From a bacterium (GTDB taxonomy: Bacteria > UBA8248): DNA of 64,000 nt. Of the stretch, positions 1 through 64,000 are shown in pieces; positions within the stretch are counted from its first letter, which is position 1; every line of letters starts with the position of its first letter. The stretch is from the NCBI GenBank assembly GCA_965207065.1, contig OZ242260.1:2848001-2912000 (forward strand), read 5' to 3'. The position numbers and the translations under genes were made by a program. The notes under the pieces were generated by a model, which was given only the letters and a program-made list of their open reading frames with translations, was not told the DNA's origin and ran no database searches.

Positions 1-599
1 GGTCGGCCGTGGACCCTGCTGCTTGCGGGCTCTGGACGGCGAAGCGTGCTGGCATCAATCCTGGCGATACGGTCGTGATATTGGGTTCCGGACCCATCGG
101 TGTTTTTGCATATGAATCCGTCAAGGCGATGGGCGCAGGACGCATAATCGTTGTGGGCGGTGGCAGGAGGCTCGAGATTCTAGAGGAACAAGGCGCTGAA
201 GTTGTCAGTTACCGAGATGGCGGTGTGCCGGAACGGATTGATGAGATGACCCGCGGGAAAAAAGCCAACGTCGTGCTGGAGACGGCTGGAACCACGGATA
301 GCTTCAAATGGAGTGTGGATTGCGGCGGCAAAGGCGCGCGAGTCGCCATTACCGGCATACCGGACAACATTCCTGATATGGCATGGAAGCGCGTCGTGCT
401 CGAGGAAATGGATATTTTTGGTGTTCGGGCGAATCCCAACTGTGGAGATGAAGTATTATCACTCATTCAAGCCGGCAGGATGAATGTGGACCCATACATT
501 ACTCATCGGTTCCCCCTCAGAGAATACCAAGAAGCGCACGATACGTTTGTGGCTCGAAAAGATGGCGCTTTGTTGGTGAACCTGACTCCTGGAGCATAA
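1..599 (+). CDS. Zinc-binding alcohol dehydrogenase family protein (MDR), 5'-truncated by the window edge
   Basis: Rossmann motif VVILGSGPIG, VVLETAG, and C-terminal ITHRFPLREYQEA typical of threonine/sorbitol dehydrogenase-like MDRs. Confidence 0.85.
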   Translation, partial: SAVDPAACGLWTAKRAGINPGDTVVILGSGPIGVFAYESVKAMGAGRIIVVGGGRRLEILEEQGAEVVSYRDGGVPERIDEMTRGKKANVVLETAGTTDSFKWSVDCGGKGARVAITGIPDNIPDMAWKRVVLEEMDIFGVRANPNCGDEVLSLIQAGRMNVDPYITHRFPLREYQEAHDTFVARKDGALLVNLTPGA

Positions 600-604
600 C
601 GACA

Positions 605-1006
605 ATGTCTCAAGGCGAGATGAAATATGGCGCGAAGATGATTGCGGAGGCGAAGCTCGAAGCCGTTCCGAATCCATCAATGCAGCGCGATTACGTTGTA
701 GATTTCACCATTCCCGAATTCACTTGTCTTTGCCCGCTCAGTAATTTTCCCGACTTCGCCACAATTCGCATCAAATACGTTCCTGGTGAAATGATAGTGG
801 AGTTGAAATCCTTAAAACTCTACATCAATAATTACAGGGACCGGGAAATATTTCATGAACAGGTGGTCAGCACCATCCTTGACGACTTGGTTGAGGTTTG
901 CGCGCCGAAATGGGTGTGGATTGAAGGGGATTTTAACGTTAGAGGAAATATAAAAACAAAAATTCGAGCCACGCATGGTGTGAGACCACCAGATATTCCG
1001 GAATAG
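605..1006 (+). CDS. queF: NADPH-dependent 7-cyano-7-deazaguanine reductase (preQ1 synthase, short type I)
   Basis: PEFTCLCP with catalytic Cys, PDFATI, QueF motif VELKSLKLY, FHEQ, FNVRGNI. Confidence 0.95.
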   Translation: MSQGEMKYGAKMIAEAKLEAVPNPSMQRDYVVDFTIPEFTCLCPLSNFPDFATIRIKYVPGEMIVELKSLKLYINNYRDREIFHEQVVSTILDDLVEVCAPKWVWIEGDFNVRGNIKTKIRATHGVRPPDIPE

Positions 1007-1111
1007 ACGAATCGCTGATCAACTTGTAACGTTGCTCGGTGCAAAACAACTAACTTATAGTACTTAACATTAAACCCGATGAATTAAGCCATATTTCTCA
1101 ATGAGGTGGAA

Positions 1112-3361
1112 ATGACAGACTATAAAGTCGCGGGCATGGGCCTTACACGAATCGATGCACCTGACAAAGTAGCTGGCAGTGCAAAATATGCGGCTGACGT
1201 TCCATCGAGCCGTTCACTCATCGGTCTAGTCTTGGGTAGTCCGCATCCGTATGCGAAAGTACTGAGCGTAGATGCGAGTGAGGCGCGTAAGATACCTGGC
1301 GTCCGGGCAGTCGTGACGCGAGATGACGCCCCCCGCATTCGATTCGGCGCCAACATCAAAGATCAGAGTTGGTTTGCGCAGGATGGCTTTGTTCGATATG
1401 GCGGAGAACCTGTGGCTGCTGTGGCCGCCGAAGATATGGATGCCGCTCAAGCGGCAATTGAATCGATTCAGGTGGACTATGAAGTTTTAGAGCCAGTGGT
1501 AAACGGCTTGGACAGCCGGGCAGGCGAGGGTCTTGCCGTCCACGAAGATTGGCAAGATTTGGGACTTGGCCCGAATGCAGACAAAAACATTATCGCCCGA
1601 TTTGAAAAAGAAATTGGAAATGTCGACGCCGGATACAAAGAGGCGGATCGCATTTTTGAGCACACATTTTCTACACCATTCGTACATGCCGGCTATATTG
1701 AGCCTCACGCTTGCGTTGCCGAGGCAGGTGCAGACGGAAAAGTCACAATCTGGACAACCACGCAGGATGCATGGTCCATCCGGGCGGACGTGGCTGAGGC
1801 GCTTGGCCTCCCGGCAACTCATGTTCGAGTCATTCCTACTGAAATCGGCGGTGGGTTTGGCGCTAAGCTAAAGAGTACTTATGAGCACCTAGCCGCTCTT
1901 TTGGCTTTGAAAACTGACCAGTCTGTGCGCATGGAGATGACGCGCGAGGAAGATCATATCGGGGTGAATCCGAGACACCCGCATTTCATTACGATCCGCA
2001 CAGCGGTGAAGAATGATGGTACATTTGTCGCTCGGGAGCTTGATGTCACGATGGATCATGGCGCCTATGGCCGAGGCGCACCGTTTCAATGCAGTAGCAA
2101 GATGCTGATGGGTTCATGCTCGTATCGTATCCCCAACGTTAGGATTCGTGCTTGTACGGTATATACCAATGGCCCCGTTTGTGGTCCCGTGCGTGCTCCC
2201 AGCGGTCCCCAGTACCACTTTGCCACTGAAGTGCAGATGGACATCATCGCGCGCGAGATGGGGATTGACCCACTCGAGATAAGGCGAATTAATTCCCTTC
2301 GGCCTGGAGATGAGACGCTGGCTGGGAAGGAGCCGGCTCCGTCCATGCGTAGTGTGCTTGACTCAACTGCCGTGGAAGGCATGTGGGGAAAGAAAATTGA
2401 GGCTAACGGAGAGCTCGAGGGAGATGGCTGGAAGCTCGGCCGCGGCATAGCTTGCGGATATTGGCCGGGTCCTGGGGAGGCGTCTAGTTGCACGGTTCGC
2501 CTGAATCAAGACGGCACCGTACAAGTGGTAGCGGGAACGGTGAACCTTACGGGTATGAGCACTTCCATATGCCAACTTGCCGCAGAGGAATTGGGCGTTA
2601 GTTTGGATGAAGTGCGGTACACGAACGGAGATACAGATTCGGTTCCCGAATCATCGGCGGCGTCAGGCAGTAAGGCGACGCGCGCGGTTGGAATGGCAAC
2701 TTTGAGTGCCGCCCGTGATTTGCGGAACAAAATCTTGAATGTGGCGAGTATAAAACTCGAAGCCGCTGCGGATGATCTGGTTTTGGAAGATGGACAAGTC
2801 AAAGTGGCTTCAGCGCCCGACCGAGCTATGTCTCTTGCACAGGTGGCCAAGGCGGCGCCTGAAATTCAGGGATTTTTAATCGGACAAGGTGAAAGCGCAA
2901 AGCCTCCCCCATGTCCGATACATACCGGACAGGTGGCGGATGTAGCCGTGAATCCGGAGCTTGGTGAGGTCAGGGTTTTGCGCCTTACATGCGTGCAGGA
3001 CGTGGGATTTGCCATAAACCCATTGTCCGTGGTGGGACAAATTGAAGGCGCCATGCTCCAGGGACTCGGATTGGCCCTCATGGAAGAGCAACCCAGGCGC
3101 CCGGATGGTAATTTGCATGGCGATACCTTCCATGAATATCTGATACCTACCAGCATGGATATGCCTGAATTGAATGCCGTTTTGTATGATAACCCGGCCG
3201 AGGGTACGCCCTATGGGATGCGAGGCGTGGGTGAACCGCCCATTGTGGCGACTGCGGCGGCGATTGTGAATGCCATTCAAGACGCTGTTGGTACACCAGT
3301 TTTCTCATTACCTGTTGGCCCGCATCATATTCGAGAGGCTCTGGCTACGAACAGCGTATAA
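1112..3361 (+). CDS. Xanthine dehydrogenase family molybdopterin-binding (large) subunit
   Basis: RIDAPDKVAGSAKYAAD, HAGYIEPHA, IGGGFGAK, GQIEGAMLQGLG, RGVGEPP motifs; RBS GAGGTGG before ATG 1112. Confidence 0.92.
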   Translation: MTDYKVAGMGLTRIDAPDKVAGSAKYAADVPSSRSLIGLVLGSPHPYAKVLSVDASEARKIPGVRAVVTRDDAPRIRFGANIKDQSWFAQDGFVRYGGEPVAAVAAEDMDAAQAAIESIQVDYEVLEPVVNGLDSRAGEGLAVHEDWQDLGLGPNADKNIIARFEKEIGNVDAGYKEADRIFEHTFSTPFVHAGYIEPHACVAEAGADGKVTIWTTTQDAWSIRADVAEALGLPATHVRVIPTEIGGGFGAKLKSTYEHLAALLALKTDQSVRMEMTREEDHIGVNPRHPHFITIRTAVKNDGTFVARELDVTMDHGAYGRGAPFQCSSKMLMGSCSYRIPNVRIRACTVYTNGPVCGPVRAPSGPQYHFATEVQMDIIAREMGIDPLEIRRINSLRPGDETLAGKEPAPSMRSVLDSTAVEGMWGKKIEANGELEGDGWKLGRGIACGYWPGPGEASSCTVRLNQDGTVQVVAGTVNLTGMSTSICQLAAEELGVSLDEVRYTNGDTDSVPESSAASGSKATRAVGMATLSAARDLRNKILNVASIKLEAAADDLVLEDGQVKVASAPDRAMSLAQVAKAAPEIQGFLIGQGESAKPPPCPIHTGQVADVAVNPELGEVRVLRLTCVQDVGFAINPLSVVGQIEGAMLQGLGLALMEEQPRRPDGNLHGDTFHEYLIPTSMDMPELNAVLYDNPAEGTPYGMRGVGEPPIVATAAAIVNAIQDAVGTPVFSLPVGPHHIREALATNSV

Positions 3362-3392
3362 ATCACACCCGATACTTATCAAGGAGAATCCA

Positions 3393-4058
3393 ATGCCTGT
3401 AGACGAAGGAACAAGTTTGCCGGATAGTTTGGGCGTGACCGATGAGATGATGGCATGTCCTTTACCAAGGTTGCCTTTCGTTGATCCTGACAATGTTCCC
3501 GACGAACTCAAGGAAGAACTCGCTCCGCTCTACGATTGGTCGAAACGGATGTGGGGCACTGTCCCACGCTTTTTACAGCTTTTGGGAAATTCACCCCCTA
3601 CTGTGGAAGGATGGATGTTGCTCGACCAGAAGCTCCGTACGAATCGATTGAAAACGGAGTCCGATTACATTCGACTCATGGAACTGGTCATCGTCAAAAC
3701 GGCCATTTTGACAGAGTGCAACAACTGAATCGGGCACAATGTGGAGCTCGGTCGAGCTCTGGGTCTTACGCAGGATCAAATCAACATGTTGGAAGGCGAT
3801 GATTGGAATGAAAGTGATTTGTTCGATGACAAGGAGAAAGCCGTTATCCGTTGGGCGGATGAAGTATCGAAGTTCAGAGCGAAGAACAATGACTTCGCAT
3901 TCAATGAGATGAAAAAATATTTCTCCAATCGGCAGATCGTGGAACTCACTTTTATTTGTGGGATGTGGCATCTTTCGGGAAGACTGGCCGAGGCGCTCCA
4001 CCTGGTTGTGGAACCACCGGGAGGGCGCATCGAATTTCAGGCAGAAGACATGGCGTAA
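3393..4058 (+). CDS. AhpD/carboxymuconolactone-decarboxylase-like protein, probable selenoprotein (C109-N-N-U112; UGA at 3726-3728)
   Basis: RBS AAGGAG at 3381, ATG 3393. ORFs 3270-3728 and 3741-4058 are in the same frame and join across one TGA, giving ELVIVKTAILTECNN-U-IGHNVELGRALGLT, the CxxC..H motif of AhpD/CMD. SECIS-like hairpin follows. Confidence 0.85.
3743..3760 (+). promoter_or_regulatory. Putative bacterial SECIS element
   Basis: Hairpin (G)GAGCTC-GGTC-GAGCTC(T); first loop G is 22 nt after the UGA. Confidence 0.7.
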
Positions 4059-4334
4059 ACACAAGCTTCATCGTCAAATACATTTGTTGAGCGATCCTTG
4101 CGTTGTGTCGTTTTGGCTTGATATACGCGTGCGCATACAAATCATCTCCAACATTTGCTCATCTGAAATTCATCTTTCCGGCTTCCATTTTCGTTTTTTC
4201 GACTGACTATTTCATCCGCCCATGATATGAAACATGTTTTGAACAATGCATTTTTATCGGTTGAAAAATAAGGATATATACATAAAAAAAGAATTGCTTT
4301 TTTTGAAGATTTTTGTATACTCACGCGCTTTGTG

Positions 4335-4562
4335 ATGTCGCCTGTGAATAATCCGGGCAAATTCGAATTGAGCCGCCCAATGAATGAGGAAGAAATGCTC
4401 GAGTTCAATGAAAGTGTTGCTGTCTTGGATCAAGAGTTTTTCGCTGAGTCTGGCGATGTTTTGCCAACGGATGTGGACAATGATGTGTCTGATGACGGTG
4501 CAAGTAACGATTTCTCCTTCTTAAGTGACGGCGAAGGAGGCAATGCTCCTGCTGCTTATTAG
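4335..4562 (+). CDS. Small, very acidic hypothetical protein
   Basis: ~75-codon ORF rich in D/E, between an AT-rich promoter-like region and a terminator; no recognisable family. Confidence 0.45.
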   Translation: MSPVNNPGKFELSRPMNEEEMLEFNESVAVLDQEFFAESGDVLPTDVDNDVSDDGASNDFSFLSDGEGGNAPAAY

Positions 4563-4585
4563 CATCCAACAGGAGAAAATGATTC

Positions 4586-4619
4586 AGCGCCCGGTTGAGA
4601 TTTCAGCCGGGCGTTTTTT
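4586..4619 (+). terminator. Rho-independent terminator
   Basis: GC-rich stem CGCCCGGTTGA...TCAGCCGGGCG followed by TTTTTT. Confidence 0.75.
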
Positions 4620-4674
4620 GTCCTGAAATATCTGTAATATGGAATTTACTTCATAACTATTGGAAGAAATTGTG

Positions 4675-5520
4675 ATGGCGACAGACGAACTGACGATTCA
4701 TCATGAAGACTTGCGTGGCCGCATTCTCTCAACGGATTCGATGACCTATTTTGACGAAAGGGTTGAAGAACGGGACGTTCTCATTGGAGGCTCTTACGCC
4801 GCACGCATGACGATGGCGTGGGCAATGCGCCTGGGTGCGAGGGCAATCGTTGCCCATGCGGCAGGAGTAGGAAAAGATGACGCGGGTATAAGCGGTCTCC
4901 GGTTGGCCCAGGAATATCATGTGCCTGCATTGGCATGTGAGACAATGTCCGCAAGACTCGCCGTTGGAGTATCCGTTTATGAAGGCGAAGTCGGCCATGC
5001 GAATCAAGTGGCCCAAAGTCTCGGTGTTGAAATCGGTCAATCCATTGCTGAAGCTTCGAAAATTTTGCTCGATGCCGATGTGGGCCGGGAAGTGATTGTG
5101 GAGGAAAGCCTGGATGATAGAATTTATGAGCTAGAGCATTTGCCTGATGGTAACATACGCGCTTCATGGGGAATTCCCGTCCTGCGTTCTATCCAGGAAC
5201 CAAGGCCCCAAGATGTTTTTATCCAAGCCTCGCATTGCGGACTTACTCTCGTACCGCATGTCATGAAGCTTAATTTAAAGGGTGTTATTGCCAATGATGC
5301 AGGACGGGGGAAAGATGACTCCGGCATCGCATCTTTCCCCTACCTGGCGCGGGAGGGGATTGCGGTGGCGGCGGTCGGCGCCATGAGTGCGCGAATTGGT
5401 GATGTGATGAGCACCTGGCAGGAAGGCATTATTTCATGCATGAACGAAGTGGCGGAGAAGCGTGGGGTGCGAGAAGGCATGATGACGCGAGAGGCGGCTA
5501 TCGCAATGCTCAATGCGTAG
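4675..5520 (+). CDS. Conserved hypothetical protein with an internal two-fold domain repeat
   Basis: Halves share AG(V/R)GKDD(A/S)GI...MSAR(L/I)...N(Q/E)VA..(L/R)GV..G motifs. Confidence 0.75.
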   Translation: MATDELTIHHEDLRGRILSTDSMTYFDERVEERDVLIGGSYAARMTMAWAMRLGARAIVAHAAGVGKDDAGISGLRLAQEYHVPALACETMSARLAVGVSVYEGEVGHANQVAQSLGVEIGQSIAEASKILLDADVGREVIVEESLDDRIYELEHLPDGNIRASWGIPVLRSIQEPRPQDVFIQASHCGLTLVPHVMKLNLKGVIANDAGRGKDDSGIASFPYLAREGIAVAAVGAMSARIGDVMSTWQEGIISCMNEVAEKRGVREGMMTREAAIAMLNA

Positions 5521-5538
5521 GATTTACCAGAAATTATC

Positions 5539-5614
5539 TGGTGGAGGTGAGGGGATTCGAACCCCTGACCTCGTGGGTGCGATCCACGCGCTCTCCCATC
5601 TGAGCTACACCCCC
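5539..5614 (-). tRNA. tRNA-Ala (anticodon CGC)
   Basis: Minus strand GGGGGTGTAGCTCAGATGGGAGAGCGCGTGGAT-CGC-ACCCACGAGGTCAGGGGTTCGAATCCCCTCACCTCCACCA; G3:U70 alanine determinant, encoded CCA. Confidence 0.95.
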
Positions 5615-5628
5615 ACAAAAGGAACTTG

Positions 5629-5657
5629 AAGGTAGGCGAAGGAGCTACGGGTGTCAA
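5629..5657 (-). promoter_or_regulatory. Sigma70-type promoter of tRNA-Ala
   Basis: TTGACA (5657-5652), 17-nt spacer, TACCTT (5634-5629) on the minus strand. Confidence 0.7.
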
Positions 5658-5667
5658 GTGAAATAGG

Positions 5668-5960
5668 GAGAGCCGATGAAGAACTCCCCCTAGGAGACTT
5701 CACCGGCTCTCGACCTGCCACAGAGTCCGCCCGTTTCCCCCGCAGCAGGGAGTTGCTTTTGACTAAAGTGGGAGCCAAGGACTCAACCCCTGAGGTATAT
5801 TATCCTTGGCTCCCGATCCTGCTGCAGAGTCCGCCCGTTTCCCCCGCAGCAAGAAAATTCACTGAAATTCCATTTTGGTGAGAGTCGGGGGACAACCCTC
5901 CAAGGATTTTCCCCCGACTCTCGTCCCGTCGCAGAGTCCGCCCGTTTCCCCCACGACGGG
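5668..5960 (-). ncRNA. Three tandem copies of an unassigned two-hairpin structured RNA motif
   Basis: Invariant 20-mer (plus strand AGAGTCCGCCCGTTTCCCCC at 5722, 5826, 5933) enclosed by unit-specific complementary stems, each next to a second 12-14 bp hairpin; all stem mismatches become G-U on the minus strand. Confidence 0.7.
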
Positions 5961-5969
5961 TAAGCTATA

Positions 5970-8900
5970 TCAAGAACATCCACTCGTCGCGCCACAAGTC
6001 ATACATTTCAGGCACGTCCCGTTTCGCACTAAGGTGAACAAACCACAATCGCTGCAAGCTTCCCCCTCATACCCTTTCGCGCGGGCTTCTTCGATGCGTG
6101 AATCAATTGCGGAGCTTGCTTCCGTTATGGGTGTCATCGAAGTTTGGGTGGATTCTGTCTCATAATTCAGACTTATCCGGTCGCTGCGCGGTGCGCTTGC
6201 ATCCGGTCCCGGGAATATGGTTTGAATCTCTTCTTCTTCCTCGGTATCGAATTCCGGAATCTCTTCCTGGGGGCGCCCGATGGTGTCGCTCCTCAAGTCC
6301 TCCGACACGACTTGCGCCAGGTCGTGGCGACCGAGATATGAAACCGCCAGTTCACGGAAGATGTAATCGATGATGGATGTGCTCATCTTGATGTGCGGGT
6401 TGCCCGAGACCATACCCCCCGGCTCGAATCGTGTGAATACGAAGGCATCCACGAATTCATCCAATGGGACGCCGTGTTGGAGCCCCAGCGAAATTGCGAT
6501 GGCGAAACAATTCATGAGGCTTCTGAAGGCAGCGCCTTCTTTGTGCATATCTATGAAAATTTCGCCGATGGAGCCGTCCTCGTACTCACCGGTTCTAAGA
6601 TATACCTTGTGACCGCCAATGACGGCTTTTTGTGTGTATCCACCGCGGCGGGTAGGCAACTTGCGTCTTCTGGACTGGTAAATGATCCGGCGCACAATCT
6701 GCTGGGCTACATGCACGGGGGCACTTTGGGTAGCTGGTTCTTCTTCGCCGATATCACTGAAGAGTTCTGCTTCGCTTTGTGCGGAAAGTGGTTGGCTTAG
6801 TTTCGAGCCATCGCGGTAAATCGCTATGGCTTTGGTCATCCGCTGCCACGATTCGTTGTAGATGTCTAAAATATCTTGAATCGTTGATTCCGCGGGCATG
6901 TTGATGGTTTTGCTGATGGCGCCAGATATGAAAGGCTGCGCCGCCGCCATCATTCGAACATGGGCCATGGGGCTGATGAAACGCTTGCCTTCTCGTCCGC
7001 ATTTGCTCGCGCAATCAAAAACGGCTAGATGCTCTTCTTTTAGGTGGGGCGCCCCCTCAAGCGTCATTTTCCCGCAAACGAAATCATTCGCTTCGCTGAT
7101 TTGTTCTGGAGTGAAACCAATGGCTTCGAGCAGATTCAGGTTCCAGTCGGCTATTTGCGCTTCGCTGAGCCCTAATTGCTCAATGCAGAAGTCATCACCG
7201 AGGGAATGTTTGTTGAAGGCGAACTGGATTTCAAACGCCCCTTCGAGAGCAGCTTCCACTTTTTCCAGAGCCTTGCTCGTAAACCCTTTCTCGTGCAAAG
7301 ACTCTGGATTGATATGAGGAGCATTCGTGAGGGTCCCCCGCCCTCGGCAGTAGGCGACGATTTCGCGGATCTCTTCATCGTCATAGCCTAGATGCCGCAA
7401 GGCAGCGGGAACGGATTGGTTGATGATCTTGAAATAACCGCCTCCGGCCAGTTTTTTGAATTTCACCAAAGCAAAATCCGGCTCGATTCCCGTTGTGTCA
7501 CAATCCATCACCAAACCAATTGTGCCTGTCGGCGCGATGACAGTGGCTTGTGCGTTCCGGTAGCCGTTTCGATAGCCGATGGCCAAAGCATCATCCCACG
7601 CCTCACGCGCCGCTTGGAGAAGATAATGGGGGCAGATTTCCGCAGCGATTCCTGCTGGTGCCTTCGAGAGCATTTCGTATTCTGCCTCCGGCACAGAATA
7701 AGCTGCGCGGCGGTGGTTTCTCAGAACCCGCAACATGTGCTCTTGGTTGTCCTGATACCTTGAGAAAGCGCCCATTTCCCCTGCCATCTCGGCGCTGGTG
7801 GCATACGAGCAGCCGGTCATGATGGAGGTGAGAGCGCCGCACCATGCTTCCGCTTCAAGTGAGTCGTAAGGGATGCCAAGAACCATTAACAAGGTGCCCA
7901 GATTGGCGTACCCAAGTCCTAAAGTTCGATACTCGAATGAGCGTTTGGCTATTTCCGGACTGGGGAATTGCGCCATCAGTACTGAAATTTCGAGGACGAC
8001 TGTCCATAGGCGAATAACATGACGATAGTCTTCTATCTGAAAGTGGTTTTTTTCAGTATCCAAGAATTTTATGAGATTCATCGACGCTAGATTGCATGCG
8101 GTATCATCCAAGAACATGTATTCTGAGCAAGGATTAGAGCCGTTGATGCGACCATCGGCGGTGCACGTGTGCCAGTCGTTGATGGTTGTGTCAAATTGAA
8201 GGCCAGGGTCTGCGCAACACCACGCTGCATATCCAATCTGATTCCAAAGTTCTTTCGAACTGACGGAGTCCGCGATTTCGCCGTCAGTGCGCCGTATCAG
8301 GTTCCAATCCGAGTTTTTCTCGGTAGCTTCCATAAAATCATCTGAAACGCGGATGGAATTGTTCGAGTTTTGACCGGAAACCGAGATGTAGGCCTCGCCT
8401 TCCCAATTTGTATCGAGCTCTTCGAACTCGATTTCGGTGATGCCTTGACGTGCAAGTTGGAGAGTCCGATGGATATAATTATCCGGAACGCCGGCGAGTC
8501 TTGCGGCCCGAATTGCTTTGGTGAGTGATGGGTTTTTATCCGGCTGGTACAAGTTGCCATTCAAGCTCAGGTTCTTTCCTTCCAGGCAAGCCCCGAGAAT
8601 GGCGTTCATGTGCCGGTTGCACATCTTGCTGCCCGAAACCAGGGCGGCCACTTTCTGTTCTTCGTGCACCTTCCAGTTGATGAATTCCTCGATGTCGGGG
8701 TGGTCGATGTCGAGCGTGACCATTTTCGCCGCGCGCCGAGTGGTGCCGCCCGACTTGATCGCGCCCGCGGCGCGATCCCCAATCTTGAGGAAACTCATGA
8801 GGCCGGAGCTTCTTCCACCTCCTGAGAGAGATTCCCCCTCCGCTCTCAAATTCGAGAAATTCGTGCCGGTGCCCGAGCCGTATTTGAAAATGCGCGCCTC

Positions 8901-9566
8901 GCGCGTCCATAAATTCATGATCCCGCCCTCGTTGACGAGATCATCTTTCACCGATTGGATGAAGCACGCATGCGGTTGAGGACGCTCATAGGCGTTGGTG
9001 GAGCGGAGTATTTCCCCGCTTTCGGGATCGCAATAAAAATGTCCCTGGGCGGGGCGCGTGATGCCGTAGGCCCAGTGCAGGCCCGTATTGAACCACTGTG
9101 GCGAGTTGGGGGCCGCCATCTGGCTCGCTAGTATGTATAAAAGCTCCTCATAGAACGCTTTGGCGTCTTTTTCCGCGTGAAAATAACCGTGTTTCCAGCC
9201 CCAATAGGTCCAGCATCCCGCCAGGCGATGGAAAACGTCCCGGGCGTCGCGCTCGCTTCCGAATCGCTCATCCTCGGGCAGGGACTCAAGTTTTTCCGTG
9301 TCCGGCTCCGAGCGCTGCAGCCATTCGGGCACTCCCTCTTCGGAAACTTTGTTTAAATGTGTGGGGACGCCGGCTTTTCGGAAGTATTTTTGCGCTAGAA
9401 TGTCGACGGCCACCTGAGACCAGCTCTCAGGCGCCATGATGTCCTTCGCTTCGAAGACGACCGAGCCGTCCGGGTTGGTGATGCGCGAGGTGCGCGGCGT
9501 GAAACCGACCTCGCCGTACGCGTCATCTCCGGCCCGGGTGAATCGCCTCGTAAACTCCACGCCCAT
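5970..9566 (-). CDS. nrdJ: Adenosylcobalamin-dependent (class II) ribonucleotide reductase with C-terminal TSCPD-like domain and zinc ribbon
   Basis: [62 protein letters not shown]-terminal CSDC...[14 protein letters not shown]. Confidence 0.97.
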
Positions 9567-9630
9567 TCTCCTCCGCTAGGAACGCCCCGCTATGCCGGGG
9601 TCATATTTAGTATGGCGAAATCAAGCGGCA

Positions 9631-9646
9631 ACACTAAATGTAGTAT
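9631..9646. promoter_or_regulatory. Putative NrdR box overlapping the nrdJ -10 region (second candidate box at 9716-9731)
   Basis: ACACTAAATGTAGTAT resembles the NrdR consensus acaCwAtATaTwGtgt; minus-strand TTGACA (9666-9661), 18 nt, TACATT (9642-9637). Confidence 0.65.
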
Positions 9647-10446
9647 GCTTTGCCCCCGTCTGTCAATACCCTGAAAACGGATATACACAAAATATATGCG
9701 ATTACCCACACCTTATCCCCAAATATTGTGTTTTCCTGTGGAAAACCGGCGCAAACAGGAAAACAAGGGCTGAAAACCGCTTCGCCGCCCCACGCAGCCT
9801 CGATTTCCGGAGCCTCGGCGCGCCTTGAATCGGGGGCGCAGGAGCGCGTGAACTCAAAGAGCGTGGCCGCCGGCCGGCGCGCTTTTGCCGCGCAGAACAA
9901 GCACCGGAAACGCCCGCAAACATGCTCCGGATGCGCCCGGAAGAGCGTCTGAAATTTATCGAAAAACCCCGTGAATTTATCTGTATTTATCGTATTTTTC
10001 GGAATTGTTCAGGGGTGATTGTCCTCGACTTCGCCGCCCCGGCCGCGTCCCGATGACTCCCTCTCTCACGCACTGACGACATGTCTGGAGAGTCATCGAA
10101 CGGGCCGATCTCCCGGCGGCGAGGCGCGGTTGCAAGAGCGAAGACCGCGCGTCGAGCAGGAGGATGGTACACCTTTCCGGAACGCGCACCTGCGGGGAAA
10201 TGCGCGCTTCCCGGCGGCGGACCTCATCGGCGCGCGCGCCCTCATCACCCAGGCGCTCGATGAGCGGGCCGCAAGTTTCCGCGAACGCTTCGGCATCCGC
10301 GCGTTCTCGGAGCGCGAGTCGCTCATGCTGCTGTTGAGGATATCGGAGTCGAGAGACGTGTTTTAGGGCAGGGCGTGCACGGATTCGAGGATAGGCGGCT
10401 TGGCGCAAGGTTGGCTGAGCGATGGATTATCGCAGCTACGCACCGC

Positions 10447-10812
10447 TCAGTCCTGCTCCAGGAGGACGGCCAGCTTCTCCAGCGCTTCGCCCACCACGCG
10501 CGGCGGAGCCTGCGACGCGAGGCGCGCCTTTCGCGCCCGCCAGTCGAGGCTCTTCACCTGATCGGCGAGCACCACGCCCGTAACGGGGCCATCGGCGGGG
10601 AGCGCCACCTCGAAGGGATAGCCCTTGGCTCTCGAAGTGACGGGACAGAGGAGCGCCAGACTGCTTTTCTCGTTATAGCTTCGCGGGCTGACGACCAGCG
10701 CGGGGCGGCGGCCCGCCTGCTCATGCCCCGCCTGGGGGGTGAAGGAGAGCCAGACGACGTCGCCCCTGCCCGGAACGTAGTCCGCGTCCGAAACCACCGG
10801 TCTCGCTACCAC
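10447..10812 (-). CDS. mazF: MazF/PemK-family endoribonuclease toxin
   Basis: YVPGRGDVVWLSFTPQAGHEQAGRRPALVVSP, CPVTSRAKGYPFEV, LADQVKSLDWRARKA. Confidence 0.95.
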   Translation of the reverse strand: MVARPVVSDADYVPGRGDVVWLSFTPQAGHEQAGRRPALVVSPRSYNEKSSLALLCPVTSRAKGYPFEVALPADGPVTGVVLADQVKSLDWRARKARLASQAPPRVVGEALEKLAVLLEQD

Positions 10813-11045
10813 GCCTCAATGCCCTGCGCCGGGCCTGCGTCCTGTTCGGCGTGGAGGTTGTCCGCGTTCATCTCAGCGAGCATGTCGGCCAGCCGGTAGC
10901 CTCTCTTGCGCATCACCACCCTGTCGCCGCGCGCGCTCATCTCGATGGCCGAACCCTCCCGGACGCCCCATTGCTCGGCGATGGGCTTCGGGATGCGGAC
11001 GGCCAGGCTGTCGCCCCACTTTGCGATATGCGATTTCGCGCCCAT
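10806..11045 (-). CDS. mazE: MazE/AbrB-family antitoxin
   Basis: IAKWGDSLAVRIPK AbrB motif, YRLADML; overlaps the mazF start. Confidence 0.93.
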   Translation of the reverse strand: MGAKSHIAKWGDSLAVRIPKPIAEQWGVREGSAIEMSARGDRVVMRKRGYRLADMLAEMNADNLHAEQDAGPAQGIEAW

Positions 11046-11251
11046 GCGGTTATCCTCCTCTCAAATATTTATATCTATAATATATATCTATTTGAAGGTG
11101 GTGTCGAAGGGAAGGGATTTCTTAATACTCACACCAGGCATGTTTGCAATTAATCCCCCCTTGATAAGCATCGACGACCGATATAATAGGTTTACGTTTA
11201 TGTTCGGTATTCCGGCGCATGCCGGAATGAAGGTGAAGAACCGCGTCCGCC

Positions 11252-11323
11252 GTAGGGACAGGCCCCTGTGCCTGTCCGAAGCCTCTCTTCCGGCAAGGGA
11301 CAACCACGGGGGGTTGTCCCTAC
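11252..11323. repeat. GTAG-family REP doublet (REPIN/BIME-like)
   Basis: GTAGGGACAGGCCCCTGTGCCTGTCC...GGGACAACCACGGGGGGTTGTCCCTAC inverted pair; related palindrome at 15566. Confidence 0.65.
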
Positions 11324-11533
11324 TGCGAAAACCAAAACTCCTCTTTTCTTGGTCGAGTGTGACTAAAAGGAACCGCATATATGTAGCCTGTGGTCGGAAG
11401 GCGAAAAGGGAGGGTCGCATTATGTGTGTGACAACCCCGAGGAGGGGTTGCCACCTACATACGGTGTGGATATTTCAATCCCGGTCTCGATAATCAACTC
11501 TGGCGTCGGTCGACCCCATCGGCGCGCGCTGAA

Positions 11534-12268
11534 TTATCCGCGTGTTTTGTCCGTGCTGAAAGCTCCAGGCATTTCGTCCCACGTCCTGTCGTCCAGCGTT
11601 CGGCCCGTCTTTTTCTTGAACACGCCGCCCCATTGCTTGAAGAAAAAGGGCGTACCGCTGTGCACGCAGTTGTCGCGAATCTCTCTCACCCAGTCCGGCT
11701 CCATAAGCCTTGCGCCCGGCCCGGATTCCCCGCCGACGATCACCCAGTCGATGCCTGTAAAGTCCAGGCCCGGCAAAGGACCCAGCAGGGGTTCGAGAGA
11801 GAGAAACTTCGTCCGGGCACCGGTTTCTCGGAGCGGCCCCAGACGTCCGAGCCATTTTTCGGATTCGATGCTCGCGCCGAGCCAGATGTTGGGCGTCCAG
11901 TTCAACTTCCTGCCGAGCAGAGCGGCCCGGCCCGGGCGCTTGGTGAGCACCTGAAACGTGTGCCGGGTCGAGCGGTTCATCACGTCGAAAACGGACTCGA
12001 TGAAACCGGACGGCACCGATTGATGAAACAGATCGGACATGGAGTTGACGAATACGAGGCGCGGTTTCTTCCATCTCAGGGGTTCATCGAGAGAGGACTC
12101 GTGGGTGGCGAGGGAGAACCCGTTCTTGTACTTCTCGACTCCCATACTTTGGAGCCGTTTCGACATTCTCTCGGCGTAGCAGTGCTTGCATCCGGGGCTG
12201 ATCTTCGTGCAGCCGGTCACCGGGTTCCAGGTCATCTCGGTCCACTCGATGCTGGAAATCGTCGACAT
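11534..12268 (-). CDS. DUF5131 / phage Gp37/Gp68-family protein (three-Cys motif)
   Basis: [71 protein letters not shown]. Confidence 0.92.
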
Positions 12269-12270
12269 GG

Positions 12271-12477
12271 CTAGATGTGCTCCAGTACGTGCTTTGCAAT
12301 CCGAGTAGCTGGCTTGATTCCTCTAGGATTGCCTACGCAAAATAAAAAAACAAACAACGCCGAATTCTTGGAATTTCTGAAAGTCCGGGAATTATTGAGA
12401 AACCGGTCTCCAAAGAGGTGTTCAAGGTTTCTCTTGTAGATGGAGATAAGGTTGTCTGTTTGACTCTTACGACGGGC
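12271..12477 (-). pseudogene. 3' remnant of a three-Cys-motif partner protein (TcmP-like) gene
   Basis: Start-less frame reading ...[56 protein letters not shown], ending 2 nt before the DUF5131 ATG; resembles TcmP C-termini. Confidence 0.6.
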
Positions 12478-12510
12478 TCATTTGATCTTAAGGGCTTATC
12501 AATGAACCAA

Positions 12511-12927
12511 TCAAATACTGAGAATGAATTCATCCTTGTACATGGTAAAATGAACTTCCGAAAGAAAATCCATGCCAAGCAATACATCAAAATTTTCAGG
12601 CTGGAACGGAAGTAGGGAAACTTCAATTTCCTTGCCTCGTAGATTGAGCCATGCTCCGGCTCCTCCCCCCGACGCCTCTATTTGATCTCCAATCGGGATG
12701 TCGACCTTGACCCTGTATTTTTCAGTTTGGATTGGATCCCCGCTGACGGGAATGATGTCGGTAAAACCGATGCTGGACAGTTTTCCTTCATCGACCACCT
12801 TCTGAGATATCATGGTGCCTTGCGCACCCGTATCCAGTATCGCCGGATAGGATTTAGGCTCGGTCCGCGCCGATGGCGGGCTCCCGATCGAAATGGCGAC
12901 AAACAGGCGGATTTCCCTGTTTTCCAC
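12511..12927 (-). CDS. Clan AA (retropepsin-like) aspartyl protease
   Basis: AILDTGAQGTMIS catalytic motif and DVLLGMDFL; start uncertain (upstream in-frame ATC-CCT-ACA may be a degenerate start). Confidence 0.8.
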   Translation of the reverse strand: MENREIRLFVAISIGSPPSARTEPKSYPAILDTGAQGTMISQKVVDEGKLSSIGFTDIIPVSGDPIQTEKYRVKVDIPIGDQIEASGGGAGAWLNLRGKEIEVSLLPFQPENFDVLLGMDFLSEVHFTMYKDEFILSI

Positions 12928-12965
12928 TCGACCCCGGAATGTAGGGATTTAGAGTTTATTTGACT

Positions 12966-13208
12966 TCAGGATTTGGGTAGACACATGGTGAAAACGCCGA
13001 GAGATATTGGCGGTTCGCCAATTTTTTCAATCGAGAAATTACCGAGACCGAATTTCTCGCAGCCAATCGCATATGCGTCACCGCTATCGTCATATATTTC
13101 CACAACTTCCCCGTCATGGAGCAATGCCGCCCTTCCGAAGTGTTCGGCCTCCATTTCTTCCTTTATGGCGTTGTACGCAGCTCGGTTCTTAACAAGCTGT
13201 GAGTTCAT
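12966..13208 (-). CDS. Small DUF5678-like protein
   Basis: N..AY....EEM...H.GR.AL.HDGEVVEIYDD..DAY..G.EKFG pattern; RBS GGAGG; directly upstream of the aspartyl protease. Confidence 0.65.
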   Translation of the reverse strand: MNSQLVKNRAAYNAIKEEMEAEHFGRAALLHDGEVVEIYDDSGDAYAIGCEKFGLGNFSIEKIGEPPISLGVFTMCLPKS

Positions 13209-13378
13209 CTTCCTACCCTCCCGCAAGTAGGCGAATATCAATCCCTGAAGGATTGAAAATCATCGCATATTTTTAGCTGGAAGTTAACTCTATATTCACA
13301 GTTCATACTCCCACCTGGCAAGGACAAGTGATTATGCTTGTCCTTCAAGCGTAAAGCGGCACTGCTCCCGCCGGAAAT

Positions 13379-13640
13379 TCATTCCCGGAACAAATCGGAG
13401 TGCGAACCCGTGCGGACGAGGCGCAACTCGTTTCCTCTGATGCGGTAGATCAAGAGCCAGTCCGGCTCGAAGTGGGCTTATTGGGATCCTCTCCATATTC
13501 CGCGCAGCGGATGATCGAGATTGCGCGCAGGCAGCGGCTCCTGGCGGATGAGCGAGTTGAGCAACTCCCGCAGTTTGGTGAGGTCTTTCCCTCGCCTCCG
13601 GGCTCTTCTCACGTCGCGCTTGAATTGCGATGAACCAGTA
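13379..13640 (-). pseudogene. yafQ: YafQ-family toxin pseudogene
   Basis: SSQFKRDVRRARRRGKDLTKL...LDHPLRGIWRGSQ*AHFEPDWLLIYRIRGNELRLVRTGSHSDLF; internal TAA at 13478-13480 and no intact start. Confidence 0.85.
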
Positions 13641-13641
13641 C

Positions 13642-13899
13642 TTACAGACCCAAATCCTCGAACAACTCCTCGGCGCTGTCGAAGCGCTCCCCCTTGCCCT
13701 CGTCGAGTTCTTTCATCGCCTTGCGGGTGGCGGGGTTCGGCGCGCGGACGACGAAGGGCAGCCTTCGCTCCTCCGCCACGCGCATCATGAGCAGGCGAAT
13801 CGCATCCGATACCGAAAGGCCCATCGCGTTCAGCGCCTCCGTGGCACGGGCCTTGGTCTCGCTGTCGATTCGGGCGCGGACTACAGTATCCGTCGGCAT
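13642..13899 (-). CDS. dinJ: RelB/DinJ-family antitoxin
   Basis: VVRARIDSETKARA..AL.AMGLSVSDAIRL...RLPF...PNPAT.KAM...EELFEDLGL; palindrome TGTAGCTACA upstream (13928-13937). Confidence 0.9.
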   Translation of the reverse strand: MPTDTVVRARIDSETKARATEALNAMGLSVSDAIRLLMMRVAEERRLPFVVRAPNPATRKAMKELDEGKGERFDSAEELFEDLGL

Positions 13900-14072
13900 T
13901 TGGCGTCCTCCTCTCGTGTAGCCTCATTGTAGCTACATCACCTCGTCCCCCATGTCAAGGGCAATTCCCTGTGGTTTTAGACTGAATCCCTCCCCCCGTT
14001 TGGCATCGGCGCGGAACCTTGGTCTAATGGTCGCGGTTTTTTTCGTTGAGCGCCTTACCCGAAGGAGGAAGT

Positions 14073-15479
14073 ATGGCGGCGTATGACGTGGCGGTGATCG
14101 GAGGGGGGCCTGCGGGCTATGTGGCGGGCGTGCGCGTCGCGCAGAGCGGCGGAAGCTGCGTGGTCATCGAGCGCGACGAGCTGGGCGGCACCTGCCTGAA
14201 CTGGGGCTGCATCCCCAGCAAGAGCTTAATCGCCGCCGCGGAAGTTTTGAGGAACATCAGGAACGCGGACGCCTACGGGGTCGAAGTCACGGGCGAGGTG
14301 CGCGCCGACCTCGCCGCCATGGTCGAGCGCAAGGACAAGATTGTCGCAGGCCTGGTGAAGGGAATCGGCGGGCTGTTCAGGGCCCACGGGGTGGACCACA
14401 TGGCGGGCGACGCCGAGATTCTGGAGATGGGCAAGATTTCCGTGCGCGGAAAAGAAGGGGAACACGAGATAGTCGAGGCCGATAAGATCATCATCTGCAC
14501 CGGTTCCCGGCCCGCGCAGATTCCCGCCTTTCCCATCGACGGCAATAAAATCATTTCTTCCGAGCAGGCCGTGCACCTGAAATATCTGCCCGAGCGGTTG
14601 CTCATCGTCGGCGCGGGCGTCATCGGCTGTGAGTTCGCGTGTCTCTATAAAGAGCTTGGCGCCAGGGTCGTCATGGTGGAGTTGCTCGACCGGGTCCTGC
14701 CGCTGGGTGATGAGGATGTCTCGAAACTCATGGCGCGTGAATTAAGAAAACAGAAGATCAAGGTGCGCCTGAATGAGAAGTTAACGGGCGTCTCGCGCAA
14801 GGATGATGAGATGGTCGCGCAATTCGAGGGTTCGGACGAAGAAGAGCGCGCGGACCTCGTGCTCGTCTCCGTGGGCCGGACGATGAACACCGACGGCCTG
14901 GGTCTCGAGCGAATCGGCGTCGAACTCGGCCCGCGCGGCGAGATCAAGGTGAACGAGATGATGGAGACGAACGTGGCGGGAGTCTACGCGGCGGGCGACG
15001 TGGTGGGCGAGCCCATGCTCGCGCACGTGGCCTCGGCGGAAGGGGTCGCTGCGGCGGAAAACGCCATGGGCGCGGAGATACGGATGGATTACCGCGCGAT
15101 TCCGGCGGGCATCTTCACGCATCCCGAGATCGGCGTCGTCGGCATGGCCGAACACGAGGCGGAGAAGGCGGGTCACGCGGTGCGCGTGGGCAAGTTCTCG
15201 GTTCGCGCTCTCGGCAAGGCGCAGGCCGAACGCGCGCTGGAAGGCGAGGTGAAGGTCATCGCCGACGCGGGGGATGACGCCATTCTGGGCGTGCACATCG
15301 TGGGCGCCCACGCCGCCGACATCGTGCACGAGGCCGCCGTCGCCATGCAGCACCGCGTAACCGCCTCCGACCTGGCCGGCACCATCCACTCCCACCCCAC
15401 GCTTTCGGAAGCCGTCATGGAGGCGGCATTGGACGTGCACGGCGAGGCCATCCACGCCCCGCCGAGGAAACGTTCATAA
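14073..15479 (+). CDS. lpdA: Dihydrolipoyl dehydrogenase
   Basis: GGGPAGY, LGGTCLNWGCIPSK redox disulfide, GAGVIG, HSHPTLSE; RBS GGAGG. Confidence 0.96.
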   Translation: MAAYDVAVIGGGPAGYVAGVRVAQSGGSCVVIERDELGGTCLNWGCIPSKSLIAAAEVLRNIRNADAYGVEVTGEVRADLAAMVERKDKIVAGLVKGIGGLFRAHGVDHMAGDAEILEMGKISVRGKEGEHEIVEADKIIICTGSRPAQIPAFPIDGNKIISSEQAVHLKYLPERLLIVGAGVIGCEFACLYKELGARVVMVELLDRVLPLGDEDVSKLMARELRKQKIKVRLNEKLTGVSRKDDEMVAQFEGSDEEERADLVLVSVGRTMNTDGLGLERIGVELGPRGEIKVNEMMETNVAGVYAAGDVVGEPMLAHVASAEGVAAAENAMGAEIRMDYRAIPAGIFTHPEIGVVGMAEHEAEKAGHAVRVGKFSVRALGKAQAERALEGEVKVIADAGDDAILGVHIVGAHAADIVHEAAVAMQHRVTASDLAGTIHSHPTLSEAVMEAALDVHGEAIHAPPRKRS

Positions 15480-15565
15480 GGGGTTGTTGACCCTCCCCCG
15501 AATCGGAAGTGTTCACCGTCATTCCGGTGTCGGTCCCGACTGAAGAAGGGGGGCTGCGGAATCTT

Positions 15566-15593
15566 GTAGGGACAGGTCGCGACCTGTCCCTAC
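15566..15593. repeat. Perfect 28-bp GTAG-type REP palindrome
   Basis: GTAGGGACAGGTCG-CGACCTGTCCCTAC. Confidence 0.8.
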
Positions 15594-15673
15594 GGGTAAT
15601 AAAGTGACTCGGCGTATGCAGTTGACCGGGGAAAGAGGAGACAACATTCCTCCCTTGTAGAGCACTCAACAAC

Positions 15674-15879
15674 CACTCCCCCCTTGAGGGGGTCGGGCTT
15701 CCCGAGGGGAAAGCCCGACAGAGGCCGAGTCCTTTGGACGAAGGCCGATGTGGTGGGGGGTGACTCGCGTTAATTGTGCATTCCGAATCATACCCCCCAC
15801 CGACTCGCTTTCGGGCTTGCGCCCTCAGCTCTTCGTCGGTCTACCCGAGGAGGATAGACCGACCCTCAAGGGGGGAGTG
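15674..15879. repeat. ~200-bp imperfect palindromic repeat element
   Basis: 17-bp inverted ends CACTCCCCCCTTGAGGG / CCCTCAAGGGGGGAGTG with two internal GTCGG...CCGAC hairpins. Confidence 0.65.
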
Positions 15880-15960
15880 AAATTTAGCGCGCTCCTTTTG
15901 TGGACTTTTTCAACAACCCCTATAGAGGCCCTCGAAACAGCTTGGCGGATTCCGTGGCGG

Positions 15961-16941
15961 CTAATACGGCACGTCGATGAGCATTCCATCGCCGGAGCGC
16001 ATGTCTTCTTCCAATAGCTCGCGCATCGCCCTGGTCACCGGGCCGGGCTTTCCGTCCCCGATGACCTGATCGTCCCACTGCACCACGGGGGCGACGTATA
16101 TCGAGCTACCGATCAGCATCATCTCGGCGGACGCCTTGGCCTCGGCCACGGGAATGTCGTCCACCACCACGTCTTTGATGACGCCTTGATCCACGAGTCG
16201 GCTCGCGAGTTCTAAAAGCCGCTTCACCGTGCAGCCCGAAAGAATGTTCTCGAACCTGGGATGCCGCAGTACGCCGTCCGCCGTCACGAAGGCGCAGTTC
16301 ATGTTCGAGCCCTCGCCTACGTTCCCCGCCTCGTCCACGAAGATGCCGTTGTCGAGGCCGTGTTCCTTCGCCTCCATCTGCATGAGGGTGTTGGGCAGGT
16401 AGTTCGTGCTCTTGGTGACCGCGTAGAGCGGCGGCTTGATGGGGTAGGTGGTCGTCATCACGCGCATTCCCTCGGCGTAGTAGCGCTCGGGGTAGTCGAG
16501 GCCGCCGAAGATCATCACGAAAAAGGCGGGCTTGGCGTCGCCTGCGGGTATCAGCCCCAGGTTGCCGGTGCCGGAAGAAGCCCAGTAGCGGATCGAGCCC
16601 TCGCGGCGGCCTGAGAGCGCGCTCGTGCGGATGACGATCTCGCGCATCTCCTCGCGGCTCGGGAGTTCGAGCTTGGAAGCCTCCGCTGAGCGGATGAAGC
16701 GGTCCAGGTGGTTCTCCAGGTCGTAGATCTTCCCCTCGATGATGGCCGCCGTGTCGAAGATGCCGTGACCCCGGTGGACCATGTGGTCGTCGAAGGGGAT
16801 GACCATCAGGTCGGGGTCCGTCACCACGCCGCCCAGGTGGCTCGAGTAAAACGCCGAATAATCGACCTCCTGCGCCGCGCGCAGGTTCTTGAGACTATCG
16901 AGAACGTCCTCTCTCGTGAGGGCGTTTATGCTTTCCGACAT
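15961..16941 (-). CDS. Class IV PLP aminotransferase (D-amino-acid transaminase/ADC-lyase-like)
   Basis: DDHMVHRGHGIFDTA, HLDRF, KSTNYLPN with PLP Lys, EGSNMN, ILSGCT; RBS AAGGAG. Confidence 0.9.
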   Translation of the reverse strand: MSESINALTREDVLDSLKNLRAAQEVDYSAFYSSHLGGVVTDPDLMVIPFDDHMVHRGHGIFDTAAIIEGKIYDLENHLDRFIRSAEASKLELPSREEMREIVIRTSALSGRREGSIRYWASSGTGNLGLIPAGDAKPAFFVMIFGGLDYPERYYAEGMRVMTTTYPIKPPLYAVTKSTNYLPNTLMQMEAKEHGLDNGIFVDEAGNVGEGSNMNCAFVTADGVLRHPRFENILSGCTVKRLLELASRLVDQGVIKDVVVDDIPVAEAKASAEMMLIGSSIYVAPVVQWDDQVIGDGKPGPVTRAMRELLEEDMRSGDGMLIDVPY

Positions 16942-17119
16942 GGTCTTCTCCTTATGCCTTACAGCTTTACCCCGGAAATTCGGGAACCATTCTTTTGGAT
17001 GAAACCTCATATCATTCGAATTTGTCCGCATGATGCCGTGTGGGTGATTTTCGGGCAAGGGCCTGCTACATTATCGCCCGGTTGGTTCGGGCAGATAGGG
17101 TGTGCTGGAGGCATGGTCG

Positions 17120-18262
17120 ATGCAGGACGATCTTTATTTGAACGACGAGCAGAAGATGGTGCGTCAGATGACGCGGGATTTCTGCGAGCGCGAGATCGCT
17201 CCCCGGGCGTCGGAGATAGACGAGGGCCGCTTCCCGGCGGAGGTCGTGAAGAGCATGGGCGAACTCGGGCTGATGGGCCTCACCGTGCCGGATTCCTACG
17301 GCGGAGGGGGCGCGGACCCCGTCTCGATGGCGCTGGCGACCGAAGAGGTTGCGGCCGCGTGTCCTTCGACGAGCGCGATTTTCGCCGCGCACAACTCGCT
17401 GGTCTGCGAGCCTGTCCATCGCTTCGGCAGCGAGGGGCAAAAAGAACAATTTCTGCGCGGCCTGGCGAGCGGTGTGTGCATCGGCGCATTCGCCCTGACG
17501 GAGCCGGGCGCGGGTTCGGACGCCGCCTCGCTCACCACCAGCGCCGTGCGCGAAGGGGACGCCTACCGCATCAACGGCGTCAAGCGCTTCATCACCAGCG
17601 GCAAGCAGTCGGGCCTGTGCCTTCTCTTCGCGGTGACCGATCGCGCCATGCGCCACAAGGGGCTGAGCGCCTTCCTGGTTCCGCGCGAATCCCGAGGCTT
17701 CGAGGTCGTGCGCAGCGAGGACAAGATGGGGATGCACGGCTGTTCGATATCAGAGCTTCGCTTCGACGCCGTGGAACTGCCCGAGGCGAACCGCATGGGG
17801 GAGGAGGGGCAGGGCTTCGAACTCGCGATGCGGATACTCGATTCGGGTCGTATCATCGTCGCAGCCCAGGGTCTGGGCTTCGCGCGGGCGTGTCTCGACG
17901 CCTCGGTGGCCTATGCGCGCGAGCGCGAGACGTTCGGCGTCCCGATCAAGGATCACCAGCCTGTTGCGTGGAAGCTCGCTGACATGGCCACGCGCGTCCA
18001 CGGCGCGCGTCTGCTCACCATGAAGGCGGCGCGGCTCAAGGCGGCTGGCGCGCCCTATTCGGCCGAAGCCTCTATCGCCAAGGTGTTCGCCACCGACGCC
18101 GCCCAGCGTAACGCGGAAGAAGGCGTTCAACTCCACGGGGGCAACGGCTACATGCGCGAGTATCCCGTGGAGCGCTTCTACCGGGCTTCGAAGGTGACGC
18201 AGATCTACGAGGGCACGAACGAGATACTCCGTCAGGTCATCGCCAAGCACCTGCTCAACTGA
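17120..18262 (+). CDS. Acyl-CoA dehydrogenase
   Basis: FALTEPGAGSDA, INGVKRFIT, KMGMHG, QLHGGNGYMREYPVER, QIYEGTNEI. Confidence 0.95.
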   Translation: MQDDLYLNDEQKMVRQMTRDFCEREIAPRASEIDEGRFPAEVVKSMGELGLMGLTVPDSYGGGGADPVSMALATEEVAAACPSTSAIFAAHNSLVCEPVHRFGSEGQKEQFLRGLASGVCIGAFALTEPGAGSDAASLTTSAVREGDAYRINGVKRFITSGKQSGLCLLFAVTDRAMRHKGLSAFLVPRESRGFEVVRSEDKMGMHGCSISELRFDAVELPEANRMGEEGQGFELAMRILDSGRIIVAAQGLGFARACLDASVAYARERETFGVPIKDHQPVAWKLADMATRVHGARLLTMKAARLKAAGAPYSAEASIAKVFATDAAQRNAEEGVQLHGGNGYMREYPVERFYRASKVTQIYEGTNEILRQVIAKHLLN

Positions 18263-18314
18263 AAAGAAACCCGCCCGCCGCCCATTATCGAGTAACATTC
18301 AAGTAAGAAACTGT

Positions 18315-18380
18315 TTTGTCGCTCACGTATGAACGACAAAGCTGTTTGTCGCTCACTTTTGGGCTAAAGTGAGCGACAAG
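18315..18380. repeat. Left palindromic repeat flanking the Fic gene
   Basis: Alternating TTTGTCGCTCA / TGA(A/G)CGACAA units; direct-repeat partner at 19628-19690. Confidence 0.75.
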
Positions 18381-18510
18381 AGCATCGTCGATTTCATTTT
18401 CAAGAGAGAAATTGTAACATTAAGGGCTAGTTCCGGGGTGACTGAGTGCTTTTTTGCGCGTTGACAGTCATCATCATTCACCAATGTATAAAGAGTTTTG
18501 GAGAGGACTG

Positions 18511-19626
18511 ATGCCTCCGGTTCATTACCACGAAGGGCGTTTCCCCCCGGAGAAAAGCCTCGATTGGGGAGCGCTGGCACCGTTACTCGGCCCGGCGGCT
18601 GCGGCTCTGGCGCGCTACGACGAGATACTCAACGTCGTTCGTAACCCCGAATTATTGCTTGCGCCCTTGACTACCCAGGAGGCGGTGCTCTCCTCGCGCA
18701 TCGAGGGCACCCAGGCCACCATGGGTGAGGTATTGGAGTTCGAGGCGGGGCAGGAGGTGGACTCTCCCGAGCGTCGTGACGACATTGAAGAAGTACGCAA
18801 CTACCGCACCTCGATGAGAGAGGCGGAGGAGATGCTCACCGCACTCCCGCTGTCCTTAAGAGTCGTCCGAGAGGCGCATCGCGTATTGCTTTCCGGGGTG
18901 CGCGGGAGGAACAAATCTCCCGGTGAGTATCGGCGTATCCCGAATTGGATCGGGCCGCCAGGGTGTTCCATCGATACCGCCAAGTTCGTGCCCATCGGGG
19001 CGGAGAAGCTCGACGAGGCCATGAGCGCATGGGAGCGCTATATCCACCAGGAAACGCCCGATCTGCTGGTGCAGGCGGCCGTCCTGCACGCTGAGTTCGA
19101 AGCCCTGCACCCTTTCCTGGACGGTAACGGTCGCCTGGGGCGGATGCTGGTTCCTTTGTTTCTATGGCAGCGCGGTCTCATCAGCCGTCCCATGTTCTAC
19201 ATCAGCGCCTATTTCGAGGCGCATCGCGATGCGTATTACAATGGGTTGCTCGCCGTCTCGCGCGACGACGATTGGACGGGTTGGTGCAAGTTTTTTCTCG
19301 AAGGAGTGCGAGTGCAGGCGGAGGACAATCTCGCCAAAGCCCGGGCCATTCTCGAGCTTTACGAGGACATGAAAATACGTGTAACGGAATTGACCCGCTC
19401 CCACTACGCCGTCCACGCCCTGGACTGGATTTTCGAGCGTCCGATTTTCCGCAGCATTCATTTTGTGAACACGGCGGACATCCCTGAGCCGACGGCGCGC
19501 AGGGTGTTGCGAGTGCTTCGGGAAAATGAAATCCTGAATGTTGTCAGAACCGGGAAAGGCCGCCGCTCGACGATTCTGTCGTTTCCTGACTTGCTAAACA
19601 TTGCGGAGCAAAGAAAGCTGTTTTAA
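18511..19626 (+). CDS. Fic-domain protein (N-terminal Fic_N region, C-terminal winged-helix-like region)
   Basis: EAVLSSRIEGTQ inhibitory-type motif, PGEYR, canonical HPFLDGNGRLGR. Confidence 0.93.
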   Translation: MPPVHYHEGRFPPEKSLDWGALAPLLGPAAAALARYDEILNVVRNPELLLAPLTTQEAVLSSRIEGTQATMGEVLEFEAGQEVDSPERRDDIEEVRNYRTSMREAEEMLTALPLSLRVVREAHRVLLSGVRGRNKSPGEYRRIPNWIGPPGCSIDTAKFVPIGAEKLDEAMSAWERYIHQETPDLLVQAAVLHAEFEALHPFLDGNGRLGRMLVPLFLWQRGLISRPMFYISAYFEAHRDAYYNGLLAVSRDDDWTGWCKFFLEGVRVQAEDNLAKARAILELYEDMKIRVTELTRSHYAVHALDWIFERPIFRSIHFVNTADIPEPTARRVLRVLRENEILNVVRTGKGRRSTILSFPDLLNIAEQRKLF

Positions 19627-19627
19627 T

Positions 19628-19690
19628 GCTCACGTATGAACGACAAAGCCGTTTGTCGCTCATTTATGGACGAAAATGATTGACAAAACC
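19628..19690. repeat. Right palindromic repeat flanking the Fic gene
   Basis: GCTCACGTATGAACGACAAAGCCGTTTGTCGCTCA matches 18321-18355 at 34/35 nt, then degenerates. Confidence 0.75.
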
Positions 19691-19734
19691 ATTTGTTGTG
19701 CATTTATTAACGACATACGCATCTCCGCCCAGTC

Positions 19735-20430
19735 ATGGAGATGAATAAGCCGATGTCAGCCTCACGTTTTCGTTCGAAAGGTTTCTGGAAGAAGCGGACG
19801 CCTCGCGCGCGCTTGCGCCGCCATGTGGCGCTCGCCATCGTCCTCGCATTCTTCGTCAGCGGCTGCGTCACGCCCACGCCGAGGCGGCAGGGGAACATCT
19901 GCGAGATTTTCGACCAGCAGCCCGACTGGTACGACTACGCCCGCGCGTCCGAGAAACGCTGGGGCACGCCGGTGCACGTGCTCATGGCGTTCGTGAAGAA
20001 AGAATCGAGTTTCCAGAGCCACGCGAGGCCGCCCATGCGGTGGTTCCTGTTCATCCCGCTCGGCCGCCCCTCCACGGCGCTTGGCTATGCGCAGCCCCTG
20101 AACCAGACCTGGGGGGACTACAAGGCGGAGCGCGGCAGCTGGCTGAGCAGCCGCACGCGCATGAAGGATGCGCTCGACTTCGTCGGCTGGTACAACGCCA
20201 AGTCACGGCGCGAACTGGGCATTTCCCTGAACGACGCGCACAGGCTCTACCTCGCCTATCACGAGGGAAGGGGCGGCTACCGGCGCGGAACGTGGAAGAA
20301 AAAGCCGAAAATCCGCCGCGCGGCGCGGCGCGTGGCCGAGACCGCCCGGCTCTACAAGGCCCAGCTCGCGCGCTGCGAATCGAGGTTCCGGTGCGATTCG
20401 TGGTATCAGGTCTGGCCCTTTTGCCGCTGA
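19735..20430 (+). CDS. Lipoprotein with transglycosylase SLT-like domain
   Basis: Lipobox VSGC, NICEIF, KESSF catalytic Glu, ALGYAQ, LYLAYHEG; start uncertain. Confidence 0.8.
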   Translation: MEMNKPMSASRFRSKGFWKKRTPRARLRRHVALAIVLAFFVSGCVTPTPRRQGNICEIFDQQPDWYDYARASEKRWGTPVHVLMAFVKKESSFQSHARPPMRWFLFIPLGRPSTALGYAQPLNQTWGDYKAERGSWLSSRTRMKDALDFVGWYNAKSRRELGISLNDAHRLYLAYHEGRGGYRRGTWKKKPKIRRAARRVAETARLYKAQLARCESRFRCDSWYQVWPFCR

Positions 20431-20440
20431 GGATTACTGA

Positions 20441-21121
20441 ATGATTCCGTACCGTATTCTTAAATGCCCTGCGATTGTCCTCTGCGTTCTGACCGCCTTT
20501 CTCATCCTTACTCCCGGCGTTCTCCTGGCGCAGGAGATCGTGCTCGGCCGCTTCTCGGCGGGCGACCTCTCCGGCTGGGAACCCAAGAGTTTCGAGGGCG
20601 AGACCAGGTATCGACTCGTCAAGTTGCGAGGCGGCGAAACGGTCCTCGAAGCGGTGAGCAACGCGGCTGCGTCCGGCCTGGTGCTCAAGCGGAAGATCGA
20701 CCTCACGAAAACGCCGATTCTCATCTGGCGCTGGCGGATCGAGCGCCCCGTCAACCCGCCGGATGAGTTGTCCAAAGAAGGAGACGACTTCGCCGCCCGC
20801 GTCTATTTCCTGGCGCCCGGCGCCGGCTGGCTCTCTTTTCCGGATTCGGTCGTCTACGTCTGGGCCAGCGGGCAGCCTGTAGGCTCCGCCTGGCCGAACC
20901 CCTACACCAAGAAGGCCCACATGGTCGCCGTCGATTCAGGCGCGGGCCTCGCCGGGCAGTGGCGGACCCATCGCCGGAACATGCGCGCGGATTTCAGGCG
21001 CTACTTCGGCCGCGACATCACCGAGATCACCCACATCGCCATCATGACCGACACCGACAACAGCAAGCTCTCGGCCCGCGGCTGGTACGGCGATATCCGC
21101 GTCGCCTCCGCCGGACCATAA
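20441..21121 (+). CDS. DUF3047-domain exported protein
   Basis: Signal peptide; TPILIWRWRI, KEGDDFAARVY, YVWAS, IAIMTDTDN, WYGDI. Confidence 0.85.
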   Translation: MIPYRILKCPAIVLCVLTAFLILTPGVLLAQEIVLGRFSAGDLSGWEPKSFEGETRYRLVKLRGGETVLEAVSNAAASGLVLKRKIDLTKTPILIWRWRIERPVNPPDELSKEGDDFAARVYFLAPGAGWLSFPDSVVYVWASGQPVGSAWPNPYTKKAHMVAVDSGAGLAGQWRTHRRNMRADFRRYFGRDITEITHIAIMTDTDNSKLSARGWYGDIRVASAGP

Positions 21122-21154
21122 AATAAATCGAACTAACCAACAGGAAATTAAATC

Positions 21155-21784
21155 GTGCATGTAGCCGTGATCGATATAGGAAGTCCTAAGAATAATAATA
21201 TCGGTTGGGCTCTCGTGGGCGATAAAGCCGATTGCGGTACTAATCTGGACGAGTGTGCGAAAGTTCTCGCCCAAGTGCTTAAAACTGAACCCTTGGCACT
21301 TGGTTTTGAGGCTCCGATGTTCGTACCTATGAGAAATGAGCCTTTTAGTCTAACGAGCGCACGTTGTGGCGAGACGGGGGAGGGTATTAGTAGACCATTC
21401 TCGGCCAGCGCTGGCGCCTCAGTCTTGGTCACTTCTACGGTGGTCGTGCCTTACGTTCTTCGTTGTCTCAGGAAAACTGTTCCAGACGTGACGGCGACGC
21501 TTGATTGGAATGGCTGGCCAAATGAACCCAGACAATCGAGTCGGATGCTTCTATTTGAGGCTTTTGTCACGAACCAGGATAAAGCTAGGCAGCACTTTGA
21601 AGATGCCCGGTTGGCGGCTAAGGAACTCTACACCAAGCTCAGGGGCAATAAGAAAATCGAATCATCTGTGACGGTAGATAAATGTTTCAGTATTCTCGGT
21701 GCCATGATGTTGCGGACTGGATTGTCTAAGGATATTTCTGTGCTATCTCAACCATGTTTAGTAGTCAGGCCAAACACTGAATAG
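21155..21784 (+). CDS. Low-GC hypothetical protein, possible RNase H-fold (DUF429-like) nuclease
   Basis: VAVIDIGS..IGWA, LALGFEAPM, LLFEAF, HFEDA acidic residue pattern; AT-rich codon usage. Confidence 0.6.
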   Translation: MHVAVIDIGSPKNNNIGWALVGDKADCGTNLDECAKVLAQVLKTEPLALGFEAPMFVPMRNEPFSLTSARCGETGEGISRPFSASAGASVLVTSTVVVPYVLRCLRKTVPDVTATLDWNGWPNEPRQSSRMLLFEAFVTNQDKARQHFEDARLAAKELYTKLRGNKKIESSVTVDKCFSILGAMMLRTGLSKDISVLSQPCLVVRPNTE

Positions 21785-21830
21785 TGAAAGAGTTATAGTT
21801 CCACGTATGTGTTGACATGGAGCTACCCAG

Positions 21831-22670
21831 CTATTCGCCGGGCTGTTCCTTGTTTTTTTCGATGGCCGCCATCGCCAGTTCGCGGTCTTCGGGGTCTTCC
21901 ACGCGGCGCGCGGTATCGAGAGCGGCGTCGATTTGCCCCTCTTGCGCCTGCGCCAAGGCGATATCCCGGTAAGCCCAGGAGCGATATGGAGCTTTACCGA
22001 TGCCGCTTGCGGAGTTGAGAGCGACGGGGAAATCTCCTGCGTTCGCCTGGACCGTCGCGATTTCCTGCAAGGCCCAGGAGCGCCAGGCAGGGTCGCCGAT
22101 TTCACGGGCGTTCTGAACGGCTGCGGTGAAATCCCCCGCCTCGGCCATGCCCATGACGCTTCGCCACGCATTTTCGGAAAGGCTTTTCTCGTCGCGGATC
22201 TCCTCGATCGCCTCCAGAGCGGCGTTCAGCGTGTGGGAGGCGATGGCGGCGGCGGGACCACTCTGGATGGCGGAGAAGTGCTTGAGCGCCTGCATTTGAT
22301 CGTCGGGGTCGTCGATGCGGCGTATCGTCTCGATGGCTTCGCTGATTTGTCCCGCCCTCGTCTGCGCAATGGCGATTTCACGCAAGGCGGAGGCGTAAAA
22401 AAGAGCGCTTCCGATGCCTCGCGCGGTCTCGATAGCGGCGTCGATATCCCCCGCCTGCGCCTGTGAGCCGGCGAGCTCACTCAGATGAATGGAGCGGTTG
22501 GTGATTTCGCTCAGGAATCGCGAGATTTCGGCCTCGGGCGTGAGCTCCCGGCCGTCGAGCGTCTCCTCCCGGATTTCCGCGCTTTCCGGCAGGAAAGAAG
22601 CCGGAGGCTTCTCCTCGGCTTCGCTCGAATTCCCCATAAATCGCATCAAACTCCGAAAAATGTTTCTCAT
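21831..22670 (-). CDS. TPR-like helical repeat protein, copy 1
   Basis: Repeats of AL.EIA..QA.AG....A...AR.I; near-identical to 22984-23823. Confidence 0.8.
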   Translation of the reverse strand: MRNIFRSLMRFMGNSSEAEEKPPASFLPESAEIREETLDGRELTPEAEISRFLSEITNRSIHLSELAGSQAQAGDIDAAIETARGIGSALFYASALREIAIAQTRAGQISEAIETIRRIDDPDDQMQALKHFSAIQSGPAAAIASHTLNAALEAIEEIRDEKSLSENAWRSVMGMAEAGDFTAAVQNAREIGDPAWRSWALQEIATVQANAGDFPVALNSASGIGKAPYRSWAYRDIALAQAQEGQIDAALDTARRVEDPEDRELAMAAIEKNKEQPGE

Positions 22671-22928
22671 CTGGGTCCTCGTCTATCGGTATGAGAGATT
22701 TCATATTGAACGCGATGTTTTTCCACAGGATTGATATCGTTAGCCTTGTTCTAAGCAGTCATTATCATCTCGTTTGTTTTGATTTGCAAAAGAAAAAGCA
22801 CTCAAGAAGCCGAGATTACGTATTATCGCCATAGATATTATATTGTAAATACCAATATTTATAGGATTACTATGAATCGAGGCTGATGCCGAACAGGCAG
22901 GGTCGGTGAGAATGCGCGCTCATCTTTG

Positions 22929-22974
22929 CTCCTCGATCGCCTCGGCGAAGCGCTCGGCGATGTCGGCGGCGCGG
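22929..22974 (-). pseudogene. Duplicated 3' fragment of the Fe-S oxidoreductase gene
   Basis: Encodes RAADIAERFAEAIEE versus [15 protein letters not shown] at 24072-24117. Confidence 0.75.
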
Positions 22975-22983
22975 CTTGGCGCG

Positions 22984-23823
22984 CTATTTACCGGGTTGTT
23001 CCTTGTGTTTTTCGATGGCGGCCATCGCCTGCTCGCGGTCTTCGGGGTCTTCCACGCGGCGCGCGGTGTCGAGAGCGGCCTCGATTTGCTCCTCTTGCGC
23101 CTGCGCCACGGCGATATCCCGGTAAGCCCAGGAGCGGTACAGCGCCTTGCTGATGCCGCTTGCGGAGTTGAGAGCGGCGGGGAAATCTCCCGCCTGCGCC
23201 TGACCCGTCGCGATTTCCTGCAAGGCCCAGGAGCGCCAGGCAGGGTCGCCGATTTCACGGGCGTTCTGAACGGCTGCGGTGAAATCCCCCGCCTCGGCCA
23301 GGTCCATGACGCTTCGCCACGCATTTTCGGAAAGGCTTTTCTCGTCGCGGATCTCCTCGACCGCCTCCAGGGCGGCGTTGATCGCTTGGGAGGCGATGGC
23401 AGAGCCGGGACCACTCTGGATGGCGGAGAAGTGCTTGAGCGCCTGCATCTGATCGTCGGGATCGTCGATTCGGCGTATCGTCTCGATGGCTTCGCTGATT
23501 TGTCCCGCCCTCGCCTGAGCAATGGCGATTTCCCGCAAGGCGGAGGCGTAAAAAAGAGCGCTTCCGATGCCTCGCGCGGTCTCGATGGCGGCGTCGATAT
23601 CCCCCGCCTGCGCCTGTGAGTGGGCGAGCTCGCTCAGATGAATGGAGCGGTTGGTGATTTCGCTCAGGAATCGCGTGGTTTCGGCCACGGGCGTGAGCTC
23701 CCGGCCGTCGAGCGTCTCCTCCCGGATTTCCGCGCTTTCCGGCAGGAAAGAAGCCGGAGGCTTCTCCTCGGCTTCGGGCGAAACCCCCATGAATCTCATC
23801 AAACTCCGGAGTATGTTTCTCAT
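22984..23823 (-). CDS. TPR-like helical repeat protein, copy 2
   Basis: Same repeat architecture; tandem paralogue of 21831-22670. Confidence 0.8.
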   Translation of the reverse strand: MRNILRSLMRFMGVSPEAEEKPPASFLPESAEIREETLDGRELTPVAETTRFLSEITNRSIHLSELAHSQAQAGDIDAAIETARGIGSALFYASALREIAIAQARAGQISEAIETIRRIDDPDDQMQALKHFSAIQSGPGSAIASQAINAALEAVEEIRDEKSLSENAWRSVMDLAEAGDFTAAVQNAREIGDPAWRSWALQEIATGQAQAGDFPAALNSASGISKALYRSWAYRDIAVAQAQEEQIEAALDTARRVEDPEDREQAMAAIEKHKEQPGK

Positions 23824-24068
23824 CCGGGTCCTCAATTATCCCTTGCTGGATTATTCACCTTGATTCAAACTGATCGTCCATACAAGGTTCATGTGATTGT
23901 GTCGCACTGTGAAAATATTATCTTCGCATTCGCTTTATTTTGCAAAAAAAAAGCACTCGAACAACTGGAATTATTGATAGTTGCCACGAGAATGGCGGGG
24001 AAAGCAAAAAATGAAAGGAAAAACAGGTCCGATGCCTCGTTCGGCAGGACGGGAAACTCGCGCGGCTC

Positions 24069-26105
24069 CTACTCCTCTATCGCCTCGGCGACGAGTTCGG
24101 CGATGTCGGCGGCGCGGATGTTCTTCTCCGGGTCGAGCGTCTTGAGAGCGTCATCGAACATCTGCATGCAGAAAGGACACGAGACGGCGGCGGTTTCGGC
24201 CCCGCATGCCTTCACGTCCTCGAGCCGCTCGTGGTTGATGCGCTTTTTGGGGTCATCGTCCATCCATGCGTAGCCGCCGCCCGCGCCGCAGCAAAGCGAG
24301 CGCGAGCGGTTGCGCGCGAGCTCGGTGAAGCCGCCGTCGGATATCTGGTGCAGCACCTCGCGCGGGGCGTCGTACACGCCGTTGTGGCGGCCCAGGTAGC
24401 AGGGGTCGTGGTAGGTGATGGAGCCGAGCGATTTCTTGAGCTTGAGTTTTCCTGATTTTATGAGTTCCGCGATGAGCTGCGTGTGGTGCACCACCTCGTA
24501 GTTTCCCCCGAAGTCGGGGTATTCGTTCTTGTACGTGTTGAAGCAATGCGGGCAGGTGGTGATGATTTTCTTCACCTCATAGCCGTTCAGCGTCTCGATG
24601 TTCTGTTTCGCGCACATCTGGAAGGTGAACTCGCCCCCGGCCCGACGGGCGGGGTCGCCTGTGCAGACCTCCTCCGCGCCCAGGATGGCGAAGTCCACGC
24701 CCGCGGCTGAGAGTATCTTCACCATCGCCCGCGACACCTCGATGTTGCGGTCGATCATCGAACCCGTACAGCCCACCCAGTAGAGATATTCCGCCTTCTC
24801 TCCGCTTGCGAGGACTTTCACGTCGAGGCCCTCGTACCATTCCTCGCGGTTGTGTTGCGCGCCCACCCAGGGGTGTTGCCGCTCGTCCATCGACTTCAGG
24901 AACTGGCGCGCGTCCTCGCTCGTTTTGGATTCCATCATCACCAGGTAGCGCCGCATGTCCACCATCTTGGGGATGTGCTCGATGAATACCGGGCACTCCT
25001 GCTGGCAGGCCCCGCAGGTGCGGCAGCCCCAGAGTTCTTCTTCCAGGACGGCGGGTTCGTCCCCGGGCTCGCCGAACAGGGGCGTCCTCTCGCCGGCTTC
25101 ACCGTTTTCCGCGAGCGCCGCCGGGCCCGTCTCGCTCAGGTGCGTCTTCATGTCCTGGATCAGCTTTTTGGGGCTGAGCGGCACCCCGCTCATGTAGGCG
25201 GGGCAGACGTCCTGGCAGCGGCCGCAGTTCGTACACGCGTCCAGATCCAGCAGGTTTTTCCAGGTGTACCCCTCGATCTTCTCCACCCCCAGGGTTTCCA
25301 GCGCCTCGGGGTCCGCTTCCATCGTCGCCTCGATGTCGATGAAGCTCAGCTTGCCGCTCGACTCCAGATTTCTGCAGAACATGTTCAACAGGCCGTACCA
25401 GATGTGGTTGAACTTCCCGAAGCCCATGTAGCCGAGCAGGACGAACGCAGTAATGGCGTGGAACCACCAGTTGATGCGGTGGAGGAACCGGAGCGTCTCG
25501 AGGCTCAGCCCCTGGAGAGTCAGGGCGACCGCGTAGCCGCCCGGCGACCACGGGGCCAGGGCCGGGTTGTGTCTGAGTTCGGTTGCCGCGATGCGCAGCC
25601 CTTCCACGACGAAGCCCTGCACGAAAACGAGCAGGAGCAGCCACAGCGCGAGGTAGTCGTCGAGCACGGAGTTCATGCGCTCGGGCTTCATCACCAGGCG
25701 CCGCCAGAGGGCCATGAGTATTCCGACGATCCCCAACAGCCCGAAGCCGTCGCTGAGCAGCGAGTAGCCCAGGTAGAGGTTTCCCTTGAGATAGTGGATT
25801 CCCGTCCATTCCTGAACGGCGATCATCGAAGTGGCGATCAGTTCGACGAAAAAGCCGTAGAAGATGAACAGGTGCATGAGGCCGGGGTAGGTGTCCCGCA
25901 GCATCCGTCGGTGGAGCACCAGCTCATCCACAACCCCCCAGAGGCGTTTCACCGGTTTGTCGGTTCTCATTTCGCCGCCGCCCAGGCGCCACAACCTCAC
26001 GCGCTGGTAGATACCGTATGACATCACGCCGATCGCCATCGCGGCGAAGAGGTAGATCAACGGGCCGAAGACGATGTTCCAGTAAATTTCCCGCGTGGGT
26101 GTCAT
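24069..26105 (-). CDS. Membrane-bound Fe-S oxidoreductase (FadF / heterodisulfide reductase HdrD-like, CCG domains)
   Basis: N-terminal TM helices, [12 protein letters not shown] and [44 protein letters not shown]. Confidence 0.9.
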
Positions 26106-26278
26106 GTGAGAATCCTGTGGGGCGATTCGGTGCGTTGTCTTTCATTTCTGATGTACCGAGGTTACGAAAACTCAGCCGAAAAGTCGACACTCTTCCGGGT
26201 TCATTTGTAACGCGGCTTTCTTTGCTGGATAATCAGAGCTTCAACTCTCAGGAGTGCACCAAAGCGCGGAGGCGGCCG

Positions 26279-26692
26279 ATGAGCGAGAGAAAGATACGGG
26301 TGCTGGTGGGCAAGCCCGGCCTCGACGGACATGACAGGGGAGCCAAGGTGGTCGCGCGCGCGCTCAGGGACGCAGGCATGGAGGTGATTTACTCTGGCAT
26401 CCGCCAGACGCCCGAGCAAATCGCCTCGACAGCCATGCAGGAAGACGTCGACTGCGTGGGCCTCTCGATACTTTCGGGCGCGCACAACCACCTGTTTCCC
26501 AGAATCCGTGAATTGCTCGATGAGCACGGCATGGACGACGTTCTTCTCTTCGGGGGCGGCATCGTGCCGGATGATGACATTCCCTTTCTCAAGGAAATGG
26601 GGGTGGATGAGATTTTCACCCCGGGCGCGACGATGGAGGACATCGTCTCCTATGTGCGTGAAACGGTAGCCGAGCGCAGGGAGAGCGCCTGA
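26279..26692 (+). CDS. Cobalamin-binding subunit of an acyl-CoA (methylmalonyl-CoA-type) mutase
   Basis: [12 protein letters not shown] (DxHxxG), [20 protein letters not shown]. Confidence 0.93.
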
Positions 26693-26736
26693 GGACACGG
26701 CTTCGTTGCGGCGCGAAGGCTCAGTTCGTATACTGC

Positions 26737-26766
26737 GCGCTCCTGAGCGGGACGGGGCGCTTTTTT
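26737..26766 (+). terminator. Probable Rho-independent terminator
   Basis: GCGCTCC...GGGGCGC hairpin followed by TTTTTT. Confidence 0.55.
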
Positions 26767-26794
26767 CTGGATGGACATTTTTTGGAGCGGCTGG

Positions 26795-27262
26795 ATGAAG
26801 AATTCATGGCTCATGTTGCTGGCGGCCTGCTTGCTGCTCGTATCCGCCTGCCAGCAAAAGCCCATCGAAAGGGCGGCGCGCGGTTCTCTTGCTCCTGCGG
26901 AGGAGAACGTGGTCGTCACGTCCTACTGTCAAAGCTGCCACCTGCACGCGAGTTTCGAGGAAGCCCCGCACGTCGAGAAGCAACAGCTTCGCTATGACGA
27001 GAAAAGCCCGCTGCGCACCGCCAGCCAGTGCCTCGCATGTCACGTCGTTCGTCCCGAGACGTTTTTCAAAAAAGAGCTGCGCAGCACCAGGTTTCCGCAC
27101 GGTGTATTGGTTGATATCGCCAAGATACCGAAGCCGAAACCCACGCCTCGCCTGAAAAGAGAACAAGGCGAGGAGCCTGCGCCCAGGCAAGAGGCTCCAC
27201 CTCCAGCCGTGAAAAAAGAGAAGAAGCAAAAAAAGCGCTGGTATTTCCTCTATCTCTTCTGA
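26795..27262 (+). CDS. Putative diheme c-type cytochrome lipoprotein
   Basis: Lipobox LVSAC; two CxxCH motifs (CQSCH, CLACH); Pro/Lys-rich tail ending WYFLYLF. Confidence 0.7.
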   Translation: MKNSWLMLLAACLLLVSACQQKPIERAARGSLAPAEENVVVTSYCQSCHLHASFEEAPHVEKQQLRYDEKSPLRTASQCLACHVVRPETFFKKELRSTRFPHGVLVDIAKIPKPKPTPRLKREQGEEPAPRQEAPPPAVKKEKKQKKRWYFLYLF

Positions 27263-28059
27263 GTCGGGTCGAGCAGGTCTCTCAGCCCGTCGCCCAGGAT
27301 GTTCAGGCCCATGACGGTGAGGGCAATGGCGATTCCCGGATAAATCGTCAGGTGCGGGGCGACGAGCAGGAAATCGCGCCCCTCGGCCAGCATCGCTCCC
27401 CAGCTCGGCTCGGGCGGCTGTATCCCCAGTCCCAGGAAGGAGAGACCCGATTCGGCGAGAATCGCCCCCGCCATTCCGATGCTCGCCTCCACGATGACCG
27501 GCGAGATGATGTTCGCGAACAGGTGGAGGGTGAGGATTCTTCCGGGCGTGGCGCCCGCGGCCAGGGCGGCGGTCACGAATTCGCGCTCGCGCAGCGCCAG
27601 CATCTGTGCGCGGACGAGCCTCGCGTAGCCCACCCATCCGAACACGGAGAGCGATATGACGATGTTCCACAGACTCGGCGCGAGCACCGACATGAGGGCG
27701 ATGGCGAGCAGAATGCCCGGAAAGGCCAGGAACACGTCGGTGACGCGCATGATCGCCTCGTCCCACACCCCGCCGAGATAGCCCGCGATGCCTCCGATGA
27801 CGAGACCCAGCAGCACGGAAACCGAAACGGCGGCGAAGCCCACCGTGAGAGATGTTCTCCCGCCGTGCAATACGCGGCTCAGTATGTCGCGGCCCAGTTT
27901 GTCCCGCCCGAAGGGGTGCGCCGTCTCGGGAGCCGTCAGTCCTTGCGCCAGCTCCATCTCATAGGGGTTTTGGGGCGAGAGGAGAGGGGCGGCCAGGGTG
28001 GCGACCAGCAAAAGGGCGATAATGCCCCCGCCCAGATAGATGGAAAGGCCGCGCCTCAT
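27250..28059 (-). CDS. Peptide/nickel ABC transporter permease (DppC/OppC-like)
   Basis: HPFGRDKLGRDILSR, EFVTAALAAGA EAA loop, LSFLGLGIQPPEPSWG. Confidence 0.92.
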   Translation of the reverse strand: MRRGLSIYLGGGIIALLLVATLAAPLLSPQNPYEMELAQGLTAPETAHPFGRDKLGRDILSRVLHGGRTSLTVGFAAVSVSVLLGLVIGGIAGYLGGVWDEAIMRVTDVFLAFPGILLAIALMSVLAPSLWNIVISLSVFGWVGYARLVRAQMLALREREFVTAALAAGATPGRILTLHLFANIISPVIVEASIGMAGAILAESGLSFLGLGIQPPEPSWGAMLAEGRDFLLVAPHLTIYPGIAIALTVMGLNILGDGLRDLLDPTQKR

Positions 28060-28976
28060 GTGAGTCTCACGCGCGGGTCGAGCCAGGCGTAGGCGATGTC
28101 GGCCAGGAAGTTCGCGCTCACGTAGATGGCGGCGATGAACAGCACGCAGCCCTGTACGAGGGGGTAGTCGCGAGACGCGATGGCCTGGATCACCAGCCGC
28201 CCCACGCCGGGCCAGGCGAAGACGGTCTCGGTGATGATGGCGCCCGAGAGCAGAGCGCCGAGCTGGAGGCTCAGGATCGTGATGAGCGGCAGGCAAGCGT
28301 TCTTGAGCGCATGGAGCCAGAGCACCCGCCTCTCTGAAATGCCCTTAGAGCGCGCCGTGCTGATGTAGTCTTGCGGCAGCACTTCCAGCAGGCTCGAGCG
28401 CGCCATGCGCATCAATATCGGCGAGAGCGCGGCGCCGAGCGTCACGGCGGGGAGGATGAGGCTGAAAGCCCCCTCCCGGCCCGAGACGGGGAACCAGCCC
28501 AGCCCGATGGAGAAGACGATGATGAGCAGCGGCCCGAGCCAGAAAACGGGCATGCTCGCGCCCGCCACGGCGAGAAAACCGGCCCCCAGGTCGAGCAGCG
28601 TGCCCTGCCTTCGAGCCGCTGCGATCCCCAGCGGAAGCGAAATGAGAAGTGCGACGGCCATCGAGGCGAGCGTGAGTTCCGCAGAAGCATAGGTGCGCTC
28701 GAAGATGATGGCCGAGACCGCTCTTTTCTGGTGAAGCGAATTCCCTAAGTCTCCTCGCAGCAGCCCGCCCATGTAATCGGCGTATTGAACGCCGATCGGC
28801 CTGTCCAGCCCCAGCGTCTTTCGCAGTTGTTCGCGCTGGGCGGGGCGGGCGGTTTCGCCCAGCATCAGGTCCACCGGGTCGCCCGGCAACACCTGGGTGA
28901 CGATGAAGACGAGCGTCGTCACCCCCCACAGGACGGGGATGAGGAGCAGAATGCGTCTGAAGAGGAATTTTCTCAT
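28056..28976 (-). CDS. Peptide/nickel ABC transporter permease (DppB/OppB-like)
   Basis: LPGDPV, LGLDRP, GDLGNS, DYISTARSKG, ETVFAWPGVG, LDPRV. Confidence 0.93.
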   Translation of the reverse strand: MRKFLFRRILLLIPVLWGVTTLVFIVTQVLPGDPVDLMLGETARPAQREQLRKTLGLDRPIGVQYADYMGGLLRGDLGNSLHQKRAVSAIIFERTYASAELTLASMAVALLISLPLGIAAARRQGTLLDLGAGFLAVAGASMPVFWLGPLLIIVFSIGLGWFPVSGREGAFSLILPAVTLGAALSPILMRMARSSLLEVLPQDYISTARSKGISERRVLWLHALKNACLPLITILSLQLGALLSGAIITETVFAWPGVGRLVIQAIASRDYPLVQGCVLFIAAIYVSANFLADIAYAWLDPRVRLT

Positions 28977-30554
28977 TTATCGTCCCGCCGCCGGGGAGAG
29001 GGTGGCTCTCGCCAGCGAGATGAAATCCGCGTCCGGGTACACCCGATAGCCGGATATGCGCCTGTCGAAGACGGCCACGTTCATGCTGTGCCAAAGATTG
29101 ATGTAGGGAAGCTCACGGCCCAGGATGCGCTGCGCCTCGCCGTAGGCGCGGGCGCGAATATTGGTATCGGCGGATTGCTGGGCCTCTTCCAGGAGCGCGT
29201 CCACGCGCGCGTTCTGGTAGCGGCCCCGGTTGAGGCCGGCCGGCGGCATGAAGCGGCTGTGGAAGATGTAGCGGTAGATGTCGGGGTCCGATATGCCGAC
29301 CCAAGTCAGGCTGTAGAGCTGGAAGTTCCCGTTTCTGATGTCGCCGAAAAACGTGCCCCACTCATAAGAGCGGATTTTCATCTTGATTCCCACGCTGGCG
29401 AGTTGATGGCCGAACACGGTGGCGATGCGGCGTCCCAGCTCGTTTTGCGAGGTTTTGTAGACGAGCGTGAAGCGCGGCTCGGGCCCCGGCCCGTCGGGAT
29501 CGGGATAGCCCGCCGCGTCGAGTAGTTTCATGGCCAGTTCCGGGCGGTGCGCGTAGTTGGGAAGACCTTTTTTGTGGGCCCAGTGATCCGGCGGTAGCAG
29601 GCTGTCCGCCTCCTGGACGAGGCCCTTGTGGATGAAGCGCACAATAGGCCTCCTGTCGATGGCGTGGGCGATTGCGCGCCGCACCTCGAGTTTGGAGAGT
29701 ATCGGGTCACTCAGGTTGAAGCCGATGTAGGTGAAGTTCGTGCCCAGCCGCTTTCGTATCACAAGCCGTTTGTTTTTGACGAAGCGCGGCAGAATGTCGG
29801 GTGAGAAGGCGTTCTGGAGGAAATCGACGCCTCCGCTTTCGAGTTCCAGGACGCGGATGGTCTCCTCCGGCAGGATCCGGAAGATGAGGCGCTCATAAGC
29901 GGGCTTGCCGGCGAAGTAACCGGAGAATGCCTTGAGGGTGATTCGCTCGTCCGGCGTGAATTCCACGAACTGGAACGGGCCGGAGCCTATGGGTTTTTGG
30001 GCGAAGCGGCTCCCTGCCTCGCGCGCGCTTTTGGGGAGGATGCCGACCATCAGGGATTCCGCGAACGAGGCGGAGGGTTTCTTGAGGTGAAAGACGACCC
30101 TGTGCGGCGTGGGCGTTTCGATGCGCGCGAGTTCCTTGAGTCCCGCCGCCTTGGGCGAGGCGAGTGAGGGGTCGCGAATGGAGTCGAAAGTGTATTTTAC
30201 GTCGGACGCGGTGAGGGCTACGCCGTTGTGGAACCGTACCCCGCGCCTGAGTTCGAAGCGATGGACGAGAGGTGTGGGCCGCTCCCAACGCTCGGCGAGT
30301 TCCAGGACGATGCGGCCCTCGTGGTCTTGCGATATCAGCCGGCTGAAGATGAAGCGCTGCACTTTGGAGGAAATGGCGTCTTGCGACAGCCTCGGGTCGA
30401 GTTGCGTGGGGTTGGTTCCGATGCCGACGACGATGGCGTCGTTTTTTTGCGAACGCTCCTCCCCGCAGGCGGATAAACTCGCACACGCCACCATGAGAAC
30501 AACAAAAACAAGCGATTTATTTCGCACCTGATCATACCGGCGGGCGGGAGACAT
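28977..30554 (-). CDS. Peptide ABC transporter substrate-binding lipoprotein (family 5)
   Basis: Lipobox LSAC, LRRGVRFHNG..LTASDVKYTF, PIGSGPF, VRRAIAHAIDR; start uncertain. Confidence 0.92.
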   Translation of the reverse strand: MSPARRYDQVRNKSLVFVVLMVACASLSACGEERSQKNDAIVVGIGTNPTQLDPRLSQDAISSKVQRFIFSRLISQDHEGRIVLELAERWERPTPLVHRFELRRGVRFHNGVALTASDVKYTFDSIRDPSLASPKAAGLKELARIETPTPHRVVFHLKKPSASFAESLMVGILPKSAREAGSRFAQKPIGSGPFQFVEFTPDERITLKAFSGYFAGKPAYERLIFRILPEETIRVLELESGGVDFLQNAFSPDILPRFVKNKRLVIRKRLGTNFTYIGFNLSDPILSKLEVRRAIAHAIDRRPIVRFIHKGLVQEADSLLPPDHWAHKKGLPNYAHRPELAMKLLDAAGYPDPDGPGPEPRFTLVYKTSQNELGRRIATVFGHQLASVGIKMKIRSYEWGTFFGDIRNGNFQLYSLTWVGISDPDIYRYIFHSRFMPPAGLNRGRYQNARVDALLEEAQQSADTNIRARAYGEAQRILGRELPYINLWHSMNVAVFDRRISGYRVYPDADFISLARATLSPAAGR

Positions 30555-30683
30555 CTGGAGATTCGCATACGCCGCGTCCCATCGTCAACGCGGTGCACCC
30601 TCGTGGTTTACAGCCTTCTCCGGGGGGATTAAGATTCGCCTCGGTGGTGATTTCTCGATTCAACGACCTGGAGGTTTTCCCCG

Positions 30684-31232
30684 ATGAGATGGAGCAGGAG
30701 TCTTTTGAAGCGATCCTTGCGCCTGGTGGTGACGGCGCTCGCTTTCCTCCTCATAAGCGTAGGCTCGGTGGCGGCTGCGCCATATGATGAGAATCGCCCC
30801 AAGGTGGGGCAAAAGGCGCGTGATTTCGAAATCCAGGGCTTCAAGCTCTCCGACCTCAAGGGCAGGAAGAACCTCGTGATGGTTTTCTATCGGGGCCACT
30901 TCTGAGTGATTTGCCAGCGGCAACTCGTTGAGTTCCAGAGATTTTCCGGGAAGATACACGGACTTCAGACCGAGATCATCGCCATCAGCGCGGACAACGC
31001 GCTTGAAATGAACAAGACGACGAGGGAGTTGGGCATCCGGTATCTGCTGATATCGGACCCGAAGAAACGAATTATCAAAGACTTCGGGGTGCTGCATCCC
31101 AGAGAGGGGATCGCCCGGCCAGCCACCGTCATCATCGACAAGAGCGGCGTGGTTCGCTACGTTCATGTGGGCAAATATCCCAGCGACCGCCCCTCGGTTC
31201 AACAGGTGATGCAGGCCCTCGCTTTTTTGTGA
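30684..31232 (+). CDS. Exported peroxiredoxin-like (AhpC/TSA, redoxin) protein, probable selenoprotein (U74-V-I-C77; UGA at 30903-30905)
   Basis: ORFs 30684-30905 and 30906-31232 are contiguous in frame: PKVGQKARDF...LSDLKGRKNLVMVFYRGHF-U-VICQRQL...AISAD...LISDP...ARPATVIIDKSGVVRY; N-terminal signal peptide; SECIS-like hairpin. Confidence 0.88.
30919..30936 (+). promoter_or_regulatory. Putative bacterial SECIS element
   Basis: GG-C-AACTC-GTT-GAGTT-CC hairpin; first loop G is 22 nt after the UGA. Confidence 0.65.
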
Positions 31233-31283
31233 AATGAATACCCGGTATTCCCGCCCCCGCCCGGCGCGTAACGGACACCGAAT

Positions 31284-33080
31284 ATGAGATTCATGAAGCA
31301 AGACTCAGCGTGCCGGATTTTCAGGTTCTCCTTGTGGGCGATGATTCTGTGCCTCGCCGCCATATGCGCGTCGGACGCCTTCGCCGCAAGAAAAAAGCGC
31401 GCGCCGAAAAAAAAGATCGCTTCCAAAGGCATCGTCTCGAAGGCCGCCTTCCAGGCCAGGGTGAGGCGCGCCGTAAAAAGGCAGTGCGTCCGCCCGGGAC
31501 GCCTAGGACTCTACATTCGCTCGGTTTCCACCGCTCAGACGCTCTATTCTCATAACGCCGCCACGAAGCGGATTCCTGCATCGAACGTCAAACTCTTCAC
31601 GGCCGCCGCCGCGCTCGCGCGTCTGGGGCCGGACTACCGCTTCGCCACCGATTTTTACGCGAAGGGCAAGGTTCGAGGCGGCGTCCTGCGGGGAGACCTG
31701 TATCTCAAGGGCTACGGCGATCCGCATTTCGTGCATGAAAGGATGCGTGACTTCGTTCGCCGCCTCAAGCTGCGCGGCGTGAGGCGCATCGAGGGCGACC
31801 TGGTGGCGGACGATACGTTTTTCGATGAGAAAAAACACGGGCGCGGGTGGCGCGTGGGCCGCTCCATCCGGCCGTATCTGGCGCCGCACGGGGCTTTGTC
31901 CCTGAATTTTGGTTCGGCGAACGTGCTCGTGGCTCCGGGTGATGGGGCCGGTACGCCGGCGATGGCGAATCTCGAGCCGCCCTCGCGCGCGCTTCGTCTC
32001 CAGGCGAGGGTGAAAACCTCGCGCAGGAGCCTGAAGATCCGGCTCGGGCGCGGGCGCTCCAAAGGAAAGGATGTCGTTCAGATTAGCGGCTTGTTTCCGG
32101 CGGGGATCAGAATGAAGCTGTACCGGGTGCCCGTCACGGACCCCACCGCCTACACCGCCGGCGCAGTCGCAGTCGAATTGGAGAGGCAGGGAATCGCCTT
32201 GAAGGGCGGAATCCGGCGGGCCGCCACGCCGCCGGATGCGAAGCTTCTCGCGCGAAACCTCTCGCCGCAATTGAGCGAGGTGGTGAGCGGACTCAACAAG
32301 TTCAGCAACAATTTCGTGGCCGAACAGGTTCTCAAGACAATGGGCGCCGAGACGCACGGCGCGCCGGGCACGGCGGAAAAAGGCCTGCGCGTCGTGCGGG
32401 ATTTTCTGATCTCCACCGGCGTCTCCGCGAAAGAGATCGCCCTCGCCGACGGTTCGGGCTTGAGCCGGATGAACCGCGCCTCGCCCCGCGCTCTGGCCAC
32501 TCTGCTCGAAGCGGCGCACAACGATTTCAGGCTGCGGCCGGAGTTCATGGCGTCGCTGGCCGTATTCGGCGTCGACGGGACAGTGAAGAAAAGACGCCGC
32601 CGGGGAGTCAAATCGCGCCGGGTGCGGGTGAAGACGGGCGTGTTGAACGGCGTGCGCGCCTTCAGCGGATATGCGGCCGCCGGAAACGGGGAAATTCTCG
32701 CATTCTCTGTTCTCATGAACGGGAACGCCTGCCGGCCCAAAAGCCTCACGGGTGAGGTGGTTCGCGCAATGGTTTCTTTGAAGCGGAGCTTTTCGAATCC
32801 CGTGAACGCTCATCTCAGGGGGGCTCGGGAGATAATGGCGCGCTCCATGCCGAAGCCTTCCATCAGAGACGGGTGGCGCAGACGCTCCTCTCCGCGGGCG
32901 GGCCCGGCCGAAGAGGATGATTTCGAGGAGCTTGGCCCGGGAATCGCTCCGGTCGCCGAATCGCCCCTGGACGATTCCCCCGACGAATTGTCTATGGAGA
33001 ATTCCGAAGAAGCAGTCCCGGCGGAAGGTGGCGCCGCGTGGCCCTCGAAAAACGCCCCGCGCGGGCGCAGTCGTGAGTAA
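31284..33080 (+). CDS. dacB: D-alanyl-D-alanine carboxypeptidase/endopeptidase (PBP4 family)
   Basis: PASNVK (SxxK), LKGYGDP, SNN, DGSGLSR, KTG; extra acidic C-terminal tail. Confidence 0.92.
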   Translation: MRFMKQDSACRIFRFSLWAMILCLAAICASDAFAARKKRAPKKKIASKGIVSKAAFQARVRRAVKRQCVRPGRLGLYIRSVSTAQTLYSHNAATKRIPASNVKLFTAAAALARLGPDYRFATDFYAKGKVRGGVLRGDLYLKGYGDPHFVHERMRDFVRRLKLRGVRRIEGDLVADDTFFDEKKHGRGWRVGRSIRPYLAPHGALSLNFGSANVLVAPGDGAGTPAMANLEPPSRALRLQARVKTSRRSLKIRLGRGRSKGKDVVQISGLFPAGIRMKLYRVPVTDPTAYTAGAVAVELERQGIALKGGIRRAATPPDAKLLARNLSPQLSEVVSGLNKFSNNFVAEQVLKTMGAETHGAPGTAEKGLRVVRDFLISTGVSAKEIALADGSGLSRMNRASPRALATLLEAAHNDFRLRPEFMASLAVFGVDGTVKKRRRRGVKSRRVRVKTGVLNGVRAFSGYAAAGNGEILAFSVLMNGNACRPKSLTGEVVRAMVSLKRSFSNPVNAHLRGAREIMARSMPKPSIRDGWRRRSSPRAGPAEEDDFEELGPGIAPVAESPLDDSPDELSMENSEEAVPAEGGAAWPSKNAPRGRSRE

Positions 33081-33159
33081 CCTGTGAGCGATACGCTTTT
33101 TCGGGGCAGACTCTCCCGGCGTGGCGGCTATGGGTGGAGCAGGGGAGCATGAAGAGCCG

Positions 33160-34950
33160 ATGAGCGATTCCACAGGCCCGCTCGCGCATCCCCGCAAGTG
33201 GACTCTGCGCCCCGTCGATAAAGAGTCAGCCGAAAAACTTTCCCGGGAGTTGAACGTCCCCCCTTTGATGGGAAAACTTCTCGCGCAAAGGGGAATTCAA
33301 GACCCCGATGAGGCGCGCAAGTTCCTGGACGCCCCCCTCGCGGGATTGCATGACCCGTTTCTGATGAAAGGGATGGAAGAAGCTGTCTCCCACCTCCTGG
33401 GGCCGATAAGAAACCGACGCCCCATCGGCGTTTATGGGGATTACGATGTGGACGGCATCTCCGCCACGGCGCTCCTGTGCCGGTTTTTCTCCCAGGTGGG
33501 CGTGAGGACTCCCTACTACATTCCGAATCGCCTGGATGAGGGATACGGCCTGCACCGCAAGGGTCTGGAAAAGCTCAAGGAGGCGGGCTGCGACACGGTG
33601 GTGACGGTCGACTGCGGTATCAGCGCGCATTCCGCCGCCAGAGAAGCCGAACAGATGGGTTTGCGGCTCATCATCACCGATCATCACCGCCCGCCGGACG
33701 AGTTGCCGCCCTCCGTGGCCGTCCTGAATCCCGGCCAGATGGGTTGTGAATATCCTTTCCGAGGACTCAGCGGGGTCGGGGTCGCGTTCAAACTTGTCAC
33801 CGCCGTGAGAAGGCGTTTGCATGAAGGCGGATTCACGGCGCCGCTGCCGAACCTCAAGCAGCATCTGGACCTGGTGGCGCTGGGCACGGTGGCCGACGTG
33901 GTCCCACTCAGGGATGAGAATCACATTTTCGTGCGCCACGGGCTCGAGATTCTCTCGCCCCCCGAAGTGGCCGAAGGCGGGTTCGAGACCCTGGATCGGA
34001 GAAAGGCGGGAATCCGCGCATTGCAGGCGGCGGCGAATCTGAAAGCCGGAGCGCTCAACGTCGGGCACATCTCCTTCATGATCGCGCCGAGGCTGAACGC
34101 GGCAGGGCGGGTGGGAGAAGCTTCCTTCGGCGTCGAGCTTCTCACCGCAGACGACGAGGGCGAGGCGCGCTCGCGCGCGGAGGTGCTCGAAGAGTGGAAC
34201 CGGCAGCGCCAGAATTTGCAGCAACAAGCCTGGGAGGAGGCGAAGGCCCTCATGGAAACTTCGGGAGCCGACGCCCGGGATGATGCCATCGTGCTCGCGA
34301 GCGACAAATGGCATCCCGGCGTGGTGGGCATCGTGGCCTCAAAACTCGTGGAGGAGTATCACCAGCCTTCGGTTCTCATCCACTTAAAGGACGGGGTGGG
34401 CAAGGGTTCCGTTCGCTCCGCCATGGGTCTTCATGTTTACGATGCGCTCGATTACTGCTCGGACCTTTTGATTCAGTTCGGCGGACACAAGGGCGCCGCG
34501 GGCCTCAAGGTGGCGGAAGAGAAGATAGACGTATTCAGAGAATGCTTCCGGGAGGTGATTCGCGGGATGAAGAAGACCGGGGCGGATGAGCGCGAACTCT
34601 TGCTCGACGACCGCGTCGATTTTTCCGAGATGGACGTGCCTCTCCTGGAGCAACTCGAGGGCATGGCGCCTTTCGGGGAGGAGAACCCACGGCCTGTGTT
34701 CTGCGCCTCCCGGGTCGAAGTGGCCGGCAGTCCCGGCGCGGTGGGCCGCGAGAGAGAACACCTGAAGATGAACTTGCGCCAGTTCCGCGACGAGAGAGAA
34801 GCCATCGGCTTCGGCATGGGGGCGCTGCTCAAGGAGCCGGAGCGTTTGAAGGGCAAGCTCGACGTCGCGTTTTCACCCGGCCTGAACCGCTGGCGCGGCA
34901 ACACCAGGGTGCAGCTTGAACTCCGCGCCATCCGCCCGGCGGGCGGCTAA
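33160..34950 (+). CDS. recJ: Single-stranded-DNA-specific exonuclease
   Basis: YGDYDVDG, PNRLDEGYG, TVDCG, ITDHH, LGTVADVVPL, PRLNAAGR, FGGHKGAAG. Confidence 0.96.
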   Translation: MSDSTGPLAHPRKWTLRPVDKESAEKLSRELNVPPLMGKLLAQRGIQDPDEARKFLDAPLAGLHDPFLMKGMEEAVSHLLGPIRNRRPIGVYGDYDVDGISATALLCRFFSQVGVRTPYYIPNRLDEGYGLHRKGLEKLKEAGCDTVVTVDCGISAHSAAREAEQMGLRLIITDHHRPPDELPPSVAVLNPGQMGCEYPFRGLSGVGVAFKLVTAVRRRLHEGGFTAPLPNLKQHLDLVALGTVADVVPLRDENHIFVRHGLEILSPPEVAEGGFETLDRRKAGIRALQAAANLKAGALNVGHISFMIAPRLNAAGRVGEASFGVELLTADDEGEARSRAEVLEEWNRQRQNLQQQAWEEAKALMETSGADARDDAIVLASDKWHPGVVGIVASKLVEEYHQPSVLIHLKDGVGKGSVRSAMGLHVYDALDYCSDLLIQFGGHKGAAGLKVAEEKIDVFRECFREVIRGMKKTGADERELLLDDRVDFSEMDVPLLEQLEGMAPFGEENPRPVFCASRVEVAGSPGAVGREREHLKMNLRQFRDEREAIGFGMGALLKEPERLKGKLDVAFSPGLNRWRGNTRVQLELRAIRPAGG

Positions 34951-36107
34951 CCGAAGAGGGTTTCGAGCGACTCCCTGTCGTCGGGCTTCATCAAGAACTC
35001 GCTCAATTCATTTAAGTTCAGGTTCTTGGACAGCAGCAACACCTTGATGGCGCCGCCCAGGCCGGTGGGGTCCATGATTCCCATGACGGATTGGCGCTCG
35101 CGCCTCGCTTTTTCTTCATCCTCGGTCTTCCAGTTTTCCACCGCCTTCGGTAGCCCGGCGCCCAGAAGAAAGCGCGTCTGGTCGGTGAAGCCCGCGAGCT
35201 CCATGCCGTGTGACGCAGCGGTTCGCAGGATGGAGGTGAAGTCGACGTGGGTGGTGAGGTCGGTTTCCCCGGGGCGGGAGAGTACGTCGCTCACGAGGGT
35301 GTGGTTTCTGTAGCCGCGCAGCGCGCCCTCGGGTCGGCTGGAGCCGTAGAGGACTCTTGCGGAGAAGCCGTAGTCGAAGATAAGAATGGCGCCCCGCTCC
35401 ATCCGGCGCGCCACCTCGCTCACCCAGTCGAAGGCGCACAGGTTCACTTCCGCCATCTGGCCCGTGGATAGCCGCACACCCAAATCGGGGAACCAGTTGC
35501 TTAAGCGCTCATCGGCAAGCGGACCTTCTAAAAACTGAAGCTTCTCGCCGCTTTGCTCCACGTATCTTTCTCGTAGATGCCCCTCTTTTTGAATAATGAC
35601 GTGGACGGGCAGGGCGTCCAGGAACTCATGGGCGAGCACGACGCCCTCGAAGCCCGGAGGCGGGTGCTGCGTTGGGTCAGAGAATCGTATGTTGTCGGTA
35701 TCTTGAAATTTTTCCCGTATCCGCGCTTGGGCCTGCGCGCTCTGCTCGGCGAAGGTATAGGCGACGGCCTGGTGGAGAGCCGAATGCGAGGAGTGAATCG
35801 CCTCCAGGATGTCGAAGGCGAGCCATCCTTCCCCGGGGCCGTATTCCCAGAGGTGAAGGGTGGGCGGCTCGTCCATGCGGAGCCTGATTTTCTCGAGCAG
35901 CGGCGCAATCATCCGCCCGAGCCAGGGGCTTTGGTGAGGCGAGGTGTAGAAATCGCCACCGGGGCCGATTCGTGGGCTGTCCCGGCAGTAATAGCCGCCC
36001 GTGGGATGATAGAGGGCGACCTCCATGAAGTGCCGAAATGAAATGGGACCGGTTTCGAGCGCATCCGCAAAGGCTTTGGACAGTTCGGGATGAGAGGCGA
36101 TTTTCAT
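34947..36107 (-). CDS. SAM-dependent methyltransferase, MidA/NDUFAF7 family
   Basis: GPISF..FM..ALY....GYY, GDFYTSP, EYGPGEG, HEFLDALP, FDYG, DLTTHVDF. Confidence 0.9.
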   Translation of the reverse strand: MKIASHPELSKAFADALETGPISFRHFMEVALYHPTGGYYCRDSPRIGPGGDFYTSPHQSPWLGRMIAPLLEKIRLRMDEPPTLHLWEYGPGEGWLAFDILEAIHSSHSALHQAVAYTFAEQSAQAQARIREKFQDTDNIRFSDPTQHPPPGFEGVVLAHEFLDALPVHVIIQKEGHLRERYVEQSGEKLQFLEGPLADERLSNWFPDLGVRLSTGQMAEVNLCAFDWVSEVARRMERGAILIFDYGFSARVLYGSSRPEGALRGYRNHTLVSDVLSRPGETDLTTHVDFTSILRTAASHGMELAGFTDQTRFLLGAGLPKAVENWKTEDEEKARRERQSVMGIMDPTGLGGAIKVLLLSKNLNLNELSEFLMKPDDRESLETLFG

Positions 36108-36238
36108 GGCGCGAAGTATACACGCCATATGAAAGGAGAAGAACGGGGCAGGAGGGAGCGCCCCTTGATTCCGCCTGTCGGAATATCTATCATCCCAAGA
36201 AGAGTTGACTAATTTCAGCATCACGAGAGAGGAGCCGC

Positions 36239-36490
36239 ATGAAAGTTCGCGTCAAGTGCTTCGCCTGGGCCAAAGAGGTGACGGGCGAGGAGGAAATCGA
36301 CCTCGAAGTGCCCGAAAGCGCAACGGTGGCCGATTTGAGGGATAGCCTCGCCGAGCGGTTTCCTGTTTTCTCCGGGCGCATGGAGTCCATCGCCGTCTCC
36401 GTGAACCAGGAGTTCGCGGGCGAGGGCACGCCAGTGGATGCGGGCGATGAGTTGGCGCTGATCCCGCCCATCAGCGGAGGTTGCGCATGA
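36239..36490 (+). CDS. moaD: Molybdopterin synthase sulfur carrier subunit
   Basis: MKVRVKCFA, AVSVNQEF, GDELALIPPISGG followed by a CA extension. Confidence 0.9.
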   Translation: MKVRVKCFAWAKEVTGEEEIDLEVPESATVADLRDSLAERFPVFSGRMESIAVSVNQEFAGEGTPVDAGDELALIPPISGGCA

Positions 36491-36948
36491 TTTGCCGCAT
36501 CACGGATTCCCCCGTCGACATGGACGAGTTGACGGACAGCCTCGATTCTCCCGAACTGGGCGGGCTCTGCACGTTCGTGGGCAAGGTGCGCAACCACAGC
36601 GCGGGGCAGGGGGTCACGCATCTCGAGTATCACGCCTATCCCGAGATGGCGGAGAAGAAGATGCGCCAGGTCGCCGGGGAGATCGAAGAGCGCTTCGGCG
36701 TCACCCACCTGGCCATGGCCCACCGGGTGGGAACGCTCGCAATCGGCGATATCGCCGTAGGCATCGCGGCGGCCTCGGCCCACCGGGACGCTGCCTTCAA
36801 GGCGTGCCGCTACGCGATCGACCGCATCAAGCAGATCGTTCCGATATGGAAGAAGGAGTTCGGCGAAGACGGCGTGGCATGGGTCGAGGGCTGCGCCGTG
36901 GACGCCGAGACGGCGGAGCCTCAAAAAGCGCAAAATCAGCGCGTTTGA
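36487..36948 (+). CDS. moaE: Molybdopterin synthase catalytic subunit
   Basis: FVGKVRNH, LEYHAYPEMA, HRVGTL, SAHRDAAF, VPIWKKE; ATGA overlap with moaD. Confidence 0.95.
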   Translation: MICRITDSPVDMDELTDSLDSPELGGLCTFVGKVRNHSAGQGVTHLEYHAYPEMAEKKMRQVAGEIEERFGVTHLAMAHRVGTLAIGDIAVGIAAASAHRDAAFKACRYAIDRIKQIVPIWKKEFGEDGVAWVEGCAVDAETAEPQKAQNQRV

Positions 36949-37160
36949 CTTTTTTCCCCTTCCGGCTAGAATTTAACTATACCCACAGAGAATTGCGCCT
37001 GGAGATGGCGTTTGATGTCTATGACGTATTTTTCGTTCCATAGTTATTGATTACGCACATATAGAGCTTCGTTTCATCCTGCTTTGGAAACATTTGAAGA
37101 AAGGGCGGATTTACCGCTGCGAGATTCAATGTTTTTCCCACCTAGCAAGGAGGATAGAAA

Positions 37161-38354
37161 ATGAAAATGGCTCGCATCTTCATTACAATCGCATTTTTGG
37201 TGACGACGGCGTTCTTCGCCAGCCCGGTACTGGCTGCGAACGAAATCCACTTCGGCGGAGCCATCTCCCAGACGGGCCGCTATGCGGAGCCTGCCGGCAG
37301 GTTCGTCAACGCCTACAAGCTGTACATCGATCAGGTAAACGCCAAGGGCGGTCTGCTGGGTAAGAAGATTAAAGTCACTCTCCTGGACGACAAATCGGAC
37401 AAGCAGACCAGCATCAAGCTCTACGAGAAGCTCATCACGCAGGATAAGGTCGCCATCACGCTCGGCCCCTACTCGAGCGGCATCACCGACGCGGTGGCCA
37501 ACGTGCTGGAACGGTACAAGTACCCCACGCTGGCGCCGGGCGCCTCCTCGGGCATCATCTGGAAAAAAGGCAGAAAATATCTTTTCAACCAGAACGCCAT
37601 CGCCCAGAACTATCAAAGGGGCGCCGTTTTCATGGCGAAAGATATCGGCGTGAAGCGAATCGCCATCGTCGGCGAGGACAGCCTCTTCCCGCGCCAGTCG
37701 GCCGAGGGCGCCGTGGAGTGGGCGAAGAAACTCGGCATCGAGGTCGTGCTGAACGAGAACTATACGCGCAAGCAGACCGACTTCACCGCATTGTTGCAGA
37801 AAATCAAGGCGCGCCGCGCTGAGGCGCTCATCTCGAACAGCTATTTCGCGGATTCCGTGGCCCAGATTCGCCAGCTTCGGGAACTGAACATCAACCTCAA
37901 GATTTTCGCCGGAACCGTCGGCCCGGGTCTGCCCAAGTTCGCCAAACAGCTTGGCCCCACGGCCGAGTACGTTCTGGGCTTCAGCCAGTGGGAGCCTCGC
38001 CCCGAGATCCTGAAGTTCCCGGGCATGAAGCATTTCATCGACTCCTATGTGAAGCGTCACGGCGTCAAGCCGAACTACCACGCCGGAATCGCCTGGGTAT
38101 CGATGCAGGTTATGAGTCAGGCGATAAAAAAGGCGGGCTCTTTCGATCGCCAGAAGGTCTGGGGTACGTTGCGCACATCACAGTTCCAGACCATCATGGG
38201 GAAATGGAAGGTGGATAAGAACAACCTCAACGATCATGATGGAGTGACCTTCCAGATTCTCGACGGCCAGCGCAAGATCGTCTGGCCGAAGAGTATCGCG
38301 GAAGTCCCCTACAAACTGCCGATGCCGAAATGGAACGAGAGGTCCAAGAACTAG
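37161..38354 (+). CDS. Branched-chain amino acid-type ABC transporter substrate-binding protein, paralogue 1
   Basis: Signal peptide, SQTGRYA, VNAKGGLLG, DDKSD, GPYSSG, DFTALL. Confidence 0.9.
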   Translation: MKMARIFITIAFLVTTAFFASPVLAANEIHFGGAISQTGRYAEPAGRFVNAYKLYIDQVNAKGGLLGKKIKVTLLDDKSDKQTSIKLYEKLITQDKVAITLGPYSSGITDAVANVLERYKYPTLAPGASSGIIWKKGRKYLFNQNAIAQNYQRGAVFMAKDIGVKRIAIVGEDSLFPRQSAEGAVEWAKKLGIEVVLNENYTRKQTDFTALLQKIKARRAEALISNSYFADSVAQIRQLRELNINLKIFAGTVGPGLPKFAKQLGPTAEYVLGFSQWEPRPEILKFPGMKHFIDSYVKRHGVKPNYHAGIAWVSMQVMSQAIKKAGSFDRQKVWGTLRTSQFQTIMGKWKVDKNNLNDHDGVTFQILDGQRKIVWPKSIAEVPYKLPMPKWNERSKN

Positions 38355-38448
38355 GCAGGCGGCGTGTATGGCGAAGGTTGTTTAACCTTGGCGCGCCGAT
38401 TTGTAATGGCGGCGCAACCTTTGAATATCCATAAGAGGAGGATCGGAG

Positions 38449-39645
38449 ATGAAGAAAAGCCTTATTTTGTTTTTCGGCTTTGCTCTCGCCCTCACGGCCG
38501 CTCCCTTTGTGGAGAAAGGCTTCGCGGCGGACAAGGTAACCTTGGGAATCGCCATTTCGCAGACGGGTCGCTACGCCGAGCCCGCCGGACGTATGGTGAA
38601 CTCCTACAATCTGTATGTGGATCAGATGAACGCCAAGGGTGGTTGGATCGGCAAGAAAATCGATATGGTCATCCTGGACGACAAATCTGACAAGCAGACC
38701 AGCATCAAGCTCTACGAGAAGCTCATCACGCAGGACAAGGTGAACCTGACCATGGGCCCCTACTCCAGCGGCATCACCGACGCCGTGGCCAACGTGCTGG
38801 AAAGGTACAAGTACCCCACGATGGCGCCGGGCGCCGCCTCAGGCATCATCTGGAAGAAAGGCCGCAAGTATCTCTTCGACATCATCGCCGTCGCCCAGGA
38901 CTACCAGAAGGGCGCGCTCCACATCGCCAAGGACATCGGCGTGAAAAAAATCGCCATCGTCGGCGAGGACAGCCTCTTCCCGCGCCAGTCGGCCGAGGGC
39001 GCCGTGGAGTGGGCGAAGAAACTGGGCCTCGAAGTGGTGCTGAACGAGAACTATCCGCGCAAGCAGACCGACTTCACCGCGCTGCTCCAGAAAATCAAGG
39101 CGCGCCGCGCGGAAGCGCTCATCTCGAACAGCTACTTCGCGGACTCTGCGGCTCAGATTCGCCAGCTTCGCGAGCTAAACATCAACCTCAAGATTTTCGC
39201 CGGAACCGTCGGCCCGGGTCTGCCCAAGTTCGCCAAGCAGCTCGGCAACACGGCGGAATACGTTCTGGGATTCAGCCAGTGGGAGCCGAAGCCGGAAATT
39301 CTCAAACGGCCCGGCATGAGGGAGTTCATCGCGGCGTACGTGAAGCGCTACGGCGTGAAGCCGAACTACCACGCGGGTCAGTCCTATGCGTCCATGCAGG
39401 TTTTCGGCGAGGCGGTGAAACGAGCCGGCTCCTCGGATAGGGACAAGGTGTGGAAGCAGTTGCGCACCATGAGCACTACGACCATCATCGGTCCCTGGAA
39501 AGTGGATGACACCAACATGAACAATCACGAGGGCTTGACCTTCCAGATATTGAATGGCGAACGCAAGATCGTGTGGCCCAAGAAGATATCGGAAGTCAAC
39601 TATAAGCTGCCGATGCCGAAATGGAAGGACAGGGCCAAGAACTAA
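38449..39645 (+). CDS. Branched-chain amino acid-type ABC transporter substrate-binding protein, paralogue 2
   Basis: Same motifs; RBS GAGGAG. Confidence 0.9.
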   Translation: MKKSLILFFGFALALTAAPFVEKGFAADKVTLGIAISQTGRYAEPAGRMVNSYNLYVDQMNAKGGWIGKKIDMVILDDKSDKQTSIKLYEKLITQDKVNLTMGPYSSGITDAVANVLERYKYPTMAPGAASGIIWKKGRKYLFDIIAVAQDYQKGALHIAKDIGVKKIAIVGEDSLFPRQSAEGAVEWAKKLGLEVVLNENYPRKQTDFTALLQKIKARRAEALISNSYFADSAAQIRQLRELNINLKIFAGTVGPGLPKFAKQLGNTAEYVLGFSQWEPKPEILKRPGMREFIAAYVKRYGVKPNYHAGQSYASMQVFGEAVKRAGSSDRDKVWKQLRTMSTTTIIGPWKVDDTNMNNHEGLTFQILNGERKIVWPKKISEVNYKLPMPKWKDRAKN

Positions 39646-39692
39646 GAAGGCAAAGGAGATAGGCAAAGGTCGTGATAGCGTAGCAAGTCGAC

Positions 39693-39731
39693 TCCCGCCC
39701 CGCGCGTGGTATTGCGTGGGGCGGGATTTTT
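39693..39731 (+). terminator. Rho-independent terminator after binding protein 2
   Basis: TCCCGCCCCGCGCG-loop-TGCGTGGGGCGGGA-TTTTT. Confidence 0.65.
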
Positions 39732-39784
39732 GCCGGTGCAATAAACATTTGAGGGTTGTTCATTAATTCTTTATAAAACACCCT

Positions 39785-39812
39785 TTGACATATGAAACAA
39801 TATGCGTATCAT
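39785..39812 (+). promoter_or_regulatory. Putative sigma70 promoter for binding protein 3 and the liv permease/ATPase genes
   Basis: TTGACA, 16 nt, TATCAT in an AT-rich intergenic region. Confidence 0.55.
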
Positions 39813-39984
39813 ATCGCACCTATTAAAGGCAAAAATGCGCATTCAGAACTTCGAGAAGTTGATTTTTTCACGAAGAAATAGTCTGAATTACTGCAATGTA
39901 GCCGTTCATTTATGAGTAGTAATTCAAACTTGTTTTTCTGTTGTAAGGCAGTATTATTTGTTTCCATCAAAGGAGTGTAAAGAA

Positions 39985-41181
39985 ATGAAGAAAAGCTTTT
40001 TATTGATTCTCGGCTTTGTTATCGCCCTCACGGCTGCTCCCTTCGTGGAGAAAAGCCACGCGATGGACAAGATCTCTCTGGGTATCGCCATTTCGCAGAC
40101 GGGTCGCTACGCCGAGCCTGCCGGACGTATGGTGAACTCCTACAAACTGTATGTGGATCAGACGAACGCCGGAAAAGGATGGAACGGCAAGAAAATCGAC
40201 TTCATCCTTCTGGACGACAAATCGGACAAGCAGACCAGCATCAAGCTTTACGAGAAGCTCATCACGCAGGACAAGGTGAACCTGACCATCGGCCCCTATT
40301 CCAGCGGCATCACCGACGCCGTGGCCAACGTGCTCGAAAGGTACAAGTACCCCACGATGGCGCCGGGCGCCTCCTCGGGCATCATCTGGAAAAAAGGCCG
40401 CAAGTATCTGTTCAACATCATCGCCATCGCCCAGGACTACCAGAAGGGCGCGATTCACATCGCCAGGGACATCGGCGTGAAAAAAATCGCCATCGTCGGC
40501 GAGGACAGCCTCTTCCCGCGCCAGTCGGCCGAGGGCGCCGTCGAGTGGGCGAAGAAGCTGGGCCTCGAAGTAGTGCTGAACGAGAACTATCCGCGCAAGC
40601 AGACCGACTTCACCGCGCTGCTGCAGAAGATCAAGTCGCGCCGCGCAGAGGCGCTCATCTCGAACAGCTACTTCGCGGACGCCGCTGCGCAGATTCGCCA
40701 GCTTCGCGAGCTCAACATCAACCTCAAGATTTTCGCCGGAACAGTCGGCCCGGGTCTGCCCAAGTTCGCCAAGCAGCTCGGCGACACGGCGGAATACGTT
40801 CTGGGCTTCAGCCAGTGGGAACCGAAGCCGGCCATTCTCAAAAGGCCCGGCATGAAGGAATTCATCGCGGCGTATAAAAAACGCTATGGCGTGAACCCGA
40901 ACTATCATGCGGGTCAGTCTTATGCGTCCCTGCAGATTTTCGGCGACGCGGTGGCGAAAGCCGGCTCCGCGGAGCGGGATAAAGTGTGGAAAGCGTTGCG
41001 CACCATGAAGACCACGACCGTCATCGGTCCCTGGAAGGTGGATGACACCAACCTGAACCAGCATGAAGGCTTGACCTTCCAGATCCTCAACGGCCAGCGC
41101 AAGATCGTGTGGCCCAAGAAGATCTCGGAAGTCCCCTACAAGCTGCCGATGCCGAAGTGGAAGGAAAGAGGCAAGAACTAG
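39985..41181 (+). CDS. Branched-chain amino acid-type ABC transporter substrate-binding protein, paralogue 3
   Basis: Same motifs; RBS AAGGAG. Confidence 0.9.
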   Translation: MKKSFLLILGFVIALTAAPFVEKSHAMDKISLGIAISQTGRYAEPAGRMVNSYKLYVDQTNAGKGWNGKKIDFILLDDKSDKQTSIKLYEKLITQDKVNLTIGPYSSGITDAVANVLERYKYPTMAPGASSGIIWKKGRKYLFNIIAIAQDYQKGAIHIARDIGVKKIAIVGEDSLFPRQSAEGAVEWAKKLGLEVVLNENYPRKQTDFTALLQKIKSRRAEALISNSYFADAAAQIRQLRELNINLKIFAGTVGPGLPKFAKQLGDTAEYVLGFSQWEPKPAILKRPGMKEFIAAYKKRYGVNPNYHAGQSYASLQIFGDAVAKAGSAERDKVWKALRTMKTTTVIGPWKVDDTNLNQHEGLTFQILNGQRKIVWPKKISEVPYKLPMPKWKERGKN

Positions 41182-41310
41182 GCGGGTTGCATGAAAGGCG
41201 AAAATGCCATAAACACTTGAACTTTCGCGCCGGGGCTGTTAAAAGCGGCTCCGGCGCGAAGGCGAAAGTATCCGGAGTTTTTGTGTAGCATTTCGAGGAC
41301 TTGATTTCTC

Positions 41311-42300
41311 ATGCAGGAAAAAGCGGAAATCCGTAGCAAATACTGGCTGGCGTTGTTTTTGGTTGCGGCGTACACCATACCGTTCGGCGTCGGTATTTAT
41401 ACGGACAACGTATTCTTCGATCTCCAGTGGCTGGCGGACCTGACCACCGTCATCCTGAACGGCATCATGCAGGGCGGCGTATACGCCATGTTCGCCGTGG
41501 GGCTCACGCTCATCTTCGGCGTCATGCGCATCATCAACGTGGCGCATGGCGAACTGGTGATGCTGGGCGCCTACCTGACCTGGATGTTCTTCTTCTACGT
41601 GGGAATCGACCCGCTTCTCGCCTTGTTCCTCACGCTTCCCATCGCTTTCGTCATCGGGGTCCTTATCCAGAAGCTGCTGTTGAACGCCGTGGTGGGCGGG
41701 CCGGAACTGACGCCCTTGCTGATAACCTTCGGTCTGGGCCTCACGATCATTCATATCGTGGAGGCCATATTCACCACGGATTACCGCACTATTCCATACG
41801 CTCCCGACGCTTTGCAGATCAGCGAGTCCATCAATATAGGCCGGAGCAAGATCATCAGCTTCGTGATGGCTTCTTTCATCTCCATCAGCGTTTTCTTCTT
41901 TCTGAAAATCCACCGCATCGGCAAGGCAATCCGCGCTACAGCGCAAAATGCGGACGTCGCGATGGTTTGCGGCATCAACATTTTTCATATCTACATGATC
42001 ACATCGGGTCTCGCCGCGGCGCTTGCGGTGGCGGGCGGGGCTTTGGTGTCGATTCAATTCGGCTTCAACCCGGAAACGGGCGTTTTGTATACGTTGCAGG
42101 CCTTCGCCATCATCGTGCTCGGAGGCAGGGGCCACTATATCGGTGCGCTCATTGGAGGAGTTATGCTCGCGGTCATCGAGAGCCTCATCTCCTTCATGAT
42201 CCCCAACGGCACCGCCATGGTGGAAATTGCGTCCTACGGAATGATGGTATTCGTGCTGCTTATCAGGCCTCGCGGCCTGATGGGGCCCAAAGAAAACTAG
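41311..42300 (+). CDS. livH: Branched-chain amino acid ABC transporter permease (LivH-like)
   Basis: GLTLIFGVMRIINVAHGE, GKAIRATAQN, IIVLGG, LIRPRGLMG. Confidence 0.85.
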   Translation: MQEKAEIRSKYWLALFLVAAYTIPFGVGIYTDNVFFDLQWLADLTTVILNGIMQGGVYAMFAVGLTLIFGVMRIINVAHGELVMLGAYLTWMFFFYVGIDPLLALFLTLPIAFVIGVLIQKLLLNAVVGGPELTPLLITFGLGLTIIHIVEAIFTTDYRTIPYAPDALQISESINIGRSKIISFVMASFISISVFFFLKIHRIGKAIRATAQNADVAMVCGINIFHIYMITSGLAAALAVAGGALVSIQFGFNPETGVLYTLQAFAIIVLGGRGHYIGALIGGVMLAVIESLISFMIPNGTAMVEIASYGMMVFVLLIRPRGLMGPKEN

Positions 42301-42312
42301 GAGAGATCTGAA

Positions 42313-43251
42313 ATGGGCCAAAATGAACACCTGCGCAACTTCGGGATGCTGGCCGTCCTCATAATCATCCTGTGCGTGTTGCCCTCGAATATCAATCTGT
42401 ATCAGCGCTCCGTTATACTCTTCACGATGATGTACGTCATTCTCTCCCTGAGTTGGAACATCATCAGCGGCTATACGGGCTACGTGTCGTTCGGCCATGT
42501 GATGTTCTACGGCATCGGCGCATACGCCACGGGTATTCTGGTGGTGGATTACGGCTGGCACTGGATAGCGACCCTGGGCGTGGGCGTGTTCGTCTCCTTC
42601 GTAGTTTCTCTATGTATCGGGTTTCCGGTTTTGCGCCTCAAAGGTCCTTATTTCGCCATCGCCATGCTAGGCGCGGCGGAGGGTACGCGCGTGGTGGCCA
42701 CAGTGTGGGAGAGCTTGACGCACGGTGGTGAAGGAATCGGTCTGCCCAACGTGGAAAACTCCTTTGAAACCTATTTCGCCATGCTGGTGGTCATGCTGGC
42801 CACTATTATCGTGTCCTATTGGGTAGGGCATTCAAGGTTCGGGATCCGCCTGAACGCCATTCGTGAGGACGAGATCGCCGCGGAAAGCCTGGGTATCAAC
42901 ACCACGTTCTACAAGCTTTCCGCCTTCGCGCTTTCCGCCATATTCCCGGCGGCGGCCGGCGGCATCCAGGCATACAAGATTCTCTATATCGATCCTGAAA
43001 CCGAATTCTTCATTCTCGTCACCATCTACATGAAGCTCTTCGCCATGTTCGGCGGAAAAGGAACAGTGATTGGCCCCATCTTGGGCACATTCATTTTGTA
43101 TATCGTTCAGGAAATTACCTGGGTGAAGTTCCCGACGGCCCACCTCATCGCCTTCGGCGTCTTTATCGTCCTCGTGGCCCGGTTCATGCCGCGCGGATTG
43201 ATGGGATACGCCATCGACAAGGGTTGGGCGCGCAAGGGAATGGTTCACTAA
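42313..43251 (+). CDS. livM: Branched-chain amino acid ABC transporter permease (LivM-like)
   Basis: SWNIISGYTGYVSFGH, LRLKGPYFAI, AIREDEIAAESLG, GGKGTVIGP. Confidence 0.85.
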   Translation: MGQNEHLRNFGMLAVLIIILCVLPSNINLYQRSVILFTMMYVILSLSWNIISGYTGYVSFGHVMFYGIGAYATGILVVDYGWHWIATLGVGVFVSFVVSLCIGFPVLRLKGPYFAIAMLGAAEGTRVVATVWESLTHGGEGIGLPNVENSFETYFAMLVVMLATIIVSYWVGHSRFGIRLNAIREDEIAAESLGINTTFYKLSAFALSAIFPAAAGGIQAYKILYIDPETEFFILVTIYMKLFAMFGGKGTVIGPILGTFILYIVQEITWVKFPTAHLIAFGVFIVLVARFMPRGLMGYAIDKGWARKGMVH

Positions 43252-43272
43252 GAAACGGAGCAGCGCAAGAAA

Positions 43273-43998
43273 ATGGCTGATGCGGAAATCGCCCTCGACA
43301 TTCAGAACCTGAAGAAGTATTTCGGGGGCATCAAGGCGGTGGACGGGTGCACGTTTCAGGTGCCCAAAGGCCAGATATCGGGCCTGATCGGACCGAACGG
43401 CTCCGGCAAGACCACCACGTTCAACCTGCTCACGGGCGTTCTCGCGGCGGACAGCGGCGAGGTGCTCTATAACGGAGAGAACATCGTCGGCTTGAGGCCA
43501 TATGAAATTTTCAACAGGGGCATCAGCCGCACGTTCCAGATTACGCGCATCTACCGGGAAATGACGGTGTTCGAGAACATGCTTTCCGCATCGAGCATGA
43601 AAATGCCTTTGCGCGAGGCGCGCGCCCGGGCGGAGCAGTTGATGGAGTTCGTCACGCTCACGAAGCTTCGCGGCGAGTATGGCGGAAATCTCTCGTACGG
43701 ACAGCAGAAACTTCTTGAATTCGCCCGCGCCCTGATGACAGACCCAGACCTCATCCTCCTCGATGAGCCGGCGGCCGGCGTCAACAGAACCCTGCTCAAC
43801 AACCTGCTCGACCACATTCACCACCTTCAGGAAGAGCAGGGGAAAACGGTGCTCATCGTCGAGCACGACATGAACGTCATCATGAATCACTGCGAAAAGG
43901 TGTTCGTGCTGGACTACGGCGTGAAAATCGCCGAGGGTCTGCCAGAGGACATTCAGACGAACGAAGAAGTCATCGAAGCATATTTTGGACACAAATAA
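43273..43998 (+). CDS. livG: ABC transporter ATP-binding protein (LivG-like)
   Basis: GPNGSGKTT Walker [25 protein letters not shown]. Confidence 0.88.
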
Positions 43999-44712
43999 AT
44001 GGCGCTATTAGACCTCAAGGATGTCAACGCGGCGTATGGCCGAATCCAGATACTCCACGACGTGTCGCTCCACGTGAACGAAAAAGAGGTGGTGGCCGTC
44101 ATCGGGCCGAACGGCGCGGGAAAATCCACGACTTTCAAAATCATCATGGGCTTCATCAACTATCTCGGCGGCGAGATCGAGTTCGATAGTCAGAACATCG
44201 TGGGCTTCCGCCCGGATCAGATTCTGGGCCGGGGGCTGGGCTACGTACCGCAGGGCCGCATCGTCTTCAACCAGATGACGGTCAAGGAAAACCTGGAGAT
44301 GGGCGCTTACATCGAGCGCGATCAGAAGAAAATCGACGAGTCGATGGATTACGTCTTCACGCTCTTCCCGCGTCTCGGCGAGCGGCAGAAGCAGTTGGGA
44401 GGCACGATGAGCGGCGGCGAGCAGCAGATGCTGGCCATGGGACGCGCCCTGATGACGAGGCCCAAGATGATCATGCTCGACGAGCCGTCCCTGGGCTTGA
44501 GTCCCCGCTTCGTGACCGAAGTGTTCGAGAAAATCGTGAGCCTCGCCAAGGAAGGCCTGACCATCATGCTGGTCGAGCAGAACGCCGCTCGCGCCCTGGA
44601 AATTTCGGACCGGGGCTACGTGCTCGAACTCGGCAGGAACCGCTATCAGGGCGGCGGCCACGAACTCCTGAACAACCAGGAAGTCAAGATGATGTATCTG
44701 GGCGGCGGCTAA
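43999..44712 (+). CDS. livF: ABC transporter ATP-binding protein (LivF-like)
   Basis: GPNGAGKST, VPQGRIVF, MSGGEQQMLA, LDEPSLGL, VEQN. Confidence 0.9.
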   Translation: MALLDLKDVNAAYGRIQILHDVSLHVNEKEVVAVIGPNGAGKSTTFKIIMGFINYLGGEIEFDSQNIVGFRPDQILGRGLGYVPQGRIVFNQMTVKENLEMGAYIERDQKKIDESMDYVFTLFPRLGERQKQLGGTMSGGEQQMLAMGRALMTRPKMIMLDEPSLGLSPRFVTEVFEKIVSLAKEGLTIMLVEQNAARALEISDRGYVLELGRNRYQGGGHELLNNQEVKMMYLGGG

Positions 44713-44892
44713 CGGGCCACCCCTTCCTTTCCCGTAAAATTTGCATCCCCCTAAGTTCTGAGAGCCTCGCGTCCTCTACCTGATGCAGTTTTCTCGCCTT
44801 ATTCTCATGTCGCTTGGACTGCACCTTTACGCTAGGCTTGCGCTTCGACTCTATGCTATAAATGCTTGCTCTGCCCGGGAGGGTTTCGTGAC

Positions 44893-45543
44893 ATGATCCG
44901 CGTGAAGATTTGTGGAGTTACGACCGTCGAGGACGCGGAATTCGCCTTGGAAGCAGGCGCCGACGCACTGGGGCTGAATTTCGTTCCGGGCACTCCCCGG
45001 TGTCTGGAAGTGGCGCAGGCGAGGGAGATTGGAGATGCGCTCCCGCCTTTCGGGACGCGGGTCGGGGTTTTCGTGAACGAGCCACCCGAGCGTGTCATGG
45101 AAGTTGCGCGCCTCGTCGGTTTGGACGCAGCCCAGCTTCATGGCGATGAGTCGCCCGAAGATTGCCGCTGGCTCATCGAGCGGGGCTTGCGCGTCATTCG
45201 GGCTTTAAGGGTGAAAGGGCCGGAAACGATAGCGCAAATTGACGTTTTTCCCGATTGCGCGATTTTGCTGGACGCCTACGTGAAGGGCGCGCTCGGAGGC
45301 ACAGGCGAGACTTTCGATTGGGAATTGGCCCGGCAGGCTGCCGATGCGAGGCCCATCATCCTATCGGGTGGCCTTAAGCCCGAGAACGTGGGCGAAGCCG
45401 TGAGGAGTGTTCAGCCCTATGGCGTGGATTCGAGCAGCGGGGTAGAGGGCGCCGTTCTGGGCCGGAAGGACCCCGAGCGGGTCCTGGGTTTCATACAAAA
45501 CGCGCGCGCGGCGATATCGGAATTTGAGGAAATCAGAAGATGA
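44893..45543 (+). CDS. trpF: Phosphoribosylanthranilate isomerase
   Basis: [35 protein letters not shown]. Confidence 0.95.
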
Positions 45544-46757
45544 GCGAATTGGTCTCCAGGGGAAGGTTCGGTCGGTTCGGGGGGCGCTATGTGCCTGAAA
45601 CCCTGATGCCCGCCCTTGATGAGTTGGAAGAAGCGTACGAGGAAGCCCGCAGCGACCCGGCGTATCATGAAGAACTTGCCTATTATCTGAGGGAATTCGT
45701 GGGCAGGCCCACGCCGCTCTATCTGGCGGAGCGCCTGTCCGATCATCTGGGCGTGCTGAGGGTCTACCTCAAACGTGAGGACCTCTGCCACACGGGCGCT
45801 CACAAGATAAACAACACGCTCGCCCAGGTCCTTCTGGCCAGGAGGCTGGGGAAAACGCGGATCATCGCGGAAACCGGAGCAGGCCAGCACGGGGTGGCGA
45901 CGGCGACGGCGGCGGCGCTCTTCGGCCTGGATTGCGACGTCTACATGGGCGAGGAGGACATCGGCAGGCAATCGCTCAACGTGTTCCGCATGCGTCTTCT
46001 GGGCGCGCGGGTGATTCCGGTCACCTCGGGCAGCAAGACCCTGAAGGACGCCACGAACGAGACGCTGCGTGACTGGACGGCTTCGGTGCGGACGACCCAC
46101 TACATCATCGGCTCGGTCGTGGGGCCGCACCCGTTCCCGGAAATGATACGCGATTGTCAGTCCGTCATCGGACGCGAGGCGCGTGAGCAGATTCTCGAGG
46201 CAGAAGGCCGGCTTCCCGACGCCTGCGTGGCCTGCGTGGGAGGCGGCAGCAATTCCATCGGCCTGTTCCATCCCTTCGTGGATGACGAAGACGTCGAACT
46301 CATCGGCGTGGAAGCCGGGGGCCGGGGTCTGGACACCGAGGAGCACGGCGCCTCCCTGACCGCCGGCCGCGTGGGTGTTCTGCACGGCTGCGAGACGTTC
46401 CTGCTGTATGACGATGACGGACAGATCATCCCGGCCCATTCGGTGTCCGCGGGCCTTGATTATCCCGGCGTGGGTCCCGAACACTCCCATTTGAAGGATA
46501 CCGGCCGCGCGCGCTATGTGACGGTCGAAGACCACGACGCGCTCAAGGCGTTCCAGCAGCTCTCCGTGCTGGAGGGCATCATCCCCGCCTTCGAAAGCGC
46601 CCACGCGATTTCCTATCTGGACCGCCTGGCCCAGGAGACGAGAGAGGCGGGCGAGATGAAGACCGTGGTGCTGTGCCTCTCGGGCCGGGGGGACAAGGAC
46701 GTTCATCAGGCGGAAGGGCTATTGACGGAAATGCTCGATGACGAGGACGTGCGCTGA
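45540..46757 (+). CDS. trpB: Tryptophan synthase beta chain
   Basis: [45 protein letters not shown]. Confidence 0.98.
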
Positions 46758-47575
46758 TGGGCGGCAGACTGGAAGCGTGTTTCAACCGTTTGCGCGCAGA
46801 GGGCCGGGCCGGTCTGTTCCCGTTCGTTACAGCGGGCGACCCTGACCTTGGCTTCACCCGTGAACTCCTGCCCCTCATGACCGAGGCGGGAGCGGACGGC
46901 TTCGAGATAGGGGTTCCCTTCAGCGATCCCCTGGCGGACGGCCCCACCATTCAGCGTTCGAGCATGCGTTCGCTTGCGGGCGGCACCCGCCTGAACGGCG
47001 TTCTGGAGATGGTCGGAGAGGTTCGCGCGGACATACCGGATACGCCGCTGGTGCTGATGACGTATTACAACCCCATCATCGCCATGGGCCTGGCGGAGTT
47101 CGTGCGCGGCGCATCGCAGGTGGGGGCCGACGCCGTCATCGTGCCCGACCTGCCGCCCGAAGAAGCGAGCGCTATTGTCGAGATCATGAACGATTATCCG
47201 CTCGTGCCCGTCTTCATGCTCGCGCCGACGAGCACCCAGGAGCGTATCGAGCTGGTGAACGAAGTGGGCGGCGGTTTTATCTACTACGTCGGTCAGATGG
47301 GTGTCACCGGCGCGCGCGACGCCCTGGATTCGGATTTGGGCGCCACCCTGACGAGGATCAACCGGGTGAAGAACCGGCCCGTTCTCGTGGGGTTCGGCAT
47401 CAAGACGCCCGAGCAGGCCGCAGAGGTGGCCGGGCATGCCGATGGCGTCATCGTGGGCAGCGCGCTGATAGACGTCATGGAGGCGGAAGCGTCGCGTGAG
47501 GACAAGATGCGGGCGGCTTGCGATTACATCGCCTCTTTGCGGGAAGGTCTCGACCGTTCAAAAACGGTTTCTTGA
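46757..47575 (+). CDS. trpA: Tryptophan synthase alpha chain
   Basis: EIGVPFSDPLADGPTIQ, MTYYNP, PDLP, GVTG, VGFGI, VIVGS. Confidence 0.97.
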   Translation: MGGRLEACFNRLRAEGRAGLFPFVTAGDPDLGFTRELLPLMTEAGADGFEIGVPFSDPLADGPTIQRSSMRSLAGGTRLNGVLEMVGEVRADIPDTPLVLMTYYNPIIAMGLAEFVRGASQVGADAVIVPDLPPEEASAIVEIMNDYPLVPVFMLAPTSTQERIELVNEVGGGFIYYVGQMGVTGARDALDSDLGATLTRINRVKNRPVLVGFGIKTPEQAAEVAGHADGVIVGSALIDVMEAEASREDKMRAACDYIASLREGLDRSKTVS

Positions 47576-47630
47576 CAACCAATTTCAACATGATGCGTAA
47601 GAATCTGTAGATCATTTCGAGGGTAATGCC

Positions 47631-49043
47631 ATGTCGAAAAACACACTCTACGATAAGGTTTGGGATTCCCACACCGTGGCCAGGCTCGATTCGGGCCAGG
47701 ACCAGATTTTCATCGGCCTGCATCTCATCCATGAGGTCACCACGCCCCAGGCGTTCGGGATGCTCAAGGAAATCGGCGCCGGCGTCGCTTTTCCCGGCCG
47801 CACGATGGGGACGGTGGACCACATCATCCCCACGCTCAGCCAGATAAGGCCCTATGAGGACGAACAGGCCGAGAAGATGATGGCCGCCCTGGAGCAGAAC
47901 GTGAACGAGTTCGGCGTCCGCTTCTTGCATCTCGATTCCGGGAAGCAGGGCATCGTTCACGTCATCGGGCCGGAGTTGGGGCTCAGCCAGCCCGGCATGA
48001 CCATCGCCTGCGGCGACAGCCACACGAGCACGCACGGCGCGATGGGATCACTGGGCTTCGGCATCGGCACGACCGAGGTGGGCCACGTCCTGGCGACGCA
48101 GACCCTGGCGCTGAACCGCCTGAAGGTGAAGCGAATCGAGGTCACGGGCGCTCTCGGCCCCGGCGTGACGCCCAAGGACGTGACCTTGCGCGTCATCCAC
48201 GATCTGGGCATCAAGGGCGGTCTGGGTTTCGCCTATGAGTACGGCGGCGACGTTTTCGATGCCATGTCGATGGAAGGACGCATGACGGTCTGCAACATGA
48301 GCATCGAGGGCGGCGCCCGAATCGGCTACGTGAATCCGGATCAGACGACGTTCGATTATCTCGAGGGCCGCGAGTTCAGCCCCGAAGGAGAAGCCTGGGA
48401 GAGGGGCCTCGCGTACTGGCGGGATATCGCCTCTGGCGATGACGCGGAATATGACGACGTCTACGAGATTGCGGGCGAATCGATCGAACCGATGGTCACC
48501 TGGGGCATCAACCCGGGGCATTCTGTCGGGATTTCTCAGCCGCTGCCCGAAGTGAATAGTTTCGCGGGAGAGGACAGGAATACGGCGGAACACGGCTATG
48601 AATTCATGGCCCTCAAGCCGGGCGAGTCCATTCTGGGCACGAAGGTCGACGTCGCCTTCCTGGGTTCCTGCACGAATTCGAGAATCTCAGACTTGCGCGA
48701 GGGCGCGCAGCTGATAAATGGCAACAAGGTTCACCCAGGGGTCAGGATGCTGGTGGTGCCCGGCTCCCAGCAGGTGAAGCAGCAGGCCGAGGAAGAGGGA
48801 TTGCACGAAATTTTCACCGAAGCGGGCGCGGAGTGGCGCGAAGCGGGATGCTCGATGTGCCTGGGCATGAACCCGGACAAGCTCGTGGGTGCGGAGAGAA
48901 GCATTTCCACCTCGAACCGCAATTTCATCGGGCGTCAGGGCAGTCCGCGCGGAAGAACGCACCTGGGCAGTCCGGCCGTTGTCGTCTCCTCAGCGATTGC
49001 GGGCTGCATCGCGGACCCCAGAGAGATGGGAGAACAGGCATGA
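47631..49043 (+). CDS. leuC: 3-isopropylmalate dehydratase large subunit
   Basis: [43 protein letters not shown]. Confidence 0.97.
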
Positions 49044-49648
49044 GCACGAAAAGAATCGAAAAAATCGTTGGCAAGGCCATCCCCATGCCGCGCGACGACA
49101 TCGATACCGACAGGATCACGCCGGCCCGCTTTCTCAAGTCCATCACCTTCGAGGGCATCGAGAAGGCCCTGTTTTGCGATGAGCGCGAGAACACGCCCGA
49201 TCATCCCGTCGACAACCCTGCTCACAAAGGGGCCAACATGATGTTCGTGGGCAAGAACTTCGGTTCGGGTTCCTCGCGCGAGCACGCCCCGCAGGCTCTC
49301 AAGCGCTTCGGCATCGAAGTGCTCGTCGGGGTATCGTTTGCCGAGATTTTTGCGGGCAACTGCTTCGCCATCGGCGTGCCGCTCGGCGTGGCGTCGGCGG
49401 ATGACGTGAATGAGCTGATCAGACAGGCGCAGGAAGAACCGGAGACGCGCTTCAACGTGGACATCAGGAATTCCACTGTCAGCTTCGGCGATCGCGTCAT
49501 TCCCATCGACATCCAGGAGACGCGCAAGGCCGCCTTTTTAGCCGGCACGTGGGACATGCTCACCAATTTACGGGGTAACCTGCCCCAAGCGGAGGAGGTG
49601 GCCGCGCGCCTGCCGTACGTCACGAATTTCGAGAACGACGCGCAATAA
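49040..49648 (+). CDS. leuD: 3-isopropylmalate dehydratase small subunit
   Basis: [34 protein letters not shown] overlap with leuC. Confidence 0.95.
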
Positions 49649-49665
49649 AGAGAGGAGAGTTATCG

Positions 49666-50754
49666 GTGAGCAGTTATCGGATAGCCGTTTTGCCGGGTGA
49701 CGGCATCGGCCAGGAGGTGGTGGCGCAGGCGCGCTCGACCCTGGAGGCGGCGGGCGCTCGCTTTGGCGCCAGTTTCGAGTTTGAAGAAGGACTTTGCGGC
49801 GGTGCGGCTTATGACGCGACGGGCGAGCCCCTTCCCGAGGAGACCCTCGCCCTCTGCCGCAGGAGCGAAGCGGGGCTGTTCGGCGCCGTGGGAGGCCCCA
49901 AATGGGATGAACTCTCTCGCGACAAACGCCCCGAACAGGCCATCCTGGGTTTACGGAAAGAGCTCAACCTTTTCGCCAATCTGAGGCCCGCCGTCATGTT
50001 CGATCCGCTGGTCGAAGCCTCCTCGCTCAAGCCCGAAGTCGTTCGCGGGCTCGACATGCTCGTCGTGCGCGAGGGCGTGAGCGGCATATATTTCGGCCAG
50101 CCGAGAGGCATCGAGCGGCTCTCTGCGGATGAGGAAAAAGCGGTCGACACTATGACGTACACCACGGGCGAGATTCGCCAGATCGTCCGCCTCGCGTTCG
50201 AGTTGGCCTCGGTGCGCGGGAAGAAGCTCTGCTCGGTGGACAAGGAGAACGTTCTCGACAACAGCCGTCTGTGGCGCCGGGTCGCCACAGACGTCGCCGG
50301 GGAATTCCCCGACATCGAAACAAGCCACATGTACGTGGATAACGCGGCGATGCAGTTGATTCGCGACCCGCTGCAATTCGACGTCATCGTGACGGGCAAC
50401 ATGTTCGGCGACATCCTGAGCGATTGCGCTTCGATGCTCACGGGTTCCATCGGCATGCTCGCCTCGGCGAACCTGAACGAGACCGGTTTCGGCCTCTACG
50501 AACCGGTGCACGGCACCGCGCCAGACATCGCCGGCCAGGACAAGGCGAACCCGATTGCGGCCATCATGTCGGCTGCCATGCTGTGCCGCTACTCGCTTAA
50601 GCGGGTGGACGTGGCCGAAGCCATCGAGGCGGCCGTGGCCGCTGCGCTCGATGAGGGCCTCAGAACATCCGACATCCATACACCCGGCGCTACGGCGGTG
50701 GGTTGTGAAGAGATGGGCGCGAGAGTCGCTGTTCTGGCGGGTGGGGCGTCGTGA
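49666..50754 (+). CDS. leuB: 3-isopropylmalate dehydrogenase
   Basis: LPGDGIG, FANLRP, VDKENV, NMFGDILSD, EPVHGTAPDIAG. Confidence 0.97.
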   Translation: MSSYRIAVLPGDGIGQEVVAQARSTLEAAGARFGASFEFEEGLCGGAAYDATGEPLPEETLALCRRSEAGLFGAVGGPKWDELSRDKRPEQAILGLRKELNLFANLRPAVMFDPLVEASSLKPEVVRGLDMLVVREGVSGIYFGQPRGIERLSADEEKAVDTMTYTTGEIRQIVRLAFELASVRGKKLCSVDKENVLDNSRLWRRVATDVAGEFPDIETSHMYVDNAAMQLIRDPLQFDVIVTGNMFGDILSDCASMLTGSIGMLASANLNETGFGLYEPVHGTAPDIAGQDKANPIAAIMSAAMLCRYSLKRVDVAEAIEAAVAAALDEGLRTSDIHTPGATAVGCEEMGARVAVLAGGAS

Positions 50755-51764
50755 TGCGCGTCGCCGTCGCCGGCGCCACCGGCGCGGTGGGCCGGGAGAT
50801 GCTCCGGATTCTTGAGGAGCGGAATTTCCCCGCCGAAGAGGTCGTTTTGCTTGCGAGCGAGCGCAGCGTGGGCCGGAAAATCTCGTTTCGGGACTCGGAA
50901 CTCACGGTAAGCAGGCTTACCAAGGATGCCTTCAAGGGCGTGGACTTGGCGCTGTTCTCGTGTGGCGCTAGCCGCTCACTCGAGTTCGCACCTGCGGCCG
51001 TGAAGTCTGGGGCGGTGGTGGTGGATAATTCCAGCGCCTATCGGATGGATGAGGATGTTCCCCTCGTGGTGCCGGAGGTGAACCCGGATGCGATGGCTGC
51101 GCACCAGGGAGTCATCGCCAACCCGAACTGCTCCACCATTCAGCTCGTGGTGGCGCTTAAGCCCCTTCATGATGCAGCGCGCATCAAGCGGATCGTGGTG
51201 AGCACCTACCAGGCGGTGAGCGGAGCGGGGCAGGCCGCGATAGACGAGATGCAGGCGCAAGTCGATGGCGACGCTGCGGCCCCAGAGAAAATGCCCCATG
51301 AGATCGCCTTCAACTGCCTGCCGCATATCGACGTTTTCCTGGATGGCGGGCATACGAAAGAGGAAAAGAAGATGGTCGATGAGACGCGAAAGATCATGGG
51401 CGCGCCTCATCTGGCTGTCAGCGCCACCTGCGTGCGGGTTCCCGTTTACAACGCGCACTCGGAGTCGGTGAACGTGGAGCTTGAAGACTCTATCTCACCG
51501 GATGAAGCGCGATCGTTGCTTTCCCGCGCGCCGGGCGTGGAGGTGGTGGATGACGTGGAATCGTTCTCCTATCCCATGCCCAAGGACGCCGACGGAGAGG
51601 ATCCGGTATATGTGGGCCGCATCCGCCGGGATGATTCACGCGAAAACACGCTCAACCTGTGGGTGGTGGCGGATAACCTGAGAAAAGGGGCTGCGCTGAA
51701 CGCGGTGCAGATTGCCGAGACCCTGATAGAGAAGGGAATGCTCCGGGCGGCCCCGGTGAAATGA
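50754..51764 (+). CDS. asd: Aspartate-semialdehyde dehydrogenase
   Basis: GATGAVG, DNSSAYRM, ANPNCST, STYQAVSGAG, CVRVPV..AHSE, DNLRKGAA. Confidence 0.97.
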   Translation: MRVAVAGATGAVGREMLRILEERNFPAEEVVLLASERSVGRKISFRDSELTVSRLTKDAFKGVDLALFSCGASRSLEFAPAAVKSGAVVVDNSSAYRMDEDVPLVVPEVNPDAMAAHQGVIANPNCSTIQLVVALKPLHDAARIKRIVVSTYQAVSGAGQAAIDEMQAQVDGDAAAPEKMPHEIAFNCLPHIDVFLDGGHTKEEKKMVDETRKIMGAPHLAVSATCVRVPVYNAHSESVNVELEDSISPDEARSLLSRAPGVEVVDDVESFSYPMPKDADGEDPVYVGRIRRDDSRENTLNLWVVADNLRKGAALNAVQIAETLIEKGMLRAAPVK

Positions 51765-51784
51765 TGACGAACGAGGTTATATAA

Positions 51785-52642
51785 GTGTCTGATGTGAAAA
51801 TCGGGATAATCGGAGGAAGCGGCCTTTACGAGATAGCGGAGTTGAGCGAGGTGGAAGAACGCGCGCTCGATACACCCTACGGCGCGCCCTCGGCCCCCTA
51901 TGTTGTTGGGACGTTCTCCGGCAAGCGAATCGCCTTTCTGCCCCGACACGGTAGAGGGCACGTATATCTTCCGAATGAAATTCCCTTCCGGGCCAATATC
52001 CATGGATTCAAGCAGTTGGGCGTGGAATGGCTGATATCCGTCAGCGCGGTGGGTAGTCTGAAAGAAGATATTCATCCGGGCCACATCGTGATTCCCGACC
52101 AGTTCATCGACCTCACAAAAACGCGAATAGCCACTTTTTTCGGCGACGGCGTCGTCGCCCACGTGTCTATGGCGGACCCGGTGTGCGGGGTGCTGAGCGG
52201 GATACTGATGGGCGCAGCCGTCCAGGCGGGCGCGACGGCGCACGCGGGCGGGACGTACGTGTGCATGGAAGGCCCCCAGTTCAGCAGCCGGGCGGAGAGT
52301 TTCCGCTACCGCGACTGGGGCGCATCGATTATCGGGATGACGAACATGCCCGAGGCCAAGCTCGCGCGCGAGGCGGAGATGAGCTACGCCACCATCGCGC
52401 TGGCGACGGATTATGACTGCTGGCACGAGGAGGAAGAGGCGGTGAGCGTGGAGGCCGTGATCGCCCTCGTGAGGCGCAACGCGACCCTCGCGCAGCAGAT
52501 TATCAAAAAGGCAGTACCTGAAATTGATGGCGACAGCCCCTTTTCAGGCTCTTTGGCGACGGCCCTTATGACGGACCCTGCCCGCATGCCGAGCGAGACG
52601 AAAGAACGTCTCAGTCACCTGATTGGAAAATACATATCGTGA
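51785..52642 (+). CDS. mtnP: S-methyl-5'-thioadenosine phosphorylase
   Basis: IGIIGGSG, LPRHGRGH, AVGSL, MEGPQFS, IGMTNMPEAKLAREA, TDYDCW. Confidence 0.93.
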   Translation: MSDVKIGIIGGSGLYEIAELSEVEERALDTPYGAPSAPYVVGTFSGKRIAFLPRHGRGHVYLPNEIPFRANIHGFKQLGVEWLISVSAVGSLKEDIHPGHIVIPDQFIDLTKTRIATFFGDGVVAHVSMADPVCGVLSGILMGAAVQAGATAHAGGTYVCMEGPQFSSRAESFRYRDWGASIIGMTNMPEAKLAREAEMSYATIALATDYDCWHEEEEAVSVEAVIALVRRNATLAQQIIKKAVPEIDGDSPFSGSLATALMTDPARMPSETKERLSHLIGKYIS

Positions 52643-53922
52643 ACCGGCCTAAATCCGAAGAACTCTTCGTGCTCGCGCAAAACCGTATCCCGGGCGGGGT
52701 GGATTCCCCCGTCCGCGCGTTCCGGGGAGTCGGCGGTACGCCTTTTTTCGTTGAAAAAGGAGAAGGGGCCCGAATCCGGGACGCCGACGGCAACGCCTAT
52801 ATCGACTACGTGCTCTCCTGGGGCCCGTTGATTCTGGGCCACGCACACCCGCGCGTTGTGCGCGCCATTCAGGAAGCGGCGGCGCGCGGTACGAGTTTCG
52901 GCGCGCCCACTGCTCTCGAGACCGAGTTGGCGGAGCTGGTGAACGCCGCATATCCTTCCATGGAGTTGCTGCGTTTCGTGAATTCGGGAACCGAGGCGAC
53001 GATGTCGGCCATCCGCCTCGCACGCGGTTTCACGGGCCGGGACGTGATCGTCAAATTCGAGGGTTGCTACCACGGCCATGCCGACGGGCTGCTCGTCAAG
53101 GCGGGCAGTGGGGGCGCCACCCTGGGCGTGCCGGACAGCGGGGGCGTTCCGGGAGATTATGCGCGAAACACGGCGACCCTTCCCTTCAACGACGTTGAGG
53201 CGGTCAGGGATTTCTTCGCCAGGCGCGGCGCGGACGTGGCCGCCCTCATTATCGAACCGGTGGCCGGCAACATGGGGCTGATTCTGCCCAGTACCGGGTT
53301 TTTGGAAGTCTTGCGGGAGGAAACCGAAAAAGCGGGCGCCTTGCTCATATTCGATGAGGTGATGACGGGGTTTCGGGTGGCGAGAGGCGGCGCCCAGTCC
53401 CTGTTCGGAATCACGCCCGATTTGACGACTCTCGGGAAAGTGATCGGCGGCGGCATGCCCGTGGGCGCATACGGGGGCAGGCGCGACGTGATGGAATGCG
53501 TCGCCCCCCTGGGTTCGGTCTATCAGGCGGGAACGCTGTCGGGGAATCCTCTCGCCATGACGGCGGGGGTGGAAACGCTCAAAATTATCGAGGAACTGGG
53601 ACTGCCCGAAGCTCTTGCCGAGCGGACCAAAGCGCTCTCCGGGGGTATGACCGACGCGGCGCGGTCGGCGGGAATTCCGCTCACTACCGCGTGTTGCGGG
53701 TCGATGTTCGGCGCGTTTTTTCAGGCAGGTCCGGTTCGCAATTTCTCGGACGCCATGCGCTCGGACACCGACCGGTATGCCAAATTCTTCCATTCTATGC
53801 TAAAACGGGGTGTGGCATTCGCCCCGAGTCAGTTCGAAGTGGGGTTCATGTCTTCCGCCCATACGGATGAGAGCGTGGAGGCCACGCTGGCCGCTGCGCG
53901 AGAGGCGTTCGCCGAGCTTTAG
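52639..53922 (+). CDS. hemL: Glutamate-1-semialdehyde 2,1-aminomutase
   Basis: PGGVDSPVRAF, NSGTEATM, GCYHGH, FDEVMTGFR, LGKVIGGG, YQAGTLSGNP. Confidence 0.97.
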   Translation: MNRPKSEELFVLAQNRIPGGVDSPVRAFRGVGGTPFFVEKGEGARIRDADGNAYIDYVLSWGPLILGHAHPRVVRAIQEAAARGTSFGAPTALETELAELVNAAYPSMELLRFVNSGTEATMSAIRLARGFTGRDVIVKFEGCYHGHADGLLVKAGSGGATLGVPDSGGVPGDYARNTATLPFNDVEAVRDFFARRGADVAALIIEPVAGNMGLILPSTGFLEVLREETEKAGALLIFDEVMTGFRVARGGAQSLFGITPDLTTLGKVIGGGMPVGAYGGRRDVMECVAPLGSVYQAGTLSGNPLAMTAGVETLKIIEELGLPEALAERTKALSGGMTDAARSAGIPLTTACCGSMFGAFFQAGPVRNFSDAMRSDTDRYAKFFHSMLKRGVAFAPSQFEVGFMSSAHTDESVEATLAAAREAFAEL

Positions 53923-53957
53923 CTGCTAGAGTTCGCACGTCTCGGAGCCTGAGCGCG

Positions 53958-54281
53958 ATGCGAAAAGCAGGACGATCATCCACCACGGCCCAATCGCCAA
54001 AAGCAAGACTTTTTTTCTGGCTCTCTGCGGGCATCATCGTCTTGCTGTTGGGTTCGGCATGGCTGGGCCAGGACGGGTATCTTGCCGTCATCGTGAACCA
54101 GGATCGCGTCTCTGAACTCAAGAAAGAAAACGCGGAAATCGAAGCGAAGAACAAGGAATTGCGCTCGGAAATCCGCTCATTGCGCTCCGATGAACGCGCG
54201 ATAGAGAAAATCGCGCGAGAAGACTTGGGCCTCGTCAAAAAAGGGGAAGTCGTCTACGAGTTCATTCCCTCGAAAAAATGA
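53958..54281 (+). CDS. Septum formation initiator family protein (FtsB/DivIC-like)
   Basis: Single TM helix, coiled coil, IEKIAREDLGLVKKGE. Confidence 0.85.
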   Translation: MRKAGRSSTTAQSPKARLFFWLSAGIIVLLLGSAWLGQDGYLAVIVNQDRVSELKKENAEIEAKNKELRSEIRSLRSDERAIEKIAREDLGLVKKGEVVYEFIPSKK

Positions 54282-54387
54282 CATTCAGTTTTCGTTGCCT
54301 CGATCTCAAGGGGTCCTCCTGGTAATTCTCGAAGAGCCTCTCTCTCCTTGACAGAACGCCCATGCGGGAGTAGATAACACATATCGA

Positions 54388-54464
<77 letters not shown>

Positions 54465-54475
54465 AGCGAAAAACG

Positions 54476-54499
54476 GCCGCGGAGTCTCCGCGGCTTTTT
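54476..54499 (+). terminator. Rho-independent terminator after tRNA-fMet
   Basis: GCCGCGGA-GTC-TCCGCGGC-TTTTT. Confidence 0.8.
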
Positions 54500-54560
54500 C
54501 CTTGCCGGATACATTCACGAAATCATAGAGACGATACTCATAAAAGTGAAAGGAAGAGAA

Positions 54561-55691
54561 ATGGCGGATAAAAAGGAACTGGGGCTTGCCATCGTCGGTT
54601 GCGGGGTCGTGGGGCGCATGCGGGGCGCGCTGGCCAAAGATTTCCCCGGAATCGGCTGGATCGGCCTCTCCGATATGAACGAGAAGGTCGGCAATAATCT
54701 CAAAGATGATATCGGGGCCGATTACTTCACCACCGATTTCAAGGAACTCCTCGCCCGGCCCGAGGTGGATGCGGCGATTATCGCCACTTCGACCTGGGCG
54801 CACGTCGAACCCACGCTCGCCGCGGCGGAGCGCGGTCTGCCCATGCTGATCGAAAAGCCACTCGCCACGGACGCGCGCGAGTCGGCCTCCGTACTCGCGG
54901 CGATAGAATCGGCCGGCGTGGACGCCGTGGTCGGCTACACCCAGCGTTTTCGCAGGCGTTTCCTCGCCGTGAAGGACCGCGTCGATAACGGCCAGATCGG
55001 CGACGTCACGGCGGCGGTCACGCGCGCCTTCATGAACCGCATGGCGCCGACCGGAGAGGTCCGGCTCTCACAGGACCGCCGGTTCCTGACGCCCATGGTG
55101 ATTTCGGGCACCCACAGTCTCGATATGTGCCTGTGGCTGATGGGCGACGCCAAGCCCGTCTCCATATTCGCGCGCTCGACCGAGGGGATATTGAGCGATC
55201 TCGGCACCAAGGACGCCACCTTCGGCGTGTTCACAATGGATAGCGGCGCCATCTGGAGCATGAACATCTGCTGGGCGCTGCCCAAGGAATGGCCCGGCGC
55301 GGTATATGGACTCGAGATCGGCATCGTGGGCACCAAAGGTGTAGTGGACATCGAGGACACGCACCGCGACGTGGTGATGGCGTCTGAATTCTCGCAAGGG
55401 CCCGCCTATAACCCCGATGATTTCGAACTGGAAGCGCGGCGCAACGTCGAATTTCTCACCAGCTTCCCGCCGGGCGACATGTATGAGGGGGAACTCTGGG
55501 GGCCGATGCGCGAGGAGACGAACTCCTGGTTCCAGCGGATTTATTCGGACAAGAGTACGCCCCATGCGACCGCTGCCGAGGGGCACCGTAACCTCATGCT
55601 GACCATGGCGATGGACCTCTCGGCCAAGCGCGGCGAGGAGTTGAAGTTGCCAATCAGTCCTGCGGAACTGATGGCGGGTCTGGAAGCGTAG
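54561..55691 (+). CDS. Gfo/Idh/MocA family oxidoreductase
   Basis: IVGCGVVG, LIEKPLA, VGYTQRF, GTHSLD. Confidence 0.9.
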   Translation: MADKKELGLAIVGCGVVGRMRGALAKDFPGIGWIGLSDMNEKVGNNLKDDIGADYFTTDFKELLARPEVDAAIIATSTWAHVEPTLAAAERGLPMLIEKPLATDARESASVLAAIESAGVDAVVGYTQRFRRRFLAVKDRVDNGQIGDVTAAVTRAFMNRMAPTGEVRLSQDRRFLTPMVISGTHSLDMCLWLMGDAKPVSIFARSTEGILSDLGTKDATFGVFTMDSGAIWSMNICWALPKEWPGAVYGLEIGIVGTKGVVDIEDTHRDVVMASEFSQGPAYNPDDFELEARRNVEFLTSFPPGDMYEGELWGPMREETNSWFQRIYSDKSTPHATAAEGHRNLMLTMAMDLSAKRGEELKLPISPAELMAGLEA

Positions 55692-55731
55692 GATATTCCT
55701 GGAAATTTAATCAGCAGGGCAGGGCGGATAC

Positions 55732-56889
55732 ATGGCTACGCGGGAGTTGGGAATCATTCTGCACGGGGCGACGGGCGGCATCTGCTCCTTCCAGCATCTG
55801 AGAAACTCGCTCATTCCCATAATCAATGAGGGCGGACTCGAAGTCGGCGGCGAGAGAATCCTGCCGAAGCTCCTGCTTGTCGGCAGGAGCGAGGAGCGTC
55901 TCGCGAAACTGGCGGCCGTACACGGCGGCCTTGACTGGACGACCGATCTGGATGCGGCTCTCGGGAACGAGGCGTATCCCGTCTTCTTCGACGCTGTGTC
56001 CACGCATTTGAGAGTGGATGTCCTGAAGCGCGCCATTGCCGCCGGGAAACACATCTATACCGAAAAGCCCGTAGCGCCCACCGTTCAGGAGGGGATGAGC
56101 CTGCTACGCGCTGCGCAGGCCAAAGGCCTCAAGCACGGCGCGGTGGAGGATAAGCTCTTCCTGCCGGGGTTCCTGAAACTGCGCCGGGTCGTTGAGAGCG
56201 GTTTTCTGGGGCGGATCATCGGGTTTCAGATCAACTTCGGCTGGTGGGTGTTCAACGGTATCGAGGCGGAATGCCAGCGCCCGAGCTGGAACTACCGGAA
56301 GGCGGGCGGCGGCGGTCTCATCTCGGACATGCACCCGCACTGGCGCTACATCGTCGAAGGAACCCTGGGGCCGATTGCGCGCGTGGCGGCGCTAGCCTGG
56401 ACGGGGCAGACCGAGCGCGCCGACGAGGCGGGGGCGCGCTTCCGCGTCGACGTCGAGGACAACGTGCATACGCTTCTGGAACTTGAAAGCGGCGCGCGCG
56501 GCGCGATCCTGAGCTCATGGTCCACTCGGGTCAGGCGCGAGGACCTGGTGACCTTCCAGGTGGACGGAACCGGCGGCTCAGCAGTCGCGGGCTTGAGAAG
56601 ATGCTGGAAGCAGGCGGCGGGCGAAACGCCTTTGGTGCGCGGTTTCCTGATGGGACGCGACGCGGACACCTTGGACGTCTCGGTGGATTACCGCGAGAAC
56701 TGGGAGGAAGAGCCCGACCCTGCGCCCTACAAGAACCCTTATCGCTACGGCTGGGAGCGCTTCATCCGCCACGTGGTGCGCGATGAGCCTTTCTACGCCG
56801 ACCTCTCCGCCGGCATCCGCGACGTGAGGCTCGCCGAGGCATGTCTCCAAAGCGCGCAAGAGGGCGGCTGGGTGGATATGAAGGCGTGA
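55732..56889 (+). CDS. Gfo/Idh/MocA family oxidoreductase
   Basis: HGATGG, GKHIYTEKP, RPSWNYR...GGGLISDMHPHW, VED. Confidence 0.9.
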   Translation: MATRELGIILHGATGGICSFQHLRNSLIPIINEGGLEVGGERILPKLLLVGRSEERLAKLAAVHGGLDWTTDLDAALGNEAYPVFFDAVSTHLRVDVLKRAIAAGKHIYTEKPVAPTVQEGMSLLRAAQAKGLKHGAVEDKLFLPGFLKLRRVVESGFLGRIIGFQINFGWWVFNGIEAECQRPSWNYRKAGGGGLISDMHPHWRYIVEGTLGPIARVAALAWTGQTERADEAGARFRVDVEDNVHTLLELESGARGAILSSWSTRVRREDLVTFQVDGTGGSAVAGLRRCWKQAAGETPLVRGFLMGRDADTLDVSVDYRENWEEEPDPAPYKNPYRYGWERFIRHVVRDEPFYADLSAGIRDVRLAEACLQSAQEGGWVDMKA

Positions 56890-56913
56890 TGGGTAGCCTG
56901 GATGCTGTAAACC

Positions 56914-57405
56914 TCAGCCTATAGGATCCTGCCCGCCGCCGTGGTTCGTGACGTCCGCCTCATTCAGTTGAATGAACGCCTGGGCGAGGACGACCGCGGC
57001 GGTGTTGGCGAGGTTGTAGGAGCGGATCGGCCCGGGCATGGGCACGTAAATCCGCCGCTCGGGCCAGCGCGCGTGCCAGGAATCGGGAAGCCCCGTGTTT
57101 TCGTTTCCGAGCAGGAGCACGTCCTCGTCTTTGTATGAAACCCTGTCGAAGCGCGACGCGCCGAACTTCGTAATGAGCCAGGGCGTTCTCTCGCCCAGCC
57201 ATTCGAGGAAGCGGGTTTCGTTCTCGTGGATGGTGAGCTTCACGTCAGGCCAGTAGTCCAGCCCCGCTCTTTTCAGGGAATTGTCCGAAAAATTAAATTT
57301 CGCAGGCTCGATTATGTGCAGATGCGCATCCATCCCCACGCACAGCCTGCCGATGTTCCCGGTGTTCTGCGGAATCGCCGGATGATAGAGAGCGACGTGG
57401 AGCAT
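56914..57405 (-). CDS. trmL: tRNA (cytidine/uridine(34)-2'-O)-methyltransferase, SpoU family
   Basis: LYHPAIPQNTGNIGRLC, KRAGLDYW, GNENTGLP, RSYNLAN. Confidence 0.92.
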   Translation of the reverse strand: MLHVALYHPAIPQNTGNIGRLCVGMDAHLHIIEPAKFNFSDNSLKRAGLDYWPDVKLTIHENETRFLEWLGERTPWLITKFGASRFDRVSYKDEDVLLLGNENTGLPDSWHARWPERRIYVPMPGPIRSYNLANTAAVVLAQAFIQLNEADVTNHGGGQDPIG

Positions 57406-57443
57406 TTCATTCTATTCGAAAGTAGGGAACCCGAAGCCGAGCG

Positions 57444-58760
57444 TTATCCCGAGACGGCGCCGCGAACGCTCGCCTTGTCCACCGCGTCGGTGAGGATGTC
57501 CATCGCCTGATCCATCTGTCCTTCCGTCGTCGTGGCGGGCGGCACGAACCGGAGTACGCTCCCTCCGCGCCGCTGGCTGAAGATGAGTCCGTTTTCGAGG
57601 CACCTGCGGTTGATATCGCTCCCCTGTCTGGTGGCGGGCGTTTTCGTGCGCCTGTCCTCCACCAGTTCGATTCCTTGCAGAAGACCCCGGCCCCTGATGT
57701 CGCCCACCATTTCATACTGCTCTCCAAGCCAGGTGAGGCGCTCTCTCAGGTGGGCGCCGATTTTTCTCGCCTTGGCGGGTACGTCTTCCTGTTCGATGAC
57801 GTCGAGGCTCGCCACGCCTGCGGCGCAGGCGAGCGGGTCGTTCGTGTGTGAATGGGTGACGACGAACTCGGTGGACGCTATCTTCTCCTCCACCTCGGCG
57901 CTCGTCGAGACCGAAGAGATGCTCACGCCCCCGCCGAAGTGCTTCGCCAGCGTCACGACGTCGGGCACCACCTCGTCCTTCTCGAAGCCGAACATCGTGC
58001 CCAGCTTGCCGAGTCCGGTCTGCTCGTCGTCCACGATGAGGAGCATGTCGCGCTCCTCGCAGCTTTCTTTGAGTTTCTTGAGCCACCCGGGCGGCGGCTC
58101 CACCACCCCGCCCGCGCTGAAGAGGGGTTCGGTGATGACGGCGGCGGGCTTGCTCGTCGTTTGCGCGTCGATGAGTTCGAAGCTCGTATCCAGGCAGGCG
58201 ATCTCGCAATCGGGGAATTTCTGGGCGAGCGGGCAGCGGTAGCAGTAGGGCGCGACCATGGCCATACTCCCGGGCGACAGCGGCCCGTGCCCGCTGTGCC
58301 AGCCCGCGAAGGTGAGGGAGCGCGCCGTGTCGGAGAGGCCGTGAAAGCTGATGTGGGGACTCGCCACCTCGAAGCCGTCGGTGAATTTGCGGGCGATGGT
58401 CACCGCCGCCTCGTTGGCGTCCGCACCGGAACCGAGAAAGAGGCTTTTCTCGAGCGGCGGCGGCAGCAGCGCGCCGAGACGCTCGGCGAGGATGATCTCC
58501 TGGTCGTTGAAGAAGCTGCTGTGCGCGTGAATCAGCTCATCGCAACTTTTTTTGATAGCGTCCGTGACAGTGGGGTGGTTGTGTCCCAAGGCGGAGCACA
58601 TCTGGCCCGAGTTGAAATCGAGGTACTGCTTGCCGTTCACGTCCTCGACGGTGGAACCTTCACCGCGTACGAAGACGGGGCCTGCGAATACCGTCTTGTC
58701 CACCCGCCCGCGAAAGCTGTATTTCTTCGCCGAATCAAGCAGGTCTTTTTCGCTTCGCAT
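57444..58760 (-). CDS. Class III PLP aminotransferase, 2,2-dialkylglycine decarboxylase-like
   Basis: LDFNSGQMCSALGHNHP, SFHG, EPLFSAGG, DDEQTGLG, TLAKHFGGG, GDIRGRGLL. Confidence 0.85.
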   Translation of the reverse strand: MRSEKDLLDSAKKYSFRGRVDKTVFAGPVFVRGEGSTVEDVNGKQYLDFNSGQMCSALGHNHPTVTDAIKKSCDELIHAHSSFFNDQEIILAERLGALLPPPLEKSLFLGSGADANEAAVTIARKFTDGFEVASPHISFHGLSDTARSLTFAGWHSGHGPLSPGSMAMVAPYCYRCPLAQKFPDCEIACLDTSFELIDAQTTSKPAAVITEPLFSAGGVVEPPPGWLKKLKESCEERDMLLIVDDEQTGLGKLGTMFGFEKDEVVPDVVTLAKHFGGGVSISSVSTSAEVEEKIASTEFVVTHSHTNDPLACAAGVASLDVIEQEDVPAKARKIGAHLRERLTWLGEQYEMVGDIRGRGLLQGIELVEDRRTKTPATRQGSDINRRCLENGLIFSQRRGGSVLRFVPPATTTEGQMDQAMDILTDAVDKASVRGAVSG

Positions 58761-59005
58761 GAAAGTCGCCTCCACGGGTATGAGAAGAGGGGACGCCCGG
58801 TGCGCTCCTCTCGCAAATGCGGAATTTCTCGCTTAAACCGCGCTCCATGAAACGCTGTGATATGGTTTAATACTATCTCATATTCATGGTTTCGGATATG
58901 GCTTATCATCAAGCCATCTGGCGGATAAGTCATCCAACGGTGATTCGCCCGTGAAACCTCGTGATTGCGCGAATCATGGGCCGTGAGTTCGGGAGGATAT
59001 TTCGT

Positions 59006-60553
59006 ATGAATATGGCGGAGTTTTTGGCCCGGGCGGCCAGTGCCTGTGGCGATCGGCCGGCCATATCTTCGGGCGAGGCGGTTCATTGCACGTATGAGAC
59101 GCTTGCCCGCAGGGCGGGCTCCATGGCGGGTTACCTGCGGGAAGATCTCAAAATGAAGCCCGGAGATCGCGCCGCCATCACGATGAAGAATTGCCCGGCG
59201 TTTCTGGAGGTCCTCTACGCCATATGGCATGCGGGGTGCTGCGCGCTGCCCGTCAATGCAAAACTCCATCCGAAGGAGATGGCTTTCATCCTCGAGAATG
59301 CCGGAGCGCGCTGTTGTTTCGCCACTTCCGACCTCATGGGGACGGTGTCGCCGCTCGTCGATGAAATCGAAAGCCTGGAAAGCGTGATGGAGGTCGATAC
59401 CCCCGAATACCGGGCGATCCAGTCCCGGGAGCCCGTCCCCATCGAACCCCGGGAGCCGGATGACCTGGCCTGGCTCTTCTATACGAGCGGCACGACGGGC
59501 AGGCCGAAGGGCGCGATGCTCACCCACCGGAACCTGCACAGCATGTCCCTGAGCTATTTCGCCGACGTCGACCCGGTCTCCGAGAACGATTGCATCCTGC
59601 ACGCTGCGCCCCTGTCCCACGGCTCGGGCCTGTACGCGATACCACACGTCTATAAGGGCGCGAACAACATCGTTCCCGAGAGCGGGGGGTTCGAGCCCGC
59701 GGAGATTTTCCGTCTGATCGAGGCCTACCCGGGCCTCGCCATTTTCGCGGCGCCCACGATGGTGACGCGACTGATACAGAGCGAAGCCCTCAGGGGTGCG
59801 GATACCACGAATCTCAAGACGGTCGCCTATGGCGGCGGTCCGATGTACCTGGAAGACCTCAAAAAGGCCATGGAGGCTCTGGGGAACAAACTCGTTCAGG
59901 TTTACGGGCAGGGGGAAAGCCCCATGACCATTACGGTCGTCTCCAGGGAACGGCACGTCGACACCGATCACCCGCGCTACGAGGAGCGGCTCGCATCCGT
60001 CGGGGTGCCGCACACCGTGGTCGAAGTGCGCGTGGTGGACGCCGAGGACAACACCCTGCCGCCGGGAGAGACCGGCGAGGTGCTCGTGCGCGGCGACGTC
60101 GTCATGAAGGGCTACTGGAACAACCCCGAGGCCACGGCGAGCGCGCTCAAGGGCGGGTGGCTCCACACGGGCGACGTGGGAGTGATGGATGATGACGGTT
60201 TCCTCACCCTCAAGGATCGCTCCAAGGACCTCATCATCAGCGGTGGGAGCAACATCTATCCCCGCGAGGTGGAGGAAGTGCTGCTCCGCCATGAGGGTGT
60301 TCAGGAGGTCTCCGTCATCGGGCGGCCCCACCCGGATTGGGGGGAGGAGGTCATGGCCTTCGTAGTCTTACAGGATGGAAAGCGGGTGCGTGAGGAAGAA
60401 CTCGACGGCTTGTGTCTCGAACACATCGCGCGCTTCAAGCGCCCCCGATCGTATCGTTTCATCGATGCCTTGCCGAAGAACAATTACGGAAAAGTTCTCA
60501 AGACGGCGCTTCGCGAGATGGCGGAGCGCGAATCCCGGGTAAGCGAAGGATGA
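59006..60553 (+). CDS. Long-chain fatty-acid--CoA ligase family (AMP-binding) protein
   Basis: FYTSGTTGRPKG, YGQGE, WLHTGD, DRSKDLIISGGSNIYPREVE, LPKNNYGK. Confidence 0.93.
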   Translation: MNMAEFLARAASACGDRPAISSGEAVHCTYETLARRAGSMAGYLREDLKMKPGDRAAITMKNCPAFLEVLYAIWHAGCCALPVNAKLHPKEMAFILENAGARCCFATSDLMGTVSPLVDEIESLESVMEVDTPEYRAIQSREPVPIEPREPDDLAWLFYTSGTTGRPKGAMLTHRNLHSMSLSYFADVDPVSENDCILHAAPLSHGSGLYAIPHVYKGANNIVPESGGFEPAEIFRLIEAYPGLAIFAAPTMVTRLIQSEALRGADTTNLKTVAYGGGPMYLEDLKKAMEALGNKLVQVYGQGESPMTITVVSRERHVDTDHPRYEERLASVGVPHTVVEVRVVDAEDNTLPPGETGEVLVRGDVVMKGYWNNPEATASALKGGWLHTGDVGVMDDDGFLTLKDRSKDLIISGGSNIYPREVEEVLLRHEGVQEVSVIGRPHPDWGEEVMAFVVLQDGKRVREEELDGLCLEHIARFKRPRSYRFIDALPKNNYGKVLKTALREMAERESRVSEG

Positions 60554-61932
60554 TGATGAGGGGCGCAGCATCGGGCGCGAATGAGATGAGATTCTCCAGG
60601 CTTCGGCAAGCGTATTCCTCGGGTGAGCAGACGCCTTCGGACGTGGTTCATGAGGTTTATCGGCGAATCGCCGCGCGCAGTGAGGACGGCGTGTGGATTC
60701 ACGTCGAATCCGAGGAAAAATTGCTCGCGCGCGCGGAAGAGTTGGAGGCCAGCAAGGCGGATGCAGGTGAACTCCCCCTTTACGGCATCCCTTTTGCGGT
60801 GAAGGACAACATCGACGTAGCGGGTGTTCCGACCACGGCGGCGTGCCCCGAATACGCCTATACGCCCGAGGAGAGTGCTCCCTGCGTGGAGCTTCTGCTC
60901 GATGCGGGGGCGATTTTCGTCGGAAAGACGAACCTGGATCAGTTCGCGCTGGGCCTCGTCGGCGTGCGCACGCCGTATGGGGTGGCCCGGAATCCGTTTC
61001 ACGCGGACTACGTTCCGGGAGGCTCGAGTTCGGGCTCGGCCGTGGCCGTCGCAGCGGGACTGGTGAGTTTCGCCCTCGGCACGGACACGGCCGGCTCGGG
61101 GCGGGTGCCCGCCGGGTTCAACAACATCGTGGGACTCAAACCCTCGCGGGGACTGGTTAGCACGCGGGGCGTGGTTCCCGCCTGCCGCACGCTTGATTGC
61201 GTCTCGGTCTTTGCTCTCGAGGCTTCGGATGCGCTTTGCGCCCTCGATACGATGGCCGCGCCCGATGGGGATCCGTACAGCCGCGCCCTTCCGGCGGGAG
61301 CGTCTCTGCAAATGGCCGCCGACTTGCCGGAGGGGCTGAATGCTGGCGTGCCGCTTCCTGAACAAAGAGATTTTCTGGGAGATGGTGAAGCGAAAATAGC
61401 CTATGAGAGGGGGATCGAGCGATTCTCTGAGATGGGCGTGGCTGTGCGCGAAGTCGATTTCTCGCCTTTTTTCGAGGCGGCGGGGCTTCTCTATGGCGGC
61501 CCCTGGGTGGCGGAGCGCCTGGCGGCGATTGAAGCGTTTTTTGGAGCGAAGCCGGATGCCCTCCATCCCGTCACGAGAGAGATAATAGCGGGAGCCGCCC
61601 GGTATACGGCTGTCGACGCTTTCCGGGCATTCTATCGCCTGGAGGAACTAAAGCGCGAGGCAAATAAAGTCTGGGAAGATATTGATATTGTGGCGGTTCC
61701 CACGACGCCCACGGTCTACACGATTGACGAGGTGAATGCCGACCCTGTGGCTTTGAACTCGAATCTGGGGACTTACACGAATTTTGTGAATCTTTTGGAT
61801 TTATGCGCAATCGCCATCCCGAATGGTTTTTATGCGAACGGGCTGCCCATCGGGATGACCCTGCTTGCGCCCGCATTCAAGGAGGGATTCTTGTGCGCGG
61901 TGGCGGAGGAGTTTCTGTCGAGGTCGGGTTAA
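60550..61932 (+). CDS. Allophanate hydrolase-like amidase (amidase domain only)
   Basis: PLYGIPFAVKDNID, GKTNLDQFA, GGSSSGSA, GTDTAGSGRVPA, NSNLGTYTNFVNLLD; ends without the AtzF C-terminal domain. Confidence 0.85.
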   Translation: MMMRGAASGANEMRFSRLRQAYSSGEQTPSDVVHEVYRRIAARSEDGVWIHVESEEKLLARAEELEASKADAGELPLYGIPFAVKDNIDVAGVPTTAACPEYAYTPEESAPCVELLLDAGAIFVGKTNLDQFALGLVGVRTPYGVARNPFHADYVPGGSSSGSAVAVAAGLVSFALGTDTAGSGRVPAGFNNIVGLKPSRGLVSTRGVVPACRTLDCVSVFALEASDALCALDTMAAPDGDPYSRALPAGASLQMAADLPEGLNAGVPLPEQRDFLGDGEAKIAYERGIERFSEMGVAVREVDFSPFFEAAGLLYGGPWVAERLAAIEAFFGAKPDALHPVTREIIAGAARYTAVDAFRAFYRLEELKREANKVWEDIDIVAVPTTPTVYTIDEVNADPVALNSNLGTYTNFVNLLDLCAIAIPNGFYANGLPIGMTLLAPAFKEGFLCAVAEEFLSRSG

Positions 61933-61972
61933 AATTGATGAAAACGAGAGAAATTTTAGCGGAGGATATCTG

Positions 61973-62872
61973 ATGAAACGACTGGGTTTTGTAGGCGTGG
62001 GGGCGATGGGCGGTAGGATGGTGCCGCATCTCATCAAAGCGGGCCATGAGGTGGGCGTGGTGGACGTCGGCCGCGAGGCTGTTGAGCGCGCCGTCTCGTA
62101 TGGGGCCGTCGAGGCGTCCGGCCCGGCGGAACTCGCCGCCACGTGCGAGATCGTGCTCACCTCCCTTCCCACGGGCGCCGAGGTGGAAGAGGTCTTCATG
62201 GGCGAGGGCGGCCTCATGGAAGCCGTGGGCGAAGGCGGTTTGCTGGTGGACCTCTCCACCATCGAGCCCGACCAGAGCCGAAAACTCGCCGCCGAGGCGG
62301 CGGAGCGCGGAGCGGTTGCGCTCGATGCGCCCGTCTCCGGCGGGGTGATGGGGGCGGATGCGGCGAGCCTCACCATCATGGTCGGGGGCCCGAAAGAGGC
62401 GTTCGAGACGGCGCAGCCCGTGCTGGCGCTGCTGGGAAAGAACATCATCCACGTCGGGGGGTACGGCGCGGGTCAGGTCGCGAAGCTCTGCAACAATCTC
62501 ATCGCGGGCGTCACCATGGTGGCGGCGGCGGAGGCGTTCGCCATGGGCAAGGCGTCCGGCGTGGACACCAGGATTCTCCACGAGGTGATACGCACGAGCA
62601 GCGGCGGAAGCTGGGTGATGGAGAAAGACCCGCCGTGCCCCGATCTCATCGAGGGCGCGCCTTCGAGCAAGGATTTCGAGGCGGGCTTCACGGTGGACCT
62701 GATGCTCAAGGACATGTCCCTGGCCGTATCCGCCCTCATGTCGCTGGGAATTCCGTGTCCCACCGGCGCGGCCGCGAACCAGGTCTACCGCATGGCTTCG
62801 CGCGATGGTCTGGGGGATCTGGATTTCGCCGCGGTGGCCATGTTGACGGGCGCGGCGGAGCGTCCCCGATGA
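61973..62872 (+). CDS. NAD(P)-dependent beta-hydroxyacid dehydrogenase (3-hydroxyisobutyrate dehydrogenase family)
   Basis: GFVGVGAMG, DLSTI, LDAPVSGG, TIMVGG, AKLCNN, LMLKD. Confidence 0.9.
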   Translation: MKRLGFVGVGAMGGRMVPHLIKAGHEVGVVDVGREAVERAVSYGAVEASGPAELAATCEIVLTSLPTGAEVEEVFMGEGGLMEAVGEGGLLVDLSTIEPDQSRKLAAEAAERGAVALDAPVSGGVMGADAASLTIMVGGPKEAFETAQPVLALLGKNIIHVGGYGAGQVAKLCNNLIAGVTMVAAAEAFAMGKASGVDTRILHEVIRTSSGGSWVMEKDPPCPDLIEGAPSSKDFEAGFTVDLMLKDMSLAVSALMSLGIPCPTGAAANQVYRMASRDGLGDLDFAAVAMLTGAAERPR

Positions 62873-62930
62873 GCGATGTATTGCAGGGATGCGCCCGAGA
62901 ACGAAGCGCCCTGATTGGAGGAATGATCCG

Positions 62931-64000
62931 ATGGAAGAGAGCAATCCGGCCCGACTGACCGCCCTTAGCGCCGCAGAAGCGATACGCGAAGGACGATTGA
63001 CCTCGGAGGAACTCGTCGGGGCGTGCCTGGCCCGCATCGAGGAGCAAGAGGAGCAAATCGGCGCCTGGGAGCATCTGGATAAGGAATTCGCCCTTTCGCA
63101 GGCGAGGGAGGCCGACCTCGCCAGAGGGGAAGGGAAGGCCCTGAGGCCTTTTCACGGTGTTCCCGTCGGAATCAAGGACATCATCGACACCGCCGATTTT
63201 CCGACCGAGAACGGCTCGCCCCTTCACGCGGGCCGCCGGCCCACCGAGGACGCCGCACTCGTGTCCCTGCTCAAGAACGCGGGCGCCGTCATCATGGGCA
63301 AGACCGTGACGACGGAGTTCGCCGTCTATCACCCGGGCAAGACGAAGAACCCCCACGACCCGAACCGCACGCCCGGCGGCTCGTCGAGCGGTTCCGCCGC
63401 TTCCGTCGCCTCCCGCATGGTTCCCGTGGCGGTGGGGAGCCAGACGAACGGTTCCGTGATCCGGCCCGCCTCTTTTTGCGGCGTCTGCGGCTTCAAGCCC
63501 ACCCACGGGTCGATTTCTCGCTACGGCATGCTCCCGCAGTCGAGGCCGATCGATCACGTGGGCCTATTCGCGCGCTCGGTCGAGGACGTCGCCTTCCTGG
63601 GCGATCAGCTGATGGTCTTTGACGGGCGCGACCCGGATATGCGGCATCGCGCGGCCCCGAGACTGCTTGAGACCGCCGCCGCCGAGCCACCGATCACTCC
63701 GCGTTTCGCGTTCGTGAAAACGCCCGTCTGGGATCAGGCCGACCAAGACGCGCAGGCGGCCTTTGAGGAGTTGGCGATACGTCTGGGCGAGGGGATAGTG
63801 GAGGAAGTCGAATTGCCCGAGCCGTTCAACAGCGCGGTCGAGTGGCACCAGATCATCCTGGAATCGAACCTCGCGCGGAACTTCGAGACGGAATACGAAC
63901 GCGGCAAGGACCAGCTGAGCGACCTTCTGCGCCTGATGATGGAACGCGGCAAAAAGTATCTCGCGGTGGATTACACCCGGGCGGTGGAGAAGGTCCCCGT
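62931..64000 (+). CDS. Amidase-signature family protein, 3'-truncated by the window edge (absent from the ORF track)
   Basis: MEESNPARLTALSAAEAIREGRLTSEELV..., GVPVGIKDIIDT, MGKTVTTEFA, TPGGSSSGSAA, GSQTNGSVIRPASFCG; RBS GGAGG. Confidence 0.92.
   Translation, partial: MEESNPARLTALSAAEAIREGRLTSEELVGACLARIEEQEEQIGAWEHLDKEFALSQAREADLARGEGKALRPFHGVPVGIKDIIDTADFPTENGSPLHAGRRPTEDAALVSLLKNAGAVIMGKTVTTEFAVYHPGKTKNPHDPNRTPGGSSSGSAASVASRMVPVAVGSQTNGSVIRPASFCGVCGFKPTHGSISRYGMLPQSRPIDHVGLFARSVEDVAFLGDQLMVFDGRDPDMRHRAAPRLLETAAAEPPITPRFAFVKTPVWDQADQDAQAAFEELAIRLGEGIVEEVELPEPFNSAVEWHQIILESNLARNFETEYERGKDQLSDLLRLMMERGKKYLAVDYTRAVEKVP

Follow-up and report, generated by a model that had tools for sequence, protein, structure and literature searches.

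The 3' flank of nrdJ, the gene for a class II ribonucleotide reductase, carries a tandem array of structured RNA modules that belong to none of the families tested. We regard these modules as a real and new structured-RNA family of a broadly known kind, whose biological role can only be proposed. In the window (the whole 64,000-nucleotide stretch of DNA analysed here), the array occupies positions 5668-5960 of the minus strand and consists of three head-to-tail two-hairpin modules of 81-85 nt each, the first of which begins 9 nt past the nrdJ stop codon. An earlier note on this DNA had described three units with these coordinates and with periods of 107 and 104 nt, a start 9 nt past the stop, the sequences of the stems, and five positions in the outer stems that read A-C on the plus strand and G-U on the minus strand, and all of these details hold when checked against the sequence.

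Layout of the locus and folding of the modules

The features of the locus are given below in minus-strand order, with the kind of evidence for each in brackets.

9637-9666, minus strand: promoter-like site of nrdJ, TTGACA, 18 nt, TACATT (promoter scan and sequence)
5970-9566, minus strand: nrdJ, class II (B12-dependent) ribonucleotide reductase, 1198 aa (open reading frame, Pfam)
5880-5960, minus strand: module 1, type A; hairpin 1 at 5925-5960, linker at 5923-5924, hairpin 2 at 5880-5922; fold -54.1 kcal/mol, z -6.6; covariance-model score 97.8 bits; 3' flank ACCAAAA (sequence, fold, covariance model)
5933-5952, minus strand: invariant 20-mer of module 1 (exact match)
5855-5879, minus strand: spacer 1, A/U-rich, ACCAAAAUGGAAUUUCAGUGAAUUU, of which only the ACC[A/G] start is conserved
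5770-5854, minus strand: module 2, type B; hairpin 1 at 5817-5854, hairpin 2 at 5770-5814; fold -50.6 kcal/mol, z -6.7; covariance-model score 80.3 bits (sequence, fold, covariance model)
5826-5845, minus strand: invariant 20-mer of module 2 (exact match)
5750-5769, minus strand: spacer 2, A/U-rich (sequence)
5668-5749, minus strand: module 3, type C, the final one; hairpin 1 at 5714-5749, hairpin 2 at 5668-5711; fold -50.0 kcal/mol, z -5.8; covariance-model score 87.1 bits (sequence, fold, covariance model)
5722-5741, minus strand: invariant 20-mer of module 3 (exact match)
5629-5657, minus strand: promoter-like site before the tRNA, TTGACA (5652-5657), 17 nt, TACCTT (5629-5634) (read from the sequence)
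5539-5614, minus strand (that of nrdJ): tRNA-Ala, anticodon CGC, CCA encoded (Rfam, ARAGORN)

The product of the nrdJ open reading frame carries the Pfam domains PF02867, PF08471 and PF12637, and the array forms the 3' flank of the gene. The site at 9637-9666 was the sole promoter-like site found upstream of the array on the minus strand, and the promoter scan found none inside the array; having no promoter of its own, the array is expected to be transcribed with nrdJ. The earlier note had placed a published nrdJ RNA motif upstream of the gene; no Rfam match was found upstream of nrdJ within the window. The promoter-like site before the tRNA is kept in congeners and, judging from its sequence, may well work as a promoter, its absence from the consensus-scan list being due to the weak -10 hexamer. 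Among genomes, the stop codon of nrdJ varies (TGA, TAA or TAG) and lies 9-17 nt from the array, and a selenocysteine or readthrough signal was rejected on these grounds.

Hairpin 1 of all three modules contains an invariant 20-mer, GGGGGAAACGGGCGGACUCU, and successive copies are 107 and 104 nt apart. Searched as the exact 20-mer GGGGGAAACGGGCGGACTCT, it gives 3 matches where 0.01 would be expected, a number that 0 of 100 shuffles reach. The GGGG of the 20-mer pairs with its CUCU (as G-U, G-C, G-U and G-C) and extends stem 1, bringing hairpin 1 to 12 pairs and leaving GAAACGGGCGGA as a loop of 12 nt. A linker of 2 nt leads from it to hairpin 2, a stable helix of 19-20 bp. When folded alone, each unit forms both hairpins, with energies of -50 to -54 kcal/mol and z-scores of -5.8 to -6.7, which none of 200 shuffles equals; the plus strand folds ∼14-18 kcal/mol worse than the minus strand. 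When the whole array was folded, modules 1 and 2 appeared as predicted. In the minimum free energy structure of the whole array, hairpin 1 of module 3 is displaced by pairing with downstream sequence, and this pairing is not conserved.

Module 3 is followed by a pyrimidine- and U-rich tail, CCUAUUUCAC (5658-5667), and a terminator-like site was listed by the site scan at 5692-5664. Two other readings of the repeated sequence were rejected: coding potential, since neither of the two periods, 104 and 107, is divisible by three, and a G-quadruplex, since the modules of one genus (g5) have no fourth G tract.

Conservation of the fold and comparison with known families

To follow the modules beyond the window, 62 distinct units were gathered from 28 loci of related genomes, and 61 of them were aligned with MAFFT without use of the structure, a broken unit (L029:1605-1707) being left out. 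RNAalifold applied to the 61 units recovered the two-hairpin fold, with compensatory changes at 23 of 29 pairs, which bears out the earlier note in its view that the stems had changed in a compensatory manner. Pairing was found in 97.1% of 1765 cells, compared with 48-56% when the partners were slid by 1-3 columns, and 0 of 500 shuffles of the alignment reached the observed values on any of five measures. Covariation extends over the eight outermost pairs of hairpin 1 and almost the whole of hairpin 2. The tip of hairpin 2 keeps the form C-U-[NGG]-R-G, in which a U-G or U-A pair closes a triloop. Another 26 distinct units, from metagenomes, showed compensatory changes at 19 of 29 pairs and were 97.3% paired, in an alignment that was made to the model and so leans towards it.

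The wobble pairs show which strand is folded. G-U combinations occupied 262 cells of the alignment and A-C combinations 6, and when the two fixed G-U columns were set aside the counts were 154 and 6. On the sense strand the covariance model scored 60-100 bits, compared with 31-40 bits for the antisense. The large excess of G-U over A-C, together with the higher sense-strand scores, indicates that the folded molecule is the nrdJ sense strand, as had been suggested from the few mismatches in the window.

The earlier note had also called the loop invariant, and this extends well beyond the three copies that it had compared. Within the 20-mer, 84 of 84 distinct units agree at positions 9-17 and 19 (CGGGCGGAC and a C), G2-G4, A8 and U18 are altered in at most 3 of the 84, and positions 1, 5, 6 and 7 are variable. 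While stems and spacers vary, and the identity of the NrdJ protein falls to about 69-75%, CGGGCGGAC stays constant; the loop is under selection. As in iron-responsive elements (IREs), an invariant loop on covarying stems is thus repeated in a 3' UTR.

The earlier note had recognised no known riboswitch, ribozyme, CRISPR or REP in these units, and our searches agree. With Rfam 15 at the gathering threshold, the window and the loci of seven relatives gave only tRNAs, and at E up to 10 the region 5450-6100 gave miRNA-like and RNase-P-like hairpin matches, far below threshold and attributable to chance. A CRISPR array was rejected since the stretches between the cores are conserved, base-paired hairpins common to the species, and a REP or MITE since the three copies sit at one locus and the closed genome has no scattered copies. 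A known riboswitch class was likewise rejected, there being no Rfam aptamer match and the element lying 3' of nrdJ in 27/27 genome loci and 15/15 metagenome loci. A likeness to cobalamin riboswitches (GGUGAAG) falls within a variable, covarying stem and has no Rfam match. RNAs of the ANTAR-regulated type have two short hairpins with AxxGxx hexaloops, and the module loops are of 12 nt and 3 nt; the search for the ANTAR domain itself (PF03861) gave no match, nor did any control genome, so that this search is uninformative. The literature searched held no account of the motif, and the cyanobacterial RNA near nrdJ in PMC1242208 is unrelated to the module.

The same observations bear on a sensor for a small ligand, nucleotide or B12-related, whose bound fold would alter the stability of the message 3' end. 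Invariant unpaired nucleotides on covarying helices next to a metabolic gene are what such a sensor might be expected to display, and the tandem layout is reminiscent of cooperative tandem aptamers. However, each module consists of two simple hairpins with no junction, internal loop or loop-loop complementarity, and the lack of a junction or internal loop leaves little room for a ligand pocket. No alternative pairing is conserved, the GACUCU/AGAGUC alternative being present only in some units, no Rfam riboswitch matches at E up to 10, and the element lies downstream of its gene, so that we consider a ligand sensor very improbable.

Linkage to nrdJ and distribution of the arrays

The covariance-model search of relatives and the survey of gene context, both of which the earlier note had recommended, gave a single family in which the modules stand behind nrdJ at every genuine locus checked. 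The C-terminus of nrdJ lies directly upstream, on the same strand, at 27 of 27 genuine genome loci and at all 15 metagenome loci with upstream sequence, two more being cut by the contig edge. Two further pattern matches (L005 and L031), with neither hairpins nor nrdJ, were rejected as chance. On the downstream side, a tRNA-Ala(CGC) was found by ARAGORN in 22 of the 27 loci, and by Rfam in one more (L006), while genus g9 has a small open reading frame in between, one locus (L024) has a transposase-like open reading frame downstream of the array, and genus g5 has a convergent gene there. Because the downstream neighbour varies in this way, the element is tied to nrdJ and not to the tRNA. A pairing of the GCG codon in the loop with the CGC anticodon of the tRNA-Ala was rejected, since no more than 4 pairs can form and some arrays have no tRNA next to them.

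The sister family f4 has a shorter nrdJ subtype, of 971-992 aa and about 55% identity, which is followed by plain GC-rich hairpins, and no divergent module was matched by the covariance model behind the f4 nrdJ at E up to 1. Relative to f4, the NrdJ of the module-bearing family contains insertions; an RNA-binding insert was considered and rejected, as the insertions show no recognisable RNA-binding domain.

In the closed 4.48-Mb genome there are only three copies, all at the nrdJ locus. Across the 44 genomes of the order, the covariance model matches 96 units; the 37 genomes that carry them all belong to one family of poorly studied Nitrospinota-type bacteria, in which 37 of 42 genomes are positive (36 of 41, plus the genome of the window itself). 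The other two families of the order, with one genome each, gave 0/1 and 0/1, and the remaining family of the 51-genome phylum gave 0/7. In every one of the 37 positive genomes the units are confined to a single locus and a single strand. Regarding the five negative genomes of the family, the contig ends 10 and 41 nt from the nrdJ stop in two, and the nrdJ C-terminus was not found in the other three; these are assembly gaps and uninformative on the presence of modules. The repeats break short-read assemblies exactly at the nrdJ 3' locus.

A pattern scan of 185,579 species' genomes reported 108 stretches, and among the 80 loci listed, 25 have covariance-model matches, in records labelled Nitrospinota, Nitrospinaceae, 'Tectomicrobia' or plain 'bacterium'. 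Single pattern matches in Streptomyces and others have no covariance-model match and were rejected as chance. The corresponding scan of metagenomes gave 75 loci, 17 with covariance-model matches. A phage origin was also rejected, since neither of two viral pattern matches is a covariance-model match.

This distribution argues against an element acting as DNA, such as single-stranded hairpins used in recombination or transposition, or the remnant repeat of a mobile element. The asymmetry of the wobbles would fit G-T pairs in single-stranded DNA too, and copy number does change by recombination. In addition, the genome contains a REP-like palindrome, GTAGGGGCGGACC-N6-GTCCGCCC, one arm of which equals CGGGCGGAC. 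This palindrome, however, is found in only 17 of the 23 genomes within the genus and is absent from every other module-bearing genus, and we rejected it as unrelated. The modules occupy one locus per genome, always co-oriented with nrdJ and with no scattered copies; no conserved recombinase stands alongside, and the scan of viral contigs gave no true match. A DNA-level element is therefore extremely unlikely.

Genomes contain one to four tandem modules, of three unit types in a fixed order. In a set of 45 distinct arrays, which includes a few truncated arrays and one chance match, ACC[A/G] and an A-rich stretch come after the first unit in 33, and a U-rich flank after the last unit in 33. Genus g5 has a single module and no U tract. 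The middle unit lacks hairpin 1 in three loci (L010, L017 and L018), and the lone unit of another (L016) joins a type-A hairpin 1 to a type-C hairpin 2; middle units without hairpin 1 and this hybrid point to unequal recombination through the invariant core. Such recombination between copies would agree with the idea that the array does no more than terminate transcription in tandem, or shield the tRNA gene from strong transcription of nrdJ, and that only homogenisation keeps the loop. The terminator-like form of hairpin 2, the U-rich tail after the last unit in 33 of the 45 arrays, the terminator-like site listed in the window and the plain GC-rich hairpins behind the f4 nrdJ agree with it as well. 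Nevertheless, the loop is invariant across genera and also in L016, L032 and L033, where homogenisation cannot explain it because these have a single copy. Termination does not require hairpin 1, ACCAAAA instead of a U tract comes after the first units, and the g5 module has no U tract at all. Termination or insulation as the whole function is accordingly improbable.

Transcription and candidate roles of the array

Four RNA libraries, in the form of assembled contigs, were compared with positions 5300-7300; such contigs reveal neither the strand of an RNA nor its ends or abundance, and may include carried-over DNA. The array is present in RNA libraries: in one study, contigs of the runs X15 (5561-5970) and X16 (5603-6031) span it and join it to the tRNA and to the end of nrdJ. 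In two other studies, the contigs over the nrdJ 3' end both stop at 5915, 8 nt into hairpin 2 of module 1, which suggests, if only weakly, that an RNA has its 3' end at module 1. Modules 2-3 have no contigs in runs X17 and X18, and neither does much of nrdJ, which is no evidence of absence. Contig depth, a poor measure, was 9.0 and 7.9 for the array and 3.6-10.6 for pieces of nrdJ.

We tentatively favour, as possible rather than probable, the reading that the array is a 3'-UTR module acting on its own nrdJ mRNA, with hairpin 1 as a docking site and hairpin 2 in a 3'-end role. This reading is preferred because the linkage to nrdJ is absolute whatever lies downstream, because the loop is invariant even in single-copy genomes, and because the second hairpin is terminator-like, no promoter of its own was found and there was no sign of a base-pairing target. 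The array would then be the structured tail of the nrdJ mRNA. Hairpin 2 may form or protect RNA 3' ends: in the final module, together with the U-rich tract, it would be a probable transcription terminator, and in the other modules it could block 3'-to-5' exonucleases. Hairpin 1 would present the invariant A-CGGGCGGAC on a fixed helix top of G-U, G-C, G-U and G-C pairs, and may serve as the docking site of a sequence-specific factor encoded elsewhere, most likely a protein, the binding of which would set the survival of the nrdJ message or the position of its end. The docking sites would have been multiplied, to between 1 and 4 per genome, by unequal recombination that duplicates modules in tandem through the invariant core. 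No gene for a binding protein is encoded next door to the array. An invariant loop is not needed for an mRNA stabiliser or terminator alone, and this counts against a cis-acting role.

In a more specific form of the cis reading, an RNA-binding protein with sequence specificity, perhaps a moonlighting enzyme or one that senses dNTPs or B12, might act on the loops to tune the lifetime of the nrdJ mRNA, in the manner of the IRE and its binding protein (IRP) or of the histone stem-loop; we consider this form unlikely. The mRNA of the transferrin receptor in eukaryotes carries in its 3' UTR tandem iron-responsive elements that are bound by IRP. The nrdJ array resembles these in its serial 3'-UTR hairpins with an invariant loop, covarying stems and A/U-rich gaps behind a metabolic gene. 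In contrast, it belongs to another domain of life, its loop is of 12 nt and not a hexaloop with a C bulge, its modules have a second long hairpin, and its binding protein is only postulated. Ribonucleotide reductase governs the supply of DNA building blocks, and to our knowledge the control of the bacterial enzyme is known mainly from the promoter (NrdR) and from enzyme allostery. Docking on the loops in the IRE/IRP manner, if true, would add a post-transcriptional layer above promoter control of the NrdR type, and no such layer for a bacterial reductase was found in the literature searched. More broadly, the array points either to an unrecognised post-transcriptional control of nrdJ or to a regulatory RNA coupled to the reductase.

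The latter, which is the main rival reading, would be an RNA derived from the 3' UTR and acting elsewhere, in which cutting at the A/U spacers releases units of ∼85-105 nt that work as small RNAs or as a protein decoy. Each released unit would have a seed-bearing hairpin with a G-rich loop and a protective 3' hairpin, and would couple another process to the expression of the reductase. 3'-UTR-derived sRNAs likewise place a terminator-like hairpin after a conserved unpaired loop, and an invariant loop on stems free to vary is their pattern of conservation; in architecture the modules suit this reading as well as the cis one. The copy number of 1-4, the A/U-rich spacers and the coverage of the array by RNA-library contigs would also fit, and with no promoter of its own the expression of the array would follow nrdJ. 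Multiple identical modules equally suit a product that acts on other molecules. On the other hand, contig depth over the array is close to that over nrdJ, and two libraries cover nrdJ without modules 2-3.

The search for partners of such an RNA bears on this alternative and on the earlier note. Searches for CsrA (PF02599), Hfq (PF17209) and ProQ (PF04352) detected each of them in control genomes but none in the closed genome, so that the usual bacterial binders of hairpins are not candidates. The earlier note had interpreted the array as a multicopy sRNA, a protein/RNA-sponge cassette or a tandem ligand- or protein-binding module; its claim of a structured, selected RNA from the nrdJ strand stands, while a sponge of the CsrA type and an Hfq- or ProQ-dependent sRNA lose support, since these genes were not found. 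Where it had named a match to a known family, scattered copies, a lack of covariation or a lack of transcription as grounds for abandoning its view, we found no Rfam match, no scattered copies, strong covariation, and contigs from RNA libraries.

Complementary targets were looked for in the same way. In 42 genomes of the family, the reverse complement of the loop core has no conserved second 12-nt site, the extra exact 12-mers numbering 0-3 per genome, like the control. Duplexes of the loop with 13,013 crude 5' regions (from our own open reading frame calls in one genome) showed no excess over the reversed loop, and the energies were equal to those of this control; the 8-mer complement occurs 640 times in the genome versus 754 for the reversed control, and the 9-mer complement 154 versus 173. 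The lack, in these crude scans, of both a conserved complementary site and a duplex excess favours recognition by a protein over base pairing. In view of these results and of the missing Hfq, ProQ and CsrA genes, we regard an sRNA or decoy acting elsewhere as possible but doubtful.

Two matches to 16S rRNA were examined and rejected. The 8-nt match between the loop (ACGGGCGG) and the 16S stretch ACACCGCCCGUCA, which occurs once in the genome, is expected by chance, and its flanks are unpaired. A 10-nt identity with 16S just downstream, ACGAGAGUCG, is limited to some units of one genus and was judged a coincidence.

Known bacterial systems share some features of the array. The bacterial sRNAs CpxQ, SroC and GlnZ also derive from the 3' UTR of a protein gene, have no promoter of their own and consist of an unpaired segment followed by a terminal hairpin; they are single-copy and mostly Hfq- or ProQ-dependent, with known complementary targets, whereas the modules come in 1-4 tandem copies, with no Hfq or ProQ gene and no conserved target found. 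The sponges CsrB and RsmZ have repeated hairpins with a short G-rich loop motif, and the module loop does contain GGA. In contrast to these, the modules are made of far larger units, do not stand as a gene by themselves, have no Rfam match and occur where no CsrA was found. Their GGA sits at the edge of the 12-nt loop of hairpin 1, and the tip of hairpin 2 has a GGA only in some units. Tandem sRNA arrays such as the cyanobacterial NsiR1 are likewise head-to-tail structured RNAs of varying copy number, but each of their copies has a promoter and a terminator, whereas the module spacers are of 20-25 nt and have no promoter-like site.

With a covariance model in place, this small, modular and well-defined element is fit for RNA family catalogues and for direct testing. 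REP/BIME elements and the lambda sib retroregulator are comparable to it in being stable hairpins behind a gene; they stabilise or destabilise the message upstream, and would share with the module an effect on the 3' end. REPs lie scattered over a genome by the tens to hundreds, whereas the module occupies one locus, and neither REPs nor sib has a conserved large loop, unlike the module. Hairpin 2 is long enough to be a substrate of RNase III.

NrdJ subtype and upstream region

The ribonucleotide reductase encoded directly 5' of the array (NrdJ, window 5970-9566, minus strand) was compared with that of the sister family f4, which lacks the module (loci L172-L174), and the enzyme of the module-bearing family was found to carry four insertions of ~30-95 aa. 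Judged by these insertions, the two proteins are different enzyme subtypes, and it is the long subtype that the RNA module accompanies. Upstream of nrdJ (window 9600-9745, minus strand), A/T-rich near-palindromes, for example CATACTACATTTAGTGT and CATACTAAATATGAC, lie on either side of a promoter-like site (TTGACA-18-TACATT) and partly overlap it; in appearance they resemble NrdR boxes.

RNA contig ends at module 1

RNA-library contigs from two different studies share an end at window 5915, inside hairpin 2 of module 1, where they stop without loose ends. Immediately 3' of the first module's hairpin 2 (window 5875-5879) lies ACC[A/G], which is kept across genera, and this arrangement of a helix followed by ACCA looks like the acceptor end of a tRNA. 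Processing by RNase P, or of a CCA-related kind, at this flank is offered only as a thought.

Surroundings of the array in relatives

In two relatives, short-read assemblies break off at the array, 10 nt (L180, genome G018) and 41 nt (L181, genome G031) past the nrdJ stop. The repeats seem to fragment assemblies, so that absence of the motif from draft genomes carries no meaning. Downstream of the array, the following ORFs were seen in relatives.

Downstream ORFs (approximate coordinates; motif-strand for L006 and L007)
L006 ~1920-2160, array strand: small ORF of genus g9
L007 ~1610-1865, array strand: small ORF of genus g9
L024 ~1699-2589, opposite strand: transposase-like ORF, 297 aa

The conserved g9 ORF (~80-85 aa) lies between the array and tRNA-Ala, with the shared residues …WLTPE…EA-SYPL-TGGWAAEARVG…. 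At L024, a locus from one congener only, the transposase-like ORF stands in place of tRNA-Ala, which suggests an insertion immediately behind the array.

Resemblances elsewhere in the genome

A stretch of the 16S rRNA gene, …ACACCGCCCGUCACACCACGAGAGUCG… (G000:C1:1915535 region, in the window's own genome), is complementary to the module loop over 8 nt, and a few bases further it matches the first part of module 1 hairpin 2 in 10 identical nt. As the other units do not keep this identity, the likeness was put down to coincidence.

The invariant core of the module also equals one arm of a REP-like palindrome, GTAGGGGCGGACC-N6-GTCCGCCC, apparently by coincidence. The palindrome was not found in any other genus of the phylum searched; 16 of 22 congeners hold 11-86 copies each, and the own genome holds 17-18, for example:

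G000:C1:2831758-2831779, outside the window: REP-like palindrome
G000:C1:2831829-2831850, outside the window: REP-like palindrome
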